From NCBI GenBank assembly GCA_038496445.1, contig JALMLS010000124.1, positions 1 through 64,000 of the forward strand: 64,000 nt of DNA, in the 5' to 3' direction. Position 1 is the first letter of the stretch. Each line of letters opens with the position of its first letter. The notes below the pieces were generated by a model, which saw only the letters and a program-made list of their open reading frames with translations, had not been told where the DNA came from and made no database searches. Source of the DNA: Trichosphaerium sp. ATCC 40318. Its lineage: Eukaryota; Protista; Tubulinea. A program made the position numbers and the translations under genes. Below are positions 1 through 64,000 of the stretch, in pieces.

Positions 1-250
1 TACTAGGTACCGGCCTGATGAACTGAAGGATGATGTTCTACGCATATCTGATGGCTTGTATAACTTTGTTTTGGACGACGAACATACCATACTAGTTGGA
101 GAACAAGGAGTATACACGTGCTGTACGTTGGGAAAGTACTGTGGTGAAAGGCTTGAACAATTACATCCTCAACAAAACGAAAAGTATGGAGCTAGCATTC
201 TAAAAGTAAACTATGAACATCAGAAAAGGAGTAGAACAGTTGAGTACTGA
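1..250 (+). CDS. 3' end of a Vint (Hint-like) domain protein, partial
   Basis: Last exon reads YRPDEL...LYNFVLDDEHTILVGEQGVYTCCTLG, resembling the Vint motif YNFVLD..H...V....C.TLG; stop at 248-250. Confidence 0.55.
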   Translation, partial: TRYRPDELKDDVLRISDGLYNFVLDDEHTILVGEQGVYTCCTLGKYCGERLEQLHPQQNEKYGASILKVNYEHQKRSRTVEY

Positions 251-785
251 TAAACAATTCCGTATAACCTTTTTCATAAAAAGTTGCTATTCTGTCGATT
301 CACGTGATTCTTTTTGACACCTCAAACAAGAACCCAATCTACTGACATTTATTTTTCACTAAATCTCTTTTGTACTATGCTTTGTTATCAATGCACAATA
401 GAGCAATAACATCAGCTTGTGTACAGTGTACCACTGTCTCTATAACAAATAGCCTTTTTAAAGTGGAATACTGAAATCTTGTAAGAGCGTTTCTACCGAC
501 TCAAACACAAAAATTATTTTATAACCTTGTTCGCACAACTACTACTCCTTCAGGGATGTAGTAAAAATAAAGACCAATGAAACAAAAAAGGACACTTAAC
601 ATGACAAGCGGCAATGTAGTGAAAACGTGGCGATAATTGACAAGTTTTACGAGATTTCCTCTACGTTCAGTTCAATATCCTAAAGACAAAACGTGCTTGG
701 TATTCAAATCCAGAAATTCTAAATTGTCAAACTTTAGAAGGCTTATTGAGGTATGATATTGGTGTATTTACTAGATACATCTGTT

Positions 786-3700
786 TTAAGCAACATTTAT
801 AAGTATAGGGGATGCATTCACAGTTATGGTCCATGAGTTACCGTTTGCAGTGAACAACTATTAAAATTGTATTAGATACCAGAAAAAAAACTCTAACTTA
901 CATTTGTGACTTTTTCTACACCTGCTTCTGTTCCTAAAAACTTCCATGCGAAAGTCTCTTGTGCGTTAATATTAGGAATTGTAACTTGCACTTTTTGTTG
1001 GGTAGCAGAGTTTCCATCTATAGGCAACCAAGCGACAATAAAAGTTGGTTTTTCTTTATCAAAAAGTTAGTTGCATTCAGAGTCATGTAGTTGTTCGTAC
1101 GTTGTGCGTCTCCAAGCAAATATATGTAAGCGTCTTCATCTTGTTTTACAACATCTAAAAAGTGCATATCACCTACAAGTCCGAGAAGAGCCTTTAAAGT
1201 ACGTAAGAAAGAACAAGCAACAAGAAGAGTTGTACCTTAAAATTGTAATACACCATTTTTTTCTTGTAATTGACTTTAGGAGAACCAGTTACACCACTCC
1301 TGCAGAAAAGAGTAGAACATCCTTTGGAGTTAGCGTAGAAAAACCAAAAGGCTTTATCGATTCCTTCACGTGCAGCCTTAAACAACCCACGCACTATCGA
1401 CAAACTTAGTGTTGAACAAAACCCAGCATCGAAAATAACTTACAACCGTAGACTGAAGAAGCCAACTCACTAACGCATGAGTCATGATACCTATCAGGCA
1501 CGCAATACTCTCCAACACCATCAGAGTCATAACTAAGAAGCTGTTGTTAGTCATAAAAGCGCGTGATTGACGATTATTCGTACCCCCACTCTGTAAGGTA
1601 AACTGGCTTTCCTGGGAAGTTAACATCTCTGTAAGTGAGCATATTTCGAATTGCGTTAAAGTCGGATAGCCTAGCAGTATTAGAAAAGCACGTGATTGTT
1701 GTTTTCCTTCAAAAGTAGTTAAAAAGCGTACGGATCTTCTGGCATTGTTGCAACAAGTACATTTGTGCCGTTTCTGTAAGCAGAGTAAGCGTGAATATTT
1801 AGTCCATCTATGTATGGAGCGTTAACTTCTGTAATACGTCCACCAACATAGTTTCCGCCCTATAGGTATTTAATTTCAAGGTACTCGAATGTAGTCGTAC
1901 AGTGAGAGGATCAGGATCTGGGAATGTGGCTTGCAGTGCACATGGGAATACTTGGAAATCAGAATCAGCATCCTTAGCTCCTTTCGCCATACCACTGTCA
2001 AAAATAGTTAGAAGTGGTTGCAAGTTGCTTCAGTTTGGTTTTCCGTTCACCTTAATATTTTGGTGTAAAAGTCTGCTGGATACTTCCAAGGTTCGTTACC
2101 AACTATGGGTGGAAACTGTTATTTTAATATGACTATAATAGGTTCCGTACCTTCTAAAGTTTTTACCAAACCTCTTCCCTTTTCAGACGCGTTTGGACCA
2201 AACCATTCTGAATACGCTTTTCCTAAAGTCAACAATTTAGTGTTGTATAACCAATATCCAGCTACCGTAATTGTAAGCATCTTGATACGCATCTGTCCAC
2301 TTGTCTACTGCTGTAGCTCCGGAATTTGCAAACTGAATCGACGCCTCAACCGAAATACCAGCAGCCTGTTGCGAACATGTGATTGTGTTAAGAATGTAGT
2401 TTTCAGACGTACGTTCCAAGCTCCATATTCTGTGTCCCAGTTTAGCCATGAAAGTGATTCGGTACCATGACCTTCTGACATGTTTTTGTAGTTTGGGATG
2501 TGGTTGGGACTTGGAAAAGCACTAAGTCTAATGTCGTTGACAATGCACTTACGTTTTTACGTCCCACAACAAGTTGTGATAATTTCTTGCACTAGGAGCA
2601 ACTGGAGCGTATAGAAGTGGTCCCATGGAATCATTTTTGAGGTTAGAAGAATCATAACCTGTGCCCCATCCCCAAATACCTAACGACAACAATAAGCTAA
2701 AGAAATTATTGAAGACCACATTTCCGTGATGACGAACCGTTGATGCCTGCCAATGTATGGAAGTTGTTTGGGTTAAAAACTGGTTTTCTTGGAGCACCAT
2801 AAGGACCATATTTATCATACGCATTGATGACTTGAACAACTACTTTTTCGTATGGTTTTTCTACAATTTGTTTGATTGCTATTATCTGTGCGTTTACAGT
2901 CTTGCCCTACCATGAGAATAAGACAAAAAAATACAGTTTGAAAAGGATAATAAGGGTACCAAGATGTAATCCACTTTCGGTTGAGTGTTTGGCTTCAAAG
3001 GTAATATGACTGAAAGATCATCCACAGAAGATCCTGCCAATACATTTATTGAGCTAGCGCCGCTGAAAACACGAAGAGAAAGCCATCCTATGTCCATTGA
3101 TTTACCCAAATCAACAGTCTAAGAAAAGAATAAGAACAGGTATTTCAATCATTTGTGTTGCACAAAAACTATCGTACAATTTGTTCGTAGCATTGCTGGT
3201 TAGTTACTGATACTTGGTTAAGTCCTAATTTCCCTGTAGAATTGACAACGAATCCTTTAACATTTGATAACATTGGCGTTATCATTATAAACTTGTAGCT
3301 TTCAGCCGATGTGTATGTTTTAAGGAGTGTGTTAGTTCCATCTTCCATAATAGCGTAAGCCGTGGCATCACCGTTGAATGTGCCTGTTAATAGAGTTATA
3401 GAAGTTCAGCAGTAAGTTATAGAAGAAAAAAGAGCTGGCAGGTACCTCTAAGCGCAAAGTCATGGACCATTGTTGGCGCCTTTAAAGTGACTTCAAAAGA
3501 AGCAACACCATCGACAACGTTAATAGTTGTGCTAGTATACGCCACATTGCCGTCAGTAATTGTAGTAAGATTTGCGGATTTATCAGGGGACGAGCACTAA
3601 AGAAATAATTTAACACGGAAGTTTTTTGTCCAATTGTTTTGTGAACGAAAAATAAGATACACTTTTGGAGTGGGTAATTGTAGGCTCAAAAACACGTGAC

Positions 3701-4310
3701 AGAAAAGTTTTCCACGTGATTTTCGGCGAGTTAAAACATTACGTACTTGGCTTTCAGCACATAGATTTAGAAGCGGGTTGATATCTGTTCTGACAACAAA
3801 GCCAGAAGGCAAACAAGACCCACTTTCCCATTCTAAAAAACATTTCATAAATAAACTACAACAACTGCCGAAATTATATGATGCTACCACGTGCCTGTAC
3901 TTATATTATCATCTAATACATTTTTTGGAACGTTTACAGTATTTAAAACTGACGTTGCTACAAAAACGGCCAATTAATAACACTGTTTTAAATTGTAAGG
4001 TTTATTTGTTTAAGACGTACCAGTCGCGGTTGCTTTTGAAGTGTATGAAGGGATCAACCCTGCATTCTCGTCAAAGGCACTAACAGATACTAAAAAAGCT
4101 ATAATCAACACAATTATATGCATTTGGTGGATGCTGTGGTGTTGTGACGTATAAATGAAAAGTTTTCACATGACGTGTACATTTTATTGTGAACCGTGTA
4201 CACCACAGTGGAGCACGGTGGCGAGTGTTTACTAATATTGGTAGAGAGATAAAACACTTTACGACAATTGTGACGTCCAACACAAGAATGAGCATAGAAG
4301 AAAGAAGTGA
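786..4310 (-). CDS. Multi-exon clan GH-A glycoside hydrolase with N-terminal discoidin/F5-8-like module, probably secreted (5' end approximate)
   Basis: Manual splicing gives VGNEPWK (2083-2103, acid/base Glu motif), LNIHAYS and PGKPVYLTEWGYE (~1578-1615, nucleophile motif). N-terminal exons give NVLDDNISTEWESG. Stop TAA at 786-788. Confidence 0.7.
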
Positions 4311-4432
4311 CCATAAGAAAGTACGAAGTGACAAATTGCAAAAAAATATCAACAGGTACAAAAAGATGCGGACATACAGATGTTACATTATTTTCTAGCA
4401 AAGCGTGAAGGAAATTTAGCATAGATTGTTTT

Positions 4433-6976
4433 TTATTGAGAGTTTGTAACATCCATACAATCACAAGCAGGTCCCCAAAGTCCACAATACTCACAAGGAT
4501 CACCACTACCAGAAACAACATATTCAAACTCTTCGATTAGCTTCTTGTAGTTTGCTTTCTTTGCACACAAAATACTGTGCGTCCAAGTGCGTGGTGTTGA
4601 TTTGCCTCGAAGAGCAAGAAGTTGATTTCGTAACTTAAGCTCCCTTTTTTTGTTTCTTGGCTTCTTTGTTGCCGTTTCCAGCCAGCTGGTATAAGCTCTG
4701 TCTATAGATAGTTGTACCTCAGGATCGGTGATGTGTAGGTACGCCATGACATAGACCAAGTTGAGCAAGTCGTCCGAAGGGCGGTACTTGTGTATCGCGT
4801 CTGGCTTGAAATTTTGCAGAAGTTTGAAATCAGCAAACTTTAGCCCTCCTTCAATAGTCACCGGCGCACCAGTCTTTACAGATGATCCCCAATCTATCAG
4901 GAGAGGCTCATTTGTATCACCGTTAATAACAATATTAGATACCGAAATATCTCTAAGAAAATAGTAAGAATACGAAAGGATCACGTGATAAAAAAAAACA
5001 CTTGGAAAAAAGTAAAAAGTAAAACGTGCCTATGTATTATCTCGAGGCTATGTGCTGTCTTTAGTATTTTCACTATACCGGCAAAGAACTGTGGCACGTC
5101 ATTAATGTCTCTAATACGGCGTATTTTAACGCCAACTGGTTCTGTGATAATAATAGTTGGCGTGTGCTGTACCTGTAACAAAACGTTAATATTATGCGAG
5201 GTTAAAACCTTTAAAAGAAAAACAAAGAGTGTACCAACTGAGGAACACCGTCTGAACCTGCTAATTTCTTTAAGGACTTAACCTCACTATTTATGGCATC
5301 TCTATGGCTATCAGCAGTTTCACCAAAGTCCTTGACAGCGACTAAGACTCTCTTGTCACCTCGCTTAATAGGTACACCGTAAACAGTTGCAGTTGCGCCA
5401 ATACCCAAAATGTTGTGAGCAATACACATTTCATTGTCGATCTCAAACGATCTAACGTCATGCCCCAAAGCTTCTGGACTCTGAGATAGTAAACCGAACA
5501 GAAATCTGCCTCCTTGACCTCTTAGGTTGTATGGGCCACAGCGATAATACTTCTGTTTGGTAGGATCTTCAAGATCCATAGCCAACTTGAGAATCATAAT
5601 TTTTTCGTAATTCATAAGAATTCCGTAAGCCACTTTTCTCGTTTTTTGAACAAGCATGACTTGGTTCATGTAGTACCACGTCTGGCCAACATGCTCTTCT
5701 GTAAAGTCACCAGCTATATAATCAATAAGCACCAAGAATAAGAAAAAAAACCCCGAAAAAACTAAGAAAGAAACAAAAAAGAGAAAACGTACACCCTTTC
5801 TTCATCTCCCAGATAGCTATCAAGTGGTATATCTTCATAGTGTTTTTGTCATTTATAACAACCGACTTTGGAAGAACAGACAAATCAGGCTTTGTTTTCT
5901 TGCCATCAGCGCCTGGACCTTTCAAAATCATATTGTGGGTGTTGTATACGCGTAAGTGTTGGAACACAATCTTTTCAACAAATGCACCGACTGCATTAGT
6001 ATAGTGGTCTTCATTTTTCCAATCAGTGTCTAGTAACTGCAAAAAACCATCTGGAATAGCTACTTCAGGAAATTCAAACAATAACCGAAGCATTTTATCC
6101 CATATCAGCCTACCAAGCTGTTCGTACGCTAAAAAAAAATCAGTTATTTTTCAAAAAAAAAAAAAAAAAGGAAACGCCACAACGGAAAGAAATTGATTGA
6201 GAAATATAAAAGATCAATCTTCAAACAAAAGGATTACTATAAAACAGATGAGGAAACGTCTGGAGTATTATAGTTTTAGCTTAAGCGATAGTTTGTCATT
6301 TCAACAAAAAAAAGAGGGAAAAAAAGAAGAAAAAAAATACTCAAGTGTTAACGTACAATGATATGTGAGGCGTGTACACGTCAAATCTCGACCATAACTA
6401 GCCAAGCGTATATACAGCATGAGTAAGTTAATATTCATGTAAGTAATCTTTTCAGAATTCTCTCGCTGTGTTTTTTCCGCTGTTTTCTTATACCGCTTGA
6501 ACGAAGTATCAATCTGTTTAATATGTAGGTCTCTCTTTAGACCACGCTTTACTATATCAGCGTTTTGTTTTTTAATTTGTTTGTTTTCTTCTTTGAGCTC
6601 CTTTTCGAGCCCCTCGATCTTGTTTACTCTATCCATGAGCCTTTTAAAGTCCTGAGACTCATTCGCTAGCTGATCATTTACCCTCAACCCCCGTTGTTTT
6701 GGGGTCTCGCTTGTTGGGTCTATGAGAGCAAGTTAACAAAAAAAGTTTTTCACAAACTGGTTTGAAAAGATAAAAAATGTTGAATTTCTCTTTGAGGTTG
6801 GAAAGTGGTACAAAGTATAGATACACATCTATGTACGTACGCGTTATACTGTATATAGCGTCTATAAGCGGCCCTTTGTTCAGTTTGTAGTACTTGTGAA
6901 TACGTAGACTACTTGCCATCTGCTTCAGGGCGTCCATTTTGAACTTCCACAAGTCGGCTCTTTCGTATACTGACAT
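4433..6976 (-). CDS. Crinkler/CR-effector-like protein: Rho_N/HeH-like header, coiled coil, restriction-endonuclease-fold domain and FunK1-type Ser/Thr kinase
   Basis: Exons encode LKQMASSLRIHKYYKLNKGPLIDAI (header), KPDLSV...AIWEMKK (PD-(D/E)xK), then LGIGATATVYG, VAVK, IIHR|DISVSNI, LIDWG and DDL. Exon 1 joins exon 2 in frame. The link between 6300 and 6130 is less certain. Confidence 0.7.
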
Positions 6977-9195
6977 TTTTGATGATTAGTTGCGTTGGTG
7001 CTGTGGATTGAGAAATTATGGTTTTTTCATCAAGATTTACAGGAGATAAACATCAGATTTCACGTACGTTTGATGTCATCGACACTATCAGAGTCGCTCA
7101 TTGTACCTTGGTACAAATAGTTAATCACTGAACTTTTCTCTTTTCTCAAAGTGAAAGGAGTTTAGGAATTCCCACAAGCTTTCTATCACCAAACAGAACC
7201 CGATGGGTAACACAAAAATGTAATCCTATACCTCACAATAAAACGCATGAACTATCTGTATCCAGATAAGAAAATAAAGCGGGAGATAACCACAAAGATG
7301 ATAGTTTTACTATGAGTATAAGAGTATTCTGAACCGTTAACGGTTTATCGGACTTTCTCTTAATTTGTACACAATTTGTTGCGCTTTATTTACTCTTACA
7401 CTCTCATTAAACTCAATACACTGGTGTAAATACCTGTGATGGTCTCGTAAGTACGTATTTCAGCGATTTGAAGCTCCGAAAAAAAAAAGTAGCTTTGAGA
7501 GGAAAGTTTTCACTGTAAAAAGACGTTAACGAGGTCAAACAGTAATTGTTGTCATTCAACCAAACAAGTTTAAAATTTATACACAAAATACACGTTCAGA
7601 TCAATTTTACGGTTTCGTCATAGCAAAAAACTTCGGTGTAGAGAGCGGCAGTAGTAACATCAAGTGTAAAGTTAAAAGTTAAATGTTACGAAGATTGATA
7701 AAAATCAGCTGACAAAGTGGTTCAAAATTTGAAACAGGGATTGAAGGACATGAAAGGATCATTGTAATAAGTAAAACCAAATAAAGCGGACTTTTTCCCA
7801 AAAAGCACTAAAATCTCAATTTGTTCAAGAATCTTTACGCTTTTGGTGTTTTGTTGGTACCAAAAAGGAAACTGACGGTTTACGCCCACAGCACCGATTC
7901 TTTCGAGCAATACTGTTCAATGTACCTGACCAAACCATACGCGAGCATAAAAGAGCACAGTTTTTCGAACACGAGCGGTACAATGTTGTTACTCGATGAA
8001 ACGAAAAAGCTACGTATTTGTACTTCGTAAATGACCACAACGGTTTACGAAAAAAAAGCAGAGTTGATAATGCCTTTGATGTTTTAAAACTGGTGACTTC
8101 AAGAAAAACGCTTTTGTGGGATTCAAACTCCATTTCACAACGTCTTACTACTACGTACCTTATTTATACAATAACCAATGCCCATAGATGTATTTGGTTG
8201 ATGATAAAGGAAGAATAAACTATTCGCCGTTAAAACTATTTCTGGCATTAGTATTCGGCGTTTATATCGCTATCCAACCGTTTTTATTGCGTATACTTGC
8301 CTTTTCGGTATACAATCTATAAAAACTGTACTAAATCTAATTAACCTGCGAAAAACATAAGCACTCACGCGTAGGTAAACTAAAAACGCGTAAAAAACGT
8401 TTTGGCGGGTTTTTTTGTCAATTATGTTACCATACGAACTAGAAACGTCTACTTTATACTTCTTAACACTTGGCGTAAGCGTTGGTAATAATGATAGTGT
8501 TGTGCGTACAAACATAAGCAATGTTTCCTTAAAACAGTTAGTTAACTTCTTTTGCATGCCGCTCTCAACTAAGCTCTTTTGGCAACGGCATTGATGCCAC
8601 CTCCTTCGCACTCATCATTATTGCAACTGCAAGTGGTACACTCCATCGGTGTGTAATCAAACTGACAGTTCAAAATGTCAATTGGGATAGAATTGGTATG
8701 ACATGTTGCTGCTAAAAATGGAAGAAAACCATAACTTGTGTTTTGATGTTACTTAAAACGTGTACTTACAAATGACAGCATCTAACCGTCGTACTGACTT
8801 ATTTTTAAACATTCCAGTACGTTACAGACCCAGAAAACACAAATTGCGTTACGTTCATCTAAACGCCGGTGATAGATACAACAAGCAATAGGGAGAAGTA
8901 CTAGAGACCGTAAATTGCTTATTGTTTTATTGCAAGGTAAGAATTAATAACATTGTCCTAACATCGCTGATAATCATAGATTCTACACAAAACAGCGTAA
9001 ACCTAACAAATCTATACAAATTCACTCTAAATAACACAAAAGTAAACCTATAGCCTCATTCTCGTCGAGAACCACACGAATGAACACACAGTACGGCGCT
9101 TATACATATATTAGGTTCAACACGTTCTAAAAGAGGAAGTGATTTCAATTATTCTGGAGCGTCAGTCACCTGACGGCGTAAAATGCTACCAAAAA

Positions 9196-11035
9196 TGTAC
9201 GTAGAAGCATCTAACGGTTTTTATTTTTTCTGGTTTTTTTTTGACAAACAAGACGTCAATAGATACTCCACGGTCTCTGCCTTGTATGTACTTCTTCGCT
9301 AATGGTTCACCTATTATTTCTGTGCAAGGTACGTGTACAACAATCTTGTTTGATGGTAGCAGAAGGGCATCATCTTAAAGTAAACTTTTTTTTATTTAGG
9401 TGCTATTACTGTCAAAAGATTTGAACTTCAGTATAATAAAGCCATCGCTAAATACCAGCAAATGAAACCTGTAACACCTATACAACCAACAAAGGAAGCA
9501 ACTAAGGAAGTCAGTACACCAAGTAATAGAAAGCAAGCCGGTAAAAGACGCCCAAGAGTGCAACATGCATGGAACCAACAATCACCTAAAACAACAAAAC
9601 AACGTACGTTGTTTCATGCTCTAATCTGACCTAATACTCCTTGCCAGCTACTGCCAACAACAATAATGATAACAATGACGAATGGGCTACAGCAGGTACA
9701 AAGAAAAGAGTCAAAAAACGGCCAACAGGCAACGGAGGATTTGTACGATTTCTTGACACGTGATACTTTTTTATTAATTGGAAATACTTTTAGACAATAC
9801 CAGAGAACTTTAAACATACCCAAGATACTTCTTGTTATATCCACAGACAAAGACGAAGCATTGTTTATGTTTCAACTCAAGGTAACAACCGCAAACACTC
9901 TTCTTCCCTTCTTATAAAGTCAGGATGGTCCAAAGAACGATCACGTAACAACCAACCTAAAGAGCCTACAGATGCTTTACAACAAAAATGGAAACAGTAC
10001 GATCACAGTCACTATACCAGAATAGAACCTAACAATACAATCCTGTAGAGAACAACTTGCACTCCTTAAACGTGTTAATTTAACGCCAACTAAAGCTGCT
10101 ATAAAGCTTATAGGCGGACTTGATATATCTTTTCCAAAAGGAAATAAGGTAGATGCTTGTGTTACTCTAGTAGTTTGCGCAAACCCGTCAATGCAAGTGC
10201 GTGGTAGAATTCCTTGTCATGAAGCATTACTAACTGGTAAACAACAGGTCATTTTCGAAGGATATAAAATGTGTAAGTTAGATGCTCCGTACATAGCTGG
10301 GTTCCTAGCATTTAGAGAGGTACTCAACACTTCTTATTAGAATTTGAACTTTTCCAAGTTTTTCTTTGTTACCTACAAAATGTAGCTCGTATACTAGCCG
10401 TCATCAATTAAGCTTGATGTTTCTTAAGGCGTATTGTTGCTTCGATATGTAACTTTTGTTGTTGTAGATACCTGGATACTTATCCTTGATGAAAGAAGTA
10501 AAACGACTTTTTCCAAAATGTTATCCTGATATAATAATGGTTGATAGTAATGGCATCTTACATCCTAGAGGTAAGCACCATCATACATATACGCCTACAA
10601 AGTCAAACTAACAAGTCTCAAGGTTTTGGTGCAGCATGCCATTTGGGTGTACTATTAAATGAACCTTGTATGGGTGTAGCAAAAGCTCTGCATGTCGTTG
10701 ATGGGTTAAATCACCAACATGTTGACAGTCTTCTTGAATCTGCTTACTATGATGGCGAGCATACAGCAATACTTAAAGGGAGATCAGGGAAAACTTATGG
10801 CCATGTACAATCAACAACTCAAGAAGCGAAGTATCTAACTCAATTTATTTCGTAGGTGTATCAACCGGCCACTGGAGAGCCTGTTTTTATATCTCCTGGG
10901 CATAAAATGTCAGTTCAAATGGCTACTTCACTGGCACTTCGTTCAACAAAGCGTGCAAGACAACCAGAGCCTGTTCACCTTGCAGATCTTTATGGTAGAG
11001 AATACTTAGCTCATACATATAAATCACGTCGGTAG
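9196..11035 (+). CDS. ENDOV: Endonuclease V with low-complexity N-terminal extension (start approximate)
   Basis: IGGLDISF, PYIAGFLAFRE, MVDSNGILHPR|GFGAACHLG, MGVAK, PVFISPGH and PEPVHLAD motifs across exons; stop at 11033-11035. Confidence 0.9.
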
Positions 11036-11657
11036 AAATCAAACTCACGTGCTGTTGTCACTTCCCAGGAATGCTCCTTTTTTTTTCACTACCGTCAACA
11101 CCAAAACCCACAATCCAGTAAAGATCAGCCATCAACGTGCACAATTTTCACCGTTTACTGTGGCAGCCCAATGTGCATGAATAATGAATGATAAATACCC
11201 AATAAAATTGAATACTTGTAGATTTAATACTAGAACAAGTTAATGTGAAAAGAACAAGCTCAATCCGGAGAGCATAGTCGTTCAAGTTCTCCAAATAAAC
11301 AAAAGAAAATAATTACCAACGCATCTTTGCTGCCACAACACAAGGTTTCATAATATATGATTGATTCCTGTCAGTACATTCTAGTTTGACGTTTCATTAG
11401 ACTAAATACAACTTATCACGTGATTTGTTTATTCTGTTTCGGATCTCATATATCGCTACAGTCACCCACCGGTATTAACCATTCTTTTAACATTTGGTAT
11501 TCGTACGGCATCAAAACTGGGTCATGTAATACCGAATAGGTAGCTGTACTTAACCACGTAACACGCCCTTAAAGACATTAGATTATACCACTATATATCT
11601 TAGCAGATTATCTGTATTGTAATATATTAAGAACTGAAACGATTATTACGTGTCCAC

Positions 11658-12165
11658 ATGTCACAACAACGCAAATGTACGGCATATCAAAAGGTATATT
11701 CGCTATTTATCTATTTAAGGTATCCAACGCCCTTTCAGAGAGCCAAAAAGCATGTTGGACTTACCAACAGAGATTATAACTCTTATTTTACGGCAAACTA
11801 CAAAAGCGAGATATGCAGCTTGTCAAACATGCCGTCTTCTTGCTTCTATCATTCATGACACTGTTGGCTATGAAAGTGCTATCATCCGGAGCTTATCTGA
11901 AGCTAAAGCGCTGGTAAAACATGCCAGCACTCTACGAAATACAAAAGTCATAATTGATACCACAACCAATATTGGACAAATTGTAAAAGAATTTTCTGGT
12001 GTTCATTGGATTGACCTTAGTTATTGCAATGTTACAGACAAAGATTTAGCATCACTATCAGGCGTTCATACCATCAATCTTAGCGGTAATACACGTATTA
12101 CAGATGAAGGAATAAAATATCTTTCAGGTGCAGCTTCAATTGATCTTAGTTTTTGTAATGGATGA
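11658..12165 (+). pseudogene. Truncated F-box + LRR gene
   Basis: Exon 11658-11676 splices (intron 11677-11719) in frame to MLDLPTEIITLIL (F-box) and three LSGVH.I.LS...TD repeats, then an early TGA. Paralog of 51565-52875. Confidence 0.7.
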
Positions 12166-12673
12166 ATATGTCTGGCATTTCAGGCGTTTGAATTCGTGAG
12201 ACTGAATCTGAACTCAAACTCAACAGAAGAAACACCAACACAATTAACGATGGCTAATATCAACAAACAAAATTTTTTTCTCTCTTTTCTTGTAAAATTC
12301 TTTTCTGTACAGAATGTATTATAATTTCGCAACAAGTGTACTGTAGTGATGTAAATATATACACAACATCAGCGCACTACTGATAGCTACTAAGACATTG
12401 TCTTTCCTCCCAAACAGTCATGTATTTATTGTCTAGCTGGCACAACGGTTATTCTAATGGTATTATGAGGGTATAGTGCCTTTAAAGTGTTCACTTTAGA
12501 TCTTAGTTTTTGTGATGGTATTAAAAGCCGGTTGTCTATACGAAAAGGTGTAAAGGGAAGGTTCTATAATTGGTCACATATGAATGTATAGACCTCTTGA
12601 GTGGTAATAACTTTTATTGTCACTGAATACAGCTATAAGCTCTTTTGACACTGTTTTCAGTTTGTTGTTGAGC

Positions 12674-12767
12674 TATTGTCCGTGTCATTCAAGTTTGCTA
12701 CAGGTTTGGCAGTAGTATCAAAGTGTAAGAGCCTGCAAGAACTAGCAGATCTGTCAGATCTTGTCAG
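12674..12767 (+). repeat. Copy of dispersed repeat TATTGT..GT.TCATTCAAGTTT...AGATCTGTCAGATCT
   Basis: Same two motifs, in the same order, as 39449-39552 (+) and 40114-40233 (-). Confidence 0.55.
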
Positions 12768-13159
12768 CTTTGCTACAAACAACAACAAATAATTAATTAG
12801 TCTTCCATGCCAAACATTCTAATGTTCATTATCTTCCAAGAGCCGATTAGAAGTAATTAAGACTTTCTTTTGTGCGTTTCCAAAGTAACCAAGAGCTTTG
12901 GAATAATTATATTCGAACTACAGTTGAAACAACAACATTTTATAAAATGACTTGGTAGAATGTCTTCGCTTTTTATTGTACAAGAATGTACATCTTTTTG
13001 TTGTGATTTTCATCGCTTTAATACATGGTGGGTTTTAGGATAGTACTGGACGGACCTTTCTAATAATATTCTGAACACTTGTTGCTTGTTGTATACCTTC
13101 TTCTGTAATTGAGTACAACAACTTATGTTAGTGTATGTACCTATCAACGCCTTAAGATG

Positions 13160-13300
13160 AGTGATGAAGGATTAAAATCACTTGCTGGTGTTCTTTGGAT
13201 AGATATCAGGGCTACAAAGTCGCTGATAACAGTGTAAAATCACTCGCTGGGAGCTCACATAATAAAAATGATCAATATTGATTGTGTAAGTAATTCATGT
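13160..13300 (+). pseudogene. Isolated LRR gene fragment
   Basis: tgatgaaggattaaaatcacttgctggtgttc is identical to the start of ~52089-52230 in the intact F-box LRR gene; the match continues with frameshifts. Confidence 0.75.
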
Positions 13301-13424
13301 TTTCATTTTTTTTTACATTAATAGCTTTTTGACAAGTACTTGAACGAAGTTTGTGGTTATGTACAATTTTATGATACATTTCAATAAAACCAATGTTTCC
13401 TTGTTTATACGAGCGAATTCTAGT

Positions 13425-16400
13425 TTAAAACTCCCACCATTCTAGTAACAAAATAGTCAGAGATAGTGAGGTAAAAACATGTGATTTAAAAAAAATACAA
13501 TCGAAATTGCAAGCTCATTAAAGATGACCTTATAGGTCTTATGTGAGAACACTTACTCTTTTCATACTGTTGTCTTAACTTCTTAGCTACATTAGCAAAG
13601 TCTTCCGCCTGGTGAGCCATCTCAGCAGTCCTGTCTTGTAACTTTTCCAACTAGATAAAAAAACCCCATCAGAAAAAAATTCGAAAAACAAAAAAACCGT
13701 ACAGCTTCACCACGCTCATTGAGCTTCTCTATGTTATCATTCATGAGCTCTTTAGTATCAGATATACCACTTCTAGTTGCTTCCGCTTTTCCTTTTCCTT
13801 TATTGGAACTCCTGTCGGAGCTAGCTTCATTCCCATCTTTACCAAAAAGTTCTTGTCTTTGTTCCTTTTGTGTTGGTTTCTTCGTTTTACCTCTAGAAGA
13901 TAGACTCTCGCTTGATTTTCCCTTTAATAGTTTTCCCGTTCCTCTTGGAGATGTATTTGGGGAACGCGTGCCAGCAACTAAAGTAATTTAATAAAGCTTG
14001 GCCACATACACTTTAAAAGTAATGTTCAGAATAATTTAGTAAATTGGGCTAACTAGTCTCGCTTCCTTGCTCATACAACAAGAATTTGCTTTCAAGGTTG
14101 ATATCAACCTTATTTCAAAGGGGTAACAATACTACAAAATTTCGAAGGAACCCAAGGCGAGAAATTAACTAGTTCTTAGTTTTTACTTGGTTTTTTTGCA
14201 AAGAAAAAAGTGACGTACGAACTGATTTAATATTGTTGATGTGTTTCTGGCTATTTCCTCCAAAAATAGACTTCTTTCTCTTTAAATCTCCGCTGCCTCT
14301 TGGTGAATTATTACTAGGTTTATATACCGATGGTGCAATCAAACTAAAACATACACAAGTTAGACAAAGGAGAAAAAAGTGAGAAAGAAAGAAAAAAATT
14401 AAAGCGTTTGATGTACTTTGATTTGTTTGATTCGAAATTGGCAATACGATATATCTCTCCACTTTCAGACATTAAAAATACGATACCATCAGATGAATGC
14501 ATGTAATGGGTTACTCTTAGGTGTTTCATTAGCGAATGTTGAAAAAAAGTTAAATGAAAAAAAAAAAGACTTCTTATGTCTTACGGTACACGAACACCAA
14601 GTGAATCCAGATCAAGACCAGAAGATAAAGTAACTTCTTCAAGACTCAATAGTTTATGGCAAAACAACTTTCCTTTATCAGAAATCGATAAAACGCAGCA
14701 TTCAACTAATAAAAAAGAGTGTAAATAAATAATAAATAATAAAACACTACAAACTGTTTAATTGCTCGAACATACCTTCTCCTTCACTCATATTAAGATA
14801 CATTACACTATGATAAACCATACAGAACTCAAATGAAACGCTTTTGAAAGAAAAAGAAACATCAGTATAACGCTAATCCAAGACAAACTTCAAAAAAATG
14901 CCAGTAAATAAAATAAGCAATCACTAACCTTGCAATAACACTGAAATCACTCAACCTCAGTAGAGCAATTGTCGACGAACTACCAACACAAACAAACTAT
15001 AGATAAATAGCATTAGTATCATAGTAGAGGAATTAACAACAAAGAAAGTATGATACATACCTGAGACTGATCACAAGTTGTCAAAGTTGGCTTAATATCA
15101 ATAGGTGCTGGAGTCTCAACCTCTTTGCGTGTCTTAGCGCGCTCTCCCTCTTCTTCCTTTGCGTTATCATTATCCTTTGCTTTTTCAGCTACCTTTGATT
15201 CAACTTCCTTCTTCTTTTCATTGGAACTACCTTGCTCCTCTTCTTTTCCTTTTTCTTCTTCCTTCTCCTCCTTCTTTCTTTCAGAACTTTTCTTAACTTC
15301 TTCTGGAGAAGAAGGTGACTTCTTAGCTTCCCCACGAGGCGAACTCTTCTTCTCTTCTCTCCTTGGTGATTTCTTACGTTTCTTCTGCCTAGGTGATGCC
15401 TTATCATCCTTCCAAGGCTTCTTTTTAAGTGATGTAGGCTTTCCACGCTTCTGTAGAATCTCTATTGATAAAATTCCTCCTTGTAGAGTTGAAGGTAGCT
15501 TTTTAGCAGTAGATTTAGATAAATTGACAGCTATGACATCATTGTTTGATATACATGCAAATAACATAACAATAGGCATTCCTATATTCTTGTGAGACGT
15601 AGTTTCTCTATGTGAAAGAGTGCCAGAAGCCTCCTGAGTTTCAGCAACTCGCGCAAAAGAAAGACGCGTGATAGCGCCTTTTGCGAGGCTGTGAGACATC
15701 AACAGTGCGTCCTTGATTGTGGAAGGTTCTGGCTTCATTGTCTTTGATGTATCGAATATCCAGAGCTTTCCATTGGACCCGCCAATAGCAAGTCTAAAGC
15801 AAAACGTCAAAAGGTTTGGAAGAACGGTAAAAAAAAAAAGCTTTCAAAAAAATACCTGGAAAGATCGGACTCGAAGGCTGTCGATGTTATAGATACACCA
15901 AGATTGAAGTGATGAGTGAGCTATAAATATATCAGATATGACATGTGATAAACAGCAAAAAGATTGTTGACTTACTTGAAATCCAGGGAACCATTCGATG
16001 GCTTCATCTTTCTTCTTTTGCTTTTGTTCTACTGGTTTTTTTTCAACAGCTGGAACATTCTCTTTTTTATCCTCAGGTTGAGTTTTTTCTTTATCGCTTG
16101 ATTCTTCCTTTACTTCATCCTTCTTCTTTGAGTTTGTTCTGGTTACTTGTTTGGCTTCTGGCGAAGGTGAAGGTGAAGGGGTTTGATCTTTGTCAACCTC
16201 CTCAGTTTTGTCTTTTGAGGTTGGTGCAGCGTCTTCAGTTTGCTTCTGAGTATCATCTGCTGCTTTATCATCACCTTTCTTCTTTTCATTCGTCGGACTA
16301 GGTGGAGGTGTTGCCTTCTTTTTCTTGGGAACATCAACTGTAAACACCAAAGGCTTTATCTTTCGTTTTAATAGACTTAATAAAAATTAGTATAAGAAAC

Positions 16401-19041
16401 ATTTGGTGTTTCTCTTGAAAGACTAACCTGTATTCATAAAGCATAACATGTCCTTTATCAGTTGATACGATAAGTATTCTTGATTCTGGACAAAAGAAAA
16501 CATCCGTAACAGTGCCTTAACAGAACAAAAATGAGTACGACATCATCCATCAACAAAAAAAAAACAATATTCACATACCAAACGAAGGGTCAACTATTAT
16601 AGAACATAGAAGACACATATAGTTTATAGAAGCATCCCAGCAACAAACTAATCCGTTCTCCTGACTAAACAGAGCATAAGAAACTAAGAGAAAACACAAA
16701 ATAGAAAAGAAAAAATAGCTTACGCTGTCAACATCAACTTCGGTCTCAGACCCTTCACAGTAGCAGGAAACTTTCCTCCTTGTATTGGCCACACGTCCTG
16801 CGAAATAAATTAAGTCTGTAGTTCATTCTAATGGGCATGTTCGTACAGCTGATGACCAGGATATGTTACAAGTTTTCCGAAGATGAACCAACAAAGATTT
16901 GGGACAATCAAAAATTTTTGCTACAGATCTTTAGCTTGAAGGTACTGTTTTGAAGTAAAGTCTAGTGTACGCACCAAATAGCACTTTACTCAAGTGTAAA
17001 AGGAAAGAAGGCGGTGTAGATATCTCAGAGAACCTAGTAATATTTAAAAAATGATCTGGTTGGATTTTGTTAGCAACAAAAAACTTACTTGTGGTCGTGT
17101 TTCTCAGCCACGTGGGAGTTTACATGAAGTGCACCATCGTTTGTGATACTAATAAGTGTACTAGGATCAGCTAAAAAAACATTATTGTATTAGTTGTTGT
17201 GTAGGTAGTAAGTAATACAACTCACATTGAGACTGTGGTTTGGCATAAGCTGGTAGCAAATCAACAACACTAAAAAGCGTTCAGTGTATCATCTTTGACA
17301 TAATACCCAAATAGCTAATTCAACGTACACTTTACTAGGATCACCAAGTTGAAGAGCTGTAGTACTATGTAAAAAAGATATGTTAGATCAAGAGGACAAA
17401 GCAGAAATAAAATTACAAACATACCTGAAAGCATTGTCTTTTTCAATGCAGACGAAAATTCTTGAAGGCTCGTCTACTGGTTGACCACCAAGAACTATAA
17501 AACATTTTGCACGACGAGCGCGTGGTGTACTAACTGTAGTCCAAAAAATTTTCTTAACAGGAGAACGAGGTACAGCCTTATCAGTGACTGTTTGAAAAAA
17601 AAATTAGAGTAATTACTAGTAATTACTAACTACGCGTAAAGAAAGCGCGTAGACAGATAGAACGGTTTTGGAAGAAGTTGAACAAAACTTGCCTTTAAAT
17701 TGACCTATTGGTTTGTTCCCTTTTGATTTCCAAATGATGATATCGCCATTTTGATGACAAGTAGCAAACTTACTACCAGAAGGACTGAAGGGGAAAAATA
17801 AAATAAGAATAATTTTCTAATCATCACGTGATTATCACGTGCCTGTATGTTGCTGTGCAAATAGGCTAAAAAAGAGTTAAAATAAGAAGGGCTTGTCTAA
17901 AGCGTACTGAAGGTAAGTTGTGGGCTTTTAAGACTTTTCTAAGCCTGACATCCCACTCAACGGCATACTTGTTTTCGTACATGATCATCAGTATAGCTTC
18001 ATTGTCTGGACGGACTGCAAAGCCAATAAGGCTTGCAGCAACTGGAACAACGTCACCTTCAAGTCTAAGAGAGAAAAGTTAATGTACAGTCGAGCTTCTT
18101 TTAAGATCATACTTTGTGACGTTTCCGACGTCATGAGGAGAAATCTCATAAGTGGATACCTACGATAGCCTGTTACACAAAACTTTGTTAAAAGATTCGT
18201 GCTTACGTATAACTCTTCAGTACTTATAATTTGAGCGCATCCAGACATAAGACCAACGAATAGATAACCAGCAAGTGGGTAGTACAAAGAAGCTGTAATC
18301 CTAGAAAAAACAGTTATTACTCGCTGTCAAAAGAATCGCAGGTTACTGTATACAGATGAACTTAACATCTGAATACTTGATAGATGTATGAAAATATTTA
18401 TAGCGTCTACCTCAATGAAAGTAGCAGGAAATGATGACCTCTTTTAAAAAAAATTTGAAATAGAAAAAAAACGTGCCTATCAAAGAACTGTTGATGAAAT
18501 ACAACCTTAACTTGTTCGTAATCCCAAATAACAATATCATGGGAATATGCAACACATAAAATATTATTCTATAACATAAAACTGAGATCATAATTCTCGA
18601 AATTTAAAAAAAAAGTACTTGAGCAAAGTGAAGGCCGACTGTTGGTCCTTGAAGCGACACTGGTGGTATTAATAACCTCTCCACTGATGGCTGCCCGTAT
18701 CTATTAGAGTTATTAGCATACTACTAGAGTATTGTATGTTGAGATAGGCATGTTTCAAGCGCGTAAAAAAATATTTAAAATTGAATTCGAAATAAAACCC
18801 GTACAGCTTTACCAAACCAGATGCTTTACTTCCCACAGCTAGTATTTGTTGGTTTGGTTCAAACGCCATACAAGATGGGCTTGACAGTATGCCGTGATGT
18901 CCACCCTTTCACAAACATTAAAATAATGCTTCTACAAGCGTAGTTACGTACTAATCGCACATTCAGATGATCGTTGGTTAACGATCCAGCGTAAATCTCT
19001 TCTTGCTTAATGCCAACAAATTTCTTGAACGCCTCTAGCAT
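13425..19041 (-). CDS. Tomosyn/Lgl/Sro7-family WD40 protein with C-terminal R-SNARE coil
   Basis: N-terminal MAFEPNQQILAVGSK and WD40 exons; C-terminal LMNDNIEKLNERGE.LEKLQDRTAEMAHQAEDF...KKWWEF stop; ATG at 19039-19041. Confidence 0.85.
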
Positions 19042-19433
19042 GACACTTTGTAGAGGTAATGTAAGTGACAAGTAAGAGTAAGATAAAACAAATCAATGAC
19101 GCTACAAAGTGTCACAAGACGCTTTGATAAACGCCAGGACTATAAAAACTGCCAATTTACTGTATCTTACCTCCTTTCAGCGTTTGGCAAGAATTCCGCG
19201 TCTAAATCTTTTGAAGTTGCTCTTCGTTAACTCTCTTTACGCTCAGTGGTTCGTGTCTAGCGTGTTTAAACGAAAAGGGTGCCTTAACGAATAAAATTGT
19301 TAATTTGTTGGAGTTACAGATTTATCGAACGACACCTGCTCGCCGTTTCTGGCTCGATTTGAATGCAACAACTGCGTTTATAAGCTTAAAAACGAAAAAA
19401 AAGCGCACAATCCAGTTTAATTAATTTGGCACG

Positions 19434-22205
19434 ATGAGCAAGCCGAACAAACTCGCTCGCATGATGGCGCGCTCAAGGCCCGGTAGACCGAAGAAAAAGA
19501 AAAAGGCACCTAATTCGACGTACACAGTCGACGATTTAGGCCCTCCAGAGGAGCTTGTAGATGAGGTCAAAGCAATATGGTCTAAGGATATCAGCAATTT
19601 GCCAGTTTATAAAGATCTACCCCGATTGGCCCGTAGAATAGCCGTTCTAGGGTCCCTGGAACCGCGTACGTAAAATGTTTTCACTAATTGGAGTAAACCG
19701 GACTGGTGTGAATGAAACATGTCTATATCGCTACCAATTTATAACAGCGACCTATCTAAATTTCGCTTTAAACGAAGGCCGTTGTCAACTTTATAATTTA
19801 CAACACATAACCCGAGACCGTTCTAACGCCGTTAGTAACACCACAACAGAAGTTGGCTGGCTCCCCTCGCACAGGAACATCGCTTTCTCCAAAAACAAAA
19901 CCACCACCACTACCACCAATACAAAACAGAACAGCAATACCCAAGGATGGTCAAGATAAGATATCGGCTCCTTTTGAGATTTACTTAAATACCGACACAA
20001 TAGAGAGCTATCGGTACACTTTTTTATTACTGCACACGTTACACGCGCATATTAACTCGTTTGGGCCTATTTAGAGCATCACAATGGTCTAAAAACTATG
20101 TCATTTGCAATTTGGTTCTTTTCAAGATAAAAAAGACGTCAACTGTAGCAGTGAGAATATACAGGTCTAAAGAAGATAGTACAGATAAGACATATTGTCA
20201 AGCGAATGTGAACAGATTAGTAGCTGTACAAGATAGTACACGTTACTTTATAATTGAGAGCGTTTACGCTCATAAGCATGAAGGTATACGATTAGTTTTG
20301 CTTTTTGTTTGAAGTTTTTGTAGATCGCTACTTGTACGCGTAAACATTATGTACTACTTGTGTATATCATGATGTGACTGTCTACGCGAATTTTTTTTGA
20401 TTTCTTTCAGAAGCTTAAAAGCATTGAGAGCTCTCTAATAATATTGTTATAGCATTGACGAATGTTGGTTTTGCTTTCTGTACAAGAGAAGAAGCAGTTA
20501 ACTTCAAACAACTTCTGAGCGAGTACACTGAGTCTCAGCAAGGTAATTACACAACCTGGATCAAAACACCACCCATTAACACCTTTATACAGTAATAAGA
20601 GCACCAAAGAACGCTAGGGAAGGTTCAAAACTTGAAGTTAAGGATATAGAAAGCGAAGAGGATGTTGATCCTGGTATTGAGACACTTGTACGTCTAGAGG
20701 AAACACAGCGATAGCTACAAACTATTTTGTAGAGTAGCGATTTGGACCAACTTTTTATTTTCTGACAAAATGTGTCATTGAGCACTAGTTGGCCCAAATA
20801 GCCTTTTTTTTTTTGTAGTATTTTGTAGATTAGTATAATTGACGGTTTTTCTTGCTAGGAATCATTTACAAAGGATGTATTGAAAGAATTGGGACCTTCT
20901 ATGACTAAATCAACACTTAACCAACTCCGAGACTCTGTTGCTAATAGATTGAGGTAATACAATCGTTAATACCTTAAAACAATGCTTATATACCCTTTTA
21001 GTATCATTGGAAGATCAGCGAAGACGACTAAACCGGACGAAGCTTGTACGCCATCTTTTATTTTTCTTTTTTTTGTTTCATTGAATCTTGCGGCTTCTGT
21101 GCCGTTTGTCTATTGTTTCTTTACTGATTATTATTATTAGCTGATTCTCCTGATATGCGTGCAGTAAAGAGAGCTGTTCTAGCAGTAGCTAAGGAGCTTG
21201 AAACTCAAGAAAGATATAATAAAATAAGAGATGAATTTGATCGTGTTATTTCAGAAGGTTATGATGGAGATCTACAGCTGATTGTAGAGCAATTATTCAA
21301 GAACGTGCGTCCACCTAGTTATAACCCTTTTTTTTGTTTCTTCTTCCCCTTTGTTTCGATTCGATTGTACTTAAGGCATTTTTGTTTAGGCTATTGGTAC
21401 AGATAGTAAGACTGCTCGTGTGTTCAAGTCTATCCATCAAAATATCATTTTCGCTTGTGCTTATCAAATAAAGTCTACTGTTACTACTGGGTTTATGACA
21501 GGTGATGTTCGTGGACCTGAAGGATGGTACGTGATTAGTAAATAATATTTTTTGAAAAGACAAGCAGCAAATGGATTTAATTTTCACTTTTTTTCTTTTT
21601 TGCTTTTGTGAGCACTTTTTACAATGACTAAGTGAAAAAACCAATCTGATTTATGGTACTTTAATATGTCGGTAATCAATGAAGTATAAATGAAATTATA
21701 TTTGAAGTGCTGTTTGGTGTGACATTGTCAAAACTTTTTTTTTTTTGATAATTTTTCCTTGACGGATGTTAATTTATTTTTGTAGGCAAATCGCTGTACT
21801 ATTTGCAAGTGATGTTATTTCAATATCCCACAGACGTAGAGAAAAATCTTTAGGAACAAAAGACTCTGATTCCTTCTGGTTTGAATGGGTATGAGACGAA
21901 CCACAACAACAAAATTTTCCTTTGTTTCATTGAAGCGTAAAACAAAACTTTGATTTATTTTTGCGTTTTTGTTGTTTGTTTTGGCCATAATACTACTGTT
22001 GGTGGTGTTATATTATTTGAGGAAATGTACTTTGTTTGTATTAATGTTGTTTTAGGTTCTACACATGACGTTTGATTGTGAAATGAAAGATCTTCAAGGA
22101 ACAGCATTGAAGATTATAGATTTACAGTTTGATGGTAACCCAGATGTTCGTTTTAAAGAGAAGATTACAAATGCTTTTTGTGGTGGTGATTTACTCATTT
22201 CTTGA
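19434..22205 (+). CDS. Multi-exon hypothetical protein with a possible PH-like region and a C-terminal domain resembling that of amoebozoan GlfB-like proteins
   Basis: Spliceable exons run from MSKPNKLARM to ...DVRGPEGW...SHRRREKS...FWFEW...FDCEMKDL...LLIS stop at 22203-22205. The domain assignment is from memory only. Confidence 0.55.
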
Positions 22206-22491
22206 ATGTCTAATAAGAAGAACAAGACAAAGACAAGACAAGGAAAGAAGAAAAAAAGAAAGAAAGAAAAAAAAAACCCAACAAAACAAAAAAAAAAATA
22301 TGGAAAGAGTTGGGTTTTTTTTACAACGTTACACTACTGTAAATATAAAACAAACCTTTTTAGACTTTGTCTCTATATATACTTATATACTTAAAGCCAA
22401 GAATCCAATGAACAACTTGTTATTTTATTGAGAAGACAAGTAGCAGAGGAAAAAGTTTTTTGAAATTAATACTTTTTTTTGGTTTGGAAGT

Positions 22492-24992
22492 CTAATCTTT
22501 TGGTGCCTTGAGACCGTTCTTCTCTGGTTTTAAGAACTCAGATATAATGTTTTCTAGTAAGTCATCAACATCTTTCTTCACTTGAGCGGCATCAGATCCA
22601 CCAAGCTCAACATAGTACTTCAATTTTGGCTCAGTACCACTTCCTGTTTAATTGAATTAGAAAACAGATATTTTGGGTTTTTTTGTTCAATTACCTCTCA
22701 ATGTCACCACAGCACCGTTTTCAAAATAGTATGTAATCATTTGACTACTCTTAGAAACAGGAAGAATAGCTTTATTATCTGGCTGCATAGAATCATAACC
22801 AGTTGTGAGATCTAACAGAAAAAAATGAGAAAAAAAAATCAAGCTATAATGGACACGTACCTCTTATTCCTTTGATTTTGTACTTGCCACAAGATGGATA
22901 ATATTTTCCGTCATTTCTCATATCATTAAATACCTTGGCCATAGTCTCAGATTCGTAACAGAAGAAATAGCGGTTATTCGTTACAAAGTAGCCATAACTA
23001 AACTAACAAGTTAGCAAAATAAATGTTTGAATTAGTTTCTTCAATTTACCGTTGACGAAGTGATTCTAGGTGTCCTTCACATGTTTTGCCAACACGATAT
23101 AACTCATTAGCCATTTCAGTAAATACACAAGCAGCTAGCACACCATCTTTATCGATAACGACATTACCAACCATATAGCCTGTTTGCAAAACAATCAGAA
23201 AAAAACTTATCTAAAAAGTACTAACGCACCAATGGCTTCTTCATAAGCAAGAATGTTTGTGTATCCTTTCTTTTCAAGATCAATAACCTTATTACCAAGC
23301 CATTTAAATCCAGTTAAAGTATCTTGGTAGAATAAGCCCTAAAGAAAGTCGTCAACAGAGGTAACAAAGAAAACTAATTGAAAAAAAAAAAAGCCAAAGT
23401 AGTACCTCTTTTTCAGCCATGGCACCAAGCATCTTTGACGATACTGTCGTATTTAGGATACATAGCTTGTTATTTGGGACATCTGGGTTAGCTTCCTTAT
23501 ATTTTGTAAAAGCCCAGTGAGCCATGAGTATGCCAATTTCATTGCCATGGAAAACCTTCCATTTTCCACTGTTGTAAAAAAACACATTAATACAAGGTTC
23601 GAATTGACATTTTCTGAGTCTTACTCTGGTTGTTTCTCAGCAGCTGCAAGTCTATCTGCGTCAGGATCATTGGCAATGATAACTGTAGATCCATTACTAT
23701 CAGCAGTCTTTATAGCATAGTCCTAACAGGGTATAAGACTCTGAGAAGAAGAAAAAAGAACAAAAAATCAAGAGAAATTACTCACTAAAGCGCCATGTTC
23801 TTCGGGGTTTGGAAAAGCAGCAGTAGGAAACTCAGGGTCTGGACTGATTTGTTCTTTTGTAGGGATGTATGGTTTTAACCCAAATGCATCAAAAGCAGAA
23901 GTTACAAACGGAGCACCAACACCATGCATTGCGGTATATGTCACATTTAATGCAGCTTTACCATTTGCCTCCCTATAATGATATGATCAGTAAAGGACCG
24001 GTAAAAACAACGACAAACATAAAGGTAACGAAGAAAATACAGAAAAGTTCTAATCACGTGATTCACAAGGTGGGCAGGAACTAGTTCTTTTTTTCTGTTT
24101 TTTTTTTTCTAAATCACGTACTTGCAAAAGTTCCAGGAGACAATGTCCTTAAGGTATGATTCAAACACGCTATCCAACTCATCACTGAGGTTACCACTTT
24201 TTAGTAGTGCATCAACATTGATATCCCACGGTTCAAGATTTTTTTCAATGGACGCTGCAATGCCCTTATCATGAGGTGGAATGATTTGACAACCATTTCC
24301 CCAATAGACTTTGTATCCGTTGTCATCTTTAGGATTATGGCTCGCTGTTACGACAATACCAGCAGCACAACCTTTGTGCTTTACACCATAGGCCTTAGTA
24401 CAGTAAGTAACCACAACAAATAGGAAGCAGAAGTTATATGATTTTACGTCATCGAAAAGTGTATGCTACGTACCACTATTGGTGTAGCTGCCAAACGAGA
24501 GAATAGGTAGACTTTGAAATCCCGATGTAAGAAAGTTGCTGCGGCAAGCTCGGCAAAGCGTTTAGAGTTGTAACGACCATCATAGCCGATACAAATACCC
24601 ATTTTACGAGCATTTGGCACTTCTGTCTCTAAATATTTACACAAACCCTTTCAATATCATTAAATTACGCGCAAAGGATGATAAAACGCACTTGAGTTGC
24701 CTGAGTTACAGTAAGTTCGTTCATGTACGCGAAACCAGCTTGCATACGCTGTCTGAGGCCTTAACACGTTAACATGGCTGTCATTGAGTAATTTTTGTGG
24801 TACCAGCGGTACCAAACGCTATTCTTTTAGACAGACGCTTGGATAACTCAGCATAGTTCTTTTGTTCGTTCAACTGCTCAATTTCTAAACGAGTTTTTTC
24901 ATTTTTGTCCCATTTGAGCCAATTGTCATACTGTTCCTTTAGTTTAGCTAAATATATGAGTATTAACACATATAGGTGCTCGAACCTTCCAT
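22492..24992 (-). CDS. PGM2: Phosphoglucomutase-2 / phosphopentomutase
   Basis: [58 protein letters not shown] and [12 protein letters not shown] motifs. Confidence 0.95.
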
Positions 24993-25134
24993 AAGATGTA
25001 TTCTTAGCCTAAACAAGCAAGAAACGTTGGTCCACAAAAGTCTAAGCCGAACGAAAAAACTAATGCACACAAGTTTTGCTATTCTACAAACTACGTTTAT
25101 TTACATCTTATTTACAATCTTCCTTTTTGCGTGT

Positions 25135-25668
25135 TTAACACGTGCGTGAAGTGAGTTTTGGTAGCACTGGTTTCAAACGAAAAGAGGCTGAGTCTAAGTA
25201 CTTTTGGTATTTTGTTTTTGATCTTTGTGGGAAGTTTTCAACTGGAGGGAACGGCCCATTGGCCAAAATCATGTTGTGCGCTTCACGTAAAACATTTTCA
25301 GTCATGTTATCGAAAATTAGGTCTCCGTTCTCGTCTGGTTCCTCTGATACTATGTAATCAGATAGTGCGAAGCTGAGGAGGGTAATTATGTGCTCTTCTG
25401 GGTCACTTATGCAGTTCCACTTTTCTGATTGAGAAGAAGCTACTACGCGAACAACAACCTCTGGTAATGGTGATGGTGGCGTGGAAGGTCTTCTTTGGCG
25501 CTCTTCTGGCTCAGTTCCTTTTATTCTTTCCGTTGCAATTGTGTACTCTTCCTCTGTATTACCGTCTAGTGCTAGTACATTCCCTGCGAATTGCACAGAG
25601 CGCCTTTTTCGTCTTGTAACGCGTTTTGGTTTCGGTTTAAATACTGTTTGTACGATAGTAGTGAGCAT
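25135..25668 (-). CDS. Intronless hypothetical protein with an RVxF-like motif
   Basis: 177-aa ATG-initiated ORF containing KRRSVQF. Confidence 0.55.
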   Translation of the reverse strand: MLTTIVQTVFKPKPKRVTRRKRRSVQFAGNVLALDGNTEEEYTIATERIKGTEPEERQRRPSTPPSPLPEVVVRVVASSQSEKWNCISDPEEHIITLLSFALSDYIVSEEPDENGDLIFDNMTENVLREAHNMILANGPFPPVENFPQRSKTKYQKYLDSASFRLKPVLPKLTSRTC

Positions 25669-26441
25669 TGTGTATAAGTTATGGTTCTCGCGTGAGATGT
25701 GTTGTGTTGAAGTATGGTGTTATTAAATGGTAGTATTTGTATTGCCTTTTTTGGTCGAATATTATATCACCTTTGCCATTTTGGTATGTTGACGCAAGTT
25801 AGCGTGAAAACACAACACATAGTACAATGATACAACTGGCTCTTTGGAATACATTCCATAAAGCAAAAGTTTAGTCTCCTGCGTTTTTTTCAGCGCCGCT
25901 TTATTTAACATTAGAGTAGACGGTATACACTACGCGTGGCGATTAATATGAAGTATTTTTTACATTTCTTTGCGCATTTTTTTTCGTTTTAGAAATTATG
26001 ACTACTCGGTGAGTAAGGTTCACGTATTGGTTTCCATTGTATTTAGTTTCATCCTTCGGACTTGTAGGCAAAAGTAGCTAGTAGATCAGACATAGTATCT
26101 GTTTGTAAATGATTGCATCACAACAAGTGAAAAACGATGTGTTTGCACTGAAAAAGAGGCAAACAATTCGTATCAAGCGTATGAGTGAAATGCGTACACG
26201 TTATTATTCGCTTAAATCCGGTTTTCGTTGAGCGTTTTAGCGCTTGTACTGTACGCAATGATGCTGTTATAGCGTTTACAGGCGTTGAAATACGATTAAG
26301 ACTACACAATCTCCTCGCATTTCTCAAAAAGTACTCTCGTGAAAAAACTACGGCGAGAAACGGAGAATCAAACATCAAATTGATCTGTTTTGTTTGCATC
26401 CTACTGAGTGGGAAAATTTAGCTGATGACGCTATTCGTTTA

Positions 26442-28401
26442 TTACAACAATGACTCAAATAGCACGAGCGTTGATACTAATGCGGTACAATAAATAGTTG
26501 TAGACGAACTAAGTTGTGTATCAGCTACAGGAGCAGTTGGTGGTAAACTTGTCGGAGGTTGAGTTGTTGACGTTGTAAATGTTAGTGTAGGGGCTTCTGT
26601 TGTACGTTGTGTGGATGGTGATTCTGTTGGTGATACAGTTGTAGTTGGAAATGCAGTTGTAGGTGGAACTGAGCTAGGAGCTATCGTTGTTGGAGGTTCT
26701 ATAGGAGGTTGTGTAGTTGGAAATGCAGTTGTAGGTGGAACTGAGCTAGGTGCTATCGTTGTTGGAGGTTCTGTAGTAGGCTCTGTAGTTGGAACTAAGT
26801 TCGTAGGAGCAACCGAGTTTGGTGCTATCGTTGTTGGAGAAGCTGTTGTTGGAGTACTTGTAGTTGGAATAGCAGTCGTCGGTGTGGAAGTTGTTGGAGG
26901 AGTAGTAGGTATTAACGTAGTTGGTGAGCTTGTTGTAGGTACAGAGGTAGTCGGCATTGACGTAGTTGGTGCGCTGGTTGTAGGTACAGAGGTAGTTGGA
27001 AACATTGCAGGAGGTGCTGTTGTTGGAACATGTGTTGTTGGGGTAGTAGTTGTTGGACTCATTGTTGTTGGAGTACTTGTAGTTGGAATAGCAGTTGTCG
27101 GTGTGGAAGTTGTTGGAGGAGTAGTAGGTATTAGCGTAGTTGGTGAGCTTGTTGTAGGTACAGAGGTAGTCGGCATGGAGGTAGTGGGTGTGCTGGTTGT
27201 AGGTATAGAGGTAGTCGGCATTAATGTAGTTGGTGAGCTTGTTGTACCAGATGTGGGCCCGGTTGGTCCCAAAATAATTGTTGCGTTGTATTCAGTGCTT
27301 ATGTTCGCATTAAATTGTGGGACTTCAAGACTAAAATAGAACATTAGATAGTGCAAATATTTTTAGTCTGTACAGCAATGTATGTGTATCAGGGAACGTA
27401 AGTGAAGCTCCATTCGGGAAGTTTACATCTCCCAAAAAAGAGTCTAAATTAGTTAGACACGTGACAGACAACATAAATGTGCACGTACTGGAAGGATTAT
27501 AAAAGCTCCAGTTTATGCGAATGTAATACACTGTAACGAATGAAGCTACAGGACTTGATATTAAGCTGTATATCACTTTGAAACCGTCAACATCAACACT
27601 GAAGTTGAAATTGCTAATAGTTGACGATGATTCTACTGATGTTTCGTTCATAGGAACGTTGAGTGATGGCTGAGTGACACTGTTACTACCGTAACCTGTA
27701 CTTGGGACAAAGTCAACTGCAATATTCATAAGAGTTCCTACATCTGTACTAAAGGTTAGCTACAGTTGTTGACAATGATGGCGTACCGACTATAGGGTTT
27801 GGTGGTAACTCTATTGTTAGAGTGTATGTTCCTGGACTGTAAGCGTGGCTTGGGACATGTATACTAGTAGTGAGTTATTAACGTACATATTTACAGTTGT
27901 TGGCATACAGTATTGAAGATGACGAGGGAAAGACTATATCGATGTTTGTGTTGATTCCTGATGGAAATGAGTTTCTTAGTATGTTTGCATCTGTAGTTCT
28001 ATTAGTTCGGTCTCAAACGGGAGTTTATAGTACCTGTCGTATCATATGGTGAAAGCTCTAAAGAGAAATAGTATTCGCTCAACAGAGAACTACTCTGAAA
28101 GTCGTATTTTAATACTAAGGTGGTTGTAGAGATATCTAAGGTAGCAGTAAACGTGCTACCGATACTGAACTCTCCTTCAACAGCAGAGTTGCCCACAGTG
28201 ACATTTGATTGTGGAAATAAGTTTGCTCCCGATGGAGAGGTACTTGCGCTTATTGTTATTGCGGCTCCTTCAGCTACACCCAAGTAAGTATAAAAAAAAC
28301 AGATTCTGTTTGTTTCGATTGCGAATACCTGGTTGTGAATGTGTTGTGTGTATCATTACAATAATAAACAGCACAGCAAAGAAGGGGATGTGCTTGTACA
28401 T
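26442..28401 (-). CDS. Secreted mucin-like Pro/Thr-repeat protein, probably GPI- or TM-anchored
   Basis: Signal peptide MYKHIPFFAVLFIIVMI, beta-rich exons, long (PTTS/TxP)n region and hydrophobic C-terminus. Confidence 0.8.
26600..27250 (-). repeat. Coding tandem repeat of 15-bp (PTTxx) units with larger block duplications
   Basis: Repeated gttgtagg/gttgttgg units; ~26835-26960 is nearly identical to ~27060-27185. Confidence 0.85.
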
Positions 28402-29261
28402 GGTGTTTGTATTTAATAAAGTCGAAACAACACAGTAAGGGTTTTCACAGAAAGTGTTCCACTTTCTCACCCACTGTGGGTTTTTTCTGTTCTTCAAGGC
28501 GATTCGCAAGCAAAAAGGATGTTGTACTCAGAAATCGTAGGTAGTTTTTAATATAATGTCGGGTACTAAAAGAGAAAAAAAAAAATGTTGCGACAGTTGT
28601 ATTTCACTGAAATAATGTTTCGGAAGGCTTATATTGGTATAATTTTACAATACTCTGGAGTGTTTTAATACAAATATTCTGAAACGCTACATGTACCTCG
28701 TCAAGTAGATAAGAGAAGCGAGAATTGCAACTTTTTTTCTCTAGCTTAAAGTGAAGATATTGTACCAGTGACGTGCAGAGTAATGGCTAACATGACTTAT
28801 ATTTACGTAAGGTAACGTAAGAAAAACTACTATCTTTTACATCACTGTGGTTCACTATAAGAAATGAGAACAGGGTTTTTTACTCCTATTTTATCAGTTG
28901 TGTGAATTTGCGACAAACCATATCCACTATCACGAGATAGTAGAACAATACACTAATCGTTGTTCTACTATCACGCGTACAAACCAGTTCTGTAGGATAT
29001 TGAACGGGTAACAATACCTTTTTACGCCACTGTTGGCCACAGTGTATGAAAAATAAAACATACAGACGCTGAAAAATGCATAAACCCTGGCACGGTTGCT
29101 CTGCTGTACTAACAACACAAAGTCCAGTTTTTTGGCAACACCCAAATGATAACAAATAATTCACTTATCAAGTGTTGCTTAAAACTACGCATGCTTGGGC
29201 ACGCGCTTTTTTGTGCGCGTGTCTTATCAAATTTATTTCGGTACTACCAATCTAACCAAAC

Positions 29262-30644
29262 ATGAAGCAACATATCTTACTGATCATTGGGGTTTTCCTT
29301 CTGTCTCTAAATGCATACGACATTGTAGATTACTTTGAATCTCCCATAAGTCTTCTAGCTACAGGAGATAATCCCGTGGTAACAAATACAACTGTTGGCG
29401 GTATTGGCATTGCTGGATTTCGAAGAGATTTCACAGTTACAAGGACCTTTGGTGCTGATAACTCTTTGGGTACACGCTGTTCCATCATTGATTCGCGTTT
29501 TTCGCTATCAAACGATGTCAGTGTTTTCGGTAGTTGTACTGCTTTCTACCCTGGAATTGATGGCAACGGTTTTGACTCACCATTGGACTTAACAGATAAC
29601 GGAAGAAGTACGTTAACTGGTTGAACCTTCGTCTTTTTTGTCCGGATTTTCAGCTTCCTAATGTTTGTAAATAGGTTGTTTTAACTTTCGTGTAACACGT
29701 GTTGATAGAGCACCAGGCATATCAGCTATTTTTAGAAATTCTGAGACGTTTCAAGATATTGAACTGAATTACTCTCTTCCCTCTTTCTTGAATACACCTA
29801 TAGACGTATGCCTGCCTTTCGGCACCTCTTTAAGCGATTTCAATTCAGTTGATCAAGTCAAATACGAACTGAAAACCAACTTTAATAGTGGAGCTGATAT
29901 TGACATTGATTACGCTTGTGCTCAACCTGCTGTATCTTGTTGGTAAGTTAATTGAAGATTTAGCACTGTTTAATACTTTACTAGGCACCTAATTAACCCT
30001 GATGCCTACACGACGTTGAAAGTTGGCGATGAGTTCAATGTTAATGTCACATGCGAGAACTACGAAAAGTTTCCAGAGCTTATACCAGAGGTAATCTCAG
30101 GATCCTTCGTTTTCAACAGTACTATGGGTTTTGTTAAAGATGGTTCTGTTTCTTGTACCGGCACAACTTCATCGGGTGTATCAAATGGAGTTATGGAATT
30201 CGAAGCTACTTTGGCACAAAACCAACAAGCTTCATGCAGTTTCGTTGTACAACTTACAGGACCCGGTATTGCTAAAGACCTTGCCGCTTCTATCACAACA
30301 GCTGCTGGAGAAGAAGAGCCAATTCGTTCCAATGAACAACGTTCAGTGTATGTACTTTGTTTTCGCTTGTGTCTTGCTGTAACTCACTTTTTTGTTTGCT
30401 TAGCCAAGGAACGTTTGGTTTCTGCAAGGATCCACAACTTTCATCTGTTACTGTATATCCTGCACCTGAGCCTGTACCTTGTAGACGACAAAGGAAATGT
30501 TTCCGCATTGCGCAAAGTAACGACTGCGTATTTGCATCGAACTGCGTTGAAAGAGAATGTGATATATTTTGTAAAGATACTCCAGAATGTCGCTTTGAAC
30601 CAATATGCTCAAGCGCAACTTTCTGGTATCAAAGATCCTGGTAA
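29262..30644 (+). CDS. Secreted protein with Ig-like/DUF11-like region and Cys-rich C-terminus
   Basis: Signal MKQHILLIIGVFLLSLNA; three introns; last exon CFRIAQSNDCVFASNCVERECDIFCKDTPECRFEPIC. Confidence 0.65.
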
Positions 30645-31609
30645 ATAAATACATGTCAATTGTATCACCCTGTAGACTTGCATTAATCTGTTTTACTAGA
30701 GCAACTTTTGTTAAGCAGTTCCTTCTCTATATAGACGCTAATCCATGTGCTTAATGTATTGTGATCTTTCTTTTTGTTGTTTGTGGAGTTGTAACGTCAA
30801 GAAAAATTAAACATTGTATAGCGCAGAATCACTGAAAATTATTTTTCAGTTCCATATTTGATCATTTTTCTCTGTTTGACGCCTATACACAGCCTTGAAA
30901 TTAAGACATCTATTGCACAAAAGATCACAGTACTTGTAATTTGAAAATCAAGGCTTACAATAGCGTCACAAGTGTATTTTAGCTTTAGCATACAAATATT
31001 GTATGTATGTACTACCCTACGCGCAGATACATGTTTTTAGGTACTTACACGGATTCTTGTGAGTGTTTAATGAAAAAACTCTACTATTTCAAGACAAATG
31101 TACCAACGGCTGCCTAAACGTACCATTTTACAGATCACATAAGATTATATCCTTTCAGGTATATTTGGCTGCCGTTGCTTGATTTGTCGTCGTTATTGGA
31201 AAATCTTCAAAAGCAATCAATTACGCTGACTAAAAGCAATTATTGCAACTGTCACTTCTTTTTTTGCAATTAACACATTAGTGGAACAGTTTTACGGCAT
31301 TGTTGTTACAAATGTACGTCTACAAACATATTTTGGCATCTGGCACCAAACTTCTGGCATAACACACCTACAACCATGTAGCTACAAGATATAGCACTGT
31401 TTTTGATGTACAAGCACATGGCTTAGTGTATTGAATTTTTCTATGAACGGGTACTGCTTAACAAAAGTTGCTCTAAGCTCTAAGAATCCATGGCGCTGAC
31501 TTCCCGCGGGAATTTACTTTTGTCACTTTTAAGTAAACTTTGCAAACGTTCTTTCTTTATTCGATATGACGTGAACGCATGTCGTGACTAAGTCTTTAAG
31601 CTATTCTGT

Positions 31610-33542
31610 ATGAATCTACCTTATCGCATAGCGTTATACAGTTCGCTTGTATTTGGGTGTATTATAGCTCTGGATATCGCAATAGTAAGCGTATCACACA
31701 AATATCGGAGTTCAGGAAGGTTGATTGAAATACTTGTCCTTGAATCAATCAACAATACATTGGCCGACAAATGCTGGTTTTCTGGCTTCTGGTCGGGTGC
31801 TTTTGTACCGAAATAGCATCAAACGTTGTGTTACACCGAAACGGTACGCTCTTACTTGAAATACAATAGATAGCTTGCACACGTTCCGTGTATTCGTAAT
31901 AACGGAGGCTTATTTATTCTATTTTCGATTTGTATTTTTGAGGTATTTTAATTGCGTTTCCAAGGTTCTAGTGTTGAGTACGCTGCAGTTCCTTACTTCT
32001 TTGGACGTAATTCGAAGGTAATATTTGATGATTTCAACGCATCGCTTGTCATTGCAAGAGATGGGGTTAATATCACTGGTTCGTACATCTTATCGTTTGC
32101 TGTACAAGTTAGTTTCCACGTGCAAAAAATAATGGTTATGTTTCCTTTTTTGATCTAGGCATCGAAAAAGAAGGCTAACATTGTACCACAAAGGTAAAGT
32201 AGTCTTCGCAACGTATCCTCAAGATAGAAAGATGTATCGACAGTGGGTTGCTCAAGGTGCTATTGGTATTGTTGAGTATTTTGAAGCGAGCAATGACTTG
32301 CGTGTTGGCAAAGCGAACTATCTTAATCTCTACGGAGGTACAGACAAAAAAGAACAAATAAATGTATGCGGTTACTAATTGTTACAGACAACCTTCAAGG
32401 TCTTGGAGTTCCTATCGTAGGTCAAAGATACTTTACTTCTATAAGCAATGATACGAATGTAACCATAAAGTACGCTGAGAGCAGATGGTACAACACACTG
32501 TCGAGTCCGTGGATAATAGGTAAACATGTGAATAATTTTTATTAGTTCCTGTATTCTTCTTAAGAAATAATCACGTGTTATAGTACTAATTCATTATATT
32601 ATAGCTTCACATGTATTTATGATTATTACAACTCTGATTTCATTCGCTGTATCTGTAGTTCGGTACAATAAATGGAAAACGACGCAAGTACTATCTGACT
32701 CTTATTTTCTAGATTCTTTCAGTTTGTAATGATTGATGGATATCGAGTTACAATACCAAAGGTTGCTCTATTCGTAGAGATTCTTGGCAATATTTTTCGA
32801 TTAATTTGGTGTGTTCCGGACCCATGGGGATACTTGTTTATAGTTCCTGCTTGGTGAGTAGTTTATTAATTGTTGCAAACCTCTTACTATCGTTTCGTGT
32901 AGGTATGATGAAGTGTTCAAGATATATTATACTTTCTTTGCGAACATATCTAACCTACTGATTGTTCTATACTGGCATGAATCAATGATCACCCTACACC
33001 TTGAAGTATTGCCGTACTTAACCAAAATGGCGATACCATTTTACATTTTTTCTGCACTCATTGCAGGTTCAGAAACTGTAATGGCAGTAATACGCATAGT
33101 GCTCTTCCCAGAAAATGATATTTACTGGACTTACCTACTCTCTGGAGCATTCTACGGACTCTTCGGTGCTACTATTCTCATTTATTTACTCATTGTTTCA
33201 ATCAAGCTCTGGAAACGCCTAAGACTTATGTCAAATGATGCAGAGACGAAGGGAATGATAATAAGACTTTTTGCACGTGTATCTGCTACAATATTGTTAA
33301 TGTCTATGATAGCTGTATGCTGTTTATTATGGCTTTTCTGGCCACCTATCAGATCTAATCCTCTAGCAAAAGTGATATTCTTTATTATAGTTGTTTGTCT
33401 TTTTAATGCACTATCTATTGTACAAGCATTAAGCTTCTTGCCTTCACGTGTTTCAACGAATAGTTCTAGTTCTAATTTAAACAAAAAATCTGTAAACTCT
33501 GTTTCAGGCAATACCACAAACAGTACAATCTCAAGAATGTAG
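31610..33542 (+). CDS. Multi-pass (7TM-like) membrane protein with N-terminal ectodomain
   Basis: Signal-like first exon, ectodomain exons, RLIWCVPDPWG, several TM helices and a Ser-rich tail. Confidence 0.65.
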
Positions 33543-33763
33543 GAACAACGAAGTCACTTGTTAAATAAAATCTTTAAATTACCACTTTTTTGTACCAAAC
33601 CAACAGCACAGGAGATGTTCTTAATATTGAACGTACGTCCCTAGATCTAATGATGTATAGTATGAAGAAACTCAACAAGAAAATTGTTGTAAACCGTAAA
33701 TTTTGCATCTAAAACAATCTGCGTGGTCTTTAAACTTTCCGACTTTTTTCTTCTTTTATTTTT

Positions 33764-35580
33764 CTACACTAACTCTAATGTTTTATCTGGTGTACTATCC
33801 ATTCTAATTGGTACTGCTTGTGTATCTTGATGATTCTGCCATATGTATGCATTGTGGCGCACTTTTGAAATAATATTTGCAATGATGAATGTAAGCAATA
33901 ACACCAAAACGATGACTCCTGCAACCGTTCCTAAAATTATCGCCAAAGGTGCTAAAAAGAAAAAACCGTATGAGGAATTTGAACTCTCTGAGTTGTCGTT
34001 AACGTACGTGAAGATCCGCATTCATCAGAAACTGACATTAAGAGATATACTGAGGATTGTTCCTCTGATAAAGATGACGTTGAAACGGATTTACATGGAT
34101 CGTTTTCTTTTAATGATAGTGACACATTACTTGTGATATCGCCTGTAAAACAGAATCAATTTAAAATAAAGGTACTTAAACAGATAGATAAGGCCCAAAG
34201 AGAAAAAGAACAAAAGAACAGAAGTCAAGCTGTTAATTTCGTGGCAGATAATCCATAGTATTTTGGACATCTGCCACGAAACTTACGGAAGTAAACAAGA
34301 ACGAAATACATAATTTTTCAAAAAGGCACGTGTTAAAATACTTTTTAAAGCACACAAAGGCCTGGTATTTGTTACCTTCACATTCAAGGTTTTGTCGAAG
34401 TATTTCTATTCTTTCCTCTCTTATAACATCAACCTCAATACTTAAATTTCCAGATATGTCTATACATCCCTGTATTATCAATACTGTAGCATCATTTTTG
34501 AACTTTATAGTAGCATCCACTAAGCTCGTATTTCCTAACACAATCAAAAAAAAACCCTGAACAAACCAAAGCCACAAATAGCTTTTCGATAAATAAGCTT
34601 TGTTAAAGTTGAAATAAAAACACGTGCGGTATGTAGCTAAAAATATAGGAGTTAAGTGTACCATAAAAAACGCTCGTTGTGTTAACAATAAAAACACCAG
34701 TAATAACAACAGGTGGTGCTTGAGTAGGTTCCAATGTGGGTGCGTCAGTAGGCTTTAAAGTAGGTGGTTCAGATGGTGTAAGTGTAGGTGCCATCGTAGG
34801 AAAATTTATACCTACAGAACCAAGTTTTTAGAGTGAATTGGTCAAAGCAAGTAATACCTGTGCCAAAAATTTGAACATTCGCATCAGAAAAGTTGGTGTT
34901 AAGAACTCCTCGAAGCTCACCAGTATCTACTACATACTCTGCTGTGTACCCATCCGTGTCTACAAAATGTGTTGCATTCGAGGTGTTTGTTGTGGTATGT
35001 AAGAAAAAATGTGCTCCTTCGCCGTGTACAGCAAAGAAATGAAATCCTGGAGTAGCCGTGACGTTTGAAATATCAACAGTCAGTTGAAAGAGTTTAGCAT
35101 CATCCCCAGTATTAGGATAATGGTAGCTTTTGGTTGTCCCTGGATACGTTACAATAGTAGGAGATAGATCTGATATGTCTGTCGATGTCTTATACGGGTG
35201 TAGGTGTGTCACATTCCCAAGATAAAGTGTAATACTGGTAACGGATATGAGAAAAAAAAATTGAAAAAAAATATATCAAAAGGCCTACTTGTTGTATACT
35301 TGTTCAAATTCAGATACGGTTTGCGGGTTGGTATTTACAACTACCCACACACGTAACCCTGTTATTATCCATTGATCATAGTCATCAGGTAACCAAAAAC
35401 TATCACCAAGCATCCCATCATCTTCAGGAGAGTCGTAAGCCCAGTTCACGCGTTCGTCTACAAAAAAGATTATCAGGTGTCAATTAAAAAAAATAATGCA
35501 GACACGTGATGCGGATACCAATTTTCATAAACTTTTTGACGCTAGAAATAATTTGTGATACCCCTTTATGCACCACACAC
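33764..35580 (-). CDS. Single-pass membrane protein with Pro/Thr stalk (start approximate)
   Basis: Exons include APTLTPSEPPTLKPT, GCIDISGNLSI and a C-terminal TM LAIILGTVAGVIVLVLLLTFII. Confidence 0.6.
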
Positions 35581-36723
35581 AAAACAACTTCAACGAGAAA
35601 GTTGTATGGCAAAATTCGGTTTTAGGAAATAGGCAAGTGGCGCTAAATATATCTAAATCACGTGCTTGGATTGTCGTCATTTAAATTAGTAGACGGTAGG
35701 CCTCTATTAAAGATTAATTCTGTATTAGATACGCCCAATACGATTAATACAGTGAGAAAAACGAGTAGTCCAGGTGTTGACCCCATTAAGAGCAAAAAGA
35801 GCGGAAATGACTTGAGTATTTTTTGACTTTTTTGTCGCGATTCACAAGTGTATTAACCAAATTAACAGTAATGCTTTGAGCTTCATAAAGAGACAGGAAA
35901 CTATTTTTAATACGCAAGTAACGAATAAGTTAATGCGTTAACGGTAGAAGTAGGCCATATAATTGTTTACCATACTAAGAGCTCACGTCCTAAAAGGCGA
36001 GAAAAAATCTCAATAAAATCATCGCAAGGATGAATGACTTAGTTTTTTACAAAGTAATGTTGATGGCTTTAAACAAGAGAAGTATGGGTGCTTCCAGGCG
36101 ACATATCACGACATGCCAAACAGAACACAAAGTTGTAATTTTAGAAGATATGAGTCCTCATAGAAGGCGGAAAAGAGCTTCCTGATAGTAAACTGCGCGT
36201 GCTCATACCCAGCGACATGCTTTAATGTTGGGTCATGAGAAATGATATTGTAATAAAGATTAAACGTTGATTGAATGTCATCCATTACTACCTGTCTTTT
36301 ATTCCTGAAAGATTCTTGCAACACTTCTGATTTTTAACATATTTGTCACGTGCCTGTGTCCATTCATCCGTACCCTATTGATAAAAAACCAGATATGAAC
36401 TATTCCTAGCACTGTAAGTGCTTAACAAACGCTACAGAGCTGTCATATGCGCTGACAAGATTCCACTAAACTAAAAATAAAATCAACATACATGGTTGCA
36501 GTTACTGAGACAATAGTTAACTGTCAAGGCATGTGGCACGACACAAGTATGTTCAAGGCTAGATAGGCCAAAGAGGGTTGTAAGGTGGATACTAAACATC
36601 TGGCATGAGAAAATAATCACGATATTCTATTTGGGTAAAACGGTTTTTTGTACCCAACTTATTCACTTTTACTCTAAGCCATGAAAAGTCTCGTGTAACT
36701 TCGGCGTTAGCGTCAAGTATATA

Positions 36724-38576
36724 ATGGCAGCTGCCTTGTGGCGCATTAATGACGCTAGCCCCACTTCTGCGCCGAGTGGCGATAAATCATGGCACCAAAT
36801 AGCTCTTTATGTTTATTGGTCATCTGCAGCACTTTCATTAGTGGCTAGCACGATAATGGTACGGCTACGACTAAATTACAGTAGTTTACTGAACCAAACT
36901 GGATTATACACATTCTAATATACAGAAAACTAAAATCAACGCCTCAAAGACTTGTTTTACAAGTCTTTCTAATCGATTACCTCATTGCGGCGTCAGATCT
37001 AATGACAGTTTTTCTATACATGTATAAAGGTAGTGGTAAGGTTAATATAACGTAGTAGAAGTGAATAGAACGCTAAAACAATTAAATCATTTAGGTGTAT
37101 GTCTAGTAAACGCGTTTTTAATTAATTTCGCTGATTTATTACAACCCTTTATTTCTGTCATTATATCAACTAATTTATTCTTTTATGTTGTCCTTAAAAG
37201 GCACGTGGAATTTTTAGTATTTATTACGAAACCAAGTTTAGTGGATTTTTTTTTTTTTCCTTCCTTTCTTCTTTGAGGAGCGCCTTGCTCACCTATATGA
37301 AAAAAATTTGGTTCAAAGTAGCTTGAACTGAGATAACTATATGTCGTAATAACGGACAAAAACTATGACATGTTCATGTATGCGCGGTAGTTATGAGAAA
37401 AAATACATCTTTCCTCACTAAAGATTTTCCGTTCGGGTTTTTTAGAAGGCACTTTTTTTAGTCCAATTGTTTTAATGTCTTTAATAGTTACAATACCGAT
37501 CGTATGGTCGCTCGAGAAGTTCTTGCTAGTATTGCTATGTATAGCCTTTCAGGAGTATTAAGTGCTTTGCCTTTTGTACACAATACATACGGCAAAAGTT
37601 ATCCGTAAGAACCTTACTCTTTGTTTTGTTTCATTGAACACTTTAAGTCGCTTCAAGATCAATGCTGATATTATATTCAGGTCTTGTTGGATAAAAGATA
37701 ACGCAGGAACTTATGGCATAGTGTATGAAAGAAACTTGCTTTTTTTACAAGACAAATACGAACAAGACAAACTTTTCTGTGTTTTTTTTCTAAAGGTTTA
37801 AAAGGTGGGAGGTTTTGAGTTTCTGGGGTCCTCTGCTATTATCCATACTTCTTGTTATAATATTTAATATATCAGTACTTATATTTCTGCGTCGTATTTC
37901 GAAGGTACGTTCTTTTGAACACTATGCATCATAATACTCCCGAACTCTTGTTTTTGGTTAAAAAAAAAATACATATCACAAGATAACTTATACTACCTCG
38001 TATAAAAAAACTGCGTTTACCTATTAATGTGAGCGCATGATATTGATATTTTTAATGAGTCTTCTTAAAACCTAAGCAAAATACATACATAATCTAACAC
38101 GATGTTAGGAATCGAGAACTGAACAAAAAGCTGATCATATCGAAAAATTGGCTGTTTATAGACTTGCTGGATATCCAATTTTGATGATCATTGTTTGGTC
38201 TACTGATGTCACAAGGTTTTTACTATATGATATACAGGATAAAATCGCAGTACGTCACTCAGCAAATGTGTTTACAATAAGCGCTGTTTTTTCTTCTTTT
38301 TTTCTTGTTTTAACACTTAACTAGCCTGAGTGGCTTATATTTACTGCAATCGCCATGAGACCTCTTCTAGGTGTTTTTGACACATTATTCTATAGTATGG
38401 GAAACTTTTGCGTAAAAACAATATTTTGCGGTACGTCCAAAAGAGAGGCATAACTTTTTTTGTCGAAGTGATTTACTTTAGATTTATCGTCTGTTACTCA
38501 TTCAGAAACTGATGAAACTCGACCTACACATAGTATTCCTACATCTGTTAACACCTCTTACGATGAGATTTATTAA
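36724..38576 (+). CDS. cAMP-receptor/Crl-like G-protein-coupled receptor
   Basis: SAALSLVASTIM (TM1), CLVNAFLINF (TM3), CWI (ECL2), RLAGYPILMIIVW (TM6) and LLGVFDTLFY (TM7); stop at 38574-38576. Confidence 0.7.
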
Positions 38577-38949
38577 AAAAAGGCGAATACTCCCAGTTAG
38601 GTTCAAGAAGAAAATGTACAAAATTTAATATATTATTATTCGTAGTGTTATTCCGTATTTACACTGCAGTACTTCAAATACTGCTAGCAAATCCTTAAAT
38701 AAATAAGCCTCAGCTCTATATCAAACTCAACACTTTGCGTCGAGAGTCTTGACAAGGAAACTAGCCGGACTCCGAAAACTTATCATAAGAACATCGCGGA
38801 CCAATTCTGTCTGTGATGTGACCAATAGCGGCTACAGTTTTCGAACCTATCAAAATCTCTACAGCTGAGTGCGTATTCTACATTTGGACAAGACGTATTC
38901 TCATGCTTTCAGAACTAAGAAAAGTTGTGACAGGTAAACGATCAATGAT

Positions 38950-39365
38950 TAATGAAACTATTGGTCTGATGTAATCCGTATGAAACAGATTACTGTCTCA
39001 ACCTCTCGCAAGATTCTTGTGAAAAGTATCACGAAAAGCACAATCAGAGATTCACGTTCAATTGATACTGGAATGGCGTTGAGTGTTGGCGCTAACAGAA
39101 AATGGTTTCTCAGACAGTTTTTTTACCTGTACCCAATCAACTTGTTGAAACAATCTGTTCTCAAACCTAAACTTTTTGATTGATCCTATTCGTTATCAAT
39201 TGACCATAATTAAATGTGGATTTTAGCAACATCTCGTTAGACTGATGCAGCTACATCGCACTTGATAAGATACAAGTCAAGTACTTGACATGTCTTTGGT
39301 TATTTAAATATGTTCGGACTAACTTGATGACTAGCGTTTAGGCATATTATGTATTTACATATTCT
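38950..39365 (+). pseudogene. Possible highly degraded LRR gene remnant
   Basis: Broken LRR-like snippets (SIDTG...LTENGF; TDAATSHL) with stops and frameshifts. Confidence 0.25.
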
Positions 39366-39448
39366 TACTATACAGAAGAACAAAGTTTGTGCTGGGGTTA
39401 ACACCAAAACCCACAAATGTATTGTTAAAGAGATTTTTCTGTTCGCAT

Positions 39449-40233
39449 AAACGTATTATTGTATGTTTCATTCAAGTTTTACTAATATTTTCTAGAAAGT
39501 GAGTTTTTAGCACTTTTAGCAGATCTAGCAAGATCTGACACTTCTGTCAAATGGTGTAGATCTATCACAATGTGAACTATTTGTGTTACAATGTTGTCCT
39601 TCATTGTATGACTTAGGTACCTTACGGTAAGTTGTGGCAAAATTTTCAATGTAAGTTTCAACAGACCATGGAAGATGATCGCAGTATTTTACCTACTGTA
39701 CACGGTACGAGCAAACCACAGAGGTGTTCAATGCGCTAAAAGCGAATTAAAAAGGTATGATGTCCTACAAAGCTATCGCATTACCGCCAAACACGGTATG
39801 AATGCCTCAAACACTGTTTGCTGTATGTTTTGCTTCAAAAAATCAACGTACGTGTGTAACTTACTAGCGCTACGCTAGCGCCTACCCCACGCTAACAGAA
39901 GCGCTATGGTAGCATCCAAGCAGCAATGAAGGTGTAGCAACGTCAAAACCGCCCCAAAACACCACCAGCGTTGCTGTAGGCTTTGTAAACGCCGCTAGGC
40001 GTCAAATATGTAAATAAAAAAGTTTGCTCTGGGTTTGTTAAATCACGTGGGTTTGAAACGGTTGGATTCACTGGACAGGCGCGAGGGTAGATCACATTTA
40101 AAATAATGACAATTTGCAAGATCTGTCAGAAGTGTCAAATCTGTCAGATCTGACAGATCGGGCAGAAACTGGATTTTTTTTGCTAAAAGTCAGTCTGTCT
40201 CAAAACTTGAATGAAACAGACAATAATTAGTTT
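39449..40233. repeat. Imperfect ~100-120-bp inverted repeats flanking a ~560-bp spacer (possible degenerate TIR element)
   Basis: aaacgtattattgtatgtttcattcaagtttt (39449-39480) matches the reverse complement of 40202-40233; cttttagca and agat(c/t)tgacacttctg are also shared. No TSD found. Confidence 0.6.
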
Positions 40234-40318
40234 GCAGCTATTTATCATCGCAAGGCACCACACCTATACCGCTACTCATCAAACACGTTTTAATAGAATC
40301 AATAGTAATTATTGCGTT

Positions 40319-41290
40319 ATGGTACGTTAAACACCACAAAAGCACCGTTGGCACCTCACTTTGCTCAGTGTTACAGTGTAACAATCTCTAAACCTTTTTT
40401 CTTAGAGCGCATTGAAAAAAAGACCAGAAGCATGTTGTTCTTGTATTAGTTTATTGGATCTTCCATGTGAACTTCAAAAGTATATCTGCACGTTCAATGT
40501 TGAGGCATTCACAAAATTCCATACACTTTCAAAAAGAGCTGCAATCAATACACACTTTGATGAAGCATTAACGCCCAAGGGAAAATGGATAAGTTGGTAT
40601 AAAAGTGGGAAAGTACATAAGCACGTGCATCCAAAGAACGGACCAGGTAAATTATGGTATGAGAGTGGTAAGCTTAAGGCAAAACTTACAAAAGTTGATG
40701 GTAACCAAAATGGCCAACAAACTGAGTGGTATGAAACAGGAGAGCTTGAAGCACAAAGTATGTGGGTTGATGGTAAATTGAATGGTCAAACAAAAGCATG
40801 GTATAAAAGTGGACAACTTAAGGAACAAGGCATGTTGATTAATAATAAGTATTATGGAGAATGTAAAAAATGGTATGAAAATGGCCAACTTAGGGCACAA
40901 AGTGTGTGGGTTGATGACAAAAAACATGGTGAAATGAAAGGATGGTATGAAAATGGACAACTTTTTCTTCAAGCTATGTACATTGATGGTAAACAACACG
41001 GTGAAATGAAAGGATGGTATGTAAATGGCCAAGTTAAGAAACAAATTATGTGGGTTAATGGCAAGCAGAGTGGCGAAAGGAAGGAATGGCATGAAAATGG
41101 GCAACTAAAAGGAAAAACCTTATTAGTTGATGGTAAACGTCATGGTGAATGCAAAGATTGGTATCCTAATGGACAACTTAAGCAACACAGCACGTGGGTT
41201 AATGGTAAGATAAATGGTCATCACAAGTTTTGGTTTGAAAATGGGCAACTTAAAATGCAAGATATATGGGTTGATGGTAAACGCCAGTAG
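40319..41290 (+). CDS. F-box + MORN-variant repeat protein
   Basis: ATG|gtacgt intron (40322-40405) joins in frame to SALKK...LLDLPCELQKYI (F-box), then ~9 24-aa WYENGQL repeats. Confidence 0.85.
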
Positions 41291-41501
41291 GCAACAAATA
41301 GCAACATGTTAAAAGTAAAGCGATGGTCATCTTGAAGAACACATAATGTCGCTTGATGGTAGACTATGTTAAAGTCAAGAAATGTCATTTGAAGTCAAAG
41401 AATAAAACATTAAGCCAGAACTTCAAAAGAAATTGTTTGACTATTTTAATCCGCTTGTTGTATTTACAGTTGACCGACGGTAAGTTGATAGCGTTGTTGA
41501 C

Positions 41502-44413
41502 ATGCTTCATACAAAAAGAGAGTACTTTCAACAAGCAGAACCTTGTTTAGGCAATCAATACTTAGAAGACTCGTATTTACGTGCTCAATTACAACGACAT
41601 GTACCTAGTACGTCACAAAGCGAAATTGGTAAATTTAACGGGCGACAAATAGAGGAAACGTTCCAATTGTTCGATAAACAGCTCACAACGTTCGGAGATC
41701 GTGTAATAGGTACTAAGCAACCCTCAGAAATAGGATTAATTATATTGGAGGCGAAATATTACAACATGGCAAAATTGTAGAGACAAACCACCCAAAACTA
41801 GTAAATTACAACGCGTTTGGCAGGTAACTCTGATTGTACCGCACGTGTGGTATTAATTCTGACAAAAATACTAGACGTATAGATGAAATCCAAGTATGTA
41901 GTTCCTGGACGAGACTCAAGGATATCATACACGAAGAGGTACATTTTTATTTGGCCAACTTTTTATTCTTGTTTTTTTTGGTTGATTGTCGTCTTCATTA
42001 TAGGGTATGGTCGCTATAGGTTACGATAGAAAATACAAAGAATATAGCAGAGTGCTTCAAATGACTAAGATTTATTTGTACAGTCCATCTGGTGGCGTAT
42101 CTGATTGGTAAGGCTTGAAAAAAACATTTCGTGATATCACGTGTTTTTTTTAAACTTGCCTTTTTGGTCCGATTTATGGCTAACTTGAGTTATAAGTCCA
42201 TTAGCAATGACAGATGGAGCTTCAAGAGTAATTGAAATATATGGACATTTGGTAGCAGATGCAGAGGTGCGTAAAGTAGTCTACAATGAAATTCGTGACA
42301 ATTTTAAAAATAGGGCAAAGAAAAAATAAAGAAAGCATACGAACGTCTTACTTCTTGTGATTCTAAAATAGCTTGGATGTCAGGACAATGGGTACCCAAA
42401 TTTTGTTAATAATATATTGTTCAGTCATAATATGTATGTGAAGAGCTTATGTCTTTGAAATAGATGACGGAAAAAACAGGCGGATCTGATGTTTCAAATT
42501 CCCAAACTTTGGCTGTGCCACAACCTGATGGAACCTTTAAGTTATATGGATACAAGTTCTATACATCAGCAACTCTTTCTCAAATGTCACTTGCATTAGC
42601 ACGTGTAACTGATACTGATGGCAAACCTATAAAGGTGAAAATGATAAAAACAATTTTCGTTTTTCTGAAGTTTTTTTTTCTGACTGGTTTTTTCTAGAAC
42701 CAGCGCTTGTCACTTTTCTATTTGGAACTCCGTAATGAAGATGGAAACTTGGATAACATCCTTGTACACAGACTTAAAGACAAAGTAAGGCGCTAATAAA
42801 CACAAAACAATAGAGTTGTTAACTTCTCTTTCAGCTCGGCACTCGTGGCCTTCCTACAGCAGAACTGGAATTACAAGGGACCAAAGCGCACTTAATAGGT
42901 GAAGCAGGACGTGTACGATACATAATGAGCGTGTTATAAATAAGACTAACCATAACAAAGGGTGTCAAGATGATTGCTTCGATGTTGAATATTACAAGAT
43001 TATACTCAAGTATTGGTTCAGTTTCTGCAATGAGAAGAGCTATCGCCATAGCACGTGATTATGCCCATAGGTAAAAATAAATCATTTCTTCATTTAATCA
43101 AGGTTAACAACTCCTTAGGCGAAAAGTATTCGGTACTCTGTTATCAAAGACACCTTTACACTTGGCGACGCTTGGTACTCTTTTGAAGTGTTTTTCGACT
43201 GCTAATGTCCTTGTCCTTTTAGCTGATATGGAAATAACTTATCGCGGTTCTATGGCTTTCTTGTTTGATGTTATTTGTATGTATGGAAGATCTGAAGTGT
43301 GCGATAATGTGTCAGAAGAAGATAAATTGTTTGTCCGTCTTCTATGTCCGATTTTGAAAGGATCAGTTTGTAAAAACGTAAGGCGACTTCTTCACTCCCA
43401 AACTATATTAATCAAATGAACAGGCGTTACCAGTATTAACTGAAGCCATGGAATGTTTGGGTGGCGCTGGATACATGGAGGTACGGCCTGACAAGTTCAA
43501 AATTGTAATGCTTTTGTTTCTTACAAGAAGGTTTTCTCGTTTAGGATTCCCCGATGCCAGTGTTGTATAGGAATGCTCAAGTTAACGCTATTTGGGAAGG
43601 AACAACTAATGTCTTATCTATGGATGTATGGAGACCATTAACAAAGTATAACGGCCTGAGCGTTTTCTACAAAAAAGTAAAGTCTCGATTAGATACATTG
43701 AAGGTACCTTCACAACTCTGTATTATTTCATCCTTCGCCATAATGTTCCACTTAACCTACTTTCTTGATATTTTATCGCACAAAAAAGCTTAGTGTATAA
43801 TGTACACTACTTACAATACACATAAAATGCATACATTTCTGGTAGAACAAGTTTTTTGTTTTGCTTTTTTTTTCACATGCTCATTTAGTTACTTTTTCTT
43901 TAGAACGACTCGTCTCTTACTGATACTATAAGTACTGTCCTCGAAGCCCTTGAAAAGATAAAACAAACGGGAGCTAAACTTATATCAAGAGGCAAAGAAT
44001 CCATTATCGAGGCGTCATCTATTGCCAGAGACTTTATGCTAACGTACTCTCTTCACTTTTTATATTAAAAGTTTCGAAACTTATTTTTTGCTTTTTAGGC
44101 TGGGAAACATTTATACTGTGACTGTTCTACTTGAACATGCTTCATGGAGTGGTTTAGTTACAGATAGAGTTGTAGCCGAGAGATGGGCATGCCAAAGACG
44201 TTTGTATTTAGTACCTGATGTACAACTTATCAAAGAGAAAATGCAACATGATAAAATGCTTGCTATGGATGTTGGTATGTCTACGTTCGCCCTCATCTTC
44301 TTTCGTTTAATACTCTTATATTTTTACTAACGAGGCTCTCTCTAGATCCTGTAACATCTAATTATAGAGGTGTAGGCGATATTCTAAACGGTAGAATTCG
44401 TCCAAAGTTTTAA
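41502..44413 (+). CDS. AidB/ACD-11-like acyl-CoA dehydrogenase
   Basis: GQW|MTEKTGGSDVS, GYKFYTSA, RLKDKLGTRGLPTAELEL, EAMECLGGAGYME and QVNAIWEGTTNV; ends RPKF stop. Confidence 0.9.
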
Positions 44414-45274
44414 GGCCTAGAAGCCACTATAATAAAATGACAGTTTGATATCAAACTCAGAATTTGCGAAGGATATTTATGTATGTCACGTGACGTGCTA
44501 GGTTTTCGCTTAAAATTTACGTTATAATTTTATCGCCTTGAGTTTCTGCGTTGAAAGTAACAAACGTAATACAGCCGGCAAGTTCAAGGGATTTTACACA
44601 ACATGTTTGGATAGCGTTCACAATCACGCACGTCGTTGTTATGAACGAAAACCCACGGCCATAGGATTGGACACGTTTATGCCAATGTATTTTCTGAAGA
44701 TGCGGTGTTTCTTGTTTTGGAGGGACAAGGAGATCTTCGTAGAATGGAAACTCGTATTTATAGTTTCAAGCAGCATAAAAAACAGTGATGGAGTCATGGT
44801 ATCACAAAGCACGTGTGATGTCGAATGTAGCTATACCAATTACAGCTTCATACTAGTTTCGACTTTTGCGTTTGGTTAGCAGCCGTGATTGAAGAAAAAA
44901 CGACCTGTTGTACAAACATAAATTGTGAACCACTTTTTTCGTTCAACATCGGCCAAAAGATTGTTCACGTTTAGGAAATGAAGGAAGTTATTGATAAATC
45001 ACGTGCAGCCTTTTGTAGGTATGAGAAACGCGGATAAAAACAGTGTACAATGGCGTTCAAATTTTTAGGCGAAAACAACACTAAAATATCTTTGACGTCA
45101 TCACGTGACATATTTCTTTAGATAATAAAATACCTTTTGTTGATCTTATCTCGCATGTATTTGTTTTGTTTGCAGTTTTCTTAATTTCATCACCATGATG
45201 ACGATCTTTGACTCACATTTTTCATGTGATACCTCTAAGTATCCCGTATTGTTACAACAATTAAACATTCCCAC

Positions 45275-46663
45275 ATGTTACAACTCATCTCGTTACTTTG
45301 CTTACTGTCGCTGGTATACCTCAGTTCGGCCCAATGTCCTGGTCTTGCTGCTGGTACACCTCCCACCGACAGTGCAGTAGTTCCATCTATCGCTGAATAC
45401 GACGCCTTGGTTAAAGACCTCGACATCATGGCTGTGATTACACGCATTAGAGAAGAAATGAGATCTTCACAATCTTGTTTTCCTGCCGATAACTTCAACG
45501 GTGTTGATACCTACGGACCATTATTCATTAGATTAGCCTGGCATTGCGGTGGTACATTCCGTGAAACCGACAATCTAGGCGGTTGCGCTGGGGGTAGACA
45601 ACGTTTCGAACCAGAAAGAAGTTGGGAGGATAATACGAATTTGGATAAAGCACGTGCCCTTCTCGCTGATATCAAAGAAGAATTCGGTGGTGCATTAAGT
45701 TGGGGCGATCTCATGGTTTTCGCTGGTACTGCAGCAATTCTTGATATGAACGGACCTGTTACTGATCTATGCGCTGGACGTGTCGATGAAGCTGATGGAT
45801 CTGCTAGTGAACCACTTGGACCTGGTCCTCAAGCTGATGCGGCTTGCCCTTTTGGAAACGGAAACTGCTCCCGACCTTTGGGTGCTTCGACGATTGGTTT
45901 GATTTACGTCAACCCAGAAGGTTTCATGGGAAACCCTGATCCAGTTAGAAGTGCTGTACAAGTTCGTGATGTATTCTCTCGTATGGATTTCGATGATAGA
46001 GAAACAGTTGCTTTGATTGGCGGTGGACACGCTTTCGGTAAGTGCCATGGTCCTTGTCCTGATGGTCCTGGAGTACCACCAAACGTAAATATCACAAATC
46101 CTTGGGAAGGTCAATGTGGAACAGGTGTAGGTGTTGATACATACACTAGCGGATTCGAAGGCGCTTGGACAGACACACCAGCGCAGTGGACAAACCAGTA
46201 CTTTCAGTTGCTTGTTGATGAGACATACGAACTCTTTATTGGTCCTGGAGATAAGTATCAATGGAGGATAGCAAACAGTACGAGAGATCTCCTGATGTTG
46301 ACTACAGACATTGCTCTTATCAAGGATGCCGAGTTCAATGCTATTGTTGAAGAGTTTGCTGCCGATATTACAGCATTGAATGAAGCCTTTTCTAATGCTT
46401 GGTTCAAGCTTACTCACAGAGGAGGCGTTTGGTCTAACAGTATGCATTGTTTGAATTTCACTGTGAATGGTGTTCCTGTTGCTCCTCCAACTGATGCCGT
46501 CCCTCCAACTGATGCCACTGATGCTCCAACCGAAGGAACAGCACAGCCTAGTGCGCCTATCGATACTACGGGCCCAACTACTGCTCCTCCTTCCAGTTTC
46601 GTTCAAATCCAAGTTTGCGTAATGGTCATTGTACTCAGCCTTGTCTTCACTTTACTTCAATAG
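45275..46663 (+). CDS. Secreted, anchored single-domain catalase-peroxidase (KatG N-terminal domain only)
   Basis: Signal peptide; YGPLFIRLAWH, SWEDNTNLDKAR, GLIYVNPEG, FSRM, GGHAFGKCHG, TSGFEGAWT and AWFKLTHR; then a P/T stalk and hydrophobic tail; intronless. Confidence 0.9.
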   Translation: MLQLISLLCLLSLVYLSSAQCPGLAAGTPPTDSAVVPSIAEYDALVKDLDIMAVITRIREEMRSSQSCFPADNFNGVDTYGPLFIRLAWHCGGTFRETDNLGGCAGGRQRFEPERSWEDNTNLDKARALLADIKEEFGGALSWGDLMVFAGTAAILDMNGPVTDLCAGRVDEADGSASEPLGPGPQADAACPFGNGNCSRPLGASTIGLIYVNPEGFMGNPDPVRSAVQVRDVFSRMDFDDRETVALIGGGHAFGKCHGPCPDGPGVPPNVNITNPWEGQCGTGVGVDTYTSGFEGAWTDTPAQWTNQYFQLLVDETYELFIGPGDKYQWRIANSTRDLLMLTTDIALIKDAEFNAIVEEFAADITALNEAFSNAWFKLTHRGGVWSNSMHCLNFTVNGVPVAPPTDAVPPTDATDAPTEGTAQPSAPIDTTGPTTAPPSSFVQIQVCVMVIVLSLVFTLLQ

Positions 46664-47300
46664 AAATAAACATTCTTCAATCTCGCCAATTTTTGTTTTC
46701 TGATTCAATCATCATGTGAGCTGTGTGGTTTACTTTTTTTTATTGGAACCGCTTTTGTTTGCTTTTTTTTGCTTATTTTATGAAGTAGTGAATAACAACG
46801 CAAGGCCTTTGATTCTCAAAGAAACAACTTTGCTGCTAAGCATAGTGTTGTTTGTGGAACATGAAGCCAATCTCAACTGGTATGCTCTTGTTGAAGAAGG
46901 TGAGAATATTAAAAATGTAACAGTATCTGTATCTACACGCTCAACGGTAACTACTTCTTGACAACACAATCTGATGTAACCTACGCCATAACATAAAAAC
47001 AGATTACGTTCTTGTATAGAGATGTTTAGATATCTGCAATATCTAGATATTTTACAGTATCTAGATATTTGTGAAATATCTAGTTTTGCACACTTGTTGA
47101 AATCTGAGCTGTGCCACCTGTCACTTTTGTTTCAAATAGACTTATGTAAGGACTTTACCAATAACATGCATCAGTAACAGTTAATCTACAATACCAGATT
47201 GGAGGAGAATACTCGATCCCCTGAATCACGTAGCCAGAAACTAGACACAAACTAATTAATAATCCATAGAACAGCTGAAGAATTTAGAAGCGAAAACAGC

Positions 47301-47564
47301 GGACCCACGTTTTTTCCGAATTTTTCGAAAGAAAAATTTCGAAAAAATAGAATTCGATACAAAAACTGAATGCCTATACCCACCAATGGATCACTATATG
47401 TGAGCGAAGGTCGGGTTCTAGTTCCGAGCACAGCGAGGACCCGACCGTAAGTGAACCAGGCGCTTTCTAGTTAAGTGGACTGCCCTAGCTATGGTCCGCA
47501 TCTTTCTACTAATTCTATTTTTTCGAATTTTTGTTTTCGGAAAATTCGGAAAAAACTATGGCCC
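47301..47564. mobile_element. Mutator-like MITE
   Basis: 46-bp inverted repeats at 47309-47354 and 47511-47556, GG...CC termini, and flanking direct repeat CGAAAACAG(C/T) at 47291-47300 and 47565-47574. Confidence 0.75.
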
Positions 47565-47636
47565 CGAAAACAGTCACGTGGCTTTCTTCATTTTATAAAT
47601 TTAAGTTTAAACCAATTTGGTTGTATTTTATTCAGA

Positions 47637-48561
47637 ATGCTCGCGCATCCTAATAATATTGATTACAAGGTAATTCGTTTTATTTCAAGATAAAATACCT
47701 AAATAACAAATTTATTAGAGAGTGGCTGTAAAACCACAAGAGTGCTATATATTAGACCTTCCAGTTGAGATTCAGCTTGACATTATTGATTTGGACTCAT
47801 CAGTATATTTCAAATGGCCAATCCTGTCAAAACAGGCGGCAATGAACACAAGGTATGATTGTGAGATGAAAAAGCATGGAAAATGGTTTCGTAGAAGAAA
47901 GAACCTTGTCATAAAGCAAATGTGCTGGGAACATGGTATACACGATGGAGAGTACAAGGTATGGTGGCACGTTGGCCTATTGAAGATCCAGAGTAATTAC
48001 AGAAATCAAAAACAAGAAGGAGAACACAAGGAGTGGTACAATGATGGCCAATTGAGGATACAGTGTAATTACAGCAATGATAAACGAGGTGGAGAATATA
48101 AGAAGTGGTATAGGAATGGCAAATTGAAAAGGCAATGTAATTACATCAATGGCAAACGTGAAGGAGACTGCAGGGAGTGGTTCAAGAATGGCCAATTGAA
48201 GAGCCAATGTTGGTACATTGATGACAAACAAGAAGGAGAATACAAGGAGTGGTATGAGATGGGGCAAATGGAGAGGTATTGTAACTATATCAATGGTAAG
48301 CGAGAAGGACAATGCAATGAGTGGTGTGAGAATGGCCAATTGAAGAGCCAGTGTAATTACATCAATGACAAACAAGAAGGAGAATACAAGAAGTGGTACT
48401 ACAATGGCCAATTGGCAAGGCGTTGTAATTACATTAATGGCAAACGAGAAGGAGAATGCAAAGAGTGGTATTTGAGTGGTAAATTGTGGAGCCAGTGTAA
48501 TTACATTAATGACACACAAAAAGAATACAAGAAGTTCCGGTACATTTATAGTGAGAATTGA
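47637..48561 (+). CDS. F-box + MORN-variant repeat protein
   Basis: Exon 47637-47669 with intron 47670-47718 joins in frame to ILDLPVEIQLDII (F-box) and ~8 EGEYKEWY.NGQL repeats. Confidence 0.85.
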
Positions 48562-48931
48562 GACATTAGACCAATACCTCAATCCCAACGAAAGCGGTGC
48601 AAGACGATCTGGAGGAAAGGAACACACGGTCCCTGGTCGATAGCTCTGGCACAGAGCGAGCATGTGTGAGGTTTATTTACAAGACATGATCGCGAATGCA
48701 ATAAAATACGAATAAAAAAAAAATTTGAGAAAGAAGTTTTGTTCCAAAGGTGGTAGTGGGTGATTTCTGCTTTCGTATAAACCTGCTTGAGTCGGTTGTA
48801 TGTCTTTGTTGTATCAGTCCAGTTTGTTCAAACGCCTGAAATGTCTCACATGTTCAGACAGCATTGCAAACAGTACTAACTTGCTGAAATTTTAGTATTT
48901 AACTTGCCAGTAAGGGCAACCCTGTTGCTAT

Positions 48932-50439
48932 TTATTCTTGTAAATTTTTCTTAATGAATTTGTCAATGTTATTGTTAATTTCATCTGGTTTTTCAAGCAT
49001 AAGATTATGGCTTGATTTACTTATCACAACAAGAGTCGACTAAAACAATAAAAAAAAATAAGATAGGAGATAAAGAAGAAAAAAAAACAAACTCAAAAAT
49101 ACAACACAAGCGCCTTTCTTTTTAGTCGCTGTAAGAAAACTAATACAACAAAAGTAATGACTTACCTGAGGAAACCAACTGGCTGTCTGTTTAGAACCTT
49201 CTACAGGAGTAAGACCATCAGATTCACCACATAAAAACAACACAGGTAGATCAACAAATGCTGATTCTATATCTTCCTTCTTAGGAACGTCCCTTTGTGC
49301 TATAATAGCTTGAATAATATACCTAAAATCAGTGCCATAGAGTAAGCACATGACAGCAAAAATGGCACATTTCTTACATTGGATTTTGGCTTGAAATGGT
49401 TGCTTCTTTTTCGACAAGTTCTCTTGACGTTTCAGCGTGAAACGCAGCATCAGAAAACTTCTTCGACTAAAAAAGCTACTTAGAGACGATATGTAATAGT
49501 AAGGTTAGTTTGGACGTACAACTAGAGAGCGTATTCTTTCTAGTATAAAAGCTGGAAGCTGCCAAAACAAATACTCAATCATGTTCAAAACACGTTTTTC
49601 CAGATAAGATCCCAGAAGAACTACGCCTTTTATATGGTCCAGTTCATCCTTTTTAAACTCACACAACATCTGAACTGTCTAAAAATCCTATAAGCCCAAA
49701 AGATCGGATCAAAACAGACGTACAATTGCAGTACCTACATAGTTTTGTCAATTCTTTTACATTCAAATAAACACTTTTTTTTGAAATAAGTTTTCAAAAA
49801 ACTGTCACGTGCCATAAGAGTGAGCAACTATAATATTATCTTCCGTCTTATACTTGGTATATATAGCCTTTAGCTCATTTACAAAGTCGCTGAATGCATA
49901 TTGATCCCTGTTAAAGGTAAATACAAGAACATGCTTCACAAGAAGAATTATAATACCAAACCATAGGTCTCTCACTTCCAGCATGTCCCAAGAAGCTAAA
50001 AACGCAAACATTCATTTTCTCTTTATAGTATTGTTCTTGGTGACGCCATTGATCAGCCCTAGTAACGATTACGTGATTTTGAATAGAAAAAGCGTTAATT
50101 ACCTTCCACCAAGGCCATGTACAAAGAAGATCTATAAAAACGTCATAAAAAGATAAATAGAACGCTAACGTACTGTATTAGAAGCTGTTTGATGTTTCGA
50201 GTATGAAACATAGATACGACGCCCCGGGGATATCTCTACAGTATTTTCCGCCATTCGTGAGTGCGATACACCGTTACTAGACTACTTGAGTGCTCTCTGA
50301 ACAGAAAAGACTTTGTTTGACACTTCAAACTCGTTTTTACTCTATTTCTAGCGACTCTAATGACAGAACTACGCGTATTCTTTGACCCAGAGAAGGTTAA
50401 ACTCGATCTATGGGAAAAGGTAGCGTTTATGATATTCAT
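48932..50439 (-). CDS. Alpha/beta hydrolase, ABHD8-like (start approximate)
   Basis: IFFVHGLGG, VAHSYG nucleophile elbow, LFLCGESDGLTP and SHNLMLEKP. Confidence 0.8.
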
Positions 50440-50519
50440 GAACGATTATTTATTGTAAGCGTAGCTAGGCGTGCCTAACAAGGATGGACACAGCGAAAAA
50501 CGTACAGATATTTATATAG

Positions 50520-51185
50520 ATCTCGGGGAGCCTTCTTTAGGCTTAAAAATAAGAGGAAAGAAGAAAATAGAGCTCAAAGTACGCCTGGGTATGCTTAACC
50601 GCCGCTTATAAAATGTTGTAAACAAAATCGGTTAGGTACGACAGCATTACACACAGAACACTGGTGTAAATTACACAACGCTGAGGCGGAGAAGGACAGA
50701 GCATCCATTGCAAAGTTTTTTAAACAAGCCAAGAAAGACAGTAGAGTCAAAAAATCAGCAGCGGTGAAACCGCTCACAGAGTGCATAGCAAATATAGACA
50801 GTTTACCACTTGAAGAAGTTCACATAATAAAAAGCCGACAACAAGCGTCAGCTGCTGTAAAGGTACTCATATTCTACTTTACGCGATAAGAATAATGTAT
50901 TGACTATGCCCTAGGGCGTATTCAAACATGTGAGTGCTGAGCAGGTCGATTTCGAGGCAAAAATAAATGACGTTTCTTTGGGAAATTTCAGAAGCATTTG
51001 CTTCGAAGGTAACAACTCTTTTTCGCCCATCATTGATTCTTCATATACTAATATAACTTAAAATAGCTGGTTCCGATAAAAATTTAAGTGCAGCTATGAA
51101 TCACGTGCTTGAAGGTATTGACAAGAATGATGTTAAGTATATGGGTTATCCAGAATTTGCTATGTATCTTGTATCTATCAAGTGA
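50520..51185 (+). CDS. Small multi-exon hypothetical protein (start uncertain)
   Basis: GT-AG-bounded open exons at ~50637-50862, 50915-51008 and 51067-51185, ending MYLVSIK stop. Confidence 0.45.
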
Positions 51186-51564
51186 TATCTTTAACTACGC
51201 CAACAAGTGTCAAAATAACTTCGAATAACACCTAAGACCTAAACAAGAACTATGTGTTTATTAATTTCACAGGGAATAAAAGTGTAAGTGACAAATAAAG
51301 CAAAAAAAAAAACCATTTGGGTTTTCGTACCTAACCGAATATCGTGATGTGTTGGGTTGGTGCTTTAGTACGCCAAAATCGGTAATCTTTAAGCTTGGGA
51401 ACTCTTCAAGATCTTTGGGGTTGGATATAAAAAATCAACGTAAAATAAAGTTGTTTCACTCCAATAATCACGTGATTATTTGTTTTTAGCGGGAAGAGTT
51501 CACAAATATTTGTGCTTAACTCGCTTGCTAAGGCAACAAAAATCTCCTACTGTTATCGATAGCA

Positions 51565-52875
51565 ATGACTAGTATACGGTGTGAAGGCACAGGCTCTCAT
51601 TTTGTTGAAACCATACCGACAGAGCTTATTGCAGCCGTTTTTGAGTATACTCCATATAAAACGCGATATTCGGTTGCTCAGGCGTGCTGGCTATTCTACG
51701 ACATTATTCATAGACATGTTGGTTACGGTGAAATCGTTATCAGGTCTTCAGAGGCCATAAAGCGTTTAATTGACCAGAAATCGCTTTTAAACAATACACT
51801 AGTATCATTCCAGAATTTCAAGGCCTCACCCGAGGAAATACGTTCTTTGGCTGGTGTTAAAAAGTTAACTTTCTGGGATTTGGAAGTGAGCGATAAGTGC
51901 CTTGAGGCACTTGCAGGTGTTAAAGAAATAGATATATTCGGATGTCCCAATATCACAGATGAAGGCATACAATTCTTATCAGGTGTACATACGATAGATG
52001 TGAGCTACATGAGGCAGTTGACAGATAAGTCATTGGAAGCTATTTCAGGTGCTTACAAAGTAAATATTTCGCAATGTAGAAGGATAACTGATGAAGGATT
52101 AAAATCACTTGCTGGTGTTCATTGGATAAATATCAGATCTTGCAAAGTCACAGACAATGGATTAAAATCACTTGCTGGAGCTCATACAATAATAATGTCG
52201 AGTTGTGATAATATTGATGGATCTTGTTTTTCGCACTTGGCTCAAGCTAAAAACACAAACGGCGAAATGTGTCTTCACGTCATTGATATTTCTGCTTGCG
52301 ATAATGTCATCCTTGATCATGTGAAACAATTATCAGGTGTACATACTGCCATGTTATCTTACTTAAAGGTTAAAGATGAGGATATCATACCTCTTGTTGG
52401 TGTCAGCGTACTCAGCTTGAATAGGTGTCATAAGCTAACTGCCGCTTCAATATCAGCTTTTTCTGGTATTCACACCATCTATTTGAGACAATTAGTCATA
52501 CAAGACTCATGCCTTGAATGTTTATCAGGTGTATATAGGATAGACTTGAACTCCTGTAAAGGTGTAACCGATACTGGGTTGAAATCACTTGCAGGAGTGC
52601 ATACTATTCACTTGGATGGTTGTAGTGATATCACAGATGAAGGTGTCATTCACCTTGCTGGTGTACAACAGATATGGTTGAATCAATGTGTAAAGATAAC
52701 AGATAGAGGTGTTAAGGCTCTTGCAGGTGTTCTTACAATAAGTCTAAAGAATTGTCCTCTTGTAACAGATGAAGGGATAACAGCTCTTCAAGGTGTTATT
52801 GGAATAGTTATAGAAGGTACAAAGTGTACAACAGATGCCGTCATTGCTTTGGGCGCACAAGTGAGGGTTCGTTGA
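51565..52875 (+). CDS. F-box + leucine-rich repeat protein
   Basis: IPTELIAAVFEY F-box, then ~13 repeats of LAGVHTI.L..C..ITDEG; intronless. Confidence 0.9.
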   Translation: MTSIRCEGTGSHFVETIPTELIAAVFEYTPYKTRYSVAQACWLFYDIIHRHVGYGEIVIRSSEAIKRLIDQKSLLNNTLVSFQNFKASPEEIRSLAGVKKLTFWDLEVSDKCLEALAGVKEIDIFGCPNITDEGIQFLSGVHTIDVSYMRQLTDKSLEAISGAYKVNISQCRRITDEGLKSLAGVHWINIRSCKVTDNGLKSLAGAHTIIMSSCDNIDGSCFSHLAQAKNTNGEMCLHVIDISACDNVILDHVKQLSGVHTAMLSYLKVKDEDIIPLVGVSVLSLNRCHKLTAASISAFSGIHTIYLRQLVIQDSCLECLSGVYRIDLNSCKGVTDTGLKSLAGVHTIHLDGCSDITDEGVIHLAGVQQIWLNQCVKITDRGVKALAGVLTISLKNCPLVTDEGITALQGVIGIVIEGTKCTTDAVIALGAQVRVR

Positions 52876-53382
52876 GCTTTATTTTGTGTACACACTTTTG
52901 AGCTTCAAGTCCTTACCATGTATGTTTATTCAACATATAAAGACTCAATAAAAGGCAAGAATATGCTTTTGCATTCTAAATTTGATGTTTTTTTGCTGGC
53001 AGTGTCACAAGCTCTTTGCTTTAGAAAATGGTGTGAAAGAACAGTCCTAATTTTAGTCTTCCATTGTAAGTCGACTTCAGTTTTTCAGCTTGAGTTGTTT
53101 CATTACACAAGTCAACTAATTGTAGCAGGGAAAATATTCCGGCACTGCCTTTTTATGAAATACAAGTGACAAATTGTGCTTTTCAAAGTTCAGTTTATAA
53201 TGTCTTCTACTTTTTTGTGCAAACCGAAAGACTGAAGTCATTCTTATTGTACCACTAAACCAATCCATCTCCTATGAGGTAACAATTGCTTAATTCCGTT
53301 GCTTCAAATTCTACTTGAATTCAAGAAAAAAATAAGATTAACAAAATGATTTATTGTTGTTTAGCAATGCTCTAAACTAGCT

Positions 53383-54300
53383 TCACGATCTTATAAATAC
53401 ACGTGACATGTCATGATTTACTAAATATTTCTTCTTGCTTTTGGAAAACAAGCAAGGTACAACCTCAACATTGATATCAACACCAGCTCTCTTGAAACAC
53501 CAAAGCCGCCTGTTATCCAGAGAATACCACTCCGAATGTAGTGAAACAACACGGATAGGCGGGAAATCATCAGGCGTCAAGTAACCAACACTCAACTCGC
53601 CAGCAACATTGAAAATGCTCTCTCCAGTAGCAAAGTGCGATGAGATAGAATCGTGAGTGTAGTTAATGTCATGCGGATTAAATGACAAGATGCGTTTGTT
53701 TTTTTGTTCAGCAATTTGCGAAAGAAATGATGAACAGTAGTCCTCTTCCCCTGTAATGGAACGAACATACCACTCTGAAAAGTTGTTTGACATTGCCATA
53801 TCTACAATATAGTTGTCCTTTACAAAATCTACAAGGTCATAAGGTACGCCTGGACTGCTCCAAACTGAGGAATCGTTAAACTGAACAATGTAATTTTTCT
53901 TTGAAAACGCCATTTGATTAATGCCTCCACGAGATCTTCGCATTCCAGTAAGTCTTCTAGCTAATTGCCTTGGGATGCCTTTCCAAGAAGTTTCTCCTCC
54001 TGTATGCGATACTACATATTGATAACTTGGACCAAAGAAAACATTATCATATTCTTCACCATAAGTTATCAGGTTGTACAGATCGTCATCATCCATTTGG
54101 TACCTCGGACCAACTTTCGTTTTAAACACATACTGACAACCGGCTCCAATAGAAAAGGATAGCATTTTGTCACCATAAGAATCCAACAATTTAGGCAAGA
54201 GTTCTGGGAAGAAGAAGTCTGGAGCGAGTTCATAATAGTACTTGCCAGATGAATCTTGAGCGAGCCTTGTATCTGATGCTAAGCTTACACTTTTAAACAT
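53383..54300 (-). CDS. Hypothetical protein with C-terminal ParB/sulfiredoxin-like domain
   Basis: INYTHDSISSHF..G.SI...FPPIRVV...WYSLDNRRLWCFK. An acceptor site upstream suggests a possible additional 5' exon. Confidence 0.6.
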   Translation of the reverse strand: MFKSVSLASDTRLAQDSSGKYYYELAPDFFFPELLPKLLDSYGDKMLSFSIGAGCQYVFKTKVGPRYQMDDDDLYNLITYGEEYDNVFFGPSYQYVVSHTGGETSWKGIPRQLARRLTGMRRSRGGINQMAFSKKNYIVQFNDSSVWSSPGVPYDLVDFVKDNYIVDMAMSNNFSEWYVRSITGEEDYCSSFLSQIAEQKNKRILSFNPHDINYTHDSISSHFATGESIFNVAGELSVGYLTPDDFPPIRVVSLHSEWYSLDNRRLWCFKRAGVDINVEVVPCLFSKSKKKYLVNHDMSRVFIRS

Positions 54301-55226
54301 TTTATCGATAAAATTCTTCCTATGGAGCTAGTTAATGTTACAGAAAAGATCTGACAAAAGATGACCAAGACAAGGTTGTAAATCAAGTGGTTTTTTTTTT
54401 TGTGAAAAATTCAAAACAAGTCAATGGTGTCCTTCGTTTTGAATCTAAATGATTCAAAAAGAGGTAGGATTAAGTGTACCACTACTGCAGTAGCTGGTAG
54501 TGTATGTTTTTCTTCGTTGCAGTGAGTTTGAAGTGAGGTAAAAATACAAATTACGAACTTGCAAAACCCGTAAATGCACAAAATTTATTGTGGTTTTTCC
54601 GTTTTTTGTTCAGAGAAACCCTCTTCAATGAATTAGTGCCTTAGCACATAGCGTACAATAGTGTCCAACCTTGAAACTACCTTCAAAAGGCGCTAAAAAT
54701 CGCTATGAGTCAAAAATGAGTTTGTTTCACAACATTAACGTTTTTTATGCAACACATCTTTTGTGTTGGGCGTAGAAGCTCCATGCAAATACAATTCAAT
54801 TATTAATAATCAGTTTTAATAGTACGAAAGTCAACACGAAAAGTACAGTATCAACTAACGGGAATAGCATCATCCTCTTTGTACAAAACGTCAAGTCTAC
54901 AAATAACGATTTATGCGACTGCACTAAAAAAACAGCACTATCAGGAGCGTATTCTATGGACACCATTACTAAGCTCCTCTCATAATCTGCAGTTTGTAGG
55001 ATATGATTGCAGGAGTGCGCCTACCTGCGTTATTGGGATCTCACAAGGCTGTTTTTGTTAAAAATCTCAGAAAAAAAAAAAGTCAACTAGAAGAACGCTC
55101 AAAAAATGTTAAAAAAACCTAGTAGTACTGATGCCAAGAACTTTCGAAGCTACAATCGAAATACCACAATATTTATTTCGAAAATATAAAGCAGTTTAAA
55201 GGCAGTGCTGGTTTCATTTATTTCCA

Positions 55227-55350
55227 GATCTAGTAGTAATTTATGACCTGTTAATCTCTGATTTCGTGGGTTCGAATCCCTCCGCTGGTTTGACCAGTGT
55301 GGCTGAGTGGTTAAAGCGACGAATTGCCTTAGGGCACTAGGTCTTTTTTT
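55227..55350 (+). ncRNA. Putative Pol III RNA with a circularly permuted tRNA-like module (YrlA/Y-RNA-like mimic or permuted tRNA)
   Basis: T arm GTGGG-TTCGAAT-CCCTC (55266-55282); acceptor-like hairpin CGCTGGT-TTG-ACCAGTG; TG; D arm GCT-GAGTGGTTAA-AGC (55302-55317); terminal stem GATCTAGT/ACTAGGTC; T7 run. Confidence 0.7.
55344..55350 (+). terminator. Pol III oligo-T terminator
   Basis: TTTTTTT immediately follows the 3' strand of the terminal stem. Confidence 0.55.
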
Positions 55351-55661
55351 GTTTCATTCAAGTCAAATTTTTTTATTCATCGGAGTTGCTGTAGCAGTCG
55401 TTGAAGTATGTACGTTTAGTTTTCCTTGTACACCGGATACCGCACTTCCCGAGTCACTCAAAAATGAAACTTTGCACGTGTAAAATAATTTAAACGAAAA
55501 ACAGTACACCATGAACTCCGCTAAGTTCGGCTTCCTAAGAAAGGCTACGAATTATCTAATTTACAACGCATAAATGAGACCTGAACTACGGAGATTTGTT
55601 TCACATAGTGCTTTCTTCACTTCGGACAGGACTCACGGGGACCAGAAAGAGTATTCTCTAA

Positions 55662-57709
55662 ATGACTGAAAAAGCAGCACCAACAGATATTGAGGTAATC
55701 ATTGCGCTCTTTTTAACTCTCGCACTAACTTTTGTTTCCTAACAGGAGCCTATTGAACAAGGTTTGTTGACGCCTACCATTTGTTTTGATTGGTTCTAAC
55801 TGCTTTACAGGAACCCGACCTTCCCGGAAGGCTAAAAAAACAGAAGTGACGGATGAGTCACTTGATAATAACGACCAAAATGATAATCACGTGCGGTATA
55901 AGACTAACGAGGAGTTAATTATTTCGGACGCCACAATAGAGTATTTGTTCGTTCAGCTCGCTGATAAAAAATACCAAGGTAAGGGGAGCATCGAAGAAGA
56001 CATGAATTTAGTCGAAATTATTTAGTAATTATTAAATGCTTTTTAGACAGCACTTTCTTGAATACGTTTCTACTTTCTGCCGACTATTTTTTGGAACCTT
56101 CAGAGTTGCTTGAAATGTTAGTATGTAGATATAAGGAGGTAGTTCAAAGCGGTAAAAAATTACACACGTGTATACAATTGAGGTAAGTCAAGGCAACTTA
56201 TTTGGCTTTCAGTTTTTGAAATCGATTTTGCGAACTCTAAAAATGGTCTTCTTTTTTAGGCTTATAAACGTGATAAAAAAATGGATACACTTACAATACC
56301 CTCTCCTACGAGGTCGCAAAAGGTTCAATGATGGGCTCAAAGGGTTTTTTAATTATTTACTAAACAACGTACGTCAAAAAAACGGCGACTTTGATTACTT
56401 AACTGAATAAAAAAAGGGAGTCGAAGCAGAAAAACATTGGGCTGAAGCGATCACGTTTTATGTTGTACGTGATAATTTTTGGGATACCATAAAACTAATA
56501 AAATGGCTCTAAAAATAGGGGAACCACGAAAAATCGTATAATGAAGCAAAGAAGAAGAGACTTATAATGCCAAAGCCTACAAGACCAACCACGCAAAATA
56601 TTTTAGAAATTGATCCAAAAAAACTTGCAGCTCACATGACTCTCATTGATTATTCTCTGTTTCAGGTATGACGTCTATGTATCATCATATTAAATCTAAT
56701 TTTTTTTTTTAAGGCTTCTGGACTCAAACCTTATCACCATCGAGGGTGGACACAGAAAGACAAACATAAAGTAAAAGTAAAAAAGTAAGGACGAACATGA
56801 AATTAAATTGTTTTTAACTTTTTCTTTCGTAGGATTCTAGAACGATTTGCTCTTATAAAATATTGGATAATAACAACTATTGTAAACGCTACGGACAATA
56901 GTATAAGAGCGCATATTCTGGCAAAGTTCTTGGCACTTCTCGGTCACCTACTAGATTTTCAAAACTACAACGGTACAAAACAACATTCTCATGTTATTCT
57001 TATCAGCTCACTAGGTTTAATGCAAGTCTATTTGGCATTATCCCAAGTATCTGTACAACGCCTAAAGAGAACATGGAAGGTAAAGAAACTAAAGCTTATT
57101 TATTTTTGCTTACTTCAGCGTTAGCACATGTCAAAAAAGAATTTGGCAAACTACGAAAAAGTTCGAAACTTAATGAGCAAAAAAGACTGCTACAAACTCT
57201 ATCACGAAGCACTTTACAACGCCAATCCACCATGTATTCCGTATCAAAGTATAGTATTATATTAAGCGATTCGTAACTCTAATTGATTATAGGAGTACTG
57301 CTAGCCGACCTAGCAGATATTGAGAAAAAAGAAAACTTTTTCGAAAGAGAAGGTTTGACTTTTGTGAATTGGGACAAGATGACAGGTCTTGCAACAATGT
57401 ACGCTCCCAGAGTTTCCACAACTGTATTGCTGATAATTTATAAATAGCTTTGGCCAAATACTGAAGTGTCAACGTATTACGTATTGCGATATCGAAGAAA
57501 ATATTGATGGTGATATTTTGGATTTCATAGGCAACATTGCCAGTTATGAAGTGATTGAAAGTTCTAAAGAAAACTGGTTGACAATGTCCCAACAATGTGA
57601 GAGCTATGACGTAGAAGGAAACCCAAGTACAAAGAAGGGTAATTCATTGCTTAGAATATCAGAGAGTATCGCCCGTAGTACTTCCATGATAACAAACAAA
57701 TTTCACTAA
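55662..57709 (+). CDS. RasGEF (REM + CDC25 domains)
   Basis: ISDATIEYLF, FLNTFLL, LINVIKKWI, EIDPKKLAAHMTLIDY, QNYN...VQRLKRTW, PPCIPY and VNWDKM. Confidence 0.85.
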
Positions 57710-57898
57710 GCACGTGAAAATAGCAAAAGTTTGCAACCCTTTGTTATCGCGCATAACAACTACTCCCTTTGTACTTTAATAAAATCACTGTCATATTGAC
57801 TTCTTTGGATTTTTTGTAAAGTCACGTGATAATTATGTATGTACAACAAGCCGCGATGGATGAAGAATTTTGTTTTATTTTTGGGTTGTTTTTTTTTT

Positions 57899-57977
57899 CT
57901 AACTTGTATAATTTTTCAGTGCTTGTTACGTCACGTGGTAGTGACTTTCTTAACGAAGACTTCATGTTACATGCTAG
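57899..57977 (-). promoter_or_regulatory. Type II SECIS element in the msrA 3' UTR
   Basis: Minus strand reads CTAGCATGTA ac ATGAA GTCTTCGTTA AG AAA GTCAC tacCAC GTGAC G TAACAAGCAC TGAA aaatta TACAAGTTAG: helix I, AUGA/GA core, helix II, unpaired AAA 12 nt after the core, apical ministem. Confidence 0.8.
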
Positions 57978-58047
57978 GAAAAAAAAATCGAACTAAATAA
58001 TTGAAATCCCATCTTTTCATCTTTACGCTCATATGTAGCATAGCTGT

Positions 58048-59043
58048 TTAAAGAACTAGTTTCTTTATATCTTCAGGAGGGTTCAAGGCAAGTATATCCT
58101 TCTTTAGACCTTCAACACTTCCATACCTGGCGATGTAGTTTGAAACAAATCTAAAACTTTCATCAGCGAAGTTATTCCATTTTTTTGAAACAGTTTCGGG
58201 TTTGGTGCCCTACTCGCGCTCTAAAAGGCACAAAAATGCCTTTTATTGATATTTTACGTACCCATTAAGCTTGCAAGCAAGCGGAGAAGTGATTACTTCT
58301 GCTTCAGATAAGCCAGCTGCTTTAAATACTTTTTTTTTGCCTCTGTTTTTGTTTGGTTAGATTTACGCTTTAAAATAACTAGATGTTTACTAAAGGTACC
58401 TTAGATAATACTTTTGATGGTATCCTTCAGCGTCAGTCCATTTTTCAGCCTTTTCAATGGCTGTGTAGATTTTTTGGCTGACTTCTTTCTACCTCCGAGT
58501 TTAGAAAAAAAAAAAGAAGTTTTAGCCGTTTTTCTTACCTCCTTGGCTTCAAATGTAGCTGTAGCTAATTTTTTTTGTTCTTCATTATGATAGTATATAG
58601 CTGAGCGGTATTGCTTGCCGCTAGGGTAAAATGGCGAATGACATTTCCAGAATACTTCCAACATCTCTGAGTAAGACGTCTAAATAACATAAGACGCGCA
58701 TTCGTTCCCTCCACAAGTATTCTTGATCATTACGGAGAAACTTGCAAAAAAACGTACAACGTCGGCGTCATATTCAATTCGTATGGATTCGCTATGATCA
58801 CCCATGCTGTAGTAAGTAGGGTTATCCTTCTTACCACCTGTGTAGCCAACATTTGTCGTGACTACTCCCGGTACGCAACAAAAGATTGCGTCCGGGGTCC
58901 AAAATCACCCTGTAAACGTTATTAGCTTGCTTCAAGGTAATAAATCTAACGTTTAATTTCAAGGCGGTTTAAAATCGATATAACTGTTGCGTACCAGTTG
59001 AAAAAGTGCATACTTCGATATTTGTTGGTTTTGCTGTTGTCAT
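58048..59043 (-). CDS. msrA: Selenocysteine-containing peptide methionine sulfoxide reductase A
   Basis: Removing intron 58910-58994 gives TFSTG-TGA-FWTPDAIF...VGYTGG...NPTY..MGDHSE; later QYRSAIYY and AEGYHQKYYL. TGA at 58905-58907 occupies the catalytic Cys position of GCFW. Confidence 0.9.
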
Positions 59044-60010
59044 AGTGCGTTTGTAACTAATTAATAATGTGGACTGTCTTAATTAGCGTTGACTTAACCA
59101 AATTCAGCGTATTGGGTTGATACGTCACTTGACGTGCCTTTAACACTTCCTTGTAAAACACTGTTTTACACTAAATACATCATTCGTCATCATTCGGAAA
59201 CCTTTACCGGTTTTACACTGTGCAAACATCGTTTAGAGACTGTTGTTAACTTTGTTAAAAAGCGAAATTGGTGGAGTATTGTTTTACACATGAAGCACTT
59301 GTTTGGGCTCCACTCAGGCAGTAACACCAATCTAAAACCGCTGAAAACCCTCGTACAAGGGGTTATGCAGCCAACTCACTACAACAGTCAGGAGTACTTT
59401 TTTGTCACTCCATTTGTAACTTACTAAAGTTCATAAGTTCAAAGCGCATCATAGCCTAACAAACTATAAATAAACTCCTCGCAATTTGAGTACAGCATTA
59501 GCAACAATATTTTTATATAAACCAGAGCCACGCTAACATCAATATGTGTCTATTGCTTCTCTGGCAACCAGTCACTTCCACCATTCCAAAAAATACTTTT
59601 CTAAAATGGATTCTCCATCTGCAACTATAGTGTCTTCTAGTGTTGGATCTACGGGCAAAAATTCAGGAGCTGGGCAAGTGGCCATTATTATGTTCACGTT
59701 AGAACATCTAAGCTCTTGCTTGCTATGTGGAAACCACTCTTACTATGACTGTGAATGGTTAGTGCCGCCTTGGAGCTTAGTGGATCCATATTTTTTTCCT
59801 AAGTTATTCAGATAGGCTTCAGTAAATCCGAGACCAAATATACCTAATTAGGAAGTCTAGGTACTATTCAGTGAAGTTTACAGTTCCCTGGCTGGCCATG
59901 TTGTATATACAACACTTTTAGTAGCTCCGTTTGATACGTCTAGCACCTACGCGTGAAAATGGCTGACTTGGTTATTTTTTCAACAAAACCATTCATTGGC
60001 GCACCTCTTC

Positions 60011-62127
60011 ATGGTATACAGTGCAAAATTAGCTGAGGTAGTATTTATAACGTTCTTTAGGCTGTAAATCATATTCATGAGGCAATAAGAAGCGCAAGAG
60101 AATTATGGAAGCGAATGACTCGTAAAGAGCGACGTCAATATGTTGATACTTGCGTTTCAAAGCAAATAATGTCAAAAACCGAATGTGATGGGTTTATTGT
60201 CGTAACTTGCTTACCAGCACCTAACTACTACCTCTTGTGTGAGACTATAGTATTTTTACCAGACTATAGAATCGCTGCAATGGGAAAACCAAGGGCAAGA
60301 ACAATATCTGTTAGTGAAGCAAAGAAACTTGAAAAGAAGTCCGGACAAACACTCACATACATCCCAAAACTAGCAGGTTCGTCATTACATCAGCTATACG
60401 CTACTATTGTGACTGCTATGATTAATAGTAGGTCACGTGAGTAGTAGTATGAGAGTAATTTTTATTGCCATATCTTCGTTCATAACACGTGATACAGGAG
60501 TAAGGGGTGTTTGTTTCGTGATGCGTGAGGAGCTATACGTTGTTGCTGACGGAAGTTTGACTTCAAAGTCTGCGTTGTGGGCAAAGAAATGGATTCTAGA
60601 ACATGCTAATATTGATACTATTGGAAAGGGGTGGTTTGGTATCTTGATTGTAAACAGGGACACTGTTCTATGTCTTGATGAAGACGAAGGTAAATTTCTT
60701 TGAATTTCTTCAAAAAATAACAACATCGCCAGCTAATCATTTCACTAGGAGTTTATCTTACGCATTGTCACAACTGCTCGTTGCATGATGAGCTCCTTAG
60801 CACACCCTTTCTTTCCCCTACAATTGCAGAAGTAGCTACATGGCCCTCATCATCCTACAGAGGTACTTTCGCTTTTTCGCTTTAGTGAGATTCGCCTCTT
60901 TGTGACTTGTCTTTAAAGGTTTTGAAGCATTTCTTGGTGGCGGAATTGTAATGGTATCATGTAAAAAATGGGAGGAAGGTATGGAGGAAGCAGAGAGAAT
61001 ATATCCTCTAAAAGTATGGCAACATTATCGACTAAGGAAATGTGAGAAATATATGGGGTTTATAAAACATGATCTCAATAGAAGAGAGTACCAAAGCATG
61101 TTAAATGCTTTAGAGGATAACTACAATGAAATATTATTAATAATAGCCTCATATATCAGTACAAAAGACTGGAAGGTATTTCCTGCTCCTATCAAACTGT
61201 GGAGGGCGGTACCATTTCAATGTATTGAAATAGCTTCAACTTTATCAAAATCTTATAAAGATATTGGACAGTCTCTCGCTTCAGTACTTAAATCTCTCAA
61301 AGATGCATTGTACGTTTTACCCATGATATACATTCCGCAGGTTTTGTTAATTCGTATCTTAAAGGGAAAATGGTGATTCAGATATTAGTCAGATGTACAA
61401 AGAAGCCAAGGTACATTTCTGGAATTTTTCGTTCTTGTCTTACTGTATTTAGACTATGTGTAAACTAAAGAAATCAATCGTATTCTCTATTTTGAGTTGT
61501 ATATGTGTTAATAACACAGAGAAAAAGCAGAAGCTGTTGGACAAGTTATCACCACAAACTCGGTATGTTCTTCAGAGAAAAAAAAAAGCTAAGTCTGATT
61601 CCGTTGTTATTAGCCAGTTCATTGTAGACACACTAGCACCAAGGTGTATTGAAACAGTATCAATGATTGTTCTTGAAGCTATTGCAGAGCGAGTAATACC
61701 GTTAATAACAATAGAACAACGTGAAACAATCATTGACTTGATTGCACCTATTCATAATGTCCTTCCAAATTATGAACCTTGTGATCTCTTTTCTAGACAT
61801 TTCGTGCATAACTGGAGGTTTATTGGCTTAACAACTATTCCTGAAGATGTCATATTACCTCCTGAGATGTTATTGGAGTTATTTTATTATGTAAACGCTC
61901 GTGATGTTATCTCATGTCGACAAGTCTGCATTTTATGGAATAGAATGTTAAGTGGTGATTTTTTTGATAAGCAAGTCATAGAGTTCAGAAATGCTTGCGA
62001 TAAGATTGTGACATTGACTGATTCTGAAAAGCAAAGACACGAAGGTATTGAGAGGCGTAAGAGAGAGAGAGAACAGCGACAAAAGGAAAGGGAGGAAAGA
62101 AGACTACGATGGAGAAGATACGGTTGA
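60011..62127 (+). CDS. Multi-exon hypothetical protein with C-terminal F-box
   Basis: Collinear ORFs with GT-AG boundaries; LPPEMLLELFYYVNARDVISCRQVCILWNRML near the C-terminus, followed by a charged coil. Confidence 0.6.
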
Positions 62128-62573
62128 TTTACGATCTGCAACACTGACTTGTAAAATGCAAACGTATGATGCCAACAGATCCACATGGTGTATTAGATTT
62201 AATACTAAGCCATTGTGGACCTTTATCACATCACAATAATTGCATAGTGGAACACATTGTAACAAATAAACTGAACGTTTATAGTATCCCTCTATTTAAA
62301 GTTAGCATGTGATGTATAAACCTTTAACAGTGTATTCTGTGGTGATAGCGTCGCTCTATAGCACACACCACCAGCTATCCGTCCACAATGTCGTTCTAGG
62401 GTGCACATTGTCACCTACTAATTTTTCATTCTTCGAAATCACGTTGTTAGTACTTGTATGCCAGCGTAATAAAATAAGTGTTCTTTTTGAGTACATGAGT
62501 TGTAAAATATAAGTGTTTTATTTTGTTCTGGATATGTTGTAAACATGCAACATCAAAGTTACATATTGTATTT

Positions 62574-64000
62574 TTACGATGCTTCATCCAAGCTCATTCT
62601 TTCACCATGTTTATTCCACTTTTTGTATTCTGCTACTTTTTTGCCTTTGATGTAGGCACATTGTATCATTAATCGCCCACTCCAATACCACTCATTATAT
62701 TCTCCTTCAAACTCACCATTGATGTAGTTACAATGGCATCGTAATTGTCCATTCAAATGCCACTTTTTATATTCTCCTTCAAACTCACCATTGATGTAGG
62801 TACATTGGACCTTTAACTTGGAATAATAAGACTTGTACCGTCGCCCTTTTTGAAACCACTTCTTGTATTCTCCATGTTCTTTACCATTGATGTAGGCACA
62901 TTGGATCCTCAATTGCCCACTTTCATACCACTCGCTATATCCTCCTTCAAACTCACCATTGATGTAGGCACATTGGATCTTTGATTGTCCACTTTCATAC
63001 CACTCGTTATATTCTCCTTCTTTTTTACCTTTGACATAGTGACAATGGATCTTTGATTTGCCATTTTTGTACCACTCGTTATATTCTCCTTCAAAGTCAC
63101 CATTGATGTAGGTACATTGGATCGCTAATTGTCCATTTTTGTACCACTCGCTATATTCTCCTTCAAACTCACCATTGATGTAGTTACAATGGCATCGTAA
63201 TTGTCCATTCAAATGCCACTTTTTATATTCTCCTTCAAACTTACCATTGATGTAGGCACATTGGATCATTGATTGTCCACTTTCATACCACTTTTTATAT
63301 TCTCCTTCAAACTCACCATTGATGTAGTTACATTGGATCATTGATTGTCCACTTTCATACCACTTCTTAGATTCTCCTTCTTTTTTACCATTGATGTAAT
63401 TATACTTGTGCCGCAGCCTTCCATTTTCATACCACTTCTTATCTTCTCCTTCAAACTCACCATTGATGTAGTTACATTGGAACTGTAATTGGCCATTTTG
63501 AAACCACTTTTTATATTCTCCGTCTAGTGTACCATTGATGTAATTATACTTGTGCCGCAGCCTTCTATTTTCATACCACTTCTTATCTTCTCCTTCAAAC
63601 TCACCATTGATGTAATGACACTGGATCTCTAATTGGCCATTTTCAAACCACTCCTTAGATTCTCCTTCTTGCTTGTCATTGATATAGTCCCAATGTCTAG
63701 CCAGTTTTCCGTTTTTATGCCATTCCTTATATTCTCCTTCCTTTTTACCCTTGACATAAGTACCTTGGTACAGCAATTCCCCAGTTCTGTACCACCCCTT
63801 GTATTCCCCTTGTTCCTCACCATTAACATAAGTACACTGACTCTTCAATTCACTAATTCCCTTGGTTTTTTTCTCTTGCTTATATTCTTCTTTCAAAAAG
63901 ATGTAATACCAATCCTTAGATTCACCTTCTTTTTTACCGTTTATGTACATACACTGATTCTGCAATTGTCCATTATTATACCACTCCTTATATTCGCCTT
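62574..64000 (-). CDS. MORN-variant repeat protein, 5' end beyond window
   Basis: ~18 24-aa repeats EGEYKKWY.NGQL..QC.YING; the frame is open to the window edge. Confidence 0.9.
   Translation of the reverse strand, partial: GEYKEWYNNGQLQNQCMYINGKKEGESKDWYYIFLKEEYKQEKKTKGISELKSQCTYVNGEEQGEYKGWYRTGELLYQGTYVKGKKEGEYKEWHKNGKLARHWDYINDKQEGESKEWFENGQLEIQCHYINGEFEGEDKKWYENRRLRHKYNYINGTLDGEYKKWFQNGQLQFQCNYINGEFEGEDKKWYENGRLRHKYNYINGKKEGESKKWYESGQSMIQCNYINGEFEGEYKKWYESGQSMIQCAYINGKFEGEYKKWHLNGQLRCHCNYINGEFEGEYSEWYKNGQLAIQCTYINGDFEGEYNEWYKNGKSKIHCHYVKGKKEGEYNEWYESGQSKIQCAYINGEFEGGYSEWYESGQLRIQCAYINGKEHGEYKKWFQKGRRYKSYYSKLKVQCTYINGEFEGEYKKWHLNGQLRCHCNYINGEFEGEYNEWYWSGRLMIQCAYIKGKKVAEYKKWNKHGERMSLDEAS

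Follow-up and report, generated by a model that had tools for sequence, protein, structure and literature searches.

A tRNA-like module with its parts in a permuted order lies at 55266-55318 of the plus strand of the window, by which we mean the whole 64,000-nt stretch of Trichosphaerium sp. ATCC 40318 DNA that was analysed. We propose, with some hesitation, that this locus is a candidate gene for a non-decoding, tRNA-shaped small RNA whose architecture resembles that of the YrlA Y RNAs. The non-decoding reading is favoured because the core, the helix formed by the two ends and the short stem that clamps the core are all intact, while the anticodon arm is found only at the level of chance and the identity signals conflict. 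We infer the transcription, fold, partner and function of the RNA from the letters of the DNA, and the locus by itself is a well-formed candidate.

Direct reading of the core shows a T arm, a loop-closed acceptor hairpin, TG, a D arm and G26, in this order, so that the B box stands ahead of the A box, as it does in circularly permuted tRNAs. This agrees with an earlier, sequence-only reading of the same DNA, which had described the T-acceptor-D order with the B box first. The T arm, which bears the B box, occupies 55266..55282 (+) and consists of GTGGG (55266-70), the loop TTCGAAT (55271-77) and CCCTC (55278-82), with a single T.T mismatch in the stem, at 50:64. The acceptor-like hairpin at 55283..55299 (+) adjoins the T stem with a 0-nt gap; its strands CGCTGGT (55283-89) and ACCAGTG (55293-99), joined by TTG (55290-92), form seven of seven pairs, one of them G.T, with A1:U72 as the end pair and a U in the place of the discriminator. 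The remaining part of the core, 55300..55318 (+), comprises TG (55300-01), which corresponds to U8 and G9, the class-II (Ser-type) D arm bearing the A box (GCTG-AGTGGTTA-AAGC, 55302-17) and G26 (55318).

The invariant tRNA positions of the upper half are kept, as seen by direct reading: U8, A14, R15, G18, G19, A21 and G53, and further T54, T55, C56, R57, A58 and C61. In total, the 53-nt core contains one mismatch. The T arm, which we take to be of the Leu type, stands beside the Ser-type D arm. A 50-nt core was found in a single copy in the window and in 0 of 100 shuffles, and GGTTCGAATCC was counted once in the 64 kb, with both strands searched, thus being the sole B-box match of the window.

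The core is set into a gene-like frame, all parts of which lie on the plus strand. Two TATA-like boxes, TATAAA (55186-91) and TTTAAA (55196-201), form a putative upstream promoter at 55186..55201, 41-26 nt ahead of the first paired base; a TATA-like hexamer is present in 12.5% of the 60-nt spans of the window. Downstream, a T7 run (55344..55350) of the kind that terminates Pol III transcripts begins 26 nt past the D arm, and a T7 run starting at most 35 nt downstream is found for just 2.9% of the window positions. Both the boxes and the T7 run were read directly and had already been noticed in the sequence-only reading; we infer that the TATA-like boxes act as the promoter of the locus.

Between the boxes and the core lies the leader, which opens with GATCTAGT (55227..55234), the strand that pairs with 55336-43. 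It is followed by an A/U-rich segment of 28 nt (55235..55262) that is unpaired in the favoured fold and holds GTAAT (55236-40), the candidate 39-43 strand in a tRNA-Leu model discussed below, and the stemless CTGTTAA (55248-54); a weak hairpin, AATC-TCT-GATT, can be drawn at 55253-63. The 5′ strand of the clamp, TTCGT (55263..55267), runs two bases into the 5-bp T stem. On the other side of the core, the trailer (55319..55335) is made up of ACGAA (55319-23), ATTGC (55323-27) and CTTAGG (55328-33, with TAG at 55330-32), may alternatively form a GCC-TTAG-GGC hairpin at 55326-35, and is followed by ACTAGGTC (55336..55343), the strand that pairs with 55227-34. The direct repeat GTTTCATT, which flanks the locus, was considered as a target-site duplication and rejected on the position of the T-run: this run stands at the 3′ end of the plus strand and is thus not a retroposon tail.

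Two helices tie the leader to the trailer. In the terminal helix, GATCTAGT and ACTAGGTC form eight of eight pairs, one of them G.T, with no bulge or other interruption (for comparison with Ro60-binding helices, no protist Ro60-site model exists). In the clamp, ACGAA (55319-23) and TTCGT (55263-67) form five of five pairs and flank the core, with ACGAA occupying tRNA positions 27-31 directly after G26. When compared to position-specific shuffles, the terminal helix gave p = 0.0026 (for the 8 nt that adjoin the T-run to find such a partner in the leader) and the clamp p = 0.016, and the two occurred jointly at a rate of 5e-5 in leader/trailer shuffles; the tests were framed after the sequence had been read, so that these p values are supportive and not decisive. 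Both helices are present in the MFE and in the centroid fold.

Other pairings between the two flanks were also read, namely GTAAT (55236-40) with ATTGC (55323-27) and GACCTG (55245-50) with TAGGTC (55338-43). Thus, the earlier suggestion that the ends can pair was borne out for the terminal helix as well as for its GACCTG/TAGGTC alternative, while its proposed GTAATTT/GAATTGC extension fared less well: the GTAAT/ATTGC pairing exists but is no better than in shuffles. According to nearest-neighbour energies, the fold with the clamp (-28.8 kcal/mol) is favoured by 7.7 kcal/mol over the fold with a trans anticodon stem (-21.1 kcal/mol). The folding energy of the whole unit was unremarkable against shuffles (z -1.25), and the best leader/trailer duplex energy was equalled in 426 of 2000 shuffles. 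The clamp fold has no variable loop and cuts the T stem to 3 bp, and is a poor fit to the L-shape.

The locus lies in a 1.25-kb intergenic region between two divergently transcribed genes. In the spliced cDNA contigs from four runs, both neighbours are covered, the upstream one at 53336-54508 (-) and the downstream one from 55757/55860 (+), with a contig extent of 55757-57249, and no contig lies over 54509-55756; as these are spliced cDNA contigs only, the gap is uninformative on a small non-polyadenylated RNA. At least eight introns of 42-77 nt, with GT..AG borders, interrupt the downstream gene. The upstream gene encodes a 305-aa protein which matched no Pfam family and whose sole record is a transcript contig of the MMETSP type. 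One of the cDNA contigs bears a loose 20-nt non-genomic sequence, which we took for a template-switch oligo.

Several minor features were noticed in the same intergenic region. The sequence AAAAAAACCTAGTAGTA (55111-55127) repeats the leader motif CTAGTAGTA (55230-38) and is also complementary to the trailer together with the T-run, ACTAGGTCTTTTT, a match that is marginal against shuffles (15/500); it may be the sign of a second start site or of a more extended unit. A unit of 55108-55350 with A7CCTAGT/ACTAGG..T7 as its closing pair was tried and not adopted; its z was -0.95, the inverted match being this same marginal one. The hexamer TTCGAA occurs in three copies within 130 nt (55143, 55177 and 55271) versus 28 in the entire 64 kb, and an 8-bp hairpin, TCGAAATA/TATTTCGA, lies at 55156-81. 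A decayed tandem copy upstream of the unit is not supported, despite the TTCGAA clustering: alignments to the unit were not above those of shuffles.

To look for relatives, we scanned metagenome, viral and prokaryote contigs for a T loop followed after 17-30 nt by a Ser-type D arm. This gave 47 metagenome, 7 viral and 3 prokaryote loci, which include permuted tRNAs of the algal type, tandem tRNAs and phage modules, and in none of them was the acceptor of our locus found. At 876-930 of one metagenome contig (L013, GC 0.42) lies a clean, permuted tRNA-Ser(GCU), whose junction is at 37/38 and whose bulge-helix-bulge (BHB) motif is relaxed, and another five loci (L007, L009, L017, L020 and L045) represent one GC-rich family of permuted class-II tRNAs, probably from prasinophytes. 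A T arm, a closed 7-bp acceptor and a Ser-type D arm also form one module in viral and metagenome contigs that are AT-rich, at L049:735-786, L051:1465-1514 (the same contig as L010/L024) and L028 (~379-432, reverse). Each module is closed by a 5-bp stem, has a variable loop of 6 nt and takes up a slot in an ordinary tRNA array; Rfam detects the adjoining tRNAs and no YrlA at E up to 0.01. Possibly, these are tRNA mimics or permuted tRNAs encoded by phages.

In genomic order, the DNA yields no tRNA gene: ARAGORN found 0 in the whole window, Rfam gave no match at its gathering thresholds, and a permissive Rfam search of 801 nt around the locus returned no tRNA (RF00005) match at E up to 10. A tRNA can be called only after re-permutation, and this brings in an alternative explanation that we hold to be rather unlikely, namely that the locus encodes a circularly permuted pre-tRNA-Leu(UAG) broken at 37/38 in the anticodon loop. 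In such a precursor, ATTGC (55323-27) would pair with GTAAT (55236-40), the 8-bp terminal helix and its flanks would be cut off, ligation of CUUAGG to A55235 would create the loop CUUAGGA, and RNase Z and RNase P would take out the UG linker, after which CCA would be added. Indeed, when the 5′ part was joined to the 3′ part and submitted to ARAGORN at default thresholds with introns allowed, a tRNA-Leu(UAG) of 100 nt was called with a score of 104.6 and a 37/38 junction, an anticodon stem ATTGC/GTAAT and a loop CTTAGG^A. The loop has U33 and G37, and its class-II anticodon agrees with the class-II D arm. Moreover, 37/38 is the commonest junction known in permuted tRNA genes, where a TATA box and a T-stretch are typical (PMC3978253).

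The controls, however, speak against this explanation. When only the flanks were shuffled and the core was left as it is, ARAGORN made a full-span call in 855 of 1000 cases and reached a score of at least 104.6 in 278 of 1000, and 18% of the shuffles produced a 5-bp stem in trans that bears a U33/R37 loop. A check of the re-permuted sequence with a tRNA finder had been suggested along with the sequence-only reading; it did return a tRNA, but one whose score is matched by more than a quarter of the shuffled flanks. The Leu model also demands a 25-nt variable region devoid of a real stem and either additional bases (26/27) separating the D stem from the anticodon stem or a weakened D stem. It carries U73, A1:U72 and a Ser-type D arm. 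Leu tRNAs carry A73, so that the identity elements of the locus do not fit the UAG anticodon. In contrast, the permuted tRNA of L013, which served as a positive control, was re-permuted into a clean 84-nt tRNA-Ser(GCU) with a score of 111.5.

The splicing mark of permuted tRNA genes points in the same direction. A hand count of the BHB in the 37/38 register gave 4 of 10 pairs at the locus versus 8 of 10 in L013 (a register-free script had no discriminating power, as shuffles reached 9-10 of 10), and the fold that the precursor requires is the one that is 7.7 kcal/mol worse than the fold with the clamp. A hand search for an anticodon arm within the leader or the trailer alone, with the break placed at 26/27, at 41/42 or in the variable arm, found none: CTGTTAA is stemless and ACGAA/AGGGC is unpaired, though the length of the trailer (17 nt) suits an arm. 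The sequence-only reading had likewise failed to build a proper anticodon arm or a BHB, and the shuffle controls and the BHB count agree with it; it had also remarked that ACGAA pairs only by invading the T stem and that CTGTTAA has no stem, just as we find the clamp to overlap the T stem and CTGTTAA to be left with no partner. A tRNA-Sec was ruled out as well, since both the 9/4 or 8/5 arm geometry and the UCA loop are missing. Taken together, the re-permuted locus does not appear to give a convincing, functional tRNA.

The same mixture of well-kept and unfitting parts may be explained in another way, which we likewise consider improbable, though by no means far-fetched: the locus may be a dead or rearranged copy of a permuted tRNA gene, which inherited the promoter box, the closing stem, the core and the terminator, while its anticodon/variable part was scrambled by insertions or deletions, and which is now silent or yields a useless RNA. 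Large tRNA families usually leave pseudogenes, and a dead copy would account for the mixed tRNA identity signals and for the T.T mismatch in the T stem. In addition, the trailer can be drawn as an anticodon-arm-like hairpin, ATTGCC-TTAG-GGCACT, whose CTTAGG loop is like that of Leu(UAG) but one base short. However, decay should affect all parts of a dead gene, yet the core has only its one mismatch, the terminal helix is paired in eight of eight positions and the clamp in five of five, and the T7 run and the TATA-like boxes are intact.

That the locus is no gene at all, being either the junction of adjacent nuclear, organelle or viral tRNA genes that have lost their outer halves or a product of chance, is very improbable. 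Where similar tRNAs follow one another head to tail, the acceptor strands on either side of the junction are indeed complementary, and the tandem Ser tRNAs of L006, L008, L038 and L055 are examples. Here, however, the spacer is only 3 nt, tRNA remnants are absent upstream and downstream (alignments not above shuffles), no metagenome, viral or prokaryote pattern match shares the acceptor strands (for the viral matches, this bears on the possibility, raised with the sequence-only reading, of a tandem junction of viral origin), both the T loop and the D loop look like those of eukaryotic nuclear tRNAs, and a TATA box, a T7 run and two position-specific helices are improbable together by chance.

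We therefore return to the non-decoding, tRNA-shaped RNA, for which the following course of events may be envisaged. Transcription would start near 55225, at a place set by the upstream TATA-like box, and would end at the T7 run, most likely giving a product of ~117-121 nt which is not a tRNA precursor. Its first 8 and last 8 nt would pair, and the 5-bp UUCGU/ACGAA stem would clamp the core in the place where the anticodon stem would be, while the intact T and D loops might dock to form a tRNA elbow. Since UUG closes off the 7-bp acceptor stem, the RNA would not be chargeable as made. By analogy with bacterial YrlA, it could act via proteins that read the tRNA elbow or a minihelix. The loop might also be opened by RNase P and RNase Z, which would leave a molecule in two pieces.

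As to a broader meaning, tRNA-mimicking Y RNAs with closed acceptor stems have been reported from bacteria (PMC4201824; 10.1101/312249), and in the literature searched we found neither permuted tRNA genes nor YrlA-type RNAs reported for an amoeba. It is possible, although we regard it as doubtful, that the locus exemplifies a group of nuclear genes of the Pol III type whose products, tRNA-shaped RNAs with a loop-closed acceptor, would be either the first eukaryotic mimics of the YrlA type or substrates of a BHB-independent maturation of permuted tRNAs; in our locus, decoding would have been lost, while the elbow, the acceptor helix and the paired ends would have been kept. If such units are expressed, they would represent a new route from scrambled genes to tRNAs or, alternatively, eukaryotic look-alikes of the YrlA kind. 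A locus that has the upper half of a tRNA but lacks a credible anticodon arm could discriminate between the tRNA route and the mimic.

Two known systems invite comparison, and the first is that of the circularly permuted tRNA genes, for which Soma 2007, Maruyama 2010 and Chan 2011 are reportedly the sources. These genes are known from Cyanidioschyzon merolae, prasinophyte green algae, the Bigelowiella nucleomorph and Thermofilum pendens, i.e., from a few algae and one archaeon only, and all bear the BHB mark; their intervening sequence is 1-74 nt long, and they depend on an upstream TATA-like box and also have a downstream T-stretch (reviewed in PMC3978253). Our locus resembles them in that the 3′ part precedes the 5′ part on the same strand, the B box comes first, the acceptor linker is short (2-3 nt, inside the range of the known genes), a TATA-like box and a T-stretch are present, and the leader pairs with the trailer. 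Class-II types are frequent among permuted tRNA genes, and the locus is class-II as well, with 37/38 as its candidate junction. Unlike them, it has no BHB at the junction, its re-permuted form appears non-canonical in the unstructured 25-nt variable region, the 26/27 extras and U73, and its host is an amoeba-like protist instead of an alga or an archaeon.

The second system is that of the YrlA Y RNAs, which are bacterial and phage RNAs (RF02553; Chen 2014, PMC4201824) with three stem-loops laid out in the order T, closed acceptor, D, and which retain a variable loop (10.1101/312249). In the permissive Rfam search of the 801 nt, YrlA (RF02553) was the only structural match, spanning model positions 29-81, which is exactly the T-acceptor-D module, and the T arm was aligned to the T arms of the YrlA and tmRNA models. 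The score was 19.8 bits versus a cut-off of 69, so that the YrlA candidate of the sequence-only reading did not hold as an Rfam member: the locus is no member of the Rfam YrlA family. It also differs from YrlA in lacking the variable loop, in having no recognisable Ro60-binding helix, and in its eukaryotic Pol III-type frame. In architecture, however, the two are alike: both have a T stem-loop, an acceptor stem closed by a 3-nt loop, 2 nt and a D stem-loop, in both the flanking strands form a stem at the position of the anticodon stem, the two ends of the RNA pair with each other, and the anticodon loop is absent. In addition, the acceptor of our locus has 7 bp like that of M. smegmatis YrlA, and could be a substrate for RNase P.

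Follow-up and report, generated by a model that had tools for sequence, protein, structure and literature searches.

The minus strand of the window (the whole stretch of 64,000 nt of Trichosphaerium sp. DNA that was analysed) carries what we read as a nuclear six-exon gene for a methionine-S-sulfoxide reductase A (MsrA) of the CoMsrA type, with a predicted product of ∼204 residues in which selenocysteine (Sec), encoded by UGA, would be the nucleophile. From the sequence comparisons presented here we put the probability of this reading at about 0.9. CoMsrA, the enzyme of Clostridium (Alkaliphilus) oremlandii, is a natural selenoprotein, of which a Cys16 version was crystallised (PMC4333827, PMC4479559).

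Read directly from the window sequence, the gene extends from an ATG at 59043-59041 to a TAA at 58050-58048, and its six exons add up to 615 coding nucleotides (204 codons and the stop). Exons were defined by the reading frame together with canonical GT-AG sites, and all searches were run exon by exon. The features of the locus are listed below; the paralogue mentioned there is a second locus of the same genome, on contig C22.

58995-59043, minus strand: exon 1, with the ATG, 16 codons (MTTAKPTNIEVCTFST) and the first base of a Gly codon (G58995)
58910-58994, minus strand: intron 1, 85 nt, GTACGC...TTACAG, phase 1; position and phase are shared with an intron of the paralogue
58758-58909, minus strand: exon 2, with G|GG, the Sec codon and then FWTPDAIFCCVPGVVTTNVGYTGGKKDNPTYYSMGDHSESIRIEYDADV; Pfam PMSR match of 43.6 bits
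58905-58907, minus strand: putative Sec codon TGA, residue 18, at the catalytic position; G|GG TGA TTT TGG gives G-U-F-W after splicing
58859-58907, minus strand: hairpin at the UGA, resembling a Sec redefinition element (SRE); its basal stem includes the UGA and its apical loop falls at a Phe codon 21 nt past the UGA
58539-58679, minus strand: exon 3, 47 codons, with GT-AG introns of 78 nt and 50 nt on either side; Pfam PMSR match of 36.0 bits
58400-58488, minus strand: exon 4, ...AEGYHQKYYL followed by AG; Pfam PMSR match of 25.3 bits
58262-58342, minus strand: exon 5, which opens the C-terminal extension (...SPLACKLNG); length and phase as in the paralogue
58048-58150, minus strand: exon 6, with the TAA at 58050-58048; gapless over 32 codons against the last exon of the paralogue
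57899-57977, minus strand: putative type II SECIS element, with AUGA at 57965-57962, AAGAAA at 57951-57946, a mini-stem and GA at 57917-57916

An earlier reading made from the letters of the window alone (the sequence-only reading) had proposed the intron at 58910-58994 that creates G|GG TGA TTT TGG, and this is what the sequence holds: the intron has GT-AG borders and the TGA lies at 58907-58905. To that proposal we add the complete six-exon structure and the matches to the PMSR family in exons 2, 3 and 4. The donor sites of the GTACG type match those of other genes in the genome, e.g. the gene for SPS2, and exon 3 has the same length in the paralogue. At the N-terminus, the ...EVCTFSTG-U of exon 1 is similar to TATFALG-U in bacterial relatives and to IEVCSFATG-U in the paralogue. 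For exon 6 there are two in-frame acceptors, 58151 and 58127; we preferred 58151 because it gives the gapless alignment over 32 codons with the paralogue and an NG|FVS junction that, by eye, is like the bacterial NGYVS.

The three PMSR matches (Pfam PF01625) all score above the gathering cut-off of 23.7 bits, and they cover positions 9-60, 63-111 and 119-144 of the 153 positions of the profile, collinear over exons 2-4. In the PDB, the top matches of the same three exons were CoMsrA chains (4LWJ, 4LWK, 4LWL, 4LWM, 4U66, 4W8C and 7C13), again in collinear order: exon 2 corresponds to residues 17-65 (E = 4e-17), exon 3 to residues 67-105 and exon 4 to residues 118-142. The FW of exon 2 is Phe17-Trp18 of CoMsrA, which places the TGA at Sec16; thus, the catalytic G-C-F-W motif of MsrA, whose nucleophile stands at the N-terminus of helix 1, appears here as G-U-F-W, aligned to Cys/Sec16-Phe17-Trp18. 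With the list of active-site residues taken from PMC4333827, all five substrate-binding residues of CoMsrA (Tyr47, Glu55, Tyr90, His137 and Tyr140) were found to be identical in the exon-wise alignments.

The ∼60 residues that follow YHQKYYL form a C-terminal extension, as in CoMsrA. Exons 5 and 6, each searched alone, gave no match in Pfam, in the PDB or among the bacterial relatives, so homology of the extension to the ∼65-residue helical domain of the CoMsrA type is only suggested; by eye, the motif S-x-x-A-x-[KR]-[LV]-N-G-[FY]-V-S across the exon 5/6 junction is shared with the bacterial relatives. Three Cys residues besides the catalytic position are common to both paralogues, in EVC, CVPG and LACK.

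We then considered whether the TGA at 58907-58905 is a defect or a codon. A metagenome scan with exon 2 gave 80 loci, and the codon before FW could be scored in 78 of them. It was TGA in each of the 31 nearest relatives (identity 57-72%, ...TATFALG*FWGPD...) and TGC or TGT in all 47 more distant ones (GGCFWG...); on this division, the FW-x-PD branch of MsrA is, as judged from the alignments, a selenoprotein branch. This branch is represented in the genome by two loci only, the window gene and the C22 paralogue. Since the same genome also carries ordinary Cys MsrA genes (GAGCFWGTEKFF, GAGCFWG; on C4 and C132), the two loci belong to a separate Sec lineage.

The paralogue (L021, G000:C22:361500-365500) occupies positions 2470-1364 of the minus strand of its locus and has ∼219 codons in seven exons. 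Its TGA, at 2291-2289, stands in a G-U-F-W that is likewise made by an intron at the same place; its stop codon is also TGA, and it has no other in-frame stop. Five intron positions, with their phases, are common to the two copies, and the extra intron of the paralogue splits a Gly codon after ...TTTV. Identity between the two is 65% at the DNA level and 60% at the protein level, with pS of 0.75 (saturated) vs pN of 0.25, values by which the paralogue is a copy diverged under purifying selection. Retention of the TGA through saturated divergence, in a frame kept under such selection, argues that the codon is translated. The claim of the sequence-only reading that a UGA occupies the catalytic site is borne out by the alignment with Sec/Cys16 of CoMsrA and by retention of the codon in the paralogue and in the 31 relatives; on these comparisons, the TGA is a conserved Sec codon and not a defect.

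The SECIS-like element begins 70 nt past the TAA of the gene. Unconstrained minimum-energy folding of 57990-57890 gave −19.9 kcal/mol (z = −3.3). In the element, an internal loop brings AUGA opposite GA; a long helix I, a mini-stem of 5 bp and an unpaired AAGAAA that begins 10 nt past AUGA are further parts of the layout. Two of the 11 positions of helix II are mismatched (C.C and C.A), and the quartet contains U.A in place of U.U. The element had been described as a complete and well-formed type II SECIS; its motifs, its position and the shape of its free fold agree with that description, while the words ‘complete’ and ‘well-formed’ are too strong given the two helix II mismatches and the modest statistical support.

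The statistical support is as follows. Under fold-topology criteria that were written after the element had been seen, the SECIS topology occurred at one of the 622 ATGA sites on both strands of the window, and this one was the MsrA element; in the controls, two of five true elements passed, with no false positives among ∼800 sites. The SECIS models of Rfam gave no match at the MsrA locus even at E ≤ 10. In a scan that left out the GPx locus on C193, the same models found a single element of the genome, that of the GPx gene on C7 (38.5 bits), and missed those of SPS2, the paralogue and three other Sec-GPx genes; the blank at the MsrA element is therefore uninformative.

A covariance model (R2) was made from five SECIS elements of the genome other than those of MsrA (four from GPx genes and one from SPS2). 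Its alignment to the window's element is full length, with a score of 10.5 bits; the E-value is 8 over 136 kb and 0.05 within the 448-nt 3′ region, where the element is the top match. The element of the paralogue (at ∼1331-1250) ranked first in 136 kb with 19.3 bits (E = 0.03), and is thus the stronger of the two; it has the same layout and the same AAGAAA with different helix sequences. The five training elements score 40-56 bits, being matched by construction. In an alignment of all seven elements, itself fitted to the covariance model, AUGA, AAA and UGA are invariant in 7 of 7. The share of paired cells in helix II is 91%, as compared with 53% for shuffles and 26-50% for slid controls, and 28 cells are compensatory. 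On these grounds the MsrA element is very probably a working SECIS, yet the weakest of the seven.

Three earlier search devices were given up. The first hand-written SECIS descriptor was far too permissive (∼130 matches in the window); the second, overly strict, passed over four true elements, that of MsrA among them; and the covariance model R1, made from two GPx paralogues, was too sequence-specific and was replaced by R2.

The sequence-only reading had further supposed that the organism possesses a Sec machinery, and part of it was found. A tRNA-Sec with anticodon UCA is located on C5 (61.7 bits with the Rfam model in Infernal, for a cut-off of 47); its anticodon loop reads CUUCAAA, both the acceptor stem and the variable arm are long, and ARAGORN missed it. 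SepSecS is located on C99. SelD/SPS2 is itself a selenoprotein gene (L022, G000:C102:8400-13400, plus strand ∼1076-2765, SECIS at 2798-2874): it reads MAATNPKW...FSRLKG-TGA-G|CKIPQEEL, with Sec at the classical position and the Sec codon just 5′ of an intron. The part of the supposition that concerns PSTK and eEFSec did not find the same backing: an exon-wise search of the genome with the PSTK profile TIGR03575 gave no match, and the selB profile matched dozens of EF-Tu-like exons, among which eEFSec was not singled out. A single locus of the KTI12 family was found (G000:C9:465595-466264; L118, L119), which is either KTI12 proper or PSTK.

A wider selenoproteome had been expected as well, and it is present. 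Besides SPS2 (...LKG-U-G-CKIPQ), there are four Sec-GPx genes (L024 on C7, L025 and L026 on C82 and L029 on C193), each with NVA[ST]-x-TGA-G and a type II SECIS downstream; a fifth GPx gene (L028 on C49) has Cys at the active site (NVASECG). We also observed a GPx copy on C79 (L027) whose SECIS stretch is identical to that of one of the C82 copies. Several of the GPx SECIS elements have a U.U mismatch directly above the core, a feature known from Dictyostelium (PMC2375036). As ordinary gene callers would truncate or miss both the window MsrA gene and the C22 paralogue, annotation is expected to under-count the selenoproteome of this organism, which includes two MsrA genes, SPS2 and at least four GPx genes.

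TGA also serves as an ordinary terminator in this genome, in the C22 paralogue and in one GPx gene, hence the genetic code is standard. Within reading frames, TGA was seen only at the known Sec positions of SPS2, GPx and MsrA, and in every case a SECIS element lay downstream.

Apart from the SECIS, the coding sequence around the UGA carries a stable hairpin. Folding of the 64 nt at the start of exon 2 gives −25 kcal/mol, a stability reached by none of 200 shuffles; synonymous recodings were as stable in 2 of 1000 cases for the window copy and in 34 of 1000 for the C22 paralogue, and the hairpin is more stable in the window copy than in the paralogue. Within this stretch the paralogues are identical at 58 of 64 positions vs 65% overall, a conservation that rests on two sequences, the window copy and the C22 paralogue. 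None of the six differences touches a paired position of the consensus fold, and there are no compensatory changes. Where the two copies encode the same residue, the third codon position agrees in 15 of 18 cases in the hairpin vs 46 of 98 elsewhere (Fisher p = 0.004, in a post hoc comparison). The upstream introns of the two paralogues are unrelated in sequence, and exon identity runs past the extra intron of the paralogue; for these two reasons, selection at the mRNA level would fit the conservation better than a DNA conversion tract.

Several other explanations of the locus have to be weighed. The window copy could be a decaying duplicate, with a weakened SECIS, so that its transcript would yield a 17-residue peptide or undergo decay and only the C22 paralogue would be functional. 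Such a history would agree with the low SECIS score (10.5 bits against 19.3 for the paralogue and 40-56 for the training elements, the latter matched by construction), with the two helix II mismatches and with the lack of an Rfam match. However, Rfam equally misses the elements of SPS2 and of three other Sec-GPx genes, and the free fold of the window's element retains the SECIS shape. Decay is also at odds with six exons that keep an intact frame and canonical splice sites, with pN of 0.25 against saturated pS, with active-site residues that are all kept and with a hairpin at the UGA that is more stable here than in the paralogue. We consider a decaying duplicate to be quite improbable.

A still lower probability is assigned to the two remaining explanations. 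If the TGA had come about in a former Cys-MsrA gene, through nonsense mutation or faulty sequencing, the locus would be a pseudogene with a hairpin downstream by chance; what speaks for this is the general rarity of Sec genes only. A gene caller would take the TGA for a stop. The same TGA is present at an independent locus whose synonymous sites have diverged to saturation and in 31 of 31 nearest relatives, the solved member of the subfamily is natively a Sec enzyme, and a SECIS stands at the expected place in both paralogues, so that we find a mutation or error very hard to credit. Hardly more credible is a reading of UGA as Cys or Trp, through a changed code or SECIS-independent read-through. 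UGA is indeed reassigned in some protists, but here TGA ends the reading frames of the paralogue and of a GPx gene, in-frame TGAs are confined to the known Sec positions of SPS2, GPx and MsrA with SECIS elements downstream, and the genome has a dedicated tRNA-Sec and SepSecS. We thus retain the Sec-MsrA reading of the window gene.

As a selenoprotein gene, the locus would work in the following way. We infer that the gene is expressed and that selenium is incorporated: the SECIS in the 3′UTR (57977-57899) would recruit the SECIS-binding and Sec-specific elongation factors, and Sec-tRNA(UCA), made via SPS2 and SepSecS, would be inserted at the UGA instead of termination. The stable hairpin at the UGA would probably aid recoding in the manner of a Sec redefinition element. 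In the enzyme, the selenolate is predicted to attack the sulfoxide of Met-S-O, with release of Met and formation of a selenenic acid. The latter would be recycled by a thiol, that of glutaredoxin, of thioredoxin or of a Cys conserved in both paralogues.

The long open reading frames in the neighbourhood of the gene are the following.

45275-46660, plus strand: haem peroxidase (PF00141)
51565-52872, plus strand: F-box/LRR protein
62577-63965, minus strand: MORN-repeat protein

These are ordinary eukaryotic genes, which argues that the window is not bacterial contamination. A second SECIS-shaped element was seen at 59376-59434 on the minus strand, ∼330 nt upstream of the MsrA start, with AUGA, a 9-bp helix II, ACAAA, a 7-bp mini-stem and GA. 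It passes the strict descriptor and has a partial covariance-model match of 15.1 bits; left to fold freely, it does not take a SECIS-like shape. A small ORF on the minus strand (59542-59697), ∼105 nt 5′ of this element, ends in ...EKYFLEWWK-TGA-LVAREAIDTY-TGA; neither a Pfam match nor a paralogue was found for it. The stretch 59376-59697 may represent a very small selenoprotein gene next to MsrA, or a product of chance.

Among known systems the closest is CoMsrA. Sec occupies the same site in both proteins (16 there, 18 here) within G-U-F-W-x-P-D; the lengths are 209 vs ∼204 residues, and both continue past YHQKYYL into an extension. The bacterial gene has its SECIS in frame, whereas the present gene is eukaryotic, has introns and carries its SECIS in the 3′UTR. 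CoMsrA has a single Cys/Sec, while three further conserved Cys residues are present here, by which assignment to the ‘1-Cys type’ is not established.

Sec-MsrA of eukaryotes is known from Chlamydomonas, Ostreococcus and Thalassiosira (PMC2375036) and, among animals, from a sponge, Trichoplax, Nematostella, Capitella and amphioxus (PMC3473315); it is among the most widespread algal selenoproteins (PMC7539508). The patchy distribution over algae and bacteria stated in the sequence-only reading agrees with these three reports. Compared by their descriptions, the algal and invertebrate genes are of the same family, with UGA at the catalytic Cys and a 3′UTR SECIS; duplicated copies are common among them, and two copies are present here. 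The five selenoproteins of Dictyostelium do not include Sec-MsrA (PMC2375036), and the MsrA of Acanthamoeba, which was expressed in E. coli, was not described as a selenoprotein (PMC8038987); our literature search for Sec-MsrA in amoebae found no paper. As algae, marine invertebrates and bacteria already provide examples of Sec-MsrA, an amoeba-type host would be a modest extension, one that carries the CoMsrA-type Sec lineage into an amoeba-like protist. As this organism keeps both Sec- and Cys-MsrA, it offers a natural comparison of Sec with Cys within one cell.

Bacterial counterparts were seen in the metagenome loci L036-L066, which are 31 bacterial contigs in which the catalytic codon of MsrA is TGA and is followed immediately by a hairpin with a GGUUC loop. 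Bacterial Sec-MsrA ORFs that are complete in their contig have 191-206 residues past the Sec and a C-terminal domain with STAAARVNGYVSG. The Atlas clusters nearest to exon 2 consist of PMSR fragments of 39-57 residues, which may be Sec-MsrA genes that gene callers broke off at the TGA.

For the hairpin at the UGA two kinds of known element come into consideration. The SREs of SELENON and SELENOT, which stimulate recoding, are conserved stem-loops in the coding sequence that follow the UGA-Sec codon immediately on its 3′ side (PMC8704476). The window hairpin is like them a stem-loop at the UGA in coding sequence that is conserved beyond the needs of the protein; it differs in that its basal stem takes in the UGA itself, and the resemblance comes from structure and from conservation between two paralogues. 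The other kind is the SECIS of bacterial Sec-MsrA genes (L036-L043), with which the window hairpin has in common a GGACGC 5′ arm in the Pro-Asp-Ala codons and an apical loop that falls on the same Phe codon, 21 nt past the UGA. The bacterial elements carry a GGUUC loop on a G+C-rich stem, whereas the window hairpin has an A/U-rich upper stem and a different loop, and its 3′ arm lies in another reading frame than the bacterial 3′ arm. A GGUUC loop on a G+C-rich stem is of the kind bound by SelB. To our knowledge, eukaryotes are without a SelB-type reader, so any function of the window hairpin must differ from that of a bacterial SECIS.

One could speculate that the hairpin is a functional recoding enhancer that descends from the bacterial SECIS of a transferred Sec-MsrA gene, a possibility that we hold to be rather doubtful. 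On such a descent, the transferred gene would have gained introns and a 3′UTR SECIS, with the stem of the old SECIS reused as a redefinition element, and the hairpin would be a molecular trace of a selenoprotein gene crossing two incompatible Sec-decoding systems. As a candidate recoding enhancer at the place of the bacterial SECIS, the hairpin at the UGA bears on the movement of selenoprotein genes between domains.
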